A stretch of 64,000 nucleotides of DNA from Octopus sinensis (taxonomy: Eukaryota). Positions 1-64,000 of the stretch are shown in pieces. Made by a program: the position numbers and the translations under genes. The stretch covers positions 107,198,001 through 107,262,000 of the forward strand of contig NC_043002.1 of the NCBI RefSeq assembly GCF_006345805.1, written 5' to 3'. Below the pieces are notes generated by a model that was given only the letters and a program-made list of their open reading frames with translations, searched no databases and was not told the origin of the DNA. Numbering within the stretch: position 1 is the first letter of the stretch; the number at the start of each line of letters is the position of its first letter.

Positions 1-200
1 GATGGTGGGTGCTTCGTATAGGCTGTGTGTCTGCGGGGGCTTTTGTTCCATACATAGACAGCTCTATTATGTTGTGATCCGAGATCATTGTCGGCATCAC
101 ATTAACATTATGGATAATATCCATATTGTTTGTGAAGCAGAGATCCAGTATATTATCTGCCCTTGTTGGTTGCAGAACTATTTGCTCCATGAAAGAGGCA
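1..200 (-). mobile_element. LINE (CR1/L2-like) APE endonuclease C-terminal fragment, running off the window start
   Basis: Minus strand from ATG at 190 translates [22 protein letters not shown]...[10 protein letters not shown]. The PTR-x-x-N-x-LDL and SDH motifs are typical of LINE APE domains. Confidence 0.8.
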
Positions 201-202
201 TT

Positions 203-204
<2 letters not shown>

Positions 205-268
<64 letters not shown>

Positions 269-301
269 CATATATATATATACATACGTACATATATATA
301 T

Positions 302-364
<63 letters not shown>

Positions 365-491
365 CATACATACATATACATACATACATATATATATAAT
401 ATATATAATATATACATGTGTGTGTATATAAATACATACATACATACATACACACACACACATATATAACATATATATACATACATACAGC

Positions 492-573
<82 letters not shown>

Positions 574-578
574 TACAT

Positions 579-631
<53 letters not shown>

Positions 632-655
632 TGGATAGATAAATAGATAGATAGA
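205..655. repeat. Compound microsatellite (TA)n/(TACA)n/(GATA)n/(GACA)n
   Basis: Directly visible. Confidence 0.97.
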
Positions 656-1011
656 CTTCCGACCGCCAACACCTCTCATGTCCATTTCCTAAGTTCCTGC
701 CTTTAGGCTTTCACTTCATACACGCCAGCTCAATTTGATTCGTTCTCCGTCGAAAGACACCTGTTGTTATATTCTTGTTGTTTGTATTTGTTATTGTGTA
801 CCATGTTCTCCGTTTTTTTTTTGTCTTTATTGCCGTACACATTCGCTAGCTTTCTCACAAAAAATCTAATGCTCTTAGCTTAGACTTTTTGGTGGGGCAA
901 CCAGATCAAACTGTTTCAGGAGTGCGTTGGGGGATGCTGATATTCTCATGGAGGTGATCATCCAGAGAACGACCTGATGCACTAAACGTAGAAGTACGCC
1001 TGTACTGGAGT

Positions 1012-1401
1012 GGTGATGGAAGCACTCCATCGGTTACGACGATGAGGGTTCCGGTTGATCCGAATCAACGGAACAGCCTGCTCGTGAAATTAACGTGTAA
1101 GTGGCTGAGCACTCCACAGACACGTGCACCCTTAACGTAGTTCTCGGGGATATTCAGCGTGACACAGAGAGCGACAAGGCCGGCCCCTAGAAATACAGGT
1201 ACAACAGAAACAGAAAGTAAGAGTGAGAGAAAGTTGTGGTGAAAGAGTACAGCAGGGATCACCACCATCCCCTGCCGGAGTCTCGTGGAGCTTTAGGTGT
1301 TTTCGCTCAATAAACACTCACAACGCCCGGTCTGGGAATCAAAACCGCGATCCTATGACTGCGAGTCCACTGCCCTAACCATTGGGCCATTGCGCTTCCA
1401 C
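1012..1401 (-). mobile_element. tRNA-derived SINE, head H1 with tail A
   Basis: Reverse complement has a tRNA-like head with A-box TGGCCCAATGG and B-box-like GTTTTGATTCC. ACTGGAGT flanks both sides as a TSD. Near-identical copies at 5734, 54480 and 56564. Confidence 0.9.
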
Positions 1402-1482
1402 TGGAGTATATGATGCTGGCAGACGTGCAGTTAAAGTGCGGGTGGCTTGGTACCGAAGCTACACGCTTCTGGGGTACTAGGA

Positions 1483-1878
1483 GCTACACGCAGAGGGGAC
1501 AAACAAGGACAGACAAGCGGATTAAGTCGATTACATCGACCCCAGTGCGTAACTGGTACTTATTTAATAGACCCCGAAAGGATGAAAGGCAAAGTCGACC
1601 TCGGCGGAATTTGAACTCAGAACGTAGCGGCAGACGAAATACCTATTTCTTTACTACCCACAAGGGGCTAAACACAGAGGAGACAAACAAGGACTGACAT
1701 AGGTATTAAGTCGATTACATCGACCCCAGTGCGTAACTGGTACTTATTTAATAGACCCCCAAAAGGATGAAAGGCAAAGTCGACCTCGGCGGAATTTGAA
1801 CTCAGAACGTAACAGCAGACGAAATACCGCTTAGCATTTCGACCGGCGTGCTAACGTTTCTGCCAGCTCGCCGCCTTA
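1483..1878 (-). mobile_element. Tandem dimer of a tRNA-derived SINE with a Nin/Deu-like central domain
   Basis: Two ~190-bp head-to-tail units. Minus strand carries GACTTTGCCTTTCATCCTTTCGGGGTC..AAGTACCAG, resembling the Nin domain from memory. Head GGCGGCGAGCTGGCAGAA...GAGTTCAAATTCC. Confidence 0.8.
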
Positions 1879-2090
1879 ACCCTTTTAACACACTTAATCA
1901 ACAATTAACGACACCTTGAAGTCCGGTATGTCTTCCCACCAAGGGACATTGCATTACACGAAACACCTCATATTCGTCCTCAGAACATAATCTTCCTTAA
2001 CTCTAAATGAACGTGTCTCATGCTCCCCCCACTAAACTCTCACCCCGTGCCTCCTACTTTTTTATGGAAGTTGCGCAGGAAAGACCGTAA

Positions 2091-2530
2091 TCTTTCTCTA
2101 TATAAACGGCAGTTTGTCTGTCTGTGTGTCTGTGTGTCTGTCAGGTTGTACCCTCACCCTGACCACGGCTTTCAACCGATTCTGATGAAACCTGACACAC
2201 ACATAACCCAATGTCATAATTCAAAACTAATGCAGCGAAAATTTTGAAAAGATCCCCCAGTTCTGAAAAAAATCGATAAATTCGACATGTGGTCGAGAAT
2301 CTAAGCTTTTTATATGCAACACATTTTCTGTCTAGGGAACACAACTCGACCTTTTTATCGCCCAAAGGGACAGCTAGGAATATCGTATACACAGAAGTAT
2401 TCGAGTGAAGAGAAGACATTGCAACCTACACATGCGCCTTCGTTCCCTAGAGGGAAAGGACTAGATTGGGATTAGTCGTTGCCTACTAGGGGCTCTTACA
2501 TACCCGGGCAACGCCAGGCTATGCTGCTAG
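2091..2530 (+). mobile_element. Non-autonomous Helitron
   Basis: 5' TC(TTTCTCTATATAAA) after A; 3' hairpin CCCGGGCAACGCCAGG then CTAG followed by T; no TSD. Confidence 0.8.
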
Positions 2531-3077
2531 TGTTGTTATAAGAATGATTATATCTCTTATTTTCTTTTCTTAATGTCGTCGCGGTCTCAAAGCGACAAAA
2601 ATATTTCGACAAATTAAATTTAAATGTTGAAGTAAATCTAGCGGTTTTGTGTGTTTTTAAATGGTTTATAAGCACCTTCCACGCTGCAATTGTTTTTGTT
2701 TCAGCACACGATCTCAGATCAGGTCCCTTGCTATGCAAGTACATCTCCGTAATTTTTAATTTCATTTTCATTTTATCATCATATAGAAAATTAATGAATA
2801 ATCATCAAAAAATATATATCTTCAGTAATCAAGAGATCAATTAATAACAGGTCATTTAAACTCCAACATGTTATTGTGTCTAGACTGACATGTTTCTATG
2901 AGTGATCGGCAAAAAAGCAATTTTTAAGAGCAAGACATATTTAGCAGAAAAAGCAGAAATATCCCAGATAGTTCATACTACTTTGTGTTCGTCAGTTGTT
3001 TCATTAAGCTAAATATCATTAAATGTATAATTACATAATTGGGATCTCTAATGAAATTAATTTAATCGTCACACCTC

Positions 3078-3109
3078 ACCACCACCACCACCACCACCGT
3101 CGTCGTCGT

Positions 3110-3148
<39 letters not shown>

Positions 3149-3168
3149 TATCATCGTCATCATCATCG

Positions 3169-3241
<73 letters not shown>

Positions 3242-3362
3242 TCATCATCATCATCATCACATCATCATCATCATCTCATCATCATCATCATCTCATCATC
3301 ATCATCATCATCATCATCATTATCATCATCATCATCATCATCATATCATCATCATCATCATT

Positions 3363-3394
<32 letters not shown>

Positions 3395-3481
3395 TATCAT
3401 CATCATCATCATCATCATTATCATCATCATCATCATCATTATCATCATCATCATCTCATCATCATCATCATCATCATCATC

Positions 3482-3543
<62 letters not shown>

Positions 3544-3544
3544 T

Positions 3545-3588
<44 letters not shown>

Positions 3589-3589
3589 T

Positions 3590-3631
<42 letters not shown>

Positions 3632-3687
3632 TCATCATCATTATCATCATCATCATCATCATCATTATCATCATCATCATCATCATT

Positions 3688-3720
<33 letters not shown>

Positions 3721-3747
3721 TCATCATCATCATCATCATCATCATCA

Positions 3748-3797
<50 letters not shown>

Positions 3798-3816
3798 TCA
3801 TCGTCGTCGTCGTCGT
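3078..3816. repeat. (CAT)n trinucleotide array
   Basis: Directly visible; gives spurious poly-H/I/S ORFs. Confidence 0.97.
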
Positions 3817-4266
3817 TATTGTGGTCATTTGCTCATTAGGCTCGTGAGAAATCCTATTAATTACAATTTGCAATTTTCATCAAATTCCACAACTTGCAAC
3901 TTCAAACGGATGACGAGCACCAGAAAGGCCTACGTTGAGTTTCATAATAAATATTTACACACAAACACGTGGGAGTCTCTCGTAGTTTTCGAGAAAGACG
4001 ATTCTGCAATTCGTAGCTGGACAGGTTTCACAAATGATTTGTTTATTGTCTTAACATGTTTGTGTTGTACATTAGCTTTACACTCCATCAAATCGACACT
4101 GTCCATCTTGGTCGACGGTGATGCCACACATCAGACGTCGACGTATTCGCAGAGAAACGTGAAGTGAAGTGTGTTGCTCAAGAACACATAGCATCGACCC
4201 GGTCTGGGAATTGAGAAGATAATGCCGTGACCGTTAATGCAACACTAGGACATGCGTCCTCCCACG

Positions 4267-4773
4267 TACATACATACATACATACATACATCCATCCATC
4301 CATACATACATACACACACATACATACATACATACATACATACATACATACATACATACATACATACATACATGCATGCATGCATGCATGCATGCATGCA
4401 TACATACATACATACATACACACCATACATACATACATACATACCCACACACATACATACATACATACATATATACATACATACATATATACATACATAC
4501 AATATATACACACACATACATACATCATGCATGCATGCATACATTATATATACATACATACATACCCACATACATACATACACACTACATATACCATACA
4601 TACATACATACATACATACACACATACATACATACACACATACATACAGACATACATACATACATACATACACACCATACATACATACACACATACATAC
4701 ATACATACATACATACATACATACATACATACACACACATACATACATACATCATACATACATACATACACAC

Positions 4774-4834
<61 letters not shown>

Positions 4835-5270
4835 CACACACATACATACATCATGCATGCATGCATACATATATATATACATACATACATACACACATAC
4901 ATACATACACACTACATATATACATACATTACATACATATACATACATACATACATACATACACATACATACATACATACTACATACATACATACACACA
5001 TACACACATACACACATACACACATACATACATACATACATACATACATACATACATACATACACACACACATACATACATACATGCATGCATGCATACA
5101 TACATATATATATACATACATACATACACACATACATACATACACACATACATATATACATACATACATACATACATACTACACACATACATACATACAC
5201 ACATACATACAGACATACATACATACATACATACACACATACATACATACATACATAATACATACATACA

Positions 5271-5304
<34 letters not shown>

Positions 5305-5310
5305 CATATA
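4267..5310. repeat. (TACA)n degenerate array, ~1 kb
   Basis: Directly visible. Confidence 0.97.
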
Positions 5311-5426
5311 TACAGCCTTAGCCAAAAGTATCAGGCCACCCCAATGTTTTGGGGTTCTGCTACCTCAATATTAATGAAACTCGTGCACATGGTAGATTAT
5401 GGTATATATCACAATATACATTGGTT

Positions 5427-6971
5427 TTAATACCTGGTTGACCCTCTTTTAGCATAAATTACTGTTTTTATATGGTTGGGCATTGAATTAACTAGTTTCT
5501 TGCAGGTGTTAGGCGCAATTTTACCCCATTCTTTTCTTAACTTTTGCTACAAATGCTCTTTATTTTTAGTGGTTGTATTCCTGATAGCTACACCAAAGGT
5601 TCTCCATAGGTGCTCGATCGGATTTAGATCGGGACTTTGAGCTGGCCAGTCCATGGGAACAATACCCTGTGTCTCAAGCCATTGATGAGTATTCTTTGCT
5701 GTATGACATGGAGCGTTGTCCTGTTGAAAGATATGGATATGGAAGCACTCCGTCGGTTACGACGACGAGGGTTCCGGTTGATCCGAATCAACGGAACAGC
5801 CTGCTCGTGAAATTAACGTGTAAGTGGCTGAGCACTCCACAGACACGTGCACCCTTAACGTAGTTCTCGGGGATATTCAGCGTGACACAGAGAGTGACAA
5901 GGCCGGCCCCTTGAAATACAGGTACAACAGAAACAGGAAGTAAGAGTGAGAGAAAGTTGTGGTGAAAGAGTACAGCAGGGATCACCACCATCCCCTGCCG
6001 GAGCCTCGTGGAGCTTTTAGGTGTTTTCGCTCAATAAACACTCACAACGCCCGGTCTGGGAATCGAAACCGCGATCCTATGACCGCGAGTCCGCTGCCCT
6101 AACCACTGGGCCATTGTGCCTCCACTTGTTGAAAGATAACACTGTTTTTGGACACTCCTGGATGCAATTTAGCAATTGGTGGCTATAAAACATCTGATAA
6201 CATAGAAGTATAGGGAGCTGAATTCATCCTTCCCTGACGTAAAAATATCTCTCCAGGTCCTGTGGCAGACATGCAGGCCCACACCATGTTAGAACCGCTC
6301 CCATGTTTTAAGGTTGGTACCAGGCATTCAGCCTTAAATGCTTCCCCAAGACTGCGACGCATGAAAGTTGCACCAGATGTACCGAAAACCTGAGTAAAAA
6401 CATGAAAAATAATATTAGCTTTTTATTGGAAACCTTTTTTCATATATTTTAGGCAACAAACCAGTTACATTAAGTTTATATGTTGATTGAATACATGTAC
6501 TATCTTACTTCATAGTTACTTTAATCAGACCATTGCTCACTGGTCCAATTTGAGTGGTTCTTGGCCCACAGAAGACGTTTTTCCATATCCACTTCAGAAA
6601 CCCATGGCCTCTTCCTGGCTTTACAGCTTTTCAGACCGTACTCTACAAGCCTTCTTCAAACAGTTCTGGTTGGTATTTGTGAAGTACTTTGATTCGTTGA
6701 AGTCCGCACAAGGCTCCGACGGTGTTTTTCTCATGCTTCTGAGCGACTGACAGATGATGGATCTATCATCACGAGATGATGTAACCTTTTTTCTACCTGT
6801 TCTTTGTATTGTCTTCACATCTTTTGTCTCTCTGAAGTGGTTGAGAGTCGTTTGCACCGCACATCGAGAACGTTTCATCTTCTGAGCAATTTGCCTTTGA
6901 GACATTCCATTTTCATGATGAGCTACGATTTGACTTCGCTTACATTCACTCAACTCCCTTGTTTTAGGCAT
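5427..6971 (-). pseudogene. Tc1 DD34E transposase, disrupted by a stop, frameshifts and a SINE; one intron at 6390-6508
   Basis: N-terminal HTH MPKTRELSECKRSQIV..GMSQRQIA. First catalytic D in WSD*SNYE. Also KHGSGSNMVWACM, and FQQDNAPCH...WPAQSPDLNPIEHLW with 34 residues between D and E. C-terminus LVNSMP..AKRGSTRY*. Confidence 0.9.
5734..6126 (-). mobile_element. SINE H1/tail A inserted in the Tc1 transposase
   Basis: 12-bp TSD TGTTGAAAGATA at 5722-5733 and 6127-6138; near-identical to 1012-1401. Confidence 0.93.
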
Positions 6972-7271
6972 TTTACTGTTTATTAACTGTATCTACGAAG
7001 TATTTTAGCATAAAACTCTGAAATAATCAATGAAACATAAGTAAATTTTGGCCGTTGGTCTAGCTCATAATTGGTTGCATGTGTACAGTACAGTATAAAA
7101 CCAGTAAATGATGCTAAAGGAGGGTCAACTAGATATTAAAACCAATGTATATTGTGAAATATACCATAATCTACTATGGGCACGAGTTTCATTAACATTG
7201 AGATAGCAGAACCACAAAACATTGGGTTGACCTAATACTTTTGCCCAAGACTGTATATATATATATATATG

Positions 7272-7666
7272 CTAGCAGTATCGCCCGGCGTTGCTCGGGT
7301 TTGTAAGGGAAATAACTATATAAGCATTTTTAGAGATGTAAAGTATAATAGCCATCTCAATATGGCTAACCACAAAGGGGGGTGTTACTGTAGCTTTTTA
7401 CGTTCTGAGATTTAATAATAAATTTTTAGAGAGTTACTTCCCTTATATATGCCAAAAATGCATTAAAAATGGGAAAAATTGATGGTGATTTCTTTTTTAA
7501 ATCGTAGACTCATCGTAGACGCGCGCTAATACCCAGAAGGGCTCGATATGAATCACGACTATAAGATACCCGGTTTTGGTTAAACTGCACCGCAAAATGT
7601 GGGAGTAGTTAGGAATCTAAATCGTAGGAGACAGACAGCACACAACCTCACTTTTATATATAAAGA
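7272..7666 (-). mobile_element. Non-autonomous Helitron
   Basis: Minus strand runs TCTTTATATATAAAA...CCCGAGCAACGCCGGG-CGATACTG-CTAG; same family as 19013-24199. Confidence 0.85.
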
Positions 7667-7687
7667 TATATATACATATATATATAT

Positions 7688-7995
7688 ATCACGTGATCAC
7701 GTGACCGATCAGGCTATCAGATGTTGCTACACATCGCTGGTCACAATGTGCTTGGCATTGTTTTAGCCTTCAAATGACGCCACTCCACTGGCTAAGCGAG
7801 TAGACCAACAGAAGAAAGAGTGAGAGAAAGTTGTGGCGAAAGAGTACAGCAAGGATCGCCACTACTCCCTGGCGGAGCCTCGTGGAGCTTTAGGTGTTTT
7901 CGCTCAATAAACACTCACAACGCCCGGTCTGGGAATCGAAACCGCGATCCTACGACCACGAGTCCGTTGCCCTAAACACTGGGCCATTGCGCTTC

Positions 7996-7998
<3 letters not shown>
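7688..7998 (-). mobile_element. SINE H1 with tail B (RTE-like 3' end)
   Basis: Same head and body as the 1012 copy but a different tail ending CGGTCACGTGATCACGTGAT. Confidence 0.85.
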
Positions 7999-8049
<51 letters not shown>

Positions 8050-8053
8050 ACAT

Positions 8054-8617
<564 letters not shown>

Positions 8618-9336
8618 ATAATATATACAGTGGACGCTGGAAAAAGTATAAGTATTTGTGAAGGAAATCTAATTCTCGGCGACAACTATGATTGTCACAC
8701 GCTGACGAGAGGTCAATACCTCGAAACTCGAGTCCGTGTGTATCATAAGTTGAAGACGGGAAGGATGACTTCCCTTTGCAAATACTGACAGGACACAGAA
8801 AGTGTGTCTATGGCCAGCTGGAGGAGTGTGTCCTCCTGGGGCTAAAAACTACAGTAGCATCCACCCTTAGGGGTAGCCATATTGAAATGGCAAATATACG
8901 TCACGATATATATATATATATATATATCTTCTGTATATAAAACTGAAATGCGTTTTTACCGCTTGGAACGCTTTCAATGCCACTACATCCCGTCCGATTC
9001 GCTCCAAAATTTACAGGGACATGTAGAATGAGGTGACGATGCTCGTGGGCTACCTTAGAAATCCCTAGCTTAAAAGGTGTGGTTGCTAGGGGCCATCTTC
9101 CTCACTCACGCTATTTCCTCCTTTCCCTCTCTTACTCCCCTTCATTAATAACTTTGAGAATGCCACTCCCGTTATTAATGTATTCCCCTCAACTCCCTTT
9201 CACTTTCCCCTTATGAGTTCGTCAGGCGGCTTTCTTTGATGTATCTCTTTGCATTCATAGGAGAATTATCATCGCTACCAAACAACACACAATCATGAGA
9301 ACAAATATTATGAATCAGATATTCTTGCGTTCATTT

Positions 9337-9389
<53 letters not shown>

Positions 9390-9785
9390 TGTGTTCTATA
9401 TATAAATATGTATATATAATGTATGTATGTGTGTGTCTATATATAAATATGTTATAATAATTATGTGTGTGTGTGTGTTCTATATATAAATATGTATATA
9501 TAATGTATATATACAAAGTGTATATATCTTTATTATGTATATTAAACTTTTTCATAGTTATATATATTTTTAAACAAATTATAAATATAATTTAATAATT
9601 TTATTTTCAATTTAAATAATTTAAATTTTTCAATTTTATATTTTATATATTTTCTATATTATATATATTTTTTAATGTTTTTGTTTTTGTTTTTCACTGT
9701 TTGATTTGCCTATTAGTGGTTTTATCTCTAATTAATTTATACAGATATATATCTCATTTGTATACATTTGTATATATAATGCGTG

Positions 9786-9825
<40 letters not shown>

Positions 9826-10616
9826 TATATAATATATACACATATATTATAATGTGTGCATTACGTAGTCGGTCGATTCAGCTGAAAATATGCACACCTA
9901 TGTTAAAAGTGCTGGCAAGTTTGCATGACAAGTATTTTTTCCTCAAATGAAAGGCGTCACCTCTAGGACCAAATTCCTCATCTTATAAAATGTGGCCCCA
10001 GTAGACCCGAATGAAATCGGGTTATATTAACCAAATATGAAAAGGGGTCTAAATGGGGCTGGAAGGGGATTAAAATTTCAAGGAGCGGGTGTTTAGGAAT
10101 TCTCTGTTACATCAAGCTAAAAAATTGCGCCAGCCTTTTAATCGTCAATGTGTTGCCGTCCATGATAAAGAAGTTTTGAATGCTTGCCATGGTGAGTCTA
10201 CTGTCGTGAGAAAGAATCACTTCAAAACTTGGTGTTTACGAATTTTCTTACATCAAGTTCAAAATTTTACGCCAGCCGTTTTAAACTGTCACTACGTTGC
10301 TGTCCGTCGTTAAGAAATGCCAGGCATGGTGACTCTACTATCCTCAGATTCTATCCCTTCAAACTTTGGTTTCCAATATTTTATTATTTTTATTCAGCTC
10401 GCAAGTTCGTCTGTCCCTTTTAAATGTTAGCGTTTTGCTGTCTGCCTTGAAGCAGACCTTTCCGTTGCCACTGCCTGATATTTATGATTGATCTTTCTAA
10501 ATATTTTATTTCTCAACTCACTCAAGATCTTCTGTTGTTTATAAATGGGAGAGAGATAGATAAAGATAGAGAGTGGGAAAGTGAGAGAGAAAGGAGAGAG
10601 AAACAAAGACGGAGAA

Positions 10617-10920
10617 TCATCTTCGTTTAACGTCCGTTTTCCGTGCTAGCACGGGTTGGACAGTGTGACCGGGGTCTGGGAAGCCAGGAGGCTGCACCAG
10701 GCTCCAGTCTGATCTGGCAGTGTTTCTACAGGTGGATGACCTTCCTAACGCCAACCACTCTGTGAGCGTAGTGGGTGCTTTTTTCGTGCCGCCGGCACAG
10801 GTGCCAGGGGGGCTCGCAGCGGCAACGATCGGTTGGTGCTTTTTACGTGCCACCGGCACAGAAGCAAGTCAAGGCGGCGCTGCAATCGACACGTTCGGAT
10901 GGTGCTTTTTACGTGCTGGA
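10617..10920 (-). mobile_element. 5'-truncated RTE-clade LINE 3' UTR
   Basis: Minus strand ends ...CGGACGTTAAACGAAGATGA; same family as 35846-36432, which retains the RTE ORF end. Confidence 0.75.
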
Positions 10921-11529
10921 AGGAAGCAACAGAAAGTAACAACCACACTCTTACCCGCGCGTAGAGCGGGTCACCTTCAGCTAGTATATATATATATATA
11001 CACACACATAGGGAGAGCGAAAGAGAGAGAGAGTATCCCAGCATGACCGTGGTCCCGTTACTGAGAGAAGTAAAGTTAAAATGTTGTGGGTGAGTGTGTT
11101 TGCTTGTGGTAATGTCTCCGCTGTTGTATTTAATACTCAAACTTTCATGATTGTATCTCCTAAACTGTTTTATAATTAAAAGCTCAATGAACCCTTAAAA
11201 AACAAAATAACCATTTTGTTTTTCCCATTCAGTTTCGCCTTGTTTGGATGAGCTTAAAGGCAGATTTATTTTCTTTAATAGCATTGGGGTACAAAAGAAT
11301 TGGGGGATAGATAAAGGGGACACATGAAAAAAAAAAAAAAAAGCACAAAGTAGGAGGAGAGAGAAAAGGAAAACACAGCAGGGATGATGTTGGTGGGAGG
11401 GGAGCAGGAGTAGGAGTTGAAAGACGAGGGAAAGGAGGAGGAAGTGTAAGGCTACGCTGTTAAGCTGTGATTATCTTAAATCTCAAAAATAAGGATCACA
11501 CCTAAAGTTACATTAACAATTTATTGTAC

Positions 11530-11870
<341 letters not shown>

Positions 11871-12073
11871 CTTTAACCGGTTAATTTAATGTCAACATAT
11901 TTAATTACAGAGAATATTAAAATGTTAAATAGAAATAAATACGCTAAGCCACAAAAGTCATTAGCGAATATTATTTTCATTTTCTTCAGCTACAGAGACA
12001 ACTGTGGACAGGTTTCGGTCTTATTATTATCTCATCAGTGAGGCATAGATTTCATCGTGCTTGGAGTAGTGTC

Positions 12074-12116
<43 letters not shown>

Positions 12117-12448
12117 CGCGTACGTCTACATGCGCGCGTGCTTTGGCCCATATAGCCACTGAAGGTCCATATAAGATTTTTCTGGGGTCCACGCAAGCAA
12201 AATACTAAACTACGCATCCGCAGCAGTATTTTAAGGGTCCAGGCAACAGGTTTGTTTTAGATGTATGTTATTGTAGCAAACAGCCGTGTTTCTTTCTCTG
12301 CAGTTCAACCTACACAGGTTAATGTATGAAAAACGAAATAAGGATTTTGAAAGAAGTTTCTATAAGACTAGTTTTTAAAACAAGGAATGGATATGGGGAC
12401 CACCAAAATAAAATGGTAACCCGCAGGAGACAGACAGACAGATAGATA

Positions 12449-12624
12449 GGCGCAGGAGTGACTGTGTGGTAAGTAGCTTGCTAACCAACCACATGGTTCT
12501 GGGTTCAGTCCCACTGCGTGGCATCTTGGGCAAGTGTCTTCTGCTATAGCCCCGGGCCGACCAATGCCTTGTGAGTGGATTTGGTAGACGGAAACTGAAA
12601 GAAGCCTGTCGTATATATGTATAT

Positions 12625-12658
<34 letters not shown>

Positions 12659-12853
12659 TTGTCCCTCTAGCATTGCTTGACAACCGATGCTGGTGTGTTT
12701 ATGTCCCCGTCACTTAGCGGTTCGGCAAAAGAGACCGATAGAATAAGTACTGGGCTTACAAAGAATAAGTCCCGGGGTCGATTTGTTCGACTAAAGGCGG
12801 TGCTCCAGCATGGCCGCAGTCAAATGACTGAAACAAGTAAAAGAGTAAAAGAG
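12449..12853 (+). mobile_element. CORE-like tRNA SINE H2, full length
   Basis: GGCGCAGGAGTGACTGTGTGG (A-box), GGTTCAGTCCC (B-box), CATCTTGGGCAAGTGTCTT (CORE-like), central (TA)n(TG)n, tail AAACAAGTAAAAGAGTAAAAGAG. Confidence 0.9.
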
Positions 12854-12862
12854 TATATATAT

Positions 12863-12863
<1 letters not shown>

Positions 12864-12908
<45 letters not shown>

Positions 12909-12926
12909 TGACAGATAGATAGATAC

Positions 12927-13014
<88 letters not shown>

Positions 13015-13015
13015 T

Positions 13016-13073
<58 letters not shown>

Positions 13074-13088
13074 GATAGATAGATAGAT
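12864..13088. repeat. (GATA)n array
   Basis: Directly visible. Confidence 0.95.
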
Positions 13089-13199
13089 GAAATATTCGAA
13101 CAATGTCATGACTTAAAGTCCGTAATGTGGTAACGCGTGTTCGATTCTTGCTACAAGTTCCTCAACACCGAAGATCCACACAGGCAACCAAGGGTTACC

Positions 13200-14100
13200 A
13201 TCAATGAGGTGTACTTGATCTCAACAATGAACCCTGACGATGGCTTTCCAGTTAATATTTAAAGGAATGCAAGAAAGCTCTCACAAAACTATCTCAGATA
13301 TTTTTCCAGGGTTTCTTCGCGTGTAGCAAACTCCCCCAAATGTTAAAAGGAAGTATTATGTGTCCTGTCCATAAAGGAGGAAGCAGAGCGAATTATAAGA
13401 ATTACAACCTCACATGTTTGCAATGTCATAGAACGCGTTGTAAGAAGGAACCAGATTACATTCCTAGAAGAAAATTCTATGATTTCCGTCGAGAAAGGAA
13501 TTGCCTTTCACAGCAATTACAGCATTATGACTGGGTACTGAAGCAACACCCAACCATCTAAATGCGGATGTGATATATCTCGACTTTGATAAAATAGATT
13601 ATCAAATGATATATCACAAACTGTATGACCTTGGAAAAGTAGAGGAATCAGATAGTTGCAGCCTATAATGCTCGAAGGAGATGTGAATTCTAAGCGAATT
13701 CCCTCGGGGAAATGTACGAGGAGCACTACAACTTGTGGTGGCTCTGTCAGACAGTCCCTCAATCATATAGTCAGCTACTCTCACTAGCTGTGCTGGCGAT
13801 ACAAAAAAATATCACACAGTCAAAAACTCTGCTGATGACATAAAACTACAGAGAGAACTAAATGCAATATACAAGTGGGAAGAAGAAAACAGCATGCATT
13901 TCAACGCTGAAAAGCTTCAAGGTCTCTGCTATCAATCCACGAACAAATTGCACGAAAAATATTGAAGATTAGAAGGCATTGCAATCCCCAAAACTGAACT
14001 AATATACGCAGAATATTGCCTAGTTACAACAGATGAGCTAAGGGAAAATATGAAAGAACCGAGTCTCTACACCCCAGAGCGAAGAAGCGAAAGATAGGCA
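13200..14100 (+). mobile_element. Degraded CR1/L2-group reverse transcriptase relic
   Basis: Fragments CPVHKGGSRANYKNY and FRRERNCLSQQLQHYDWVLKQ match the KGG..NYRP and GFR..RSC..QL motifs; many stops and indels. Confidence 0.75.
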
Positions 14101-14213
14101 TTTTTGAAGCTCCGATAAAGCTATAGGGTGATGCACATGCACCCTTCGCTGAGTGCGCTGTATTTTATAGCAGAAACAACTGTAAGCTAATTAAATCCAT
14201 TGCATAATCTACT

Positions 14214-14375
14214 GTGGCTGTGTGGTAAGTAGCTTCTTTACCAACCACATGGTTCCGGGTTCAGTCCCACTGCGTGGTACCTCGGGCAAGTGTCTTCGAC
14301 TATAGCCTCGGGTCGACCAAAGCCATGTGAGTGGATTTGGTAGACGGAAACTGAAAGAAGCCCGTCGCATATATG

Positions 14376-14469
<94 letters not shown>

Positions 14470-14707
14470 CGTGTGCGTGTGTGTGTGTGTGTGTATGTCT
14501 GTCTGTCTGTCTTTGTTCCCCCAACATCGCTTGACAACCGATGCTGGTGTGTTAACGTCACCGTAAATTAGCGGTACGGCAAAGGAGACCGATAGAATAA
14601 GTACTAGGCTTACAAAGAATAAGTCCTTGGATCGATTTGTTCGACTAAAGGCGGTGCTCCAGCATGGCCACAGTCAAATGACGGAAACAAGTAAAAGAGT
14701 AAAAGAG
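14214..14707 (+). mobile_element. SINE H2
   Basis: Matches the 12449 copy; a second partial inverted copy lies at ~14755-14918. Confidence 0.88.
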
Positions 14708-14983
14708 TACCATTGTCATTTATTTTATTTCACACACACACACACACACACACAAGACAGGCTTCTTTCAGTTTCCGTGTAACAAATCTACTCACAAGGC
14801 CTTGGTCGAGCCGAGTCTTTGTAAAAGATATTTTTCCAAGGCGTCACGCAGTGGGGCTGAACCCGGAAGCATGTGGTTGGTAAGCAAACTTCTTACCATA
14901 CAGTGAAGCCTGCGCCTATAAAGCCATGTCAGCACCAATAAAGCTGCGCCTATGTATTGTTTTCTTACGCGTTATAAGTATAT

Positions 14984-15300
14984 GTGGAGGCGCAATGGCC
15001 CTGTGGTTAGGGCAGCGGACTCGCGGTTGGAGGATCGCAGTTTCGATTCCCAGACCGGGCGTTGTGTGTGTTTATTGAGCGAAAACACGTAAAGCTCCAT
15101 GAGACTCCGGCAAGGGGTTGGCGGCGACCTCTGTTATACTCTTTCGCCCAAACTTTCTTTCACTCTTTCTTCCTGTTTCTTGAGTAACGCTGCGATGGAC
15201 TGGCGTCCCGTCCAGTTGGGGAGGAACACATACGCCATAGAAACCGGGAAACCGGGCCCATGAGCCTGGCTAGGCTTGAAAAGGGTGCATAAATAAATAA
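14984..15300 (+). mobile_element. SINE H1 with tail C
   Basis: H1 head and body, then CTGCGATGGACTGGCGTCCCGTCCAG...AGAAACCGGGAAACCGGGCCC. Confidence 0.85.
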
Positions 15301-15357
15301 TACAAGTATGTAAGTATGTGTGCGTGTGTGAAGTTGTGTGTGTGTGTGTGTGTGTGT

Positions 15358-15416
<59 letters not shown>

Positions 15417-15459
15417 AGTGTAGGTGTGTTCTGAATATATATAATTGTGGACAATTGTG

Positions 15460-15960
15460 GGATCTTTTTCTTTTGAACGGCACTTTTCAACACAATTTCT
15501 AGTTAACTAAACACTTTAAAACTTCGTATACTGGTAGAATGTGTCAAAATAAAACATTTTTTTCTCTTGGCTTTATTGAGAAAATTGTAATTTGTTTGTT
15601 TAACGTAGTTTAATTTTTCGAATTTTAACCAATGAATCGCCTCTAATGAGCTAAAATCATTTGCTGCGTCTAAAACTGAGACAACACCCTGTCACTAACC
15701 CTAACCCTTACCCTAACCCTAACCCTAAATTTTTTTTTCTTAATTGTTAAATTAATTTAATTGTTACGCGTGTAAAAAAAACGAATTCATTGGTCAAAAT
15801 TCGAAAAATTAAACTACGTTAAACTCACAAATTACAATTTTCTCAAGAAAGCCAAGAGAAAAAAATGTTTTATTTCGACATCCTACCAGTATACGAAGTT
15901 TTAAAGTGTTTAGTTAACTAGAAGTTGTGTTGAAAACTGCCGTTCAAAAGGAAAAGATCC
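15460..15960. mobile_element. MITE with ~175-bp TIRs and an internal (CCCTAA)n tract; possibly Merlin-like
   Basis: GGATCTTTTTCTTTTGAACGGCA...TGCCGTTCAAAAGGAAAAGATCC; near-perfect 8-bp TSD CAATTGTG/CAGTTGTG. Confidence 0.85.
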
Positions 15961-16339
15961 CAGTTGTGGAAGTTGCACGGCAGGGGGAAAAAGAGATTTT
16001 AAAGCTTAATGAGAGGGAAAGAGAGAAGGAGGGAGAGAGAGAGAGTAAGAGAGAACTCTAAATACAAACGGAGTGAGAAACTGTATGTATGAGATAGTGT
16101 GAGTGGAGGAGGAGGGAACACTCACAACACACACACATTCTACATCTAGTCACAAATATGCTTGTAGAAATGTATACATACTCTCCTCCATATATGCACG
16201 TATACTGCGCATTGATTGCTGATGCAAAATTTGTACGACACACCACACACACACACACACCATATACATGTGTTCAATTGACAAGAAATACGACTCCAGA
16301 ATCATTTGGTTTATCTTCTTATTCTCTTTTCTCTTTTTT

Positions 16340-16572
16340 TTCTCTCTTTTACTTGTTTCAGTCATTTGACTGCGGCCATGCTGGAGCACCGCCTTTAGTC
16401 GAGCAAATCGACCCCAGGACTTATTCTTTGTAAGCCCAATACTTATTCTATCGGTCTCTTTTGCCGATCCGCTAAGTGACGGGGACGTAAACACACCAGC
16501 ATCGGTTGTCAAGCAATGCTAGGGGGACAAACACAGACACACATGAATATATATATATATATAATATATATA

Positions 16573-16623
<51 letters not shown>

Positions 16624-16788
16624 TACAACGGGCTTCTTTCAGTTTCCGTCTACCAAATCCACTCACAAGACATTGGTTGGCCCGGGGCTATAGCAGAAGA
16701 CACTTGCCCAAGATGCCACGCAGTGGGACTGAACCCGGAACCATGTGGTTGGTAAGCAAGCTACTTACCACACAGCCACTCCTGCGCC
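16340..16788 (-). mobile_element. SINE H2
   Basis: Reverse complement of the 12449 family. Confidence 0.9.
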
Positions 16789-16880
16789 TTATCTCTTTCT
16801 ATTCCGCCCTTCTTTTCTTTCTTTCTTTGTGTCTATCTATTTTTCTTTCCTTCTCTTATTCTTTCTTTCTTTCTTTCTAC

Positions 16881-17509
16881 CTACCTAACCACCCAAACCC
16901 ACCCACCTATCCATCCATCCATCCACCCGTCCGTCCGTCCGTCCATCCATCCATCCATCCATCCACCCATCCATCCATCCATACATCCACACATCCACCC
17001 ACCCACCCACCCATCCATCCATCCATCCACCCATCCACCCATCCATCCATCCACCCATCCACCCACCCATCCATCCATCCACCCACCCATCCATCCATCC
17101 ACCCATCCATCCATCCATCCATCCACCCATCCACCCATCCATCCATCCATCCATCCATCCACCCATCCACCCATCCATCCATCCACCCATCCATCCATCC
17201 ATCCATCCACCCATCCATCCATCCATCCATCCATCCACCCATCCACCCACCCACCCATCCACCCACCCATCCACCCATCCATCCATCCACCCATCCATCC
17301 ACCCATCCACCCACCCACCCATCCATCCATCCACCCATCCCCCATCCATCCATCCACCCACCATCCACCCCCCATCCATCCATCCCCCATCCATCCATCC
17401 ACCCACCCATCCACCCACCCATCCATCCATCCACCATCCACCCACCCATCCACCCATCCATCCATCCATCCATCCATCCATCCATCCATCCATCCATCCA
17501 TCCATCCAT
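16881..17509. repeat. (CCAT/CCAC)n array
   Basis: Directly visible. Confidence 0.97.
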
Positions 17510-18035
17510 GTATTCCTTCTGTTGTTGGCCTTTTAAATTAAAGCGGATCTTGTTAAATTTCTTCCGACCACCCGAAGTTTTTCCAATTTTTACCCAGATT
17601 ATACTAAAAATAATCATGTCCTGGTGTAGTTTTACTCGTTAATAATGAAAATTGCACCCATTTTCTTATCTAGAAATTAGTAATGAAAAAATCACAAGTA
17701 TTTAAATGTATGTAATTTTAACCATTCGGCAGCCTACATTGCCGGACAGAGCGGAAGTCGTGAGACGTCGTGACTGATTGTTCCCAAGGGAACAGTGCGC
17801 ATGTAATCTTCATGTTGTCTCACAACCTGGTAGAAATAGCAGCTAAAGCTTCATTACATTTCATCGTGGCTCCTAAAAGAACGAAAAGGACGAAATATTG
17901 TTCCACAATCTCCTTTTATCGAACTCAGGACGCTTAAAACACTGAGTTACCACAGATCGATATTCAGTGCACTTTCTTTTATTGTAGGATTGTTTTATAC
18001 GGTTTGGTAGAAGAGAAAGAATACCGCCATCGCCG

Positions 18036-18046
18036 CAACCACCACC

Positions 18047-18080
<34 letters not shown>

Positions 18081-18118
18081 TCACCACCTCCATCATCATC
18101 ATCATCATCACCACCACC

Positions 18119-18164
<46 letters not shown>

Positions 18165-18233
18165 CCACCTCCACCACCATCATCATCACCATCAACCACC
18201 ACCACCATCATCATCATCATCAACAACAACAAC
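18036..18233. repeat. (CAC/CAT)n array
   Basis: Directly visible. Confidence 0.95.
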
Positions 18234-18299
18234 TCTGCACTTCTTACGGTAACAACGTCGGTAACCAATTCTTTCTCCACCACCATTTTCCTTTAATGT

Positions 18300-18645
18300 T
18301 TCTTTTACTTGCTTCAGTCATTATATCGCGGCCATGCTGGAGCACCGCCTTGAAGAATCTTAGTCGAACTAATCCACCCCGTTTTTTTTTTTTTAACCTG
18401 GTACTTATTCTATCGTTTTTTTTTTGTTTTATTTTTTGCTGAACTTACTATGTTACAGGGACATAAACACACCAACACCGGCTATCAGGCGGTGGTAGGA
18501 CACACACGTATACACACACACACATACGACATGCTTCTGTCAGGCTGTAGTAGAAGACACTTGCCCAAGGTACCACGCAGTGGGACTGAACCCGGGACCG
18601 TATGGTTGGAGAGCCACCTTCCTATCACACAGCCGCGCTTGCACC
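18300..18645 (-). mobile_element. Degraded SINE H2
   Basis: Tail and head segments recognisable, with an internal deletion. Confidence 0.75.
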
Positions 18646-18951
18646 TAGTTTGTTTCCGGTAGTATCGTAAGAAAAGGGAAAGCACATTTAATCTGGATGT
18701 GTGAAGAGGCCAAGTAAATGTTTTAAGGGCTGTGAGATCGATGAAAGTGTACACCCGTCGAGATTGACTTCATTTAAATGTTATTAATAAACAGTTCAAC
18801 AAGTGAAAGACTCCTGGACACTGCCTGCTTGCAGCGGCGGCGAAATGAACGGTGATGGCACATGGCTTCATCTTTTTCGGTTTTCTGTTTCATCATATTT
18901 TTTTTTTTTTTGAGCTATCAACACCGAAAATATTTGGATTTCGACAGAAGC

Positions 18952-18992
<41 letters not shown>

Positions 18993-19068
18993 GAGAGATA
19001 AATGTATGTATATCTTTATATATAAAAGTCAAGTTGTGTGTCTGTCTCCTACGATTTAGATTCCTAAC

Positions 19069-19099
<31 letters not shown>

Positions 19100-19120
19100 T
19101 GTGTACAGTGCGCAGGTGCA

Positions 19121-21910
19121 CTACAACTCATCTAAAGTGTATATATAATCAGGTGAAGTTTCGGCGGATTTCGGAAAGCATGAGGCCTTAAAAGATGCAG
19201 TGTCATGGCAGTCAACAACTGACGCAGGCAGTTTATTCCATGCTTCAAGCAACTCTGAGCGTGAAAAAATGTTTCCGAAAGTCATGGGAGCTGTATTGTT
19301 TCTGACTTTGTAGGCATGTCCACGTGTGTTAGACACATGGAGATCAAAAAGTGTTCAGTGTTGTTGTTGGTGAGGTGGTTGATAACTTTGTGGGTGTTTA
19401 CCAAGTCCGTCGCCAAACGCCGGAGCTTCAGTGAATCCATGCCCAGGGAAACAAGGCGCTCAGAATATGGTAGGTGTCTGATGGAGGGTATGCGTTTGGT
19501 TGCACGTCTCTGGACAGATTCCAGGAGGTCAATGTTCTGTGCAAGATAGGGGTTCCAAACTGATGATGCGAATTCCAAGTGTGGTCGTACCATAGCTGTA
19601 TACATTTTAAATAGATGGCTGGAGAGCGGCTAACAAAAGACCTGCTGAGTGATGCCAAGACACCCTCGGCCTTCCTGACAATCTTAGAGAATGCTTTGAC
19701 CAACGCAGATCACTGCTGACAGTGATGCCTAGGTCACGCTCGCAAGAGGATTTCTTGATATCAGTGTTGTGGAGGGAGTGTGTGAACGCAGGGTTTTTTC
19801 TCCCAAAATGCATGGTGGTACACTTGTCCACAGCCAGTTTCAGTTGCCAGTCTGTGATCCATTGCTGCATTGTGTCTAGGTCTGATTGCAGGAAAGAGTT
19901 GTAGACATCAGGATCTGTCCTCTTGATTTCAAGGTACAGCTTGATGTCGTCTGCATATTTCAATACTGTGGCATTCTTTAAATTGGCATCTATGTCGTTA
20001 ATGTATGCCACAAACAAGAGGGGGCCAAGGACAGATCCCTGTGGTACACCCGATGACATCTCATATGGTGTAGAGTGCTGTCCTAGAACTGTGACTACCT
20101 CCTTTCGGCTGAGGATGAAGGATTTCAACCAGTTAAAAAGGTCATCCCCCACACCCATTGCAGAGAGTTTCACCATAAGCCTTTTGTGTGGCACAGAGTT
20201 GAAAGCCTTAGCAAAGTCAAGGTAGACAACATCCACCCATGAGCCACTGTCAGTAATCTGAGTAATGTCCTCAAGGAACTCGACAAGCTGGTCACTGCAG
20301 CTGGAGTTAGGGACAAATCCATATTGTGAGGGTCGGATGAGACTGTGAGAGCTCCAGAAGTTCCAGAGTGTTTCTCTGACACACGATTCCATCAGTTTTG
20401 CAATACAGCTAGTGAGACTGACTGGGCGATAGTTGACAGGTGATGTGCGGTCGCCCTTTTTGAACAGAGGAATGACACTGGCAGTTTTCCACTGCTCCGG
20501 AGTAGCACCATTGTTGAGACAGTACTGGAAGAAAATAGAAAGCTGGTGTAAAAGGAAGTGCCTGCCACGTTTGAGAAGCAGGTATGTAACTCCATCGAGA
20601 CCAGGGGAGGCATAGTTGCGCTTATTTTGAAGGTGACGTCGCAGCATTGCAGGTGTAATTCCATAGTTGTTATGGAGTTTGCTGTTAGTGATGGTGAAGA
20701 TGGTACTTTTGACTTTCAACAGTGAATATGTTTGCATAGCACTCGGCAATGAGTTCTGCGCATTCTTGGGGTCGTCAGTGATCTGGTTTGTGTGAGGGTT
20801 GCGAAGAGGGCCCACTGGAGAGTGAGGTCTCTGCTTTGAGTGCACATATTTCCAGAAAACCTTGCTGTCAGGATTGGCTGCTATGCACTGTTCAAATTCC
20901 AGCACTGCTTTTTTTGTCACTTGCTTGAGATGGTTGGAGGATTTATTCCGCTTCTTCCTGTTGGTGTCTGATTTATGCAACCTGTATTCCCGTTCAGCAG
21001 TCCGACGTTCCCTCCTGGCAAGTCGGACCGCTGAAGTTTCCCAAATTGCCCTTTTGGGGCGGTTCTTCTTTTTTTGTTTACGTGGCACTGATGCTGCACA
21101 TGCTGCCCATATTGAGTCCAGGATACTCTGGAGTATAGTATTCACATCTCCAGAGTTGTATAGATTCACGCCAGTTTGGTGCTGTAGTTCAGTGTGGTAC
21201 AGGTTCCAATCTGCTCTCTTCCAATCGAAGGAAGCAGATTGGAGATGGTTCAGTTTTTGTTGCCCGCAAGAGCCAGATTGGCGATGATCATAGCATGATC
21301 AGAGTCACCTAGGTTCCTCTCCGTAGTGCAATTGATAACCGCTTCAGGAGTTGTGGTGAAGAGCAGGTCCAAGGTGTTGTCGCCTCTTGTGGAGAGGTGA
21401 CTACTTGTGACCAGTTTGAGTCCAGCACAAGCTCAACAAATCGTTTGCACTCTGTGGCCAATGGAAGGTCTCCCAATCGATCTCAGGATGATTGAAATCG
21501 CCTGCAATAAACACATAAGTGGCTGTTTTCCTGGCAGCAGCTCGGAGGACATTGCAAAGCTGTGTGTCCCGATGGTAACTTGGGGGACGATAAACAACGC
21601 CAAGCAGGAGTGTTGACATGGTCATACGCACGTCACAGAAAAAAACTTCTTCTTGTGATTCGTTCAAATCGGCACAAGGAATTACCAAAAAATTTGAACG
21701 AACGTAGACCATCACACCACCACCACGGCGGTTAGTGCGGTCCTTACGGAAGAGGTTGTACCCCGTAATGTTGAAAACCCCATCACAGAGTAAGGAATGC
21801 GCCCATGTTTCCGTGACAGTGATGAAGTCAGGGTCAACACTTCTGACGTAGACGTTGAACAAATGTATTTTGTTGCATAACTGCGAGCATTTAAGGACAA
21901 CAATTTGTAC
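19121..21910 (-). pseudogene. LINE ORF2 (APE endonuclease + RT), split by several frameshifts
   Basis: APE motifs LNARS, VTETW, RKDRTNRRGGGV, GVVYRPP, IAGDFNHP. RT motifs NYRPVSLTS, YLDFAKAF, SGVPQGSVLGPLLF, YADD. C-terminal VRPHLEFASSVWNP, typical of CR1. Confidence 0.93.
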
Positions 21911-21999
21911 CCTGCACGCAGTTTATGATGGTGTGTAGAGGATGGCAGGTTGTTCTGGCTTAGTTTCCCTGAGTTGCTGTAGTCTTTTTAGTTATTGTG

Positions 22000-22689
22000 G
22001 GTGAGAGCACTCAGACCAGCTGGTATCTCTCTTCCACGTTTCAGCAGTCTTGACAATCTCCAGATTTGTCCATCTTCCCGAAGACTGAAGCTTTCCTGTA
22101 GAGCTGAGTCCTATTCAGGGAAGCCACTACACGTAGCTTCGGACGTACATTGGACGGTAAGCCTGGGCGTGTTCGGAAGGTGTGTCCGATTTTCCCGCCC
22201 AGCTTTAACTGAGGCCAGATGGTAAGAGGTTTGCCTCAGTGGGGTCCGTAAAAGACAACTTGATGAGCCTAGGTTTTGGGCCAGGTCGTCCAAGGCGGAT
22301 AGCACCCGTTGGGGGAACGCAGCCTAGGTCTTTGGCTGAGTTGGCAGCAAAAGCCTGAAGATCAGCCATGTCTTCTGGCACCCCAATGGCAATGACTTCA
22401 TGGGTGGCAGAATCCGCGGTCTTAAATGCGACAAGAGGTACAGGTACAGGGAGGTTCTTTAGCAGAGCATTCCGATAAGACCCCTCATTGTGGAGTCCAA
22501 CCTGAATGGTTGCTTTTATTCCTGCTACTTCCCCTTTTAAAGCACAGATCGATTGTTGCAGTTCTGCAAGAACCGCACTGGTCAATTGGGTTGTTGTTGT
22601 TGCTGCTGTTGCTCTGGTTGTGGTTGATTTTGTTGTTGCTTGTTGTTGTTGAGGTTGTTTGTTGCTGCTGGCTCTGGTTGTGGTTGATT

Positions 22690-22724
<35 letters not shown>

Positions 22725-23118
22725 CTGGTTGTGGTTGATTTTGTTGTTGCTGCTGTTGCTGTTCCGCCTCCTCCACGGGAGTGGCAGGGGGAGACACAAT
22801 CGTCGGTTGTGGAGGCACGCAGGCCTGACACTGAAAAGTCCAAGATTTAAGCTGAACCATCTTCCAGAGTCTATCCATCATAGCATTATGATGGCTCTTT
22901 TTTTGGCCTGGGATCTTCTGAAAGTCCGTGGCACATTGGAGGCAGACAGAGATGAGACATGTCCCACATTCGACCCAGCGATTACGGAACGTATTTTCGG
23001 GTTCCATACAGATGTGGCAGGTGTGATTTTCTGGGCAGTGTTCTATTTTAGAGCAGCGGCCAGTCTTATCGCACGCCGCTATGGATTTCACCATGGCGAT
23101 TCTGTTGGTTCTGGTCAT
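22000..23118 (-). pseudogene. LINE ORF1: Cys-rich PHD-like finger, Q-rich repeat, coiled coil, RRM-like region; frameshifted
   Basis: CHIC..WVECGTC..VCLQC..FQCQAC; then LQQSICALKGEVAGIK and VIAIGVPE..AIRLGR..PRLIKLSF in a second frame; 3' end approximate. Confidence 0.8.
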
Positions 23119-24439
23119 CCGTAGAGACAGAAAATGTAAACAACAATACGATAAAAGTAAAATATAAAATATTTGTTTTTGATTCGTTCTTTTTTGTGTA
23201 TATTCCTTGTTCTTAAATATTGCGTGTGTATATACACATGTTTCGTTCTTCTTTTTGTGTATATTCCTTTTTTTCTTAAATTGCGTGTGTATACATAAAA
23301 GTATTTGTGCGTATAGACACGGAGAAAGTTTGTAAACAGAAATGAAATTTTTGATTTTTTTGCAGTGTAGTCCGTCACATTAAATAGTGTGATTTATTTT
23401 CACTCTGCACGTATATACATGTGTGCTACAAGTATCTATGTATGTATGTATGTCACTGCTTTATAAATTTTGGACGTACTTACTGTCGTTCAACGATTTC
23501 TTTTAACCCTCAACTACACGTGGTGAATTCTTCCATTGTAGATCTGTGGTGGTCATCGTCGTAATATTTTCTCTTTAGTTTCCTCGCCAAATTGATTATA
23601 CCCTAATCAAACCATTTGTTTGTCTACTTGTGAATGTGTCTTTGTTTTAGTAACATTGTATTTTCCTCCTTTTCCTTTTTCATTCCCATATTATATGGAA
23701 CTTCGGTGGACAGCTACTCTAAGACTCCAGCTGCCAGGTCGCCATGTCTAATATGTCTACTCCCACATTTTGCAGTGCAGTTTAACCAAAACCGGGTATC
23801 TTATAGTCGTGATTCATATCGAGCCCTTCTGGGTATTAGCGCGCGTCTACGATGAGTCTACGATTTAAAAAAAAATTTACCATCATTTTTTTCCATTTTT
23901 AATGCATTTTTCGCTATTATATAGGGAAGTAACTCTCTAAAAATGTCTACGATGAGTCAACGATTTAAAAAAAAATTTACCATCATTTTTTCCCATTTTA
24001 ATGCATTTTTTTCGCTATTATATAAGGGAAGTAACTCTCTAAAAATGTCTACGATGCGTCAACGATTTAAAAAAAATTTACCATCATTTTTTTCCATTTT
24101 TAATGCATTTTTTTTGCTAATTTTTGGCTATAACTCTCTAAAAATGCTTATATAGTTATTTCCCTTACAAACCCGAGCAACGCCGGGCGATACTGCTAGT
24201 ACGTTATATAAGTGTGTGTCTGGCCAAGTCAGCAAGCACCGTTCTCACTTCCTTTAACAAACACTGTTATCAATCGACCACAACGATCCAACATTGTTTT
24301 AAAAAAATAGATAATTGACGAGAGAAAGGAGGAGGAGAGAGCGAGAAAGAGAGACAGAGGAAAGATTGAGAGAGATAAAGAGGAAAGAGCCGTTAGAGAG
24401 AGAGTAAAAGGGCTAGAAAGAGAGGAATACATTAACAGA

Positions 24440-24900
24440 GAGAGAGAGAAAGAAAAAGGAAGAGAAAGAAAGAGCCAGAGAAAAATAGACATAGAGAGAG
24501 AGAGAGAGAGATATTAAAACCATTAAGGATGAGAGAGGATAAAAGTGAGAGAAAGAGAGGAATCCATCAACAGAGAGAGAAAGAGAAAGGGAAGAGAAAA
24601 AGAACCATTTGAGAGAGAGAGAACGGGAGTGAGAAAGAGCCATTAGAGAGAGAGAGAGAGAAAAGGAAGAGAGAAAGAGCCACTAGAGAGAGAGAGAGAA
24701 AGAGAAGTGAGAAAGAGCCATTAGAGAGAGAGAGAGAAAAGGGAGTGAGAAAGAGCCATTAGAGAGAGAGAGAGAGAGAGAAAAGGAAGAGAGAAAGAGC
24801 CATTAGAGAGAGAGAGAGAAAAGGGAGTGAGAAAGAGCCACTAGAGAGAGAGGGGGAGAGAGAGAAAGGGAAGAAGGAAAAAACCGTTAGAGAAAGCTAT
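24440..24900. repeat. GA-rich minisatellite (unit ~GAGAAAGAGCCATT(AG)nAAAAGG)
   Basis: Directly visible. Confidence 0.85.
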
Positions 24901-25567
24901 TGAGAGAAAGATAGACATAAAGAGGGAGAGGGAGAGAGAGATTAAATCCATTAAAAGATAGATAGAGAAAGTGAGAGAAAGGGGTAAAGAGGTAGATAAA
25001 TGCATTAAGTGAGCATTTGGTGAAGCAAGTCTCTCTCTCACTTTCTCTCTCTTTATTCAATCACAGTTTGTCATTGTTTCACAAAGTTGAAATCTCCTTT
25101 CAGAATAATAATAATAATAATTAATAATAATAATAATTATAGTCATTATTATTATTATTTCATTATTATTATTATTATTTCATTTTATCTTTACATATTT
25201 TTTCATCTTCAAAGTGGATATTTCTCTGTACTTTATATAACAATATACATACATCATATAAAGCAATTCATACATACATGATATATATATATATATACAT
25301 ATGTATATATATATATTATATGTATGTTGTATGTGTTATATATGCATGTTCAACACCCCTGTTATAAAGGGAAATATTAAGAATATATATATTAATGTTG
25401 CTTAATTAACTAAATTAATAATTTAGTTTAAAAAGAATCTGACATAAAAATCCATCAGGAAATAAATTGCTTTGTTTCTTTACTTAAGAAGGATTTTATC
25501 TCAAATTTAAAGGTAAGAACAATCTTAACTTTCTTATATACACTCACACATGAAATATACATATGTG

Positions 25568-25606
<39 letters not shown>

Positions 25607-25799
25607 ATGTATATGTAATGTTATTTTAATGTATATTTGGTTAATTTAGAGTTAATTATTTTATTTCTCTGAGAAAAAAGAGACTTTATTTCTGTGACTT
25701 AAATATTTTATTCATTGAAAGAATTCAATTTACAGATTAATATTCATCATTAAAACACACACACAAAAAAAGGTTTACATATATTCATACATGTATACG

Positions 25800-26185
25800 C
25801 ACGCACACACACATATACATATATATATATACATTTACACACATACACTATGCGTATATATGTATATACATGTGTGTGTGTGTAAGTATATATATATATG
25901 TGTGTGTGTGCAAGTATATATATATGTATGTGTGTGTGTAAGTATATATATATATGTGTGTGTAAGTATATATATATGTGTGTGTAAGTATATATATATG
26001 TGTGTGTAAGTATATATATATATGTGTGTAAGTATATATATATATGTGTGTAAGTATATATATATATGTGTGTGTGTAAGTATATATATATATATACATG
26101 TGTGTGTGTAAGTATATATGTGTGTGTGTGTGTAAGTATATATATATATGTATGTGTATGTATGTATGTATATATACACACATGC
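25800..26185. repeat. Degenerate (TG)nTAAG(TA)n minisatellite
   Basis: Directly visible. Confidence 0.85.
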
Positions 26186-27266
26186 ATAGTGTGCAGGAAT
26201 AAAATGTTTATATATAATTTGTTGGGGTATGGGGGGGGGGCATTCTGGGTCGGAATTACTTTAATTTCAGAGAATCTTTCCTATTTAGACTTTTATTGTT
26301 TCACTCTATAAAATGATAATATCTCCATCGATTATTTCAAATAAAATTTCCCGATAATTTCCATAATCCGGCCACAATTTGATGCTTTATATAAGAATTT
26401 TCTATTAAAATGTTGAATGAATAAATAGCTGAACACGAAGAGAAGGGTTAATGACGAATAATTCATTGATGCCAATCTCTTATAATAATGGTTCTTCTGC
26501 CTTTATTTAAAACATGAGATTAGTAGACAGGGAAAGGTTTTGGTCGATGTAAGACGACATGGCTTGACGGGTTGAATTTTATTTCAATTAAACTTTGCAA
26601 TGATAAAATATGAAGGTAAAACACCTCAGCAGGATTCGAACTCGGGACGTAGAGGTTCGTTGTTTAAATATTGTGTGTCGTTTTATGCGATGTTTCACCG
26701 ATTCTGTGTCTGTTATTTGTATCGTCTGCTTTGGGGGAGGACATGACGGACGGCGACGTCAACGTTGGCGGGATTTGAACTCACGGACGACGAGATTAAA
26801 TACCAGCAGGCAATATTTTTAATGTAGCACAACATTTATAGTCATTAATTTCCCACCCCACACCATCGCAATATAAATCGTTAATTAATTAAATTAAATT
26901 ATAAATGAAATAACATGATCATGCTGGTGAGTCGTTGAGGAAATGTGAGGAAGGAAATGGCTATCTTGATCTTTGTAACATCAATTATATTGGAAGAAAT
27001 GTTTGAGGCTTACAAAAAAAATCATTAAAATCACAACATATAAGAAAAGACCTCATATTTTACTTTACAGACTTTTATTGCTTTATAATTGTTAAGAAAT
27101 CCGGTCGTTTTCTGTGAAGAGCGTCGGAATATAGGTGGTGACCATGTACTTTAGCGTCGTTGAATGTTTGCGTGGTGGTGGGTCATGGAATAAACATATA
27201 ATTAAAATTTTTTACTGGATGTGGAGTAAAAGGGATATAAGGGGAGGTATCTGTTGTTTTCCGATG

Positions 27267-27322
<56 letters not shown>

Positions 27323-28907
27323 TAAATGAGGGTGAAAAATTAGATATTAATTTAATAACGGTATATATATATATATATATATACCGGCCATATCTATCTT
27401 TTTATATACTCTACTACTTTATAACTTAAAGTAAGCTTCTCTTTCAGATTTATGATTCACTGAAGATATATATATATAAAACAAAACAGGACTATATTAA
27501 AAAATGCAACGAGTTTTTTTCGTATTTATATAATAGAATATATTAAAAACTAATACTAGGCGAGTTTGGATTGTTGCAGTTTTCATACATGGAAAAGATG
27601 TCGAAGTTTTGAGTGTGAGAAAAGAAAAATAAACAAGATGATAGTGAACATTTTACGACGCTAAAATACAGAGAGACGTGGTGGAAAGTAAATTAATTTT
27701 GAAGAAGATACGTTTGATCGTCTTGAAAGACAATTCTTCACGTCCAGAAAGTTTTGTCAACGATGGGACATCGGTCGAACTTTCAGAAATAGCAGTTAAA
27801 TCTACTTTATCATACCCCCGCCGTCTTTAAAAACACATTAGACAACAAATAGGATGGTCATGGCTGGGACGCCTTTAACCATAGTGTCTACTCGATCATT
27901 TCGTTTTTTCTTACGCCACTAAATTTTGTGAGAAAGGTATGAACTAAGTTTTTTCTGTTTATCTCACAAATCAATTTATTATCAATTTTTATCGATTTTT
28001 AAGTGAACTTTATCATTTTATTTTGCATTATTGTATTTTGGCGGGAGCGGGAAGGTGGTTTCTCTCTCTCTCTCTCTCTCTCTCCTCATGCACACACTCA
28101 CTATGAAGATGAAATTTTTCTCTCACTTATTTACCCCTGCTCTACATGATAATTGATCAAAGACGTTCCAGACGAGACCATTCCATCTTTTGTATTCTAG
28201 GACTGTTTTGTGTTTTCTTAAGACAGTGAGGAGGGATTTAGTTTCCATTTCTAGCCTAGAGCCTCCCTTTGTTTTTTGTTTTTTCTTTGCAATTAATAAA
28301 CAGATTCACGTCCTTTCACAATCTCTCTAAGTCTCTCTCCCTCTCTCTCTCTCTCTCCTCATTGCTCATTCTCTTGTCCTCCTCTTTTCATTGCATTCAA
28401 CTCACCCTTTTCCCAACAACCTCATCTCTTCCCAAGCTTTTCTCTCCCTCTCTCTCTGTTCCTCCCCTCTCTCCCTCTCTCTGCTCTCCTTTCTAAACTT
28501 CTCTATTTTAAATACTGGCTTTGCTTTATTCTTTCTCTATTTTCCTATTTCTGTCTCAGACTGGTGGTGGTGGTGGTATTGTGGAGTAGAGGGTTCTACT
28601 AGTTGGATAGATGTTGGGTTTTAGACTGAGTCTTAAGGGATAATCAGTTAATCTATTTATCTTTCCAAGACAGGTTAACATTTATTTTATTGATCAATTT
28701 GCTTTTCATATCTCAATTATCCAGAGATGCCTTCAGATATAATTATAGGCTCTACTCTCCATTAAATCCCGTGTGTATAATAATAAGTGTACCGTTTTCA
28801 GTACATGAAGTTACTGTCACAGATATGGATACGATTTGGACTCCTTCGTGGTTGGAATGATACAATCATATTTGATTTGAGTTTAGAAGTTGTGAGGAAA
28901 AAAAATT

Positions 28908-29710
28908 CAGGCATAGCTGTGTGGTAAGAAGCTTGCTTCCCAACCACATGGTTCTGGGTTCAGTCCCACTATGTGGCACCTAGGGCAAGTGTCTTCTATA
29001 GTATCAGGCTGACCAAAGCCTTGTGAGTGGATTTGGTAGATGGAAACTAAAAGAAGTATAAAAGGACCACATTATTTATGGGATGACTCAAAATTTGTGT
29101 GTCTGTGTTTGTCCCCGTCACCATCACTTGCCAACCGGTGTTGGTGTGTTTATGTCCCTGCAACTTAGTGGTTCGGCAAAAGAGACCAATAGAATATGTG
29201 GTAGGCTTACAAAGAATAAGTCCTGAGGTCAGTTTGTTCAACTAAAGGCAATGCTCCAGCATGGCCACTGTCAAATGACTAGCAAAGAAAAGAGTAATAA
29301 AGAATATATGTATATAAGGTGCAGGTGTGACTGTGTGGTAGGAAGCTTGCTTCCCAACCACACGGTTCTAAGTTCAGTCCCACTGCATGACACCTTGGGC
29401 AAATGTCCTCTACTGTAGCCTCAGGCTGATCAAAGCTTTGTGAGTGGATTTGATTGATGGAAACTGAAAGAAGCCCATCATATGAATGCATATATATGTG
29501 TGTGTGTCTGTGTTTGTCCCCCACCACCGCTTGATAGCTAGGGCTGGTGAGTTTACATCCCCGTAACTTAGCAGTTCAGCAAAAGGAACCAATAGAATAG
29601 GAACCAGGTTTATAAAAATAAGTACTGGGGTTGATATGTTTGACTGAAAATTCTTCAAGGTGGTGCCCCAGCATGGCCGCAGTCTACTGATTGGAACAAG
29701 TAAAAAAGTA
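28908..29710 (+). mobile_element. Two tandem older SINE H2 copies (~28908-29290 and ~29318-29710)
   Basis: H2 head, CORE-like body and tail, with many CpG>TpG/CpA changes. Confidence 0.85.
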
Positions 29711-29779
29711 AAGGACAGGTGTATGTGTATATATGATATTTGTATGTGTATATATCGTTGTATCTAAGTTTGTATCCAT

Positions 29780-30150
29780 GTCACCTGACTGGTGGCCAAT
29801 GTCAGTTCCGCCTGACTGGCACTTGTGCTGGTTGTATGTAAAAAGCACCATTCAAGCATGGCTGATGTCAGTGCCACCTGACTGGCACTTGTGCTGGCGG
29901 TATTTAAAAAGCACCATTCAAGCATGGCTGATGTCAGTTCCACCTGACTGGCTCCCATGCTGGTGGCACGTAAAAAGTACCCACTACATTCTTGGAGTGA
30001 TTGGCATAAGGAGGGGCATCCAGCTGTAGAAATATTGCCAAATCAGATTGGAGCCTGATCCAGCCTACAGGCTTGCCAGTTCTCAGGCAAACCATCCAAC
30101 CCATGACAGCATGGAAAGCCGATGTTAAACGACAACGATGATGATGATGT
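29780..30150 (+). mobile_element. RTE 3' UTR fragment with 66-bp internal tandem repeats
   Basis: Three repeats, then ...GATGTTAAACGACAACGATGATGATG. Confidence 0.75.
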
Positions 30151-30215
30151 ATGTTATTGTGTTGAATGAAATGTTTTTGAACTATTTAATAAAACCGATG
30201 TCAATGAATACCAGA

Positions 30216-30273
<58 letters not shown>

Positions 30274-30388
30274 TATTTTTTCAGTACATACACACTTACA
30301 TATCAAAATCATATTTGCTTTCCTTCTTACTGTGTGCCAGTTTCTGGTTAACTCTTACCTCACTCTGCCTCATACACACACACACACA

Positions 30389-30433
<45 letters not shown>

Positions 30434-31101
30434 GCTACCACCACTCTCTTGGCTCTCCTCTCTCACAAATCACATCTCACTCTCCACAGCTATTATTCAC
30501 TGCAACCACCCCCACATATATACTTTGTATCTCCACCTTTTACCCTATTCACTTCTTCGTCACTTCCACCAACCATTACATCATTAGATTCCCATTAAAA
30601 GCACCTTTCTACACAACTTCATACTTTTCTATTTCTCTCACTCCTACTAAACTTAGCAATTAATAAGATTTACCCAACATCTTCACTTTGTCTACATCTC
30701 CAATGTTTCTGTAGTCATCATCAGTGAAGGTACGTGGCTAAGTGGTTAAGACATTCAGCTCCCAGCAGTAAGGTTGTGAGTTCGATCTTGAATGGCATGT
30801 TGTCTCCTTGAGCATGACACTTTATTTTATAGAAAATTACTATTTGTAATCTGTTGTGTCTGGGGAGAGTCATTTTCTTTTTGTGCCTTACTATTTCTAA
30901 ATCTCATAATGAGAGATATTCAACAACAGTACTCTAGAGTACAGGTTGTTTGCCAACATAACATGGCAGTCCTGGTTTAGAATGAATGTTGCTGTAATTT
31001 AGCCCCAGGAGACATCGTCTCCAACTGGCTATATGACATGATTTGTGTCCTTATATTTTCAAACAAGGGAATCTAGCACCCCCACTCAACTCGAAACAAT
31101 A

Positions 31102-31146
31102 TCTGTCTATCGTGATTCCTGGGTTATTTCCCTTCATCAGCACAGA
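31102..31146 (-). ncRNA. Minimal type I hammerhead ribozyme motif, degenerate copy
   Basis: TCTGTG CTGATGA A GGG-AAATAA-CCC A GGAA T-CACG-A TA GACAGA; GAAA is changed to GGAA. Confidence 0.6.
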
Positions 31147-31502
31147 ATAATTGTTCGGCTAGAGGTGGCGCTGCCAATTCCTGTTTGAAATATATAGTTT
31201 TCAAAGTGACACTGATCTATTAATTAGAAAATCACTATTTGTAAATCTCCCAACAAGAGATATTCGGCAACAGTACTCTAGAGTAAAGGTTGTTTGCCAA
31301 CATAACATGACAGTCCTGGTTTAAGACGAATGTTACTGTAATTTAGCCCCAGGAGACATCGTTTCCAGCTGGCTATACGACACGATCTGTGTCCTTATAT
31401 TTTCGAACAAGGGCATTTAGCACCCCAACTCAATTCAACTATATTGAAAACTATATACTTCTAACAGGAATTTAGCAGCACCACCTCTAACCGAACAATT
31501 AT

Positions 31503-31547
31503 TCTGTGCTGAGGAAAGGAAATAACCTAGAAATCGTGATACACAGA
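31503..31547 (+). ncRNA. Minimal type I hammerhead ribozyme motif, intact core
   Basis: Stem I TCTGTG/CACAGA, core CTGAGGA, stem II AGG/CCT, GAAA, stem III T-CGTG-A, cleavage triplet AUA. Confidence 0.75.
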
Positions 31548-32760
31548 TATTGTTTTGTGCTGAGTGAGGGTGCTTAATGCCCTTGTTCGGAAATATAAGG
31601 ACACAGATCATGTTGTATAGCCAGCTGGAGACGATGTCTCCTGGAGTTAAATTACAGCAACATTCGTCCTAAACCAGGAGTGTCATGTTATGTTGACAGA
31701 CAATCTTTACGCTACTTTATTTTATGTTGCTCCAGTCCACTCAGCTGGCAAAAATGAGTTCTACCTGTATTTCAAAGGGCCAGCCTTGTCACACTCTGTC
31801 GTGTTGAATCAACCTGAGAACTATGTTAAGGATGTGTGTGTCTAGGAGCGCTCAGCCACTTCGGCTGGAACCCTTGTCATTGTAAGTGATGGAGTACCAA
31901 TATAATATGTAATGTAAGATACCCTTATCACTTTAACTTTCACATTTTCATGCTTGCATGAGTTGATGAAATTCATGGAGACAGATTTTGTAGGGCCAGA
32001 TGCCCTTTTGTCCTGCCAGCAACCCCTCACCCATTTCTAACTGTCACCTGTGGCTGGACATGTTTTCATGGAAGATTGAAAATGAACACCACTACTTGTG
32101 TGATGGTGATGCACATTTACAAGCATTGTGTTGCATCAAGACGACACACACACACATTTTGGCACTCTGTTGGTTATGACGATGAGGGTTCCAGCTGATC
32201 CAATCAACAGGACAGCCTGTTTGTGAAATTAATGCACGAGAGGTGGAGCACTCTACAGACAAGTGAACCGTTACATAGTTACGGGGACATAAACACATCA
32301 ACTCCAGTTGTCAAGTGGTGTTAGGGGACAAACTCAAAGATACACACACACACACACACAACAGGCTTCTTTCCACTCACAAGGCTTTGGTCAACCCGAA
32401 GCTATAGTAGAAGACACTTGCCCAAGGTGTCATGCAGTGGGACTGAACCCGGAACCATGTGGTTGGGAAACAAACTTCTTACTACCACTAGTGCAGCTAG
32501 AGTGTCTACCGCCTGGGGTGGCCCTTCCGTTTGCCACCCCTGAACCTCACACTATACTTTATACACACTTTTGACAAGTTGTGGTGCACCTGAGCATAAT
32601 TTCATTATATATTATAAAAAACAAGGCGGCGAGCTGGCAGAACCGTTAGCACACCGGGTGACATGCTTAGCGGTGTTTCGTCTGCTGTTATGTTCTGAGT
32701 TCAGCCAAGGAGAAATTTCAGCGGACTTTTGAAAATGACAAAAAAAAAATCTGCAACCAT

Positions 32761-32919
32761 AGGCGCAGTGGTTGTGTAGTAAGTAGCTTGCTAACCAACC
32801 ACATGGTTCCGGGTTCAGTCCCACTGCGTGGCATCTTGGGCAAGTGTCTTCTGCTATAGCCCCGGGCCGACCAATGCCTTGTGAGTGGATTTGGTAGACG
32901 GAAACTGAAAGGAGCCCAT

Positions 32920-32976
<57 letters not shown>

Positions 32977-33165
32977 TTGTCCCCCTAGCATTGCTTGACA
33001 ACCGATGCTGGTGTGTTTACGTCCCCGTCACTTAGCGGTTTGGCAAAAGAGACCGATAGAATAAGTACTGGGCTTACAAAGAATAAGTCCCGGGGTCGAT
33101 TTGCTTGACTAAAGGCGGTGCTCCAGCATGGCCGCAGTCAAATGACTGAAACAAGTAAAAGAGTA
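32761..33165 (+). mobile_element. SINE H2 (young)
   Basis: Near-identical to 12449; a partial minus copy lies at ~32280-32490 and a Nin-SINE head at ~32623-32705. Confidence 0.9.
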
Positions 33166-33947
33166 TTGTAGCAAAGGCTAAGGAAGATCCATTGATCATT
33201 TACACAAAGAGTTACTGATTTGTAAAACATTTTAACAACTCAGGTTTTAGTGTGAAACAGCTGCACTATCAAGCTACAGTGGTTCACAATTATGCTGCTC
33301 TACTTAGCAAAATCAGCCTTCGAAGATGTACAGTAAATGTATTTATAAATATATTACATATCTACAGATGTGCGTACATACCTGCCTGCATGCATATATA
33401 CATATGTGCATACATGCTTGTGTACATGTGTAGTTACATGTGAAGTAGTAAGATAGAAACTGTGCGTGGATGTGTGGGTGTGTAAAAGTAAGATAGAGGA
33501 TAAGTATGTGTATGCAAAATAATAAGATAAAGACTGTATGAAAGGGAGACAGATATACAGGTAGGTTTAGAAAGAGTTCACCTTGGTGTAGGTAGGTTAT
33601 TTTGCAATGTTTCTGGATTTGATCTCGAAACCTGGCCCTAGAACATCGGTTTTCTTTAAACATACGTACATATATACATACATACATGCATGCACTGATA
33701 CATACACACATGCATGCACATATATATACAGGCATGCACATACACATACATGCATGTACACCTACATACATATATGCAAACTGAAACTAGGTGTTTGTCT
33801 TCTTGGGACCCAAGTTTCACACCTACTTTCTTCAGTTTTACCTGAAGATCTCAACAAGCATGAATCTATAGTTCTATATTTAAGAGATTAGGAATTATGT
33901 ACAATATTTACATTTGACGGATATTTGTCCTCATCTTGTTTGTTGTT

Positions 33948-33993
33948 AACACAACGTTTCGGCTGATATACCCTCCAGCCTTCATCAGGTGTC
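33948..33993 (-). ncRNA. Minimal type I hammerhead ribozyme motif
   Basis: GACAC CTGATGA A GGCTG-GAGGGTATAT-CAGCC GAAA CG T T GTGTT; stem III is reduced to the palindrome AACGTT. Confidence 0.75.
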
Positions 33994-34235
33994 TTGGGCA
34001 AATTTTGAAACTGGGTTCTCATTCCTAAGGTATTTTTCAATGTTGTTGTTATAATTATTATTATTCAGGTCACTGCCTGGAATCGAACTTGGAATCTTGG
34101 GGTTAGTAGCCTGCGCTCTTAACCACTACGCGCCATATGCCCATGAGTTCAATTCCAGGCAGTGACCTGAATAATAATAATAATAACTTTGAAAAATACC
34201 TCAGGAATGAGAACCCAGGTTCGAAATTTCCCCAA

Positions 34236-34281
34236 GACATCTGATGAAGGCTGGAGGGTATATCAGCCGAAACATTGTTAA
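34236..34281 (+). ncRNA. Hammerhead motif, degenerate second copy
   Basis: CTGATGA A GGCTG..CAGCC GAAAC is intact; stems I and III are damaged (CG>CA, 2-nt deletion). Confidence 0.55.
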
Positions 34282-34464
34282 CAACAAACAAGATGAGGAC
34301 AAATATCCATCAAATGTAAATAATGTAAATAATGTATCATGAAATTAGTTGTGAGATAAACTCTCAGTTTCAATAAAAAAAGTCATATCCCCTGTATGTA
34401 TTGAGTACTCCTTTCTCATTCATTCAATATAAAGCAATGTATTTATGTGTGTGTGTGTTTGTGT

Positions 34465-34810
34465 GTGCTGAGCACCCCAGGTACAAACTTTGTGCAAATT
34501 TTGTGCTTGTTCAGATCTTTATGAATAATTCTGTGTTCAGTTGTTGCACGTACTCCAAACTGTATGCCTATCGTTTTTATAAACACTTGACTGTGTTCAT
34601 TTGGAAAATTGTAAATTTTCTCAACCAGCTCTGAAGTTCTGAGGTCCATCTTCCTCCTACACTTCTCATCATTTCTCCCCTTCTCTCTACCACCCTTGAA
34701 CCTCTTGGGCTGGTGAGAAAGGCAATCCATAAGCATTCTGAAGCATTTCATAAGAAATGTCTATAGACTTTTTGCTCAATCAAACACCCAACTTTAATGC
34801 ACAACAAGCT
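34465..34810 (-). mobile_element. mariner transposase N-terminal relic
   Basis: KRFKGGRE..DE and HRIIHKDLNKHKICTKFVPGVLS match the mariner HTH and WVPxxL linker region. Confidence 0.75.
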
Positions 34811-34849
34811 TCCAAATTCCCTTCATGTCTTGACTGCAGTCTGCAAACT

Positions 34850-35680
34850 TTTCTTTCTTCTTGGTTTGGCTTCGCTGACAAAGATCAGGATGGCTGTCAT
34901 CCACGTCATCTGTACACTTGTTTGTGGCTGATAAGGCTGATGCGGGATCAACATATCCGATTGCAATGATGACAGGAGTATGGTTGTCCAGGGTCTGATG
35001 ATGCAGCTACATTATTTTTTTGCCTCTGAAGTTTGTCTTCAAGAGAGGTACTGCGAGAGATCTCAAAGGAGGAGATGGCATCGCTGATGGTATGGCGCCA
35101 AGCAGTACAGGCAGCTGTTAGAGTGGACCACTCACGATAATCAGTGTCACAAATGCTAAGGGACTGCTTCAGGCAGTCCTTGTAATGCTTCTTTGGTGCC
35201 CCCTGTTGTTGTTGTTGTTGTTGTTAAGCAACAAGATGGGTAAGGGTGATTAGGTGATGGTCTAGGGCTTAGGGACGGGAGACCCCAGACCTTGGAAAAA
35301 AAACAAAACTTTGGTCGTCTTGTTGTAGTCGAGGGCTCTTCATTGACGCATGACACCACTGGGAGGTGGCCCTCGAAGTCGCTGGAAATGGAGATCTCCA
35401 GGTCCAAATTCTTGGACGGCCCCCTCACTGTTGTGGTGGCCAGTGATGAGCTCACCATACCTGATGATCTTGGGTAGGTGGTGGTCTTTCATTTTGTCAA
35501 CATGTCTTGCCCAACGTAGTTGCATCCCAAGTAAAATGGCTTCCAGGCTGGTAACTTTTACTCACTTGAGGACCTCAGTATTGGTGATGTAGTCACTGCT
35601 GTAGATGTTGAGAATGGTACGAAGGCAGCATTGGTGAAAATGTTCAAGGAATCTGAGATGACAGTGGTAGGGGAGGAGTC
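34850..35680 (-). mobile_element. RTE-clade LINE 3' fragment, interrupted at ~35205-35425 by another (AAC)n-tailed retroelement end
   Basis: QLRWARHVDKMKDHHLPKIIRYGEL, GAPKKHYKDCLK and C-terminal YSCHHCNRIC..RISLISH; the insert is flanked by GCCCCCT. Confidence 0.8.
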
Positions 35681-35845
35681 AGATATGAAAAGCAGGGTTT
35701 GGTAAGATGTCTTCAGAGTGCTGTTACAGCTGTCTCCTTCAGTCTGGAATAAGAAAATTTGGCAGGTCAGCTTATTAGGTGCATAGTAATCATATACTAA
35801 AATTACAATGATTTAGTGTATATATATATATATATATATATCGAA

Positions 35846-36432
35846 CTTTAGGCCTCACTGAGGAAATGACCAGTGACCGAGACCTTTGGAAATATGCTGT
35901 ACATGAGAAGACCAGGCAGGACAAGTGAGCCCAGCCCACTTATGCATGCCTTTCCTCCCTTAGACACAAAGACCTGTTGAGGCAAGCGAAGTCGATATAG
36001 AACCTCATCCGACGACAGGCACCCATGCCAACCCCCTTTGCTTGCGAAGACATGTTGGGGCAAGTGAAATCGAAATCGAATTGAACCAGCCAGGACCCCT
36101 GGACTGGTGGTACATAAAAAGCACTATCCGACTCGTGGCCGATGCCAGCGCCGCCTCGACTGGCTTTCGTGCCGGTGGCACGTAAAATGCACCAATCCGA
36201 CCATGGCTGTTGCCAGCCTCACCTGGCACCTGTGCAGGTGGCACGTAAAAAGCACCCACTACACTCATGGAGTGGTTGGCGTTAGGAAGGGCATCCAGCT
36301 GTAGAAACATTGCCAGATAAGACTGGAGCCTGGGGCAGCCTTCTGGCTTCCCAGATCCCCGGTCGAACTGTCCAACCCATGCTAGCATGGGGAACGGACG
36401 TTAAACGATGATGATGATGATGATGATGATGA
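35846..36432 (+). mobile_element. RTE LINE 3' end: ORF tail plus 3' UTR with tandem hairpin repeats and a (GAT)n tail
   Basis: LGLTEEMTSDRDLWKYAVHEKTRQDK*, then the UTR ending CGGACGTTAAACGATGATGATG. Confidence 0.8.
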
Positions 36433-37229
36433 TAGGGTAAGATTAATTAATTAATTAATCAATTGATTATAATTAATAATTTTACCAAGTAATCAGTATG
36501 TTAAAATAATCTTTATAGGTGAATTATACAAAATATTCTATAATTATATACATAAATATAATAATAATCTGGGGTCAGCTAACTGCTTTGCCACATACCG
36601 AAATTAGAAATAGAAGCTAAAGCCATTTCAACTACCATAAGAGAGGGATAGAGAGAGAATGTGTATACATGTGAATGTATGTGTGTGTGTGTGTATATAT
36701 AGATGTGTATGTCTCTGTGTGTATATATGTGTGTATATGCATATATAAATATATTTATAGGTATATATATGTATGGTTATACAGGTCTAAATAGGACATG
36801 CATATATAATGTGTGTGTGTGTGTGTGTGTGTGTTTGTGTACCTGCATATGTAATGGTGTGTTTAAATTTGTGTGTATAATTCAAAAATTTAATTTCTCA
36901 TAAAGACGTTAAAATGTGCTGCGTTTGTATGTTTAAGTTCTTATGGAACAAAAGAGAGGACAAATCAATAACTGCGTACACATTTTGTGATAAATGCTTG
37001 CGGCCCCTTAATCCTTGTTTCCCCCTCCCCATCTCTTTTCTCTCACTGCTTGTTGTTGTTGTTGTTGTTGCAAATATGTTTGTTATGTTTCACACTCACA
37101 TCAATGAGCAGCTGATAGATATTAGATTAACATAATCCCATTAAATATTTAAACTTGGACTGGACCTGTTTTCTTTTTTGTTCTTGTGTGTGTGTGTGTT
37201 TGTTGAGCTTTTTGGCTTTAATTGTAGTG

Positions 37230-38213
37230 CAGTGGTTCTCAACTGTGGTTTTTATGACCTTTGGGGGTCCATATAAAATTTTGTGCAAGAAATTGTACTA
37301 TACATAAAATACTTTAACAATTTTTTAATATCATCATGATCATCATCGTTTAACGTCCGCTTTCCATGCTAGCATGGGTTGGACGGTTCAACTGGGGTCT
37401 GGGAAGCCCGGAGGCTGCACCAGGCCAGTCAGATCTGACAGTGTTTCTACAGCTGGATGCCCTTCCTGAATCCAACCACTCCGAGAGTGTAGTGGGTGCT
37501 TTTATGTGCCACCGACACAGGTGCCAGACGAGGCTGGCGAATATAATTCCTAATAATCATCATTATCATCATCATCATCATTTAACGTCTGCTTTCCATG
37601 CTGGCATGGGTTTGATGGTTTAACTGAGGGCTGGCAAGCCAGAAGGCTGTACTAGGCTCTGATCTGATTTGGCAAAGTTTCTATGGCTGAAGGCCCTTCC
37701 TGAAGCCAACCACTCAGCAGAGTGTAGTGGGTGCTTTTTACATGCCACCGGCATGAGGGCCAGTCAGGCAGTACTGGCATCCATCATGCTTGAATGGTGC
37801 TTTTTATGTGCCACTGGCACAGGAGCCGGTCAGGTGGCACTGGTAACAACCACGTTCAAATGGTGCTTTTTACATGCCACTGGCATGGGACCAGTCAGCC
37901 AGCACTGGCATTGGCCATGCTCGAATGGTGCTTTTTATGTGCAACCAGCACAAGTGCCAATCAGGAGGTACTGTCATTGGCCACAACAACAATTTCACTT
38001 GCCTCAACAGGTTTTCACAAGCGCAGTTTATTGCTCAATGATTGAAGGGTACTCTTAAATGGGTTGGTTATGCAGCACTGGCATAGGCCACGGTTACGGT
38101 CTCACTTATAAAATTACAATAGGGATTTTTAGATATTGAAAGGCTATGAGAGTCCAATAGAATAGAACAGGAGTCAAAAGGGTCCATAGGCAAAAAATTG
38201 TTGGTTACCACTG
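37230..38213. mobile_element. Old hAT-like MITE carrying two nested RTE 3' UTR fragments (~37335-38110, minus)
   Basis: CAGTGGTTCTCAAC ... GTTGGTTACCACTG termini; TSD not preserved. Confidence 0.55.
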
Positions 38214-38442
38214 ATCTACAGCTTGGTTGTTTACTGTAACTTTTCTTATCAACAAGGGTACCTCCACATGGTGGCTTGACCTGCTAGAAGCAGTACCTAA
38301 ATCAAATTGCATCTTCAGTTTCTTAAAACTAACATTACCTAATATTCTAAAATATTATACAACAAATTAATCCTGATATTTTATCTTATTTTAATAAACA
38401 ATATATTTATATATTATAATATATAAGAATTAATAAAATAAA

Positions 38443-38836
38443 TAGGAGTGGCTGTGTGGTAAGTAGCTTGCTTATGAACTGCATGGTTCTGGGTTCAGTC
38501 CCACTGTGTGGCACCTTGGGCAAGTGTCTTCTACTATAGCTTTGGGCTGACCAAAGCCTTGTGAGTGGATTTGGTAGACGGAAACTGAAAGGAGCCTGTC
38601 GTATATATGTATATATATATATATGTATGTGTGTCTGTGTTTGTCCCCCCAACATCACTTGACAACTGATGCTAGTGTGTTTACGTCCCCGTAACTTAGC
38701 GGTTTGGCAAAAGAGATCGATAGAATAAGTACTTGGCTTACAAAGAATAAGTCCTGGGCTCGATTTGCTCGACTAAAGGCAGTGCTCCAGCATGGCCACA
38801 GTCAAATGACTGAAACAAGTAAAAGGGTAAAAGAGT
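38443..38836 (+). mobile_element. SINE H2
   Basis: Family match. Confidence 0.88.
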
Positions 38837-39110
38837 AATTAATACAAATAATCAATAATAATAATTAATAATTACAAAAGATTACTAAATTAAACAACCA
38901 TGAATTTTACTAACATATTAACTTAGACATCAATAAAATTGTGTAAAAAATTAATTTACTGAATTGAAATAGTTTTGAAAGATGACTTGGACTGTTTTGT
39001 TTAATTATATGGGATGAATAAAAAATAATTATAAGCTGAAAATAAAATTCTCTTGCAGGGTTGTTATGAGTTGACATCACGTTAGTTTTTCTGAGTCCAT
39101 TAGAGTTTTA

Positions 39111-40419
39111 TTAACCCTTTCATTACTGTATTTATTTTGAGATGCTCTGTGTTTTTTTCAATTGATTTTAAATATAACAAAGAATTTAGTAAAATAACTT
39201 AGTTACCATTAAGCTAGTATGGAAGATTTTAATTCAGAACTTTTGAAAACAAGACATTTCTACTACAGAGCCAGAAGCGGTTTCAGCCGAGTTGGTATCA
39301 AAAGAGTTAAGAATTGTTTCTCTGTTATATATTTTAACCCTTTTGTTACCATATTTCCGTTGAAATGCTCTGTGTTTTTTTCAATTAATTTTAAATATAA
39401 CAAAGAATTTAGTAAAATAACTTAGTTACCACTAACCCTTTCATTACTGTATTTATTTTGAGATGCTCTGTGTTTCTTTCAATTATTTTAAATATAACAA
39501 AGAATTTAGTAAAATAACTTAGTTATCATTCAGCTAGTGTTAGGAACGTAAATTGTGACTAAGGCTTGGTGGAATATTTTAATTCAAAACTTATGAAAAC
39601 AAGACATTTTACCACAGAGCCAGAGCCGGTTTTGGCCGGGTTAGTAACAAAAGGGTTAAGCTAGTATGGAAGATTTTAATTTAGAACTTTTGAAAACAAG
39701 ACATTTTTACTACAGAGCCAGAAGCGGTTTCAGCCGAGTTGGTATCAAAAGGGTTAAGAATTGTTTCTCTGTTATATATTTTAACCCTTTTGTTACCATA
39801 TTTCTTTTGAGATGTTCTGTGTTTTTTTCAATTAATTTTAAATATAACAAAGAATTTAGTAAAACAACTTAGTTATCATTCAGCTAGTGTTAGGAGCATA
39901 AATTGTGACTAAGGTTTGGTGGAAGATTTTAATTCAAGACTTATGAAATCAATATATTTGTACTCAGAGCCAGAGCTGGTTTCAACCGGTTTGGTAATGA
40001 AAGGGTTAAATAGTCCCTGTTTGATATTGGAGTTGGTGCCAGTGTTTTATAATAACCATACAATTGATACGACTGCAGCCAGGTGAAGAAGTTGGAGTTA
40101 GGATGCAAAGAAGTAGAGCAGCTACCACAAAAGATCTTGTCAAATTCTCCATCAGTTTTACCATTCCACTGTCTTGGACTGTTACTTCAGTTAACCCTTT
40201 CGTTACCGTATTTATTTTGAGATGCTCTGTGTTTCTTTCAATTATTTTAAATATAACAAAGAATTTAGTAAAATAACTTAGCAATCATTCAGCTAGTGTT
40301 AGGAATATAAATTGCAACTAAGGTTTGGTGGTATGTTTTGATGCAAAACTTTTGAAAACAAGACATTTGTACTACAGAGCCAGAGCCAGTTTTGGCCGGG
40401 TTAGTAACGAAAGGGTTAA
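39111..40419 (+). mobile_element. Cluster of five piggyBac-type MITEs (~200-230 bp), nested and tandem
   Basis: TTAA|CCCTTT...AAAGGG|TTAA termini at 39111, 39334, 39433 (nested), 39781 and 40191. Confidence 0.88.
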
Positions 40420-41866
40420 TGAAGCTGAAAGAGTGGAAGATAAAGGTAGCTTTAGCAGGATCTGAACTCAGAGCGTAAAGATCTTGACCAAACACCACAA
40501 GGCTTAAGCAACAAACTGGCTCTCATAAAACCCGTCTTTTAGCTCATGTCTAATGAGTTTGTTGTTAATGAATGATTGTAATAAAAGATAAAATGGAAAA
40601 TGATTTCATCAAACTGAGCTGATGATTTTAATCCCACTCTTGAAATCATTTCACACAACTCTTCATCGTTAAATGGTTGATGACACTAAATTAACCATTG
40701 ATGGATTGCAACTGATTATGAAAAGTCCAGCCGTAAATGACGTTTGATGTTTGATAACACTGGATTGAGATAAATAAGACTAATTAATTACTATGAGTTG
40801 TAAGTCTAATTAAAATATACTTACTATAAGTATATTGATTGCTTATTAGACAACTAATAAAGAATAAATATTAGCAAGAACAATGAGGAAGCCTCTAAGT
40901 GATCACTTGACCAGTTATGGTACGGTCTTAAAGAAATTAGAACACATTAGATAATGCAGTATTAGATTATACTGCATTAAGAGATTCATAGCTAGAATAT
41001 CCTTAATATTGAGCCCACTTCATTATATCTAGCACGGGTCCTAAACAACAGACACCAGTGGTTCATATTCTATCTCTGGTATTGTGTTATATCTTGGTCC
41101 TTCGATCTTTTAAGAATAACTAATATAATGCTCATTGCTGTAACCACTGCCACAAAACCTCTAATACAATTGCCCAACCTGTTAGAAATAGAAGTCAAAT
41201 CTCCCCCAAATCATACACGTCTTTGTTTCTCTCACATACACATACATCCTTATGACTGTTGTCTATCAGGAGCCCACATTCATGTCTATCATCATACAAA
41301 ATGAGAAATTTTTCTTGGCTAGAATTTTCTGTGTAATTTAGAAAATTGACCCATTTGTATTCCTTGTAAATGAGTCTTCCTTGTTTCTTATAATTCTTAC
41401 TAAAATAATTACAAAGGATTCTAATTGTCATTTCTGTAATCGGAAATTCTGTTACCTCATCAGTGTGATGTATTCCAAAAAAGGAGTTGTATTAAATAAT
41501 TGGAAGAATTTATAAAAGTTCCTAAAAATACTTACAAAAAATTTGTTCTTACTTTTCATTTTTATTTCCTAGATAAAAGGTGACAACTTTTGAAAAACTC
41601 TAGAAAAAGTACCAATAATAATTGATAAAGTTCCTGGTTTGTTTCAAGTTACAGATTTCATCATCATTTTCTTAACATCCACTTTTTCATATTTATATGG
41701 GTCGGACAGAATTGGTTGAGGTAGGTTTTCTTTGGCCAGATGTCCTTCCTGTTGCCAACCATCATTTATTTCCAAGTAAGGCAATATATCCCTATGACTG
41801 GGGAATGACATGTTTATATGGAGGATCAGAGACAAAGGACACCACTTTTAAGTCAGCGACATTTGT

Positions 41867-42096
41867 TTAACCCTTTAGTGTTCGCATTATTCTGCCAAAA
41901 TTAATGCCTTTCCATCCTCATTGTTTTGAACTAATCATGCATTAATCTTGGAGCTATGAGATTTTGATGAGGTAGCTGTTTATTTTTAAGATGATATTGT
42001 AGGGTTGGTGTGAGAGACCAGATATGGCCAGTTTGAACATAAAACAGGCAGAATACTTTTGGCCGGATATGGCCGGTTTAAATGCTAAAGGGTTAA
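41867..42096 (+). mobile_element. piggyBac-type MITE, family 2
   Basis: TTAACCCTTTAG...CTAAAGGGTTAA; inverted copy at 52020. Confidence 0.88.
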
Positions 42097-42320
42097 AACT
42101 ATCATGTGATGTCAAAACAAGGAAACACATGTACGCACACATGACAGGCTTTTTTCAGTTTCCATCTACCAAATCCACTCACAAGGTTTTGGCCAGACTG
42201 GAGCTATTGTAGAAGACACATACTTGTTGAAAGGACTGAACTTAAAACCCTGTGGATGGAAAGCAGACTTCTTAACCATACAGCCATATCTCTCAGATTG
42301 CTTTTTGGAATCAGTACAAT

Positions 42321-42725
42321 AGGCGCAGGAGTGGCTGTGTGGTAAGTAGCTTGCTTACCAACCACATGGTTCCGGGTTCAGTCCCACTGCGTGGCACCTT
42401 GGGCAAGTGTCTTCTACTATAGCCTCGGGCTGACCAATGCCTTGTGAGTGGATTTGGTAGACGGAAACTGAAAGAAGCCCATCGTATATATATATATGTG
42501 TGTGTGTGTGTGTGCATGTATGTTTGTGTGTCTGTGTTTCTCCCCCTAGCATTGCTTGACAACCGATGCTGGTGTGTTTATGTCCCCGTCACTTAGCGGT
42601 TCGGCAAAAGAGACCGATAGAATAAGTACTGGGCTTACAAAGAATAAGTCCCGGGGTCGAGTTGCTCGACTAAAGGCGGTGCTCCAGCATGGCCGCAGTC
42701 AACTCATTGAAACAAGTAAAAGAAT
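42321..42725 (+). mobile_element. SINE H2 (young)
   Basis: Family match; a degraded minus partial copy lies at ~42140-42290. Confidence 0.9.
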
Positions 42726-43859
42726 AATGTATATTTTCTTTGCCAAGTTCTGCCCACTCCAAGGCAGACCATCTTCTACTCAACATGATGTAAGAAATAC
42801 AGCAAAATATTTTAATCTTAGCCATACCAGGGTAAATCTAATCCTTGATATCATTTTAAAAGGATTCAAAACTTTTATTGGTGTAAACCTTTCTAAATAG
42901 AAGAAAAAAGTTTTTTTGTTTTTCTTATTAAATTATGGAAGGAGAGTGTAAATTACGATTTCTGAATAATTAGTTAATAAACATTGATCCTTTAATCACC
43001 AAGTTTGTAATCTAACTCAATCATAGGAATATTAATTTATTTAAGCAAGGAGAAGGGGATAGCAACTGGTAACACAAAATGATGATGAAATGGTGCCAAA
43101 AAGCTAAGTAGAACTAATTAGGTAGTGAAGAAAAAAAAACAATATTAGTTAATGGTTAATAATGGGTTAATTATTCTAGCAAGTATATGACATGTTTCAG
43201 GGTTATTAGAGCTCTTCAGTGAAGCATAGACTACAAAATATATATACTAAAATATTGAAGAAGATATGATTAAGTAAATATACAATATCATACATGAATA
43301 GGTGTGAAAAAGGAGCAGAATTTAACAAATTACTGAAAAAGCTTACTCAGGGAGACCAGCAGCAGGAAAAATAGTAGTCAATTTAGTGTTACATATTTTA
43401 TACAGTAAGTATTAAAAATCTAATTAGATATAATTATTCAGTGAAGAAAAGACAATATTATTCAATGACTAATATTATTTTAAGTATTTCAGCAAGTGTG
43501 GGAAACGTGGGTGTTAAACAGGAACGTTAATGAACAAACACTAACCACTTAATGCTTTCTAGTTAAAGCAAGTTTAATTAGATAATTCTTTTTTTATATT
43601 TTTTGATTAGTCCATTAGCATTGAGAGAAAAATTAATTTTCATTTTATTTCTTTATATTTATTTGGGTGATAAATTTTTTTTCTTTAGAGTATTTAGATA
43701 TCCCTGTGGTCTGAGATCGAATCCCACAAGGTCAGTTTTGCATTTCATCTTTCTTGAATTAGTAGAATACGTACCGGTTAAATCCTAGGGTTGATTGAAT
43801 CAACTGTTCCAGCCCCACCACCCAACTGCATGACCTTGTGTTCACTGTTTTCACTATTT

Positions 43860-44378
43860 TACTGGGCCTCACACAGGCAATGACAGGAGACCGAGACCTT
43901 TGGAGATATGCAGTGATTGAAGACCCGACAGCTAAAGAGAGATCACAGCCACGCATGTACCCCTGATGTGTCGGGCGATATGATATGCTTGAGAAGACCT
44001 GTTGAGTCAAATAAAACCAATATTATAGCTGTGGCCAATGCTCCCTGACTGGCTCCCGTGCTGGTAGCACATAAAATGCACCATCCAAAATGCAGTCAAT
44101 GCCAGGTCTGCCTGACTGGCTCCCATGCCGGTGGCATGTAAAAAGCACTATCCAAACATGATCGATGCCAGGCCCACCTGACTGCTCCTGTGCTGGTGGC
44201 ACGAAAAAGCATCCTCTACATTCTCAGAGCAGTTGGTGTTAAGAAAGGCATCCAGCTGTAGAAACATTGCCAGATCAGATTGGAGCCTGGTACAACCTCC
44301 TGGCTCTGCAGACCTCAGTCAAACCGTCCAACCCATGCCAGAATGGAAAGCGGACATTAAATGATGATGATGATGATG
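43860..44378 (+). mobile_element. RTE LINE 3' end
   Basis: LGLTQAMTGDRDLWRYAVIE, then UTR repeats and a (GAT)n tail. Confidence 0.78.
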
Positions 44379-44554
44379 TGTGTATGTGTGTGCTTGTGCT
44401 TCCAATGTCTGATGAGCTGGTCGTGTTTTCACATCCACAAAACTTTCAGTAAATTGAACCAGGTTTCACTTGTGAGGATTTGTCAATAAGTCAGTTTATT
44501 GCTTCCTTCTGGAACAACCCACCAACTGGCAAGTGGGTTCTTATATATTTATAT

Positions 44555-44866
44555 GTTGTTGTTGTTTGTTCCTTCTCCAGCCATGCCTGGCTCATAAGGG
44601 CTGGTTTCCCGGTTTCATTAGCATATAGGTTCCCAACCTGGACAGGACGCCAGTACGTCGCAAGTGAGCTGCTAGATGCAGGAGGAAAGAGTGAGAGAAA
44701 GTTATGGCAAAAGAGTCAGCAGAAGTTTCGCCATTACCTTCTGCTGGAGCCATGTGGAGCTTAGGTGTTTTACTCATAAACACGCACATCACCCGGTCTG
44801 AGATTCAAACTCACAATCCCTCGACTGTGAGTCCGCTGCTCTAACCACTAGGCTTTGCACCTCCAC
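44555..44866 (-). mobile_element. SINE H1 with tail C
   Basis: Reverse complement similar to 48360-48661; a degraded tail-A SINE follows at ~45035-45310. Confidence 0.82.
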
Positions 44867-45733
44867 ATCTAGTTATATGGCTAGAAAAAATAACCATAGT
44901 TGTCTGAAAGCATACACTACCATTTCTTTTTAGTTTGCAGATGAAGATGGTACCCATGACTGTTGTAGACCCTCCAAGACCAGTAAGCTGGATGCTGTTA
45001 ATGTTTTGTTTCTACTGCTGCAAATCTGGTATCTGTCAGTTATGACAACGAGGGTTCCCGTTGATCTCACCAAAGGACAGCCTACTTGTGAAAGTGGTTG
45101 AATGCTCCACAGAAACACATTCCCTTATTGTAGTTCTCGGGAGATTCAGCTTACACAGAATGGGACAAAGCTGGCCCAATCATTTTTATTGAGTGGGCTG
45201 GAACAGTATGTAGAGTGTCTTGCTCAAGGCTACAGTGCATCACTCGGAACTGAACTTGGGATCTTTTGATCATGAGCCAAATACCCTGACCATTAAGTCA
45301 TGCGCCTTCACTGTTGCAGATCAATAGCTGCAGGAAAGACAAGTGCAATGAGGAGATTCCAGAGAGATGGTGTTGCAAGGAAAAAGGACTGTGAATAGTG
45401 ATTAGTGCAAGGGTGATATGAGGTGAACAGATGTGTGGGCTGAGGGCGCTGGAGAAGAACAGGTATGACAGCAGTTCTGAGGAACAGAGGCCATTATAGT
45501 TGTACAAAAGGATATTGGATAATGTAAGCCAAAGTGCATTAGTCATGAAAAGAAAATTAGTAAGATCTTGGCTGGAATGTCTTCAGCCATAGAGCTATTC
45601 AATCAGAACTGGTCTGGAGTATAACAACAACAACAAGCTACCCGTGCTTCCTTTCCCTCTCCCTCGTCTTTAGAGGAGCCCCTTGTGGAAGTCACTGGGG
45701 AGTCTCTTCCTTCACTAACTAAGCCTTAAAAAT

Positions 45734-45920
45734 TGTGCCGGTGGCACGTAAAAAGCACCCACTACACACATGGAGTGGTTGGCGTTAGGAAGGGCATCCA
45801 GCCGTAGAAACATTGCCAGATCAAACTGGGCCTGGTGCAGCCTTCTGGCTTCCCAGACCCCAGTTGAACCGTCCAACCCATGCTAGCATGGAAAGCGGAC
45901 GCTAAACAATGATGATGATA
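45734..45920 (+). mobile_element. RTE 3' UTR terminal fragment
   Basis: Starts at GTGCCGGTGGCACGTAAAAAGCACC and ends in (GAT)n. Confidence 0.8.
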
Positions 45921-46402
45921 TGATGATTATGATGAACAGCATCCCAAGCAAGTCTTTTCATTCATTATTTTTAATTTATAATACAAAACAGATGAAAGAT
46001 AAAACCTGACACAGTATTTGAATCTAAATGTCTTCTTGGTTTATCAAAACAAAAAAAGTAACCTTATACTTAAAACTTGAGTCTTTCAACACCATTTCTT
46101 TGTTTATGTGTATGTATATTGTGTGTGTATATTATGTGTGCATATGTGTTATATATGTATATGTTTGAAGTGTGTTTATATATAATATATATATAGATAT
46201 ATATATAATATATATATATATATTTATATATGTGTGTGGTGTGATGTATATTATATACACATATGCACTTACACACGCATACATATGTATGTGTATGATG
46301 TTAGACCTGCATAAATACATGCGGTTATAATCACTGCATATATATGTGTGTGTCTGTGTATACACACATGAACACAAATATGTATGTATGTATGTACCTG
46401 TA

Positions 46403-46437
<35 letters not shown>

Positions 46438-46887
46438 GTGTGATTTGATGCCTAGATTAATTTAGGGATGTAGGGTGTGTGTGTGTGTGTGTGTAAGTGC
46501 CTGTTACCCTTTGTGACCTACCATTGACCCATCACTTAAAATCCTTCAATGAGGAGAGAATTAATCTATTTAATATGCATGCAAAACAAAATAAAAGAAA
46601 AATAATAGAAAAAGACTTAATGAAGACAATTATTATTGTTCCAGGTGTCAGCTAAATGGGGAAACTACAAAAGGCCTCATTCAGTCCAGTATTATAGTTG
46701 TAAATACATATCACACTTCAACACTTGTTTTATTATAAAAACAACTGCCTCTCTACTTACTTACTTATTGTAAATCACTTGATAAAAAGTTAATCCTTTT
46801 TTTATGGAGGGATCACTTACATTCATCATGTAGGAACTGCTGTTTCAACTGCCTGCTGTTGTTAATATTTAGTTTTTATGTATATAT

Positions 46888-47067
46888 ACTCTTTTACTCT
46901 TTAATCAAGTTTTTTACCCTTTAATCAAGCAACTCGACCCTGGGACTTATTCTTTTGTAAGCCCAGTACTTATTCTATCGGTCTCTTTTGCCAAACCGCT
47001 AAGTAACAGGGACATAAACACACCAGCATCGGTTGTCAAGCAATGCTAGGGGACAAACACAAACACT

Positions 47068-47104
<37 letters not shown>

Positions 47105-47265
47105 GACGGGCTTCTTTCAGTTTCCGTCTACCAAATCCACACAAGGCTTTGATCAGCCCAAAGCTATAGTAGAAGACACTTAACCAAGGTGCCACACAGT
47201 GGGACTGAATCCGGCACCATGTGGTTGGTAGACAAGCTACTTACCACACAGCCACTCCTGCGCCT
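46888..47265 (-). mobile_element. SINE H2
   Basis: Family match. Confidence 0.85.
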
Positions 47266-47338
47266 ATATTTATATATATATATATGAAAAAACAAGTCAA
47301 GATAGAAAATGCTAAAATAATTTTATAAAGAACATTTT

Positions 47339-47373
47339 AGTACCGGTTTCGGTCGTTTGAGACCTTTTCAACT
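47339..47373 (-). ncRNA. Minimal hammerhead motif, U3-A8 core variant
   Basis: AG TTGAAAA GGTC-TCAAAC-GACC GAAA CCGG T A CT; palindromic stem III ACCGGT; stem I is only 2 bp. Confidence 0.55.
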
Positions 47374-47457
47374 GTAACGATTAAAAAATTAAATTTAGAA
47401 AAATTGAAAGAAAAGTTTTTTTAAAGGAATATTTGTATAGTGTTCAATATAAGTGGC

Positions 47458-47557
47458 NNNNNNNNNNNNNNNNNNNNNNNNNNNNNNNNNNNNNNNNNNN
47501 NNNNNNNNNNNNNNNNNNNNNNNNNNNNNNNNNNNNNNNNNNNNNNNNNNNNNNNNN
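47458..47557. other. Assembly gap (100 N)
   Basis: Run of N. Confidence 1.
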
Positions 47558-47723
47558 ACGTTCTGAGTTCAAATTCCGCCGTGGTCGACTTTGCCTTTCA
47601 TCCTTTCGGGGTCGATAAAATTAAGTACCATTTACGCACTGGGGCTGATGTAATCGACTCAATTCGTTTGTCTGTCCTTGTTTGTCCCCTCATGTTTAGC
47701 ATCTTGTGGGTAGTAAAGAAATA
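47558..47723 (+). mobile_element. Nin-like SINE unit (same tail as 1483-1878)
   Basis: Sequence match; another copy lies at ~48005-48200. Confidence 0.8.
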
Positions 47724-47751
47724 GCATGCATTTGGAGTGGGAGGGGGGGTG

Positions 47752-48004
47752 TCAAGTGTAGTGTTGGCGAATTTCAGGAAGCATGGTGGTTTTAAAGGAT
47801 GCAATGTCTCGGCAACTAACAACTGATGCAGGTAGTTTGTTCCATGCTTCAGTAACTCTGAGTGTGAAAAAATGTTTGTGAAAGTCATGGGAGCCATGCT
47901 GCTTTCCGACTTTGTAGGCATGTCCACATGTGTTAGACACATGGAGCTCAAAAAGGTACTCAAAGGGGTTGTTGGTGTAATGGTTAATAATTTTGTAGGT
48001 GTTT
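47752..48004 (-). mobile_element. CR1 3' fragment related to the 19-kb element
   Basis: SNTCGHAYKV..FFTLRVTEAWNKLPASVVSC matches 19121-19400. Confidence 0.85.
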
Positions 48005-48359
48005 AAGGCATTGAGCTGGCAGAACCATTAGCATGTCGGGTCAAATGCTGCTAAGCATTTCGCTTGTCTTTATATTCTGAGTTCAAATTCCACCGTGGCT
48101 GACTTTGCCTTTTGTCTTTTCAGTACCAGTTGAATGCTGGGGGTGATGTAATCAACTTACCTTTTCCCCTGAAATGCTGGCCTTGTGCCAAAATTTGAAA
48201 CTTAAAATGTCATATGTAAACAAACATAAGTTTGTTTTTGAAACATTGAAATGTATTGTAGAACAAGTAGAAAGATAGGAAGGATAAAAAGTTTTGAATG
48301 GTACAACAATGCACTATAATACAGACAATGGGCTATAATACCTGTTGTAATTTAGTCAT

Positions 48360-48661
48360 GTGGAGGCACATGGCCTAGTGGTTAGAGCAGTGGACTCGCG
48401 GTCGAAGGATCGCAGGTTCGAATCTCAGACAGGTTGATGTGTGTGTTTATGAGCAAAACACCTAAGCTCCATGTGGCTCCGGCAGAAGGTAATGGCGAAA
48501 CTTCTGCTGATTCTTTCGCCACAACTTTCTCTCACTCTTTCCTCCTGCATCTAGCAGCTCACCTGTGATGGACCGGCGTCCTGTCCAGGTGGGGAACCTA
48601 TATGCCAAGAAACCGAGAAACCGGCCCTTATGAGCCAGGCATGGCTCGAGAAGGAACAAAC
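48360..48661 (+). mobile_element. SINE H1 with tail C
   Basis: 11-bp TSD AATTTAGTCAT (48349-48359, 48662-48672). Confidence 0.88.
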
Positions 48662-49987
48662 AATTTAGTCATCCATAGTCTGATATTATATTTCGGAATA
48701 ATATTCCTTCTTCAGATATTCTTAGATGGAGTCACTGCTATAATCGGTTTTCCAACAGCTCTTCTTTCTTCTTTTTTTTTGGGGAAGCATCTCAGCAGTG
48801 GTTTCACGATGCTCCTTCCGGAATTCCTCATGAGAAGTGTGTGAGGTCAGCCATGTCTCAATCTCATGTGGGCTGGTACATCCGTAGCGCTGCTTCTAAG
48901 GTACATATTATACGTGCAGTTTTTTCAACACATAAATACTGATAGAACAGTATATATAGGATAAAATCCTTTTAGAACAGAAAAGTTTGTCGGCAACCAG
49001 TCATACTCTGACCGGATATCAGAGGGATGTGAGTTCATTCCTCATGGCTGGTGGTTGCCGACAAAATTTTCTCCTCATTGAAACTGATAGTTTATATAGC
49101 AGTTGGTAAACAATCGGACAAAATGCTTTGAGGTGTTTACAATCTTTTATGTTCTGAGTTCAAATCTTACTTAGGTTAATTTTTGCCTTTTAACTTTCTG
49201 GGGTCAGTAAAATAAAGTATTGCTGAAGGACTAGAGCCATTGTAATTGACTTTGTGACTCTCTCAAATTTTAGGCATTATGTTTATATAAAGAAACCATT
49301 ATGACTTTTTATTCTTTTAACACGTACAAGCATAGCTCCGTAGTTAAGAGGCTTACATCCTAAATATGTGGTTTTTGGGTTCAGTCCCACTGTGTCACCT
49401 GGGGCAAGGGTATTCACTTATAAACTCTGGGCCAACCAAAGCCTTGTGAGAGGATTTGGAAACTGAAGAAACCAACCATACATTCTATAAGTGTTTATGT
49501 TTGTGTGTTTACCTCGTGTTCATTGGTTTGTAAACAATTGCTTCCTGCCATGTCATTGGCTTGTATTCCTACACGAAAGGATGTCCAGACTTCTTGGCAC
49601 ATTTTGACATGTTGCACAATATTTGTAAACAAATGACTTTTTAAACAGTGTTATTTGTTTCCAGTTCTCTGCATGAAACATGTCTGGGCTGTTTGTAGTT
49701 TGATAGACTGGAAAATGATAAGCTCGCTTGGAAACAAGTGAGAATTGGCAACAGGAAGGACATCTGGCAATAGAAAAACTCTGCCTCTTGTCTAATGCAT
49801 GCAAACATGGAAAGGCAGACATTAAAGCAATAATGATGATTATTAGATGATACTAACTTAAACCACAAAATCCCAGTTCTATAAACCATTTTCTTTTTGT
49901 TATTTAACAATGGTCTTGTCAGGAGCAAGGATCACCCTCATGAACTTTGCAAGTCCTTTAAGACTGGGGAGATTGGTCAATCTTTAT

Positions 49988-50674
49988 ATGCAATGAATGT
50001 TCTCAACAAATCACAAAGATATTGGCACATTATACTTCATTTTTGGAATTTGATCAGGACTTCTTGGTACTTCCTTAAGTATAATAATTCGAATAGAATT
50101 AGGACAACCAGGATCTCTTCTTAATGATAATCAACTATATATAAAGCTGAAGTTGTCTGTGTGTGGCAGGTTTGGTAGCCTTCAACTGACACTATCTCCT
50201 CCGAGACCCTGCGGCGCAAGTTGACCAAAATTGAAAGTATGATAGAAGAAGGCTTGCTCTTCATTCCATAGAAGATAAAATTCAAATCGGACCATGTTAA
50301 GACCAAATATTATTTACATCAAAAGGTGCTTTTTTTTCTATGAAAATCCCGATTTTTTACGATTTTTTGACTGCTGTGTCGCCATGTTTCGGTGTATTTC
50401 AACCAGAAAAATGTTCACTTAAAGAGAATAACAGAATAACAAGCTACATAATGCAACATTTTTACTTTTCAAAAATTCCAATTCTAAAGGGTCGAAACAA
50501 ACCCGAGCAATGCCGGGCGATACTGCTAGTCAACTATAATGTAATTGTCACAGCCCATGCATTCGTAATAATTTTTTTCCTTGTTATACCCGTTATCATC
50601 GGAAGATTTGGAAATTGATTAGTACCTCTAATATTAGGAACTCCAGATATAGCATTCCCACAAACAAATAATAA
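49988..50674 (+). pseudogene. cox1: NUMT: 5' end of mitochondrial cox1, split by a Helitron
   Basis: With the invertebrate mitochondrial code it reads [41 protein letters not shown]|QL.[40 protein letters not shown]. Confidence 0.95.
50131..50529 (+). mobile_element. Non-autonomous Helitron inside the NUMT
   Basis: A|TC start; 3' CCCGAGCAATGCCGGG-CGATACTG-CTAG|T, the same end as the 7272 family. Confidence 0.85.
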
Positions 50675-52016
50675 GGATGCCTTGTTAGAACACCAAATAC
50701 TGCATTATTAGCTTTGAGAGATGTTCACATGTAGACATTTGGTGCATAAAGGCACACACATAGATTATAGGAGAGTGAAATCTTGTAATATGGCAATTTC
50801 AGCATTCCAGACAGATGATTCTCATCTGTTAAGGTTATCTCTACAGATATTCTATAGAATTTATGGCCAGTACTGATTTTTGCTACATTTCGTATACAAG
50901 ACATCAGATGTAAACAAACTATGAGATTGAAGATGAGAAAAGGGTAATGGGTATATATGCCATATTTTGGGGGTTTTCACCCCTTCATCAGCACCCGTCA
51001 GCATTCAGCCTTGAATATATTGCTTAAATAGCCACTGTAGACTATGGTGTTTGGTTACTGGATATACCAAATTACATATTAAACGCATTCCTGGAAGCTG
51101 GCACGTAAATACTAATGACTTGTAAAAGTGCACTGCTAACACAGTAGAACGTGCTATTGACTTATAAAAAGGTTTAATATACTTTGTAGAATATTATGGT
51201 TGTATAACGAAATACTGCATAGCTACAAGTCATTAGGATTCCCTTCTACTCTAGGCACAAGGCCTGAAATTTTTGGAAGGGGGGGGCAGTTCATTAGATC
51301 GACCCCAGTACGCGACTGGTACTTAAGTTATTGACCCTGAAAAGATGAAAGGCAAAGTTGACCTCGGCAGAATTTGAACTCAGAATGTAAAGACAGATGA
51401 AATACTGCTAAGCATTTCACCCGGTGTGCTAACATTTCTGCCAGCTCGCCGCCTTTAAAGAATATTCTTTTCTACTCTAGCCACAAGGCTCAAAATTTTT
51501 GGGGTGGAAGCCAGTCGATTAGATCGACCCCTGTATGCAACTGGTACTTAAGTTATCAACCCTGAAAGGATGAAAGGCAAAGTTGACCTCAGTGGAATTT
51601 GAACTCAGAACGTAATGACAGATGAAATAGCACTAAGCATTTCACCCGGTGTGCTAACGTCTCTGCCAGCTTGCCACCTTAATAATCTTTTCTATTCTAG
51701 GCACAAGGCCCGAAATTTTGGGGGAGGGAGACAGTTGATTAGATCGGCTCCTGTATGTAACTGGTACTTAATGTATCGACCCTGAAAGGATGAAAAGCAA
51801 AGTCGACCTCAGCGGAATTTGAACTCAGAATGTAAAGAAAGATGAAATACTGCTAAGCATTTCGCCCGGCATGCTAACGTTTCTGCCAGTTCACCACCAT
51901 AATTATTAGGATTCTCATTTGCTACGATCTATATGTGTGCTTTATGCACCAAGCACCTGTTTGAGAGGATCTTTCAAGGCCAATAAAGTAGTATTTGGTG
52001 TTCTAACAGGGCGTCC
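50675..52016. mobile_element. Old element with ~105-bp degenerate terminal inverted repeats (class uncertain)
   Basis: GGATGCCTTGTTAGAACACCAAATACT... versus ...AGTATTTGGTGTTCTAACAGGGCGTCC; no TSD seen. Confidence 0.6.
51242..51904 (-). mobile_element. Head-to-tail trimer of a Nin-like SINE
   Basis: Three ~215-bp full units; the whole array is flanked by ATTAGGATTC. Confidence 0.88.
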
Positions 52017-52019
52017 ATG

Positions 52020-52248
52020 TTAACCCTTTAACATTTAAACCGGCCATATCTGGCCAAACGTATTCTGCCTGTTTTATGTTCAAACTGGCCAGATCTGGTC
52101 TCTCACACCAACCCTACAATATCGTTTTAAAAATTAACAGCTACCTCATCAAAATCTCAAAGCTACAAGATAATGCATGATTAGTTCAAAACAATGTGGA
52201 TAAAAAAACATAAATTTTGGTAGAATAATGCGAACACTAAAGGGTTAA
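52020..52248 (-). mobile_element. piggyBac-type MITE, family 2
   Basis: Reverse complement of 41867-42096 with TTAA ends. Confidence 0.88.
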
Positions 52249-53748
52249 TCAGGATATAAAGATTATTTTTGTGTATGAATACTGCTTTCTTTGCTAATAA
52301 TTAATTTGTAGGCCAATAATATCTGTCTGAGAAATATAGGTGGGAAGGAAATCATATTCTGTTGACACTGTAGGAAGGAAGGACTGGGTAAAATAGATAA
52401 TGAACTGTCTGTGGAGGAGTGACTAGGGGGTGGGGAGAAACAAGTGTGTCAAATGGGTTTGGTTTGGGGTGGTATATAAATATGTATTTCAGAGGAACAG
52501 AGGTCATTGTAGTGGTGATAGGATAGGCAGAGTGGTGAGACAGTATGTCTGTGATGTAGGGTTTGTGGGTTGGTATGTGGTGGGGTGGAAAAATACCAAA
52601 CAGAGAAATGACATCATCAGGAAAAGAAGAGGAATAAATAACCGAGTTGCAATCAAGAGAAATCTTCAAATGATTATAATGAAAATAGGAGAAAAAAAGA
52701 AATGATCAACTTATCTGAGAGGATACATTGGGTGAATGGCAAATAAGAAGTAGAGCAACGGCAAAGCTACTGACTGCTAACTTGGGAGAAAAGTAGATCA
52801 AATCTATTTGAAATAGAGAAAGTAGAGGAGAGAGATTTGGTCTTGTATATTTTATTTCAATCTATAAAAGAACATAAAATAATTGAATGTTGGCGGCAGT
52901 AGTGGCTATATTAATGATGGTGATGATGGAGTTGATGGATTGATGATAACGATGATGGGGAATGATGAAATTGACAATGAGATAGGAGGTGGTTGATGAT
53001 TATAATTGAGATGATAACGAGATCTATTTGAACTTTATTGATTTCATGCTATGATAATAGCCATACCACCACCACTGCCACTGCCGCCACCACATCCTAC
53101 TCAGTGCCAGTACTCCCTACCATCATCATCATCATCATCTTCAGCAGCACCAGAAACTAATTGCCTATGTATTATTAATATTGGCTCCTTACATCTGCCA
53201 TTTAAAATATTTAACATTAAGAATACACAATATATTGTAATGGTGAATTATTTTTTAATGTTAAATATAAGATTTCCCTTTTCTGTTGTTTATTTTTTTT
53301 TCTTTTACTATCCTCTTTGAATATCTAACATTATCTGATTTCACATACAGCCATTTCATCCATTCAAACTCCCAAACAACCCACAAAATACAAGCAGTTT
53401 ATGCTCCCGTATAGGTTTCAATGTTGGTCAAAGACAGCATAGGCTTATGACAAACATAGCATGATCACAGGCTGGGCTGTGTGTTTAAGTCATTCACCTC
53501 ACAACCACATGTTACCACTTTGCTGCATCTTCAGCCTTGGATCAGTCTTGGCCATTTGGCTGAAAATAGATTACGAGAAATTGTATCAGATGGAGTCTGA
53601 CCATTCCTTGTCAGTAAACTTGAAAGTTGTTATGCAAATCAAAGCTATGCAAATTCTGCTATGATTTGAGTGATTTCCTTTCATATAAAGGAAATGCACA
53701 TTTGATGATCAGAGAAAGAGTGTGGCCATTTTGAATAATCGAGAATAT

Positions 53749-53924
53749 CGTGCTGGTGGCATATAAAAAGCACCCACTACACTCTCGGAGTGGTTGGCGT
53801 TAGGAAGGGCATCCAGCTGTAGAAACACTGCCAGATCAAGATTGGAGCCTGGTGCAGCCATCTGGTTCGCCAGCCCTCTGTCAAAATCGTGCTTGGAAAG
53901 CGGACGTTAAACGATAATGATGAT
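53749..53924 (+). mobile_element. RTE 3' UTR terminal fragment
   Basis: Family match. Confidence 0.75.
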
Positions 53925-54016
53925 TGTGGATAGCACTATATGATGCTTTACTGTTTTGGACTATGATTGGAAATTAGTTTCTTTGAACCGGAAATTACTG
54001 GTCATACATAACAGCA

Positions 54017-54360
54017 CTTTATAATGTAACACATTCACCGGTAAAATTTCCACTTATTTCTTATTTTTATTGTCCTAAAATTTTTGTTGCATCTTGCAAC
54101 CTTTCCAATAATCTTGACTCTCAAGACTATTGAAAAGGTTGCAAGACGCAACAAAAATTTTAGGACAATAAAAATAAAAAATAAGTGGAAATTTCACCAG
54201 TGAGTGTGTTACATTATAAGGCACAAAAAGAAAATGACTCTCCCCAGACACAACAGAATATGCTTCAACACACAAACTCATATAAAGAATCTTGCAAACC
54301 AAATCCAAAAACGAAATATAACTGCACTAGTGCTGTTATATTTCGTCTTTGGATTTGATT
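54017..54360. mobile_element. Foldback (Penelope pLTR-like) element with a degenerate hammerhead in each arm
   Basis: ~100-bp arms centred at ~54119; CTA TTGAAAA G GTTGC-AAGAC-GCAAC aAAA AT T T TAG; extra hairpin at 54301-54356. Confidence 0.65.
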
Positions 54361-54479
54361 AAACAGCTAAAATTTTCATCACATATCACCCAGACTTTGT
54401 TGAGGCCACATATCATCTTGGTTCCAAAACAAGATAGCTAATCCTACTGGAGTTAACTGTGCCCTGTGGGGAGAGGATC

Positions 54480-54856
54480 ATGGCACTCCGTCGGTTATAA
54501 TGACAAGGGTTCTAGTTGATCTGATCAATGGAATGGCCTGCTTGTGAAATTAACATGCAAGTGGCTGAGTACTCCACAGACACGTGTACCCTTAACGCAG
54601 TTCTTGGAAAGATTCAGCATGACACAGAGTGTGACAAGGCTGGCCCTTTGAAATACAGGTACAACAGAAACAGGAAGAAAGGGTGAGAGAAAGTTGTGGT
54701 GAAAGAGTACAGCAGGGTTTGCCACCACCCCTTGCCAGAGCCTCGTGGAGCTTTATGTGTTTTCACTCAATACTCACAATGCCTGGTCTGGGAATTGAAA
54801 CCGTGATCCTACGACTGCGAATCTGCTGCCCTTACCACTGGGCCATTTCACTTCCA
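54480..54856 (-). mobile_element. SINE H1/tail A (CpG-decayed)
   Basis: Family match. Confidence 0.88.
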
Positions 54857-55611
54857 TGGGTGGGGGTGGGGGTAGATGACACAAAAGAAGTTAAGTACCC
54901 CTAGTTGTTGGAGGACTGCTGCAAGATTGGGAAGAGAATGAGGTGTTTATCAGTGAAGGTTGGTAGATAAGGGTTTACAGGTTATGCTCTGAGTAAGGTT
55001 TGTGAAACCCTGAGTATTACAGAAATGAAGAGCAGGAGAGCCATCAAGGACAAGGTAGAAGCTGTTGAGAAAGCATCTAAATGGCTAGAGTTGAAAAGAG
55101 GTGTTAGTACGACGCTGCTTGGTCAACATGGGTTTGGGTCACCTGGATAAGGGTGTCTGTTTTTGCGCCCCAAATCACTCCAGTGGGCCTATGGTACTAC
55201 ACTGCTGATGTGTCCAAACATTGCTTCTGTTGATGTATGTTGAAATAATGCACTTATCTCCAGATATATTCAGTCTTACTGCAAAATTAAGCTCATAAGG
55301 GCCCTCTCTTAATTTCACTGTGTGTCTATATACAAATGGCTATGGGTTTGTATATTTATGTATTCTTTTGAAATACCTTTGGTCATAAATCTGCTCAATT
55401 ATTGATTGACACGGAACTAAATAAAAAACAGCAACAACCAGCTTCATTTAAAACCATGTTAGAAACATAAATTCTCTCTTGGAACTCAGCCTATATGCAG
55501 GAAGAATATGGCATTTCAAGAGCTGAAAATGAACCAATTGAAACTTTGAGAGGGACAAAGAAAAAAGAATGTAAGGTGCAATAAATTCTCCAGAGATTTT
55601 CCATTACATTC

Positions 55612-55880
55612 TCATCATCATCATTGTTGTTTAATATCCATTGTCCATGCTGGTATGAGTTGGACAGTTTGACTGGCATGCTGGAAGGCTCTGCCAGGCT
55701 CCAGTCTGATTTAGCATGATTTTCTATGCCAACCTCTCTGAGAGTGAATTGGGTGCCTTTACATGCCACCGGCATGGGTGCCATTTGCATGACACTGGTA
55801 TCTGCCACGACTGCAATTTTTCTCAGCTTGATGGCTCTTCTTCTCAAGCATGACATAATGCCAAAGGTCTTAGACATTGC
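55612..55880 (-). mobile_element. RTE-type 3' UTR fragment
   Basis: CATCATCATTGTTGTTTAATATCC..CCAGGCTCCAGTCTGATTT family match. Confidence 0.6.
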
Positions 55881-56133
55881 TTTCATGAGGCCCAACACTT
55901 GAAAGAACCTGAGCCACTTTGCCTCCATGAGGCCCAACAGTCAAAAGGAACTCAACCACTTTGCCTCAGTGAGGCCCAACAGTTGAAAGGACCTCAGCCA
56001 CTTTTCCTCCATCAGGCCCAACACTTGAAAGGAACTTGGCTACCTTGCCTCCGTGGGGCCCAACACTCAAAAGGAACGCAACCACCTTGCCTCCATGAGG
56101 CCCAACACTTGAAAGGAACTCAACACTTGAAAG
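55881..56133. repeat. 42-bp minisatellite, ~6 units
   Basis: Unit GCCTCCATGAGGCCCAACACTTGAAAGGAACTCAGCCACTTT. Confidence 0.9.
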
Positions 56134-56563
56134 AAACACAAAGCATCTCAAAATAAACACAGTAACGAAAGAGTTAACAAAGTCATGACAACAATGTTGT
56201 GCTGACATTTGAAGTTCAATCCCAACTGATGCACCATTCATCATAGGGTTCTAGACTATACATATCTGAACCTGTTTTGTATGGGGTTTGGGCAGTAGGA
56301 TGCTTTGAAAGTAAAACAAATTGTTGATATGAATTCATTGATTGCTTTATAGCTTTTTTCTATATTTGGTGCTTTTTACATGTCACCAGCACTTGTGAGT
56401 TTGCTATGCAACTTATAAGATTATGAACCCCAAGAGAGTTAGCCTAAGGGTAGAACAGGTTTCCCGCTATTGAGGAAGTACATGGCTACTTGCATTTAAG
56501 AGGGGGTGAGTGTGATAGTAGTGGATTGGAAATAGATGATATAGTGGTGATCTGGTGTCTATA

Positions 56564-56905
56564 TCATAGGATCGCGGTTTCGATTCCCAGACTGGGCGTT
56601 GTGAGTGTTTATTGAGCGAAAACACCTAAAGCTCCACGGGGCTCCGGCAGGGGATGGTGGTGATCCCTGCTGTACTCTTTCACCACAACTTTCTCTCACT
56701 CTTACTTCCTGTTTCTGTTGTACCTGTATTTCAAAGGGCCGGCCTTGTCACTCTCTGTGTCATGCTGAATATCCCCGAGAACTACGTTAAGGGTACACGT
56801 GTCTGTGGAGTGCTCAACCACTTACACGTTAATTTCATGAGCAGGCTGTTCTGTTGATCGGATCAACCGGAACCCTCGTCATCGTAACCGACGGAGTGCT
56901 TCCAT
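56564..56905 (+). mobile_element. SINE H1/tail A, 5'-truncated
   Basis: Family match starting just before the B-box. Confidence 0.88.
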
Positions 56906-57690
56906 AGGATGATATAGAAGTATGACAGAGATTTTCCCAAAGTCCAGCTAGCTGTAGGAAATATATAACAAGTTACTTAATATAGAAGGGTATGTGATAT
57001 CAGAGTATGAAAGCGATTTCTTTCTGCTCCATTGATTGATATGAAACTGGAGCTAAACATAACACAAACACACATTGTTGTTAAGCCCCATGTTTTACCT
57101 TATTAAGCACACTTGTGATCAGAGACATCTTTGATTGTTTATTTTGGACTACATTACCCAATGTCTTTCCTTTCATTTTAAAATAGTCGTGTGAAATTTG
57201 AGAGAGGTTTCTGCTGTTATTTCTAGTGAGCCAAGGAACCATATGGAGGTTCTTTCTAATTGTGTCATAGCAGGGTTGATAATGTGGCAAAAGACAACAA
57301 GGGCAGCTTTTCTTAAGAAGTTGGTATACTGTGTTTTGAGAGAGATTTGGGTTCTACTTCTAGGAAATTGTGTGACCATGTGGGGGCCACTCTGTTTGAC
57401 TTTTTATTTTTTGAGCAGGGTTGACAGATGCTATATACAAGACAACAGCAATAACAACAACAACAACAGCAGTCATAACATGAACTAATGAGAGAACCTC
57501 TGCATGGTTGCTTGACCTGCTAGAAATAACTCAACTCTCCCTCAGATCACATTCTTCTGCCTGAAATAAATATGGACCCAATTGACGGTATAATCATTGA
57601 TATATGAACAAAAAAATGGTTGTAGCCTGAATGCCTTTGATCATAGGCATTCTTCATCAATAACAACAACTACAAAAACATTAACACAAA

Positions 57691-57851
57691 AGAGTGGCTG
57701 TGAGGTAAGTAGCTTGCTTACCAACGACATGGTTCCAGGTTCAGTCCCATTGCATGACACCTTGGACAAGTGTCTTCTACTATAGCCTCATGCTGACCAA
57801 AATTTTGTGAGTGGATTTGGTAGACGGAAACTGAAAGAAGCTTGTTGTATA

Positions 57852-57917
<66 letters not shown>

Positions 57918-58135
57918 TGTGTGTATATGTTTGTCTGTGTTTGTCCTCCCACCGTAGCTTGACAACTGATGCTAGTGTGTTTATGTCCCTGTAACTTAGC
58001 AGTATGGCAAAAGAGACCGATAGAATAAGTACTAGACTTACAAAGAATAAGTCCTGGGGTCGAGTTGCTCAACTAAATGCCGGTGCTCCAGCATGACCGC
58101 AGTCAAATGACTGAAACAAGTAAAAGAATAAAAGA
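57691..58135 (+). mobile_element. SINE H2
   Basis: Family match. Confidence 0.85.
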
Positions 58136-58170
<35 letters not shown>

Positions 58171-58431
58171 AAAGCCTAGCATCATGGAAGAGATCCAAGT
58201 GAAGCAGTTAATAGAACAGACTTAATCCTATTATATCAATTGTCTTAGTATTGTCTTAATAGTATAATCTTAATATTATGGAATTAGTAGTATAAATATT
58301 ACAACGAATTTACAGCTCTTCACAGCAGAAATCTAACATCGGTATTCACCTCAAAACAAACTTGTTTTCTTCTCAATTACTAAATTTAAGAACAAACAGC
58401 AGGGTGGGTGGATATTTGGTATGTGTGTTTA

Positions 58432-58467
<36 letters not shown>

Positions 58468-58470
<3 letters not shown>

Positions 58471-58828
58471 TTTTATTCTTTTACTTGTTTCAGTCATTTG
58501 ACTGTGGCCTTTAGTTGAGCAAATTGACTCCAGGACTTATTCTTTGTAAGCCTAGTACTTATTCTGTCGGTTTCTTTCGCCGAACTGCCAAGTTATGGGG
58601 ATGTAAACACACCAGCATCAGTTGTCAAGTGATGTTGGGGGGACAAATACACACACACACACACATGATGGGCTTCTTTCAGTTTCCGTCTACCAAATCC
58701 ACTCACAAGGCTTTGGTCAGTGCAAGGCTATAGTAGAAGACATTTGCTCAAGGTGCCACGCAGTGGGACTGAACCTGGAACCATGTGGTTGGGAAGCAAG
58801 CTTCTTACCAAACAGCCACTCCTGCGCC
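58468..58828 (-). mobile_element. SINE H2
   Basis: Family match. Confidence 0.85.
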
Positions 58829-59139
58829 ATATATATATATATATATATATTCAGAGAGAGAGAGAGAGAGAGGGGAAGTGACTTGTATGTGCTGAGCCAT
58901 TTGTGTGTGGCTCACCAATATATATGTTCCATCTTCCATATTTCATTTGCTATATATATATATATTATATATATATTATATATATATATATATATATGGT
59001 TTGATCTGTGTGTGTGTGATAGACAAATGATTGATGAAAGGGCATCAAAGAGTTGTTGGGAGATATAGTTGGAAGCTTAACAGAGTTGGGTTAAAAGGTC
59101 CTTATGCAGACATATACACAGCTCAACCTCAATCAATAC

Positions 59140-60660
59140 CATCGTTTCAATGTTTGCTTCACCATACATGGACAGATGGGCATGTCTTCTCCAGCATCCC
59201 TATCACTAATCTTCACACTCCCTTGTCATCTCCATGGTGTCAATATCCTGGTTTTCATCACTTTCTTTCTTGTCTTCCAAGGTCTCCTGCTTCAACAGGG
59301 ACCATCCTCTTTGAGTGCCCTGTACTATTTCATGCAGCTATCATCCTCCATACAATCACTTGTACAGCCTTTTCTCTCATTACATCTTAAATCCAGTTTT
59401 CATTCCCGCTTCTTTATGCCCACTAACATTGTACATCCAGCTGATCATGTTCACTTCATTTCTTTCTAGTCTTCACAACTCTAACTTATTAGCTTACCTG
59501 TGATTCCAGTACACCTCTTCTGCATCAATACGTTACACTGAGTACACCATACAGAATTTCTACAGAAAATTGTCTTTCCTACTTACTAAAACTTTAGTCT
59601 TCACTAAAGAATATTAGAGAGGTGATGGTAGTAAACCTGGAAAGTTATGGTAGATAATGTGAGGGGTTGAATAATGCTATCCCTTGTTACACAGGTAGAA
59701 TAGTACAGTGGATAGGAAAGAGGATGAGTGAGAGGTCAGATGGTAGCATAGGGGTCAGTTGATGGAAATATATATTTATTGGGTCTCTCGCCAATTCTTA
59801 TATATCCCAACCTCCATGATTGCCATCAATATTCTAATCACAGTTTTTGCCATTATTGCACTGACAGGTATGTCTTTTCTTGCTGTCAATCTCACCAATT
59901 GTCATCTCCTGTGAAGTTCAGTTTCTTGAGATTAATCATCATCTCATCAAATCTCATGTTTTTCTAGATCTACCTCATACCCAGGCCCCATCTACTCGAA
60001 ATGCTCAGTATATGTTTACACTACTGTGCTGGGCACCCTCCATCTGCATCACATACCTCTATTAACACCGTCTTCTCTCTTTCATATTTTGGTTCTTATT
60101 CTGATTATTCCCTCAGTTTATTCATGGACCCCAATATTACAGAATATGTTCACTTCATGTTGTTTTTCTTATCACTTTGATCACTTCACTTTGACCGACC
60201 AGTCCGTCAGGCGTCCATTTGACACCGCTGGTCACAGCACGCTGTCCACTCCTCTCTGGATCGCGCCTTTCTCATCCACGTGATCCCAATCGTCTTCTTG
60301 AAATCGTCACTCCACCGTCGTGGAGGTCTTCCGGGTGGTCTTTTCCGCTCACGCGGGTACCACTCAACTACTGCGTGCGTCCACCGATTATCGGTGAACC
60401 GGGCGACGTGTCCAGCCCATCTATACTTGCTGCTTCTATACTTTTTCTTATAGCTGTCACAATTGTTCCATATTCAAGGCCTTCACCTCACTACCACACA
60501 GCATTACACAGTCAGCTCTTCAACCTGAGAGACGTTCGGGGAGACATTGCTTCTGTTATCAGAAGAGGCCAATATCTTCCTAAACCATTCTTACTCTGGT
60601 TGCTCTGCATACAGTACACCCACCTCCTTTGCTCATTACAACAGCTAAGTAACAAATATT
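59140..60660 (-). mobile_element. Degraded RTE ORF relics (~59140-59480, ~59900-60170, ~60440-60660)
   Basis: Fragments such as RLERNEVNMISWMYNVS, GRSRKT, CYL..SKGGGC, PLLITE and MLCGSE; stops present. Confidence 0.6.
60171..60435 (-). mobile_element. Young RTE-clade LINE 3' end
   Basis: KYRWAGHVARFTDNRWTHAVVEWYPRERKRPPGRPPRRWSDDF...MDA*, then a GTCAAAGTGAAGTGATCAAAGTGAT tail. Confidence 0.88.
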
Positions 60661-60665
60661 GATAT

Positions 60666-61050
60666 GTAGTAAAGATTGTTTGCCAACATAACATGGCAGT
60701 CCTGGTTTAGGACTAATGTTGCTGTAATTTAGCCCCAGGAGACATCGTCTCCAGCTGGCTATATGACACGATCTGTGTCCTTATATTTTCGAACAAAGGA
60801 ATCTAACCTCTTCTGATAACAGATGCAATGTTTCCCTGAACTTCTCTCAGGCTGAAGAGCTGATTGTTCGAAAATATAAGGACGCAGATTGTGTTGTATA
60901 GCCAGCTGGAGACGATGTTTCCTGGGGCTAAAATTACAGCGACATTAGTCCTAAATCAGGACTGCCATGTCATGTTGGCAAACAATCTTTACTACAAAGT
61001 ACAGTTGCTGAATATCTCTTGTTGCGAGATTTTAAAAATAGTAATTTTCT
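60666..61050. mobile_element. Second insertion of the 30.8-kb Penelope/retrozyme-like family (foldback, no ribozyme retained)
   Basis: 12-bp TSD AAATATTGATAT (60654-60665, 61051-61062); same terminus AAATAGTAATTTTCT. Confidence 0.82.
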
Positions 61051-61062
61051 AAATATTGATAT

Positions 61063-61279
61063 TACTCTTTTACTTGTTTCAGTCATTTGACTGCGGCCAT
61101 GCTGGAGCACCACCTTTAGTTGAGCAAATCGACCCCGGGACTTATTCTTTGTAAGCCTAGTACTTATTCTATCGGTCTCTTTTGCCGAACCGCTAAGTAA
61201 TGGGGACATAAACACACCAGCATCGGTTGTCAAGCAATGCTAGGGGGACAAACACAGACACACAACACACACACACACA

Positions 61280-61349
<70 letters not shown>

Positions 61350-61498
61350 CGACAGGCTTCTTTCAGTTTCCATCTACCAAATCCACTCACAAGGCTTTGG
61401 TCGGCCCGAGGCTATAGTAGAAGACACTTGCCCAAGGTGCCAAGCAGTAGGACTGAACCCGGAACCATGTGGTTGGTAAACAAGCTGCTTACCACACA
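61063..61498 (-). mobile_element. SINE H2
   Basis: Family match. Confidence 0.9.
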
Positions 61499-61979
61499 GA
61501 TATGTATATATTTTACATACAGCTTTCACCCTTCCTCAGCTGTTGACTGAAGATCACAACAGTTTTGGTCTCTTCTGCTACCAGGGAATGTTCAGGTTCT
61601 TTTGTTCCACACTGTAACACGGCTTCCTTTTTGTTTCCTTGTTTATACATGCCACCATTACACTGAACTAAGTGCAGCTGTGATTATTCCAGCAGAATTA
61701 CTGAGTGGATTATTCTTCCTCTCACACCCACCTGCTTTATTCCAGATGAAGCATTTTCTGCTTCCTTCTTCAGTTCATGAATCACTGCTCCAATAACCTT
61801 CCTGAGTCCAATGCCAGCCAAGTAGGAGATCATGGATTCAGCTAGAAACCTACAAAATCCAACCTCTACTGGAGGTGAGATGTTGTGGGTTTGTAGCTAT
61901 ATATGTTTGTGGATTTCTGTGGGTGTGTGTGCGTGTATTTATGTCTGTATATATGTGTATATGTCTATGTATATATATA

Positions 61980-62026
<47 letters not shown>

Positions 62027-62524
62027 TTTACACACACATATACACCACACTGGCACCGATCCAAATTCATTATATACAAACGTACATAATATACATATGT
62101 ACATGTATGCACATACACACAGTGACATTTACGCAGTATCCTCCTACAAGAAGCTCATTAAACAAACAATAATGTGTAGTGAATGAGGATGGTTCCCAAA
62201 CTGCAAGAAATATATCAGTTCTATTGTGAAAATAAACATAACTGCACTTGCAGCTGACCTTAATGCCTTCCACAACTATTCAAATAATAAGTGAAGTGTT
62301 CTCATACTTAATGTGGTGAGCAATGATAACTTTTAATTAATCAAGACTATTCCAGATAAAGGTCAGCACTTCACATTGACCCTTCTAGATTACTATGTAC
62401 TCTAGGTTGTTGTGCTGTTTTGTTTTTTTATTTAAATATAATATTGTACTATTTGTTATGTAACAATCTGTTTTTAGTTTATGTGTAGATTAGAGTAAGT
62501 TTCTAAGCCTTGACTGAGCAAAGC

Positions 62525-63030
62525 CATCATCATTATCATCATCGTTTAACGTCCGCTTTCCATGCTAGCATGGGTTGGACGGTTCAACTGGGGTCTGGGA
62601 AGCCCGAAGCCTGCACCAGGCCAGTCAGATCTGGCAGTGTTTCTACAGCTGGATGCCCTTCCTAACGCCAATCACTCCGTGAGTGTAGTGGGTGCTTTTT
62701 ATGTGCCACTGACACAGGTGCCAGACGAGGCTGGCGAACGGCTACGCTCGGATGGTGTTTTTTTTGTGCCACCGACACAGGTGCCAGATGAGGCTGGTGA
62801 ACGGCCACGCTCGGATGGTGTTTTTTACGTGCCACCGGCACGGAGGCCAGGCGAGGCTGGCACGGCCACTATCGAATGGTGTTTGTTACGTGCCCACAGC
62901 ACGGAGGCCAGTCGATGCGGTACTGGCTACGGCCACGTTCGGATGGTTTTCTTATGTGCCACTGGCATTGGTACCACAAAAATACAAATTCCATTGATGT
63001 TCATCGATTTTGATTTGATTTGATTTTGAT
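62525..63030 (-). mobile_element. RTE 3' UTR with ~5 tandem 60-66-bp repeats
   Basis: Family match. Confidence 0.78.
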
Positions 63031-63883
63031 CAAAGATATTCCAGCCATGGCCATCTTGTCTGTTTAGAGGCATCAAAGTCTACATTACCTAGTGTTTCTT
63101 GTCTTAGCTGTTATATTCAAAAGGCCAGGTGACTATGACGTGGCTCCCTTATATACCAAAATGTTTTTGAGCTTTGTATTTACATATGAGGAAATTGATG
63201 TTGGAAAGTAAATTTTTCCATTGCTATTGATCTCTACTTATTACTTAAACCCAGGTCAGCATCTGATTCGACTGACCCATGATTGAAGAACTTCCAAGTG
63301 TTACCTTTCCATGTTTTTGTCCAAATATATTGTATCCAGGATGATTACATTATCGTTTCTTTTTTAAGGCAACAGGATGTAATAGGGGAGATTTAGCTGC
63401 TGTTTCTAGCAAGTTAAGCAACCATATAGAGGCTTCCTCTTTCAATTATCACAGTTATTGTTGATAATTTTGCTGCTCTCTAGCCAAGGTCAGCCTTCAC
63501 CGAGCAGATATAGGATGAAAAATATTCCAACTTACCTGATTAGTCATACGTCATCCAATGTCTCCTTCCTTTTTCTGATACGAAGACATGTTTGCTAATA
63601 TTCAAGGCTTTTTCCCTCACATTGTTGAAGGGAAAATATAGAGCAGGACAATTCTTGATAAACTCACTGAAAATTTTGGAATAATCTCTTCCTCAACCAG
63701 CACAAAATAAATCTGATTGATACCCTTCGTCCCTTCAAGGTTGATGAAATAAGCCCAGTCAAGCACTGGGGTCAATGTAATCGATTAGTCCCTTCCATGA
63801 AATTACTGGCCTTGTGTCAAAATTTGAAACACATAAAAAGCACCCACTACTCTCTCGGAGTGGTTGGCACTAGGAAGGGCATC

Positions 63884-63977
63884 CAAGAAGCTCATTAAAC
63901 AAACAATAATGTGTAGTGAATGAGGATGGTTCCCAAACTGTAAGAAATATATCAGTTCTATTGTGAAAATAAACATA
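63884..63977 (+). repeat. 94-bp direct duplicate of 62147-62240
   Basis: One mismatch by eye. Confidence 0.9.
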
Positions 63978-64000
63978 GGCGCAGGAGTGGCTGTGGTAAG

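Follow-up and report, generated by a model that had tools for sequence, protein, structure and literature searches.

Within a 64,000-nucleotide stretch of Octopus sinensis DNA (the window), a SINE-like repeat is interrupted by an insert of 883 bases (30831–31713) with a hammerhead ribozyme motif. The locus raises the question of whether this insert is an independent self-cleaving element or part of a larger one, and by which machinery it was copied. A sequence-only reading had proposed a non-LTR retrozyme with a tandem monomer of about 345 bp, mobilised by Penelope-like elements. Repeat comparison across the window confirmed the insert between perfect 12-bp target-site duplications, and a SINE-like relative at 45.0–45.3 kb was collinear through the insertion site without the insert. 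The left head of the host repeat contained A- and B-box-like motifs (by eye), ARAGORN found no tRNA, and the 3' part of the repeat shared approximately 80% identity with four further copies in the window. Many SINE-like copies, long microsatellites and a gap of 100 N (47458–47557) were also present in the window. The coordinates of the features are given in Table 1.

Table 1. Features of the insert, its host repeat and its relatives in the window.
Feature	Position	Strand	Remarks
Host tRNA-SINE-like repeat	30725–31900	+	Interrupted by the insert
Left target-site duplication	30819–30830		12 bp, AT-rich, 100% identical to 31714–31725
Right target-site duplication	31714–31725		Partner of 30819–30830
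Copy A, full unit	30831–31225	-	Comprises spacer, TATA-like box, hammerhead, structured core and 53-nt tail; outer end, at site 2, is its 3' end
Nested 38-bp piece in the tail of copy A	30850–30887		Later arrival; 13-bp duplication 30837–30849/30888–30900 with one mismatch
Extended type I hammerhead, copy A, damaged	31095–31155	-	Predicted cut between 31108 and 31107
TATA-like box, copy A	31191–31196	-	56 nt ahead of the hammerhead core
Copy B	31226–31436	-	5'-truncated, tandem to A, no hammerhead
53-nt tail	31227–31279	-	Between recurrent 3' ends, site 1 (near 31280) and site 2 (near 31227)
Junction filler, 7 nt	31437–31443		Head-to-head B/C joint; repeats letters from the start of copy C
Copy C	31444–31713	+	Inverted; TATA region to site 1, no tail
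Extended type I hammerhead, copy C	31494–31554	+	Predicted cut after 31541
Structured core	31574–31713	+	Four predicted hairpins; found in each of the five family copies and in the sister family
Sister family F	8630–8906	+	TATA-like box, canonical extended hammerhead, palindromic stem III and the common core; 3' end at site 1
Second insertion	60666–61050		Two head-to-head truncated copies, 60666–60805 (-) and 60864–61050 (+), no hammerhead

Direct repeats in the insert comprised 203 nt at a spacing of 344 (89%) and 27 nt at a spacing of 395. The proposed period of about 345 bp with a foreign piece of about 50 bp was therefore borne out: the period is 344 bp, and the 51-bp excess consists of the 38-bp nested piece and a 13-bp near-perfect duplication. 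An inverted partial copy had also been described, and was found as arms at 30935–31177 and 31472–31714 (86%). The insert consists of 1.6 head-to-tail copies (B–A) and one inverted copy (C) of a 344-base unit with a G+C content of 0.38–0.40, in the order TATA-like box, hammerhead, structured core, site 1, 53-nt tail, site 2 and short spacer. The tandem of hammerhead-bearing monomers was real as a tandem, but it holds only 1.6 copies and a single, damaged hammerhead. Copy B starts 12–18 nt past the position that corresponds to the predicted cut. The piece nested in copy A had a 44-nt match (97.7%) at 54217–54260. This match belongs to a near-perfect 200-bp palindrome (54019–54260) whose right arm extends by approximately 41 nt, the extension being the nested piece; this piece may represent the tail of another Penelope-type family that inserted by itself in copy A, with a 13-bp duplication. 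Further self-inverted repeats were located at 42147–42479 and 54297–54360.

The copies of the insert differed pairwise by 7–14% and from their majority by 2–8%, with transitions at 27 of 30 differences, which indicates an old insertion. No reading frame was conserved among the six family copies, so a coding role of the unit was rejected, in line with the earlier description of the insert as non-coding. A profile of the six copies retrieved only one further, weak match in the window (60 nt at 7338–7397, E 3e-4).

The hammerhead that had been located at 31503–31547 in copy C was recovered with its parts at these coordinates: an intact CUGANGA and GAAA, a 6-bp stem I, a 3 × 1 internal loop and a short stem III. 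The strict type I descriptor matched at three positions in the window (8702, 31509 and 33988) compared with a mean of 0.01 in 100 shuffles, and only one of 2000 shuffles of the insert had any match. Pattern scans for more loci returned none in metagenome contigs, viral contigs and prokaryote genomes. Rfam, which had been suggested as a check, did not recover the hammerhead: nothing in the window reached the gathering score, and at 29.5–33 kb no hammerhead was reported up to E 5, the 15 matches there being weak ones to models of miRNAs, snoRNAs or viral UTRs and lying almost entirely on microsatellites. The motif had been called minimal, but stem I continues past the 3 × 1 loop into a distal stem (31494–31499 paired with 31549–31554), which makes it an extended type I hammerhead. 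The extended form is needed for the monomer activity of newt-type ribozymes (PMC6155905). In copy A, A13 is replaced by G (GGAA for GAAA) and the 1.1–2.1 pair, the first of stem I, is broken. The 10.1–11.1 pair of stem II, for which G10.1–C11.1 is the conserved pair (PMC4209133), is A-A in copies A and C in the register given by alignment with the sister family. The change in stem II from GGG/CCC to AGG/CCT, previously taken as preserved pairing, is present but consists of two transitions, the class to which most differences belong, and carries no sign of selection. It was discarded as evidence of covariation because it consists of transitions in a CpG context and because T at this place also occurred in the contigs listed.

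Two consecutive units with a complete hammerhead are absent at the locus. Since the intact hammerhead of copy C stands alone on the other strand, that of copy A is damaged and copy B has none, no transcript of the locus carries two same-strand hammerheads, and the locus cannot release a monomer, contrary to the excision that had been envisaged. With approximately 5% decay per copy and at most one same-strand hammerhead, the locus is most likely inert now.

Sister family F was 63–65% identical to the insert family in the core and had the same layout; its 3' end at site 1 abuts a TA microsatellite, and its 10.1–11.1 pair is G-C. In the hammerhead fold of A, C and F, both sides had changed in 10 of 18 pairs, a number reached by none of 500 shuffles and compared with 0–2 in slid controls, a count based on these three sequences, from which the structure itself was drawn. 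In modelled self-dimers, the stem III segments of C and F were predicted to pair between molecules. Of the hammerheads in the window, the fully canonical one of family F would be the most promising to assay for cleavage. An inverted element at 33894–34333 (84% arms) carried a minimal Penelope-type hammerhead in each arm, intact at 33988 (-) and decayed at about 34240 (+), and was unrelated in sequence to the insert family; it suggests that such elements were once active in this genome.

The TATA-like box, which may be a promoter, keeps its distance from the core motif of the hammerhead, with 57 nt in copy C (31452–31457) and 55 nt in the sister family. The 140-nt structured core occurred six times in the window and in none of 100 shuffles. 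Both sides had changed in 5 of 30 pairs of its consensus, and the predicted structure is tentatively put forward as a candidate recognition element for a reverse transcriptase.

The second insertion, at 60.7 kb, was flanked by its own 12-bp duplication (60654–60665 and 61051–61062), and the 12-mer duplications of both loci were A/T at 11 of 12 positions. Together with its two copies, D and E, the outer ends fell into two classes 53 nt apart: site 2 was the end of A and D, and site 1 that of C, E and F. Structure prediction placed site 1 in a hairpin loop that is AC-rich in D; D itself was predicted to fold no better than shuffles. The centre of the second insertion (60807–60867) contained an inverted 61-bp copy (90%) of the flank at 60508–60568, 100 bp away, which suggests a template switch to local DNA during the joining of the two halves. 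At least six opposite-strand joints were found in contigs (see below) at differing positions, indicating that the inversions are made per insertion. The marks of Penelope-type insertion present here are a partial tandem, an inverted 5'-truncated head-to-head copy, a one-sided tail, an AT-rich target and a short duplication. The layout described for Penelope insertions comprises a partial tandem, an inverted 5'-truncated copy, a one-sided tail and 8–10-bp duplications (PMC8557442; PMC3846280; PMC8969392). Mobilisation of the Penelope type, as first proposed, was thus upheld by the same two ends at a second locus, the tail and the head-to-head inversions at variable junctions. Classical L1 twin priming was rejected, since sequence in the inverted arm is duplicated and not partitioned, and a MITE was rejected on account of the unequal ends and variable centres.

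It is very unlikely that the hammerhead is a dead relic in a unit spread in a SINE-like or MITE-like manner by another enzyme, for example a LINE of the window. Such a LINE with reverse transcriptase (RT) and apurinic endonuclease is available at 19.6–21.9 kb, and the non-standard 10.1–11.1 pair would suit a relic. This reading is opposed by the lack of a poly(A) or simple-repeat tail, by the two fixed internal 3' ends, by inverted arms that duplicate rather than partition sequence and have unequal ends and variable centres, and by a hammerhead fold kept between families that are 63–65% identical. In the LINE (19610–23379, minus strand), a break separates a 563-aa RT frame (RVT_1, E 2e-36) from the apurinic endonuclease frame, and open frames lie upstream. 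Additionally, Tc1/mariner-type transposase fragments (DDE_3 and HTH matches), interrupted by a SINE, were observed at 5550–6992 on the minus strand.

The reading that we consider probable is that of a decayed unit of non-LTR-retrozyme type, approximately 350 nt long with an extended hammerhead, copied in trans by a Penelope-like RT and endonuclease; a partner Penelope-like element of the family is assumed. In purified form, the Anolis enzyme nicks both strands of AT-rich DNA and extends them, starts reverse transcription at two internal positions in an AC-rich stem-loop, and does not require hammerhead cleavage in vitro (PMC11167929). In the proposed sequence of events, a transcript through tandem units would be bound at the structured core, and the target would be nicked on both strands 12 bp apart. 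One nicked strand would prime cDNA synthesis at site 2, running for 1.6 units in the present case, and the other would prime at site 1, running for 0.8 unit; the two cDNA products would then be joined head to head. The family hammerhead is predicted to have cut slowly, or as a dimer through the palindromic stem III, trimming the 5' end of the transcript. The start of copy B near the predicted cut site, a single case, hints that the template's 5' end was produced by the ribozyme.

Evidence for the family beyond the locus was drawn from public data. The segment 30990–31440 was compared at 80% likeness with two raw RNA runs of organism B and two contig sets of organisms C and A; 4 of the 24 listed runs were used, and the RNA runs possibly come from a different species than the insert. 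The hammerhead had been treated as that of a family, and it was indeed conserved beyond the locus, as the family majority restored the core and the fold covaried with family F. The majority state stood at 92–96% for GAAA, at 67–86% for the palindromic stem III, and for stem I at 94–98% of contig depth and 57–61% in RNA, so that both damaged positions of copy A are intact in the majority. Position 11.1 was G, opposite A, in 59–73% of depth, and the A-G at 10.1–11.1 is a reading from 40 of 162 difference rows, none of which concerned 10.1. Because this G opposite A departs from the conserved G10.1–C11.1, the family ribozyme may, judged by its sequence, be weak or dead. Contig depth was not taken as copy number.

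The RNA runs contributed 1743 and 1558 aligned reads, approximately 130 per million, mostly less than 90% alike. Their depth per direction was 3'-biased, at about 400–640 in the core, 50–95 in the hammerhead and 10–36 in the region of the TATA-like box and spacer. Loose read ends accumulated at 31282 (320 and 232), and depth stepped down across the tail. A variant at 31137, likely of a single locus, was split 49:35 between read directions; the libraries therefore look unstranded, and strand balance was set aside. A6C or A17G occurred in 36–49% of RNA reads over the core, compared with at most 1.1% of contig depth, and A6C is reported to be a low-activity change of the hammerhead (PMC3088659). 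This excess in RNA points to a small number of host transcripts, bearing dead copies, as the bulk of the family RNA; it may also be a species difference, as the runs stem from different organisms. RNA of the family probably arises by passive read-through within host transcripts.

These data also bear on a working circular-RNA retrozyme, in which tandem transcripts would self-cleave to monomers of approximately 350 nt that are ligated, the circle would serve as template, and the 1.6-unit tandem would reflect more than one round. We regard this as improbable for the family. The size, the G+C content of 38–40%, the extended hammerhead and the long duplication fit the circle-making elements of mussel, coral and axolotl (PMC7229834), the one-period span folded better than 98 of 100 shuffles (z -1.96), and a few RNA reads span the junction from tail to start. 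However, RNA depth along the unit was uneven by 10- to 40-fold with its minimum at this very junction, and the junction was also present in a contig of a presumed DNA run. No reads piled up with their ends at the predicted cut site in the fragmented RNA-seq, a kind of data that does not test cleavage, and none of the 15 joints listed out of 90 had RNA reads, in libraries that may have lost small non-polyadenylated circles. The frequency of A6C or A17G in RNA likewise speaks against this reading, and the end of copy B shortly past the predicted cut fits a linear template that had been cut, a single case.

The junction is also central to whether the short unit stands alone. At the locus, 20 nt connect the tail to the TATA region; the same junction with eight additional bases was found in 6 and 5 reads of the RNA runs and in one contig, which indicates that the short unit is inherited, likely with a length of 352 nt. 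Positions 31191–31214 with the eight extra bases form a 17-nt imperfect palindrome. On the strand opposite the hammerhead, the junction presents a TATA-like box, 20 bp and an initiator-like TCACT, a post hoc observation that may be due to chance; a rotifer pLTR has the same spacing from TATA to initiator (PMC3846280). At 31211, at least two contigs departed from the unit, continuing with unaligned stretches of 68 and 77 letters, and numerous copies may extend into different sequence, perhaps that of a coding element.

The unit could be the pseudo-LTR (pLTR) of a coding Penelope-like element, its copies being 5'-truncated stumps and the short junction a minor deleted derivative, which we consider unlikely. 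It would account for the 3'-biased abundance, the low depth at the junction and the contigs leaving at 31211. In rotifers, pLTRs of Penelope elements carry a TATA box and a 5' palindrome and occur as solo or captured insertions (PMC3846280), and in Xenopus, Penelope-like elements made up 21 of the 22 that matched, the match lying within pLTRs (bioRxiv 10.64898/2026.07.22.740005). Against a pLTR, no frame was kept from the hammerhead through the tail, whereas pLTR and tail cover the start of the ORF in the two cases described; the hammerhead is extended rather than of the minimal pLTR form; and the junction from tail to start recurs in other copies. The adjoining Penelope ORF with RT and GIY-YIG, for which a search had been proposed, did not appear, as GIY-YIG (Pfam) was found in none of the 211 non-low-complexity window frames of at least 62 aa, and the only RT in the window adjoins the apurinic endonuclease domain of the LINE. 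An LTR pair with an internal region and a PBS/PPT-type layout was absent at the insert.

Taken as one locus, the insert is a commonplace decayed repeat of an animal genome rich in repeats. The retrozyme–Penelope link in animals has rested so far on co-occurrence and pLTR homology. The two fixed ends with the tail and inverted copy offer a short, testable substrate for a Penelope enzyme, the pair of sister families marks the RNA structures that matter, and the A-G at the base of stem II allows a cheap test of hammerhead tolerance. On the boldest reading, which we consider unlikely, the two sister families share a self-contained RNA cassette (TATA-like box, extended hammerhead, four-hairpin core and two fixed RT start sites) and insert with the whole Penelope signature. 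If true, this would provide direct anatomical evidence of retrozyme copying by Penelope machinery through two-ended internal priming and would map the cis element recognised by the enzyme, and the larger of the families would carry a natural working A-G hammerhead that still makes circular RNA.

Among known systems, non-LTR retrozymes are non-coding units of 150–450 bp with a G+C content below 45% and an extended type I hammerhead, for which Penelope-like elements have been proposed as mobilisers (PMC7229834). The insert resembles the metazoan retrozymes of that paper, especially the 350–390-bp units of Mytilus, in its size, G+C content and non-coding unit, its extended type I hammerhead with a short palindromic stem III, its duplication longer than 4 bp and its head-to-tail junction. 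The architecture of the canonical-type retrozyme hammerhead, a 6-bp helix I with a looped extension and a 4-bp helix II, is present and covaries with family F, while the 10.1–11.1 pair is A-A here and A-G in the family majority. The insert differs from the retrozymes of PMC7229834 in its 1.6 tandem copies with one hammerhead and in the A-G at 10.1–11.1 of its family majority, and additionally in carrying an inverted copy, a tail and fixed 3' ends; the main text of that paper does not use the word 'inverted'.

A preprint by Li, Clavereau and Pollet (2026; bioRxiv 10.64898/2026.07.22.740005) argues for non-LTR retrozymes as non-autonomous Penelope derivatives, based on co-occurrence and pLTR homology in 31 vertebrates, three insects and a coral. 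Its conclusion on origin and mobilisation is the same as ours. Monomer and dimer derivatives are common there, and its definition of an active retrozyme, two consecutive complete hammerheads, excludes the insert. Of nine predicted Xenopus retrozymes, one cleaved in vitro and eight did not. The word 'tail' does not occur in the preprint text. No description of the present family, or of the tail-and-inversion signature in retrozymes, was found in the papers searched; subscription papers may contain such a signature, and these, repeat databases or supplements may contain the family or the A-G variant.

Endonuclease-positive Penelope-like insertions (PMC3846280; PMC8557442) share the tandem, the inverted copy, the tail and the AT-rich target with the insert. 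In Penelope-like elements the hammerhead lies upstream of two RT start sites, as in the unit, and a non-autonomous form, MRC1, is known (PMC3846280; PMC8557442; PMC11167929). In contrast to such insertions as these sources describe them, the insert has no ORF, its tail measures 53 nt rather than 30–40, and its duplication 12 bp rather than 8–10. The minimal Penelope hammerhead (PMC4209133) is likewise type I, with an unstable palindromic helix III and predicted dimeric cleavage. It has a helix I of 4–5 bp, a helix II of 7–8 bp and G10.1–C11.1 after one unpaired base, whereas the insert hammerhead has a helix I of 6 bp followed by a loop and distal stem, a short helix II and no G10.1–C11.1. Unlike the insert, the element at 33988 fits the minimal form. 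The kind of element is already described from many animals (PMC7229834; bioRxiv 10.64898/2026.07.22.740005), and our verdict is that the insert adds a new member, now decayed, to the known hammerhead repeats of the non-LTR retrozyme type, which are non-autonomous and Penelope-mobilised.

Follow-up and report, generated by a model that had tools for sequence, protein, structure and literature searches.

A likely Penelope-type insertion in Octopus sinensis, probably joined through an inverted copy of its own flank

In the 64-kb stretch of Octopus sinensis DNA analysed here (the window), a 385-bp unit at 60666-61050 is built from two truncated arms of a single repeat family, which stand head to head and enclose a reversed copy of flanking DNA. 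The unit is likely a non-autonomous Penelope-type retroelement insertion, and sequence comparison gives good support to the spacer having been copied from local DNA. We consider it probable that the copying took place during integration, when one cDNA end switched onto the flank as the target was closed by joining two cDNAs.

Aligned without gaps to the reverse complement of 60512-60568, the spacer (60807-60863) is identical at 52 of 57 positions, and blastn widened the match to 60807-60867 against 60568-60508 (55/61, E 1.5e-19). The local alignment of spacer and source scores 89, a score that none of 2000 doublet shuffles attained (maximum 30), and when the rest of the window was cut into 63 tiles of 1 kb, the highest score against the spacer was 27. 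Beyond this pair, no second copy was found within the 64-kb window. These values, 89 against at most 30 in shuffled sequence, bear out a sequence-only reading of this DNA, which had described the spacer as the reverse complement of the upstream flank. The right end of the source lies 85 bp to the left of the left duplication and 97 bp to the left of the element, and two of the five differences between spacer and source fall at CpG sites of the source.

Exact 12-bp duplications flank the unit, at 60654-60665 and 61051-61062; a duplication of at least 12 bp arose by chance in 5 of 5000 random position pairs placed 385 bp apart with 5 bp of slack at each end. The short arm, whose RNA sense is the minus strand, pairs with the long arm (60666-60796 against 60864-60995) through 123 matches, 8 mismatches and 1 gap. 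The last 10 nt of the short arm (60797-60806) are element sequence without a counterpart in the long arm, identical at 8/10 positions to unit 1 of a second family member at 30.8 kb and at 6/10 and 5/10 to the other two arms. The long arm, 187 nt including its tail (60864-61050), carries 55 nt that the short arm lacks and that recur in both tandem units of the 30.8-kb copy. Since each arm has private sequence, neither finished arm copies the other, unless it was trimmed after copying, and this fits two separately primed cDNAs. The arms halt at 141 and 187 nt, 31 and 40 nt before the predicted hammerhead cut, and their ends fall at most 10 nt apart; no hammerhead was found in this copy, both arms ending before the ribozyme. 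The label ‘foldback’ applied by the earlier reading is therefore misleading, the arms being asymmetric, each with element sequence missing from the other. A simple one-cDNA foldback was rejected on the same private sequence. A MITE or DNA foldback transposon was rejected as well, as the arms are not terminal inverted repeats (the 55-nt tail stands at one end) and the family occurs as tandems with hammerheads.

Table 1. Features of the focal unit, its flank and the second family member (window coordinates).
Feature	Position	Strand	Basis or remark
Source of captured sequence	60508..60568, core 60512-60568	+	blastn, alignment
Spacer, 57 bp	60807..60863	-	reverse complement of 60512-60568, 52/57
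Host sequence of insertion, decayed fragment	60474..60653	-	putative RTE-LINE-like motifs
Left 12-bp target-site duplication, AT-rich	60654..60665	+	
Right 12-bp target-site duplication	61051..61062	+	3′ end of SINE-like repeat directly after
Short arm, 141 nt	60666..60806	-	5′-truncated repeat unit; begins at putative RT start site 1
Long arm core, 132 nt	60864..60995	+	inverted relative to short arm
Long-arm tail, 55 nt	60996..61050	+	absent from short arm; terminates at putative RT start site 2
Second family member	30831..31713	.	344-bp-unit partial tandem and inverted truncated arm 31444-31713
Type I hammerhead-like motif, inverted arm of 30.8-kb copy	31504..31546	+	motif scan, stem I check
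Type I hammerhead-like motif, tandem unit 1 of 30.8-kb copy	31103..31145	-	one core base decayed

The stretch into which the unit inserted (60474-60653) bears motifs that resemble those of an RTE LINE and may be a decayed fragment of one. When the source was compared with an RTE protein, one 9-residue stretch aligned (E 6.2), and a frameshift-aware alignment of the source stretch with the named RTE protein scored 28, which 46 of 150 shuffles equalled or bettered. The source stretch matched no Pfam family and gave no match in a word-index search with stops translated to X; phmmer returned 1 match. Beside the source, on the minus strand, 60210-60443 is the open 3′ end of an RTE-type LINE, a younger fragment; its protein shares 77% identity with a Scleropages formosus (fish) entry in UniRef, the RTE protein used in the alignments of the source. 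A fish-like RTE in invertebrate DNA would hint at horizontal transfer.

Exact duplications of 12 bp also bound the second family member, at 30819-30830 and 31714-31725. Its units repeat every 344 bp, a period taken from a single partial tandem, and they have a GC of 38% and lack an open frame. The outer ends fall at the same family positions in the two elements, one at site 1 and the other 55 nt further, at site 2. Earlier claims of equal 12-bp duplications in the two copies and of a common terminus were thus confirmed, the latter for both ends and not one. A search of the window for an empty site among SINE copies found no other match to the left flank of the 30.8-kb copy. A 28-nt family motif had 0 exact matches in bacterial and archaeal genomes, plasmids and phages, non-eukaryotic collections that are uninformative on the family. 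Inside the tail of the 30.8-kb copy, at 30850-30888, sits a 39-bp piece of a second Penelope-like family (43/44 to 54217-54260), bounded by two near-identical 13-mers (12/13); it may be a very small insertion of tail sequence only, the 13-mers being its duplication, or else the product of a template switch between element RNAs.

In the hammerhead-like motifs of the 30.8-kb copy the core, both stems (I and II) and helix III, which is short and near-palindromic, are present but decayed, with folding z of -1.3 and -2.7 and minimum-energy folds that differ from the catalytic fold. Rfam at gathering thresholds gave 0 matches over the whole window, and at E up to 5 over 30500-32000 it gave 5 chance-level matches, the hammerhead not among them. 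The motifs set the RNA sense, so the outer ends of each element would be RNA 3′ ends and the truncated 5′ ends would be central. The predicted hammerhead cut is 172 nt from start site 1. Of the four cDNA ends in the family, three fail to reach it by about 5, 31 and 40 nt, and the fourth runs about 97 nt past it, a post hoc comparison of four points. Elsewhere in the window, 8697-8905 holds a remoter relative of the family (about 77-80% over 57-75 bp) that ends in an (AT)n tract and includes a well-formed hammerhead-like motif at 8697-8739.

The family combines the genomic form of a retrozyme with the insertion signature of a Penelope-like element (PLE), and it is not autonomous. Non-LTR retrozymes are described as tandems of non-coding monomers, 170-400 nt long, that carry type I hammerheads (PMC7229834), and our family has a non-coding, low-GC tandem monomer within about that range. 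The resemblance to the metazoan non-LTR retrozymes described there covers the 344-bp tandem, the GC of 38%, the motif like a type I hammerhead, the absence of coding sequence and the short palindromic helix III. In contrast, the 60.7-kb copy is truncated before the ribozyme, and the inverted arm, the tail and the duplication have no counterpart in the retrozyme descriptions of that paper that we drew on. The earlier label ‘retrozyme’ suits the ORF-less monomer and its hammerhead-like motif but not the insertion anatomy, which is Penelope-like.

Accounts of PLE anatomy include partial tandems, an inverted 5′-truncated copy and a one-sided tail of 30-40 bp (PMC8557442, PMC3846280), inverted pLTRs with 8-10 bp duplications (PMC3846280) and hammerheads in Penelope-like repeats (PMC4209133). 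The family has partial tandem and inverted 5′-truncated repeats, a tail at one end, a short AT-rich duplication and a hammerhead motif, the last resting on the two motifs that the scan found at 30.8 kb, whereas the 60.7-kb copy has none. As in endonuclease-containing elements of the Penelope/Poseidon type, the partial tandem with an inverted 5′-truncated copy comes with a one-end extension and two fixed 3′ termini, the duplication is short and AT-rich, and the hammerhead lies inside the repeat; unlike them, the family is ORF-less and its tail measures 55 nt rather than 30-40. The purified Poseidon protein of an anole cuts and extends both strands of AT-rich DNA and initiates at two internal positions of the RNA, which delimit the tail (PMC11167929). 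Octopus genomes are reported to contain recently active Penelope-like families (PMC13282606), and very short truncated Penelope insertions are ordinary, with a median of 128 bp given for Chlamydomonas (PMC9977147). No ORF for a PLE-type RT or GIY-YIG endonuclease was found in either copy or among the 69 window ORFs of at least 110 aa. With no autonomous Penelope ORF found in the window, we infer the enzyme, and the family is at most a non-autonomous PLE derivative or passenger.

A head-to-head insertion with private arm sequence and a flank-copied bridge suggests that two cDNAs were primed separately and joined at the site. Under the sequence of events that we think probable, a Penelope-like GIY-YIG endonuclease would nick both AT-rich strands 12 nt apart, as the observed 12-bp duplication suggests. 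Both 3′ ends would prime cDNA synthesis, starting at two sites of the RNA separated by 55 nt, in keeping with one tailed and one tailless arm and with the same termini at 30.8 kb. The two cDNAs would stop at the observed arm lengths of 141 and 187 nt. A single-stranded cDNA end could then pair by 2-3 nt with the left flank and copy 57 nt; most simply, about 160 nt would be resected or unwound and the short-arm cDNA would then fold back onto the strand it belongs to, and such a snap-back would give the observed inverted orientation. A mirror route, with the long-arm cDNA invading the left flank, would have the same sequence outcome. The new end would finally anneal to the other cDNA through a 3-nt microhomology, and the gap would be filled.

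At the short-arm junction one C is common to element and source; the preceding position holds A in the focal copy but G in the source and in each of the three arms at 30.8 kb, so that a 2-nt overlap was likely the original state. At the long-arm junction TGT, a triplet present at 3% of window positions, is common to the source (60508-60510) and the long arm after one mismatch. The microhomologies thus amount to 1-2 nt and 3 nt, each next to a mismatch or later mutation. DNA folding of 60490-60812 gave no pre-formed hairpin linking the short-arm end to the source.

As to the polymerase, a host repair enzyme is favoured at slightly better than even chances, the RT of the element keeps a substantial minority share, and a small remainder goes to others. 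The insert is the reverse complement of same-side flank, and snap-back synthesis is described as yielding reverse-complement inserts (PMC5728401, PMC5068794). Snap-back in alternative end joining, as presented in the same papers, uses primers of 1-4 nt, mostly within 10-25 nt, and leaves inserts of about 10 nt. Inserts attributed there to SD-MMEJ or polymerase theta resemble ours in being reverse-complement copies of flank and perhaps in being primed and resolved by microhomologies of 1-4 nt, but ours is longer and comes from farther away: the copied 57 nt were 238 nt away along the strand from the cDNA end. Polymerase theta is therefore not a clean fit, and RT or strand invasion may have done the copying.

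The age of the capture can be set against that of the insertion. Spacer and source differ at 5/57 positions (8.8%, 95% interval 2.9-19.3%) and arm and arm at 8/131 (6.1%, 95% interval 2.7-11.7%); the two do not differ detectably (Fisher p 0.54), the intervals being wide and the test weak. This comparison of sequences gives no sign, by a weak test, that the capture is younger than the insertion. The two focal arms differ by 6.3% from each other and by 5.5-13.4% from the 30.8-kb arms, with the short arm 5.5% from one unit, and one private base in 127 columns is common to both. As the focal arms are not clearly closer to each other than to the 30.8-kb arms, arm divergence is a weak clock.

The earlier proposal of a template switch onto local DNA during integration holds up in its local part, since the flank is the sole local match, at 8.8% divergence and with probable short microhomology at both junctions. 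Its timing is likely, but repair of the centre soon after insertion would yield an identical sequence, and the polymerase is not readable from sequence. In such a history a near-perfect head-to-head palindrome came first, and a later break at its centre was repaired with 57 nt copied from the resected flank, leaving a stabilising spacer. Arm ends at most 10 nt apart are what a centre break would give, and long palindromes are unstable. Moreover, local foldback inversions form at yeast breaks without a retroelement, according to PMC11724301. We nevertheless judge this history unlikely, as run-off near the hammerhead cut could also produce near-equal arm ends, at least 300 nt of single-stranded DNA would be needed against about 160, and the element at 54 kb retains a 98-bp palindrome with a 5-nt loop. 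Spacer divergence is, in addition, not below arm divergence, so that any such event must have been early.

The template might alternatively have been RNA, the RT of the element having switched from its own RNA to a nascent transcript of the target locus. RTs do jump from one RNA template to another, the 30.8-kb tail contains a fragment from a different Penelope-like family, and the sequence outcome would be identical; however, this route would require transcription of the source stretch and an R-loop at the nick, and the captured stretch has no splice or poly(A) sign, all of which makes it highly improbable. A shade less probable again is that the spacer derives from a different copy of the LINE-like family in the flank, through its RNA or DNA, and matches its neighbour by coincidence. 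The source does read like a decayed RTE fragment, so further genomic copies are possible, but no second copy was found in the 64 kb, so that chance adjacency, taken as about 200 bp in 64 kb or less, is estimated at a few per thousand. Spacer and source also have a common in-frame stop in an RT reading frame, which speaks against this origin, with the provisos that the frame is putative and the stop may reflect independent CpG decay. Inverted PLE structures are noted to trouble assemblies (PMC8557442), and a hairpin or chimeric read could in principle have produced the unit. Such an assembly or library artefact predicts identical copies, whereas the spacer differs at 5/57 positions, two of these at source CpG sites, and the arms at 8/131 plus a gap, and the duplications and termini match those of an independent copy. 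The chance of an artefact is therefore negligible, and we treat a read or assembly artefact as excluded by the diverged copies. Copying by a cDNA end during joining remains the reading that we prefer.

Self-comparison of the window gave 16 local inverted matches, three of which, besides the focal unit, are head-to-head elements (30.8, 33.9 and 54.0 kb). In the first two of these the centre had no match to its own flanks, and the loop at 54 kb is only 5 nt long, so that local capture is seen in one of four head-to-head elements in the window. The survey of other copies for spacers matching their own flanks that the sequence-only reading had proposed thus came out negative within the window (0/3), and its ‘footprint of how these elements insert’ comes down to a single event, without a parallel in the three other inverted elements of the window. 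The element at 33894-34333 belongs to a different family, has hammerhead-like motifs in both arms and a 56-bp centre without a match to its own flanks; that at 54019-54360 has 98-bp arms around its loop and a one-sided extension, and a further 64-bp palindrome lies at 54297-54360. Among other repeats of the window are a minus-strand LINE remnant at 19282-21922 with apurinic endonuclease and RT domains (Pfam PF03372, PF00078), 180-bp inverted repeats (94%) around a short telomere-like (TAACCC)n tract at 15458-15962, and a 123-aa minus-strand frame at 6621-6992 that presumably resembles the N-terminal DNA-binding part of a Tc1-type transposase. The SINE-like repeats of the window and its load of microsatellites are like those of octopus genomes. 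An assembly gap of 100 N occupies 47458-47557.

Retroelements of other classes offer precedents. An R2 cDNA end is described as snapping back onto nearby rDNA and copying it (PMC11371274). For L1, 22 templated insertions are reported among about 3,600, with templates shorter than 250 bp and within 15 bp of the site (10.1101/2024.08.27.596794), and PMC11702581 provides a further precedent for L1 cDNA ends copying nearby DNA. Our unit is like the L1 templated insertions and twin priming of these reports in that less than 250 bp of local DNA was copied, the duplications were retained and both target ends would have primed cDNA. It differs in that the template lies 85 bp from the site rather than, as is typical there, within 15 bp, and in that the two cDNAs would come from nearly one part of the RNA, whereas in L1 twin priming they come from different parts. 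With R2 snap-back as described it would share a cDNA 3′ end that primes on nearby target and opposite-strand sequence beside the insert; R2, however, joins one cDNA to flank, while the copied piece here would bridge two cDNAs. Host DNA captured between Penelope pLTRs is known from rotifers (PMC3846280), with an origin that the account gives as distant or leaves unstated, whereas here it is the adjacent flank; the rotifer junctions of that account are palindromic, unlike the flank-derived spacer. Our searches of the open-access literature found no Penelope or retrozyme junction reported to contain an inverted spacer derived from the flank, an absence that is weak evidence. Scars of this kind are known from L1 and R2, and the spacer appears to be one in a class of elements that has received less study.

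The finish of PLE integration and the origin of the inverted repeats are described as unresolved (PMC8557442, in its treatment of these structures; PMC11167929), and a self-priming model derives Penelope inverted repeats from palindromic junctions (PMC3846280, as outlined there). Penelope enzymes have been put forward as mobilisers of retrozymes, as a hypothesis only (PMC7229834). A tentative extension, which we hold to be unlikely, is that Penelope machinery inserts the hammerhead retrozymes of this genome, both target strands priming on RNA cut by the ribozyme and host repair joining the products; near the hammerhead cut the two cDNAs would then have run off. If this extension is true, the spacer could be made only at the target, which would argue against the self-priming hairpin model. 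A single locus is slight proof, but it points to a genome-wide test in repeat-rich invertebrate assemblies, which would bear on how Penelope-type inverted insertions are closed and on whether retrozymes ride on Penelope enzymes. Should the extension be true, the last step of Penelope integration would stand recorded in the genome, in the centre spacers of copies numbering thousands.
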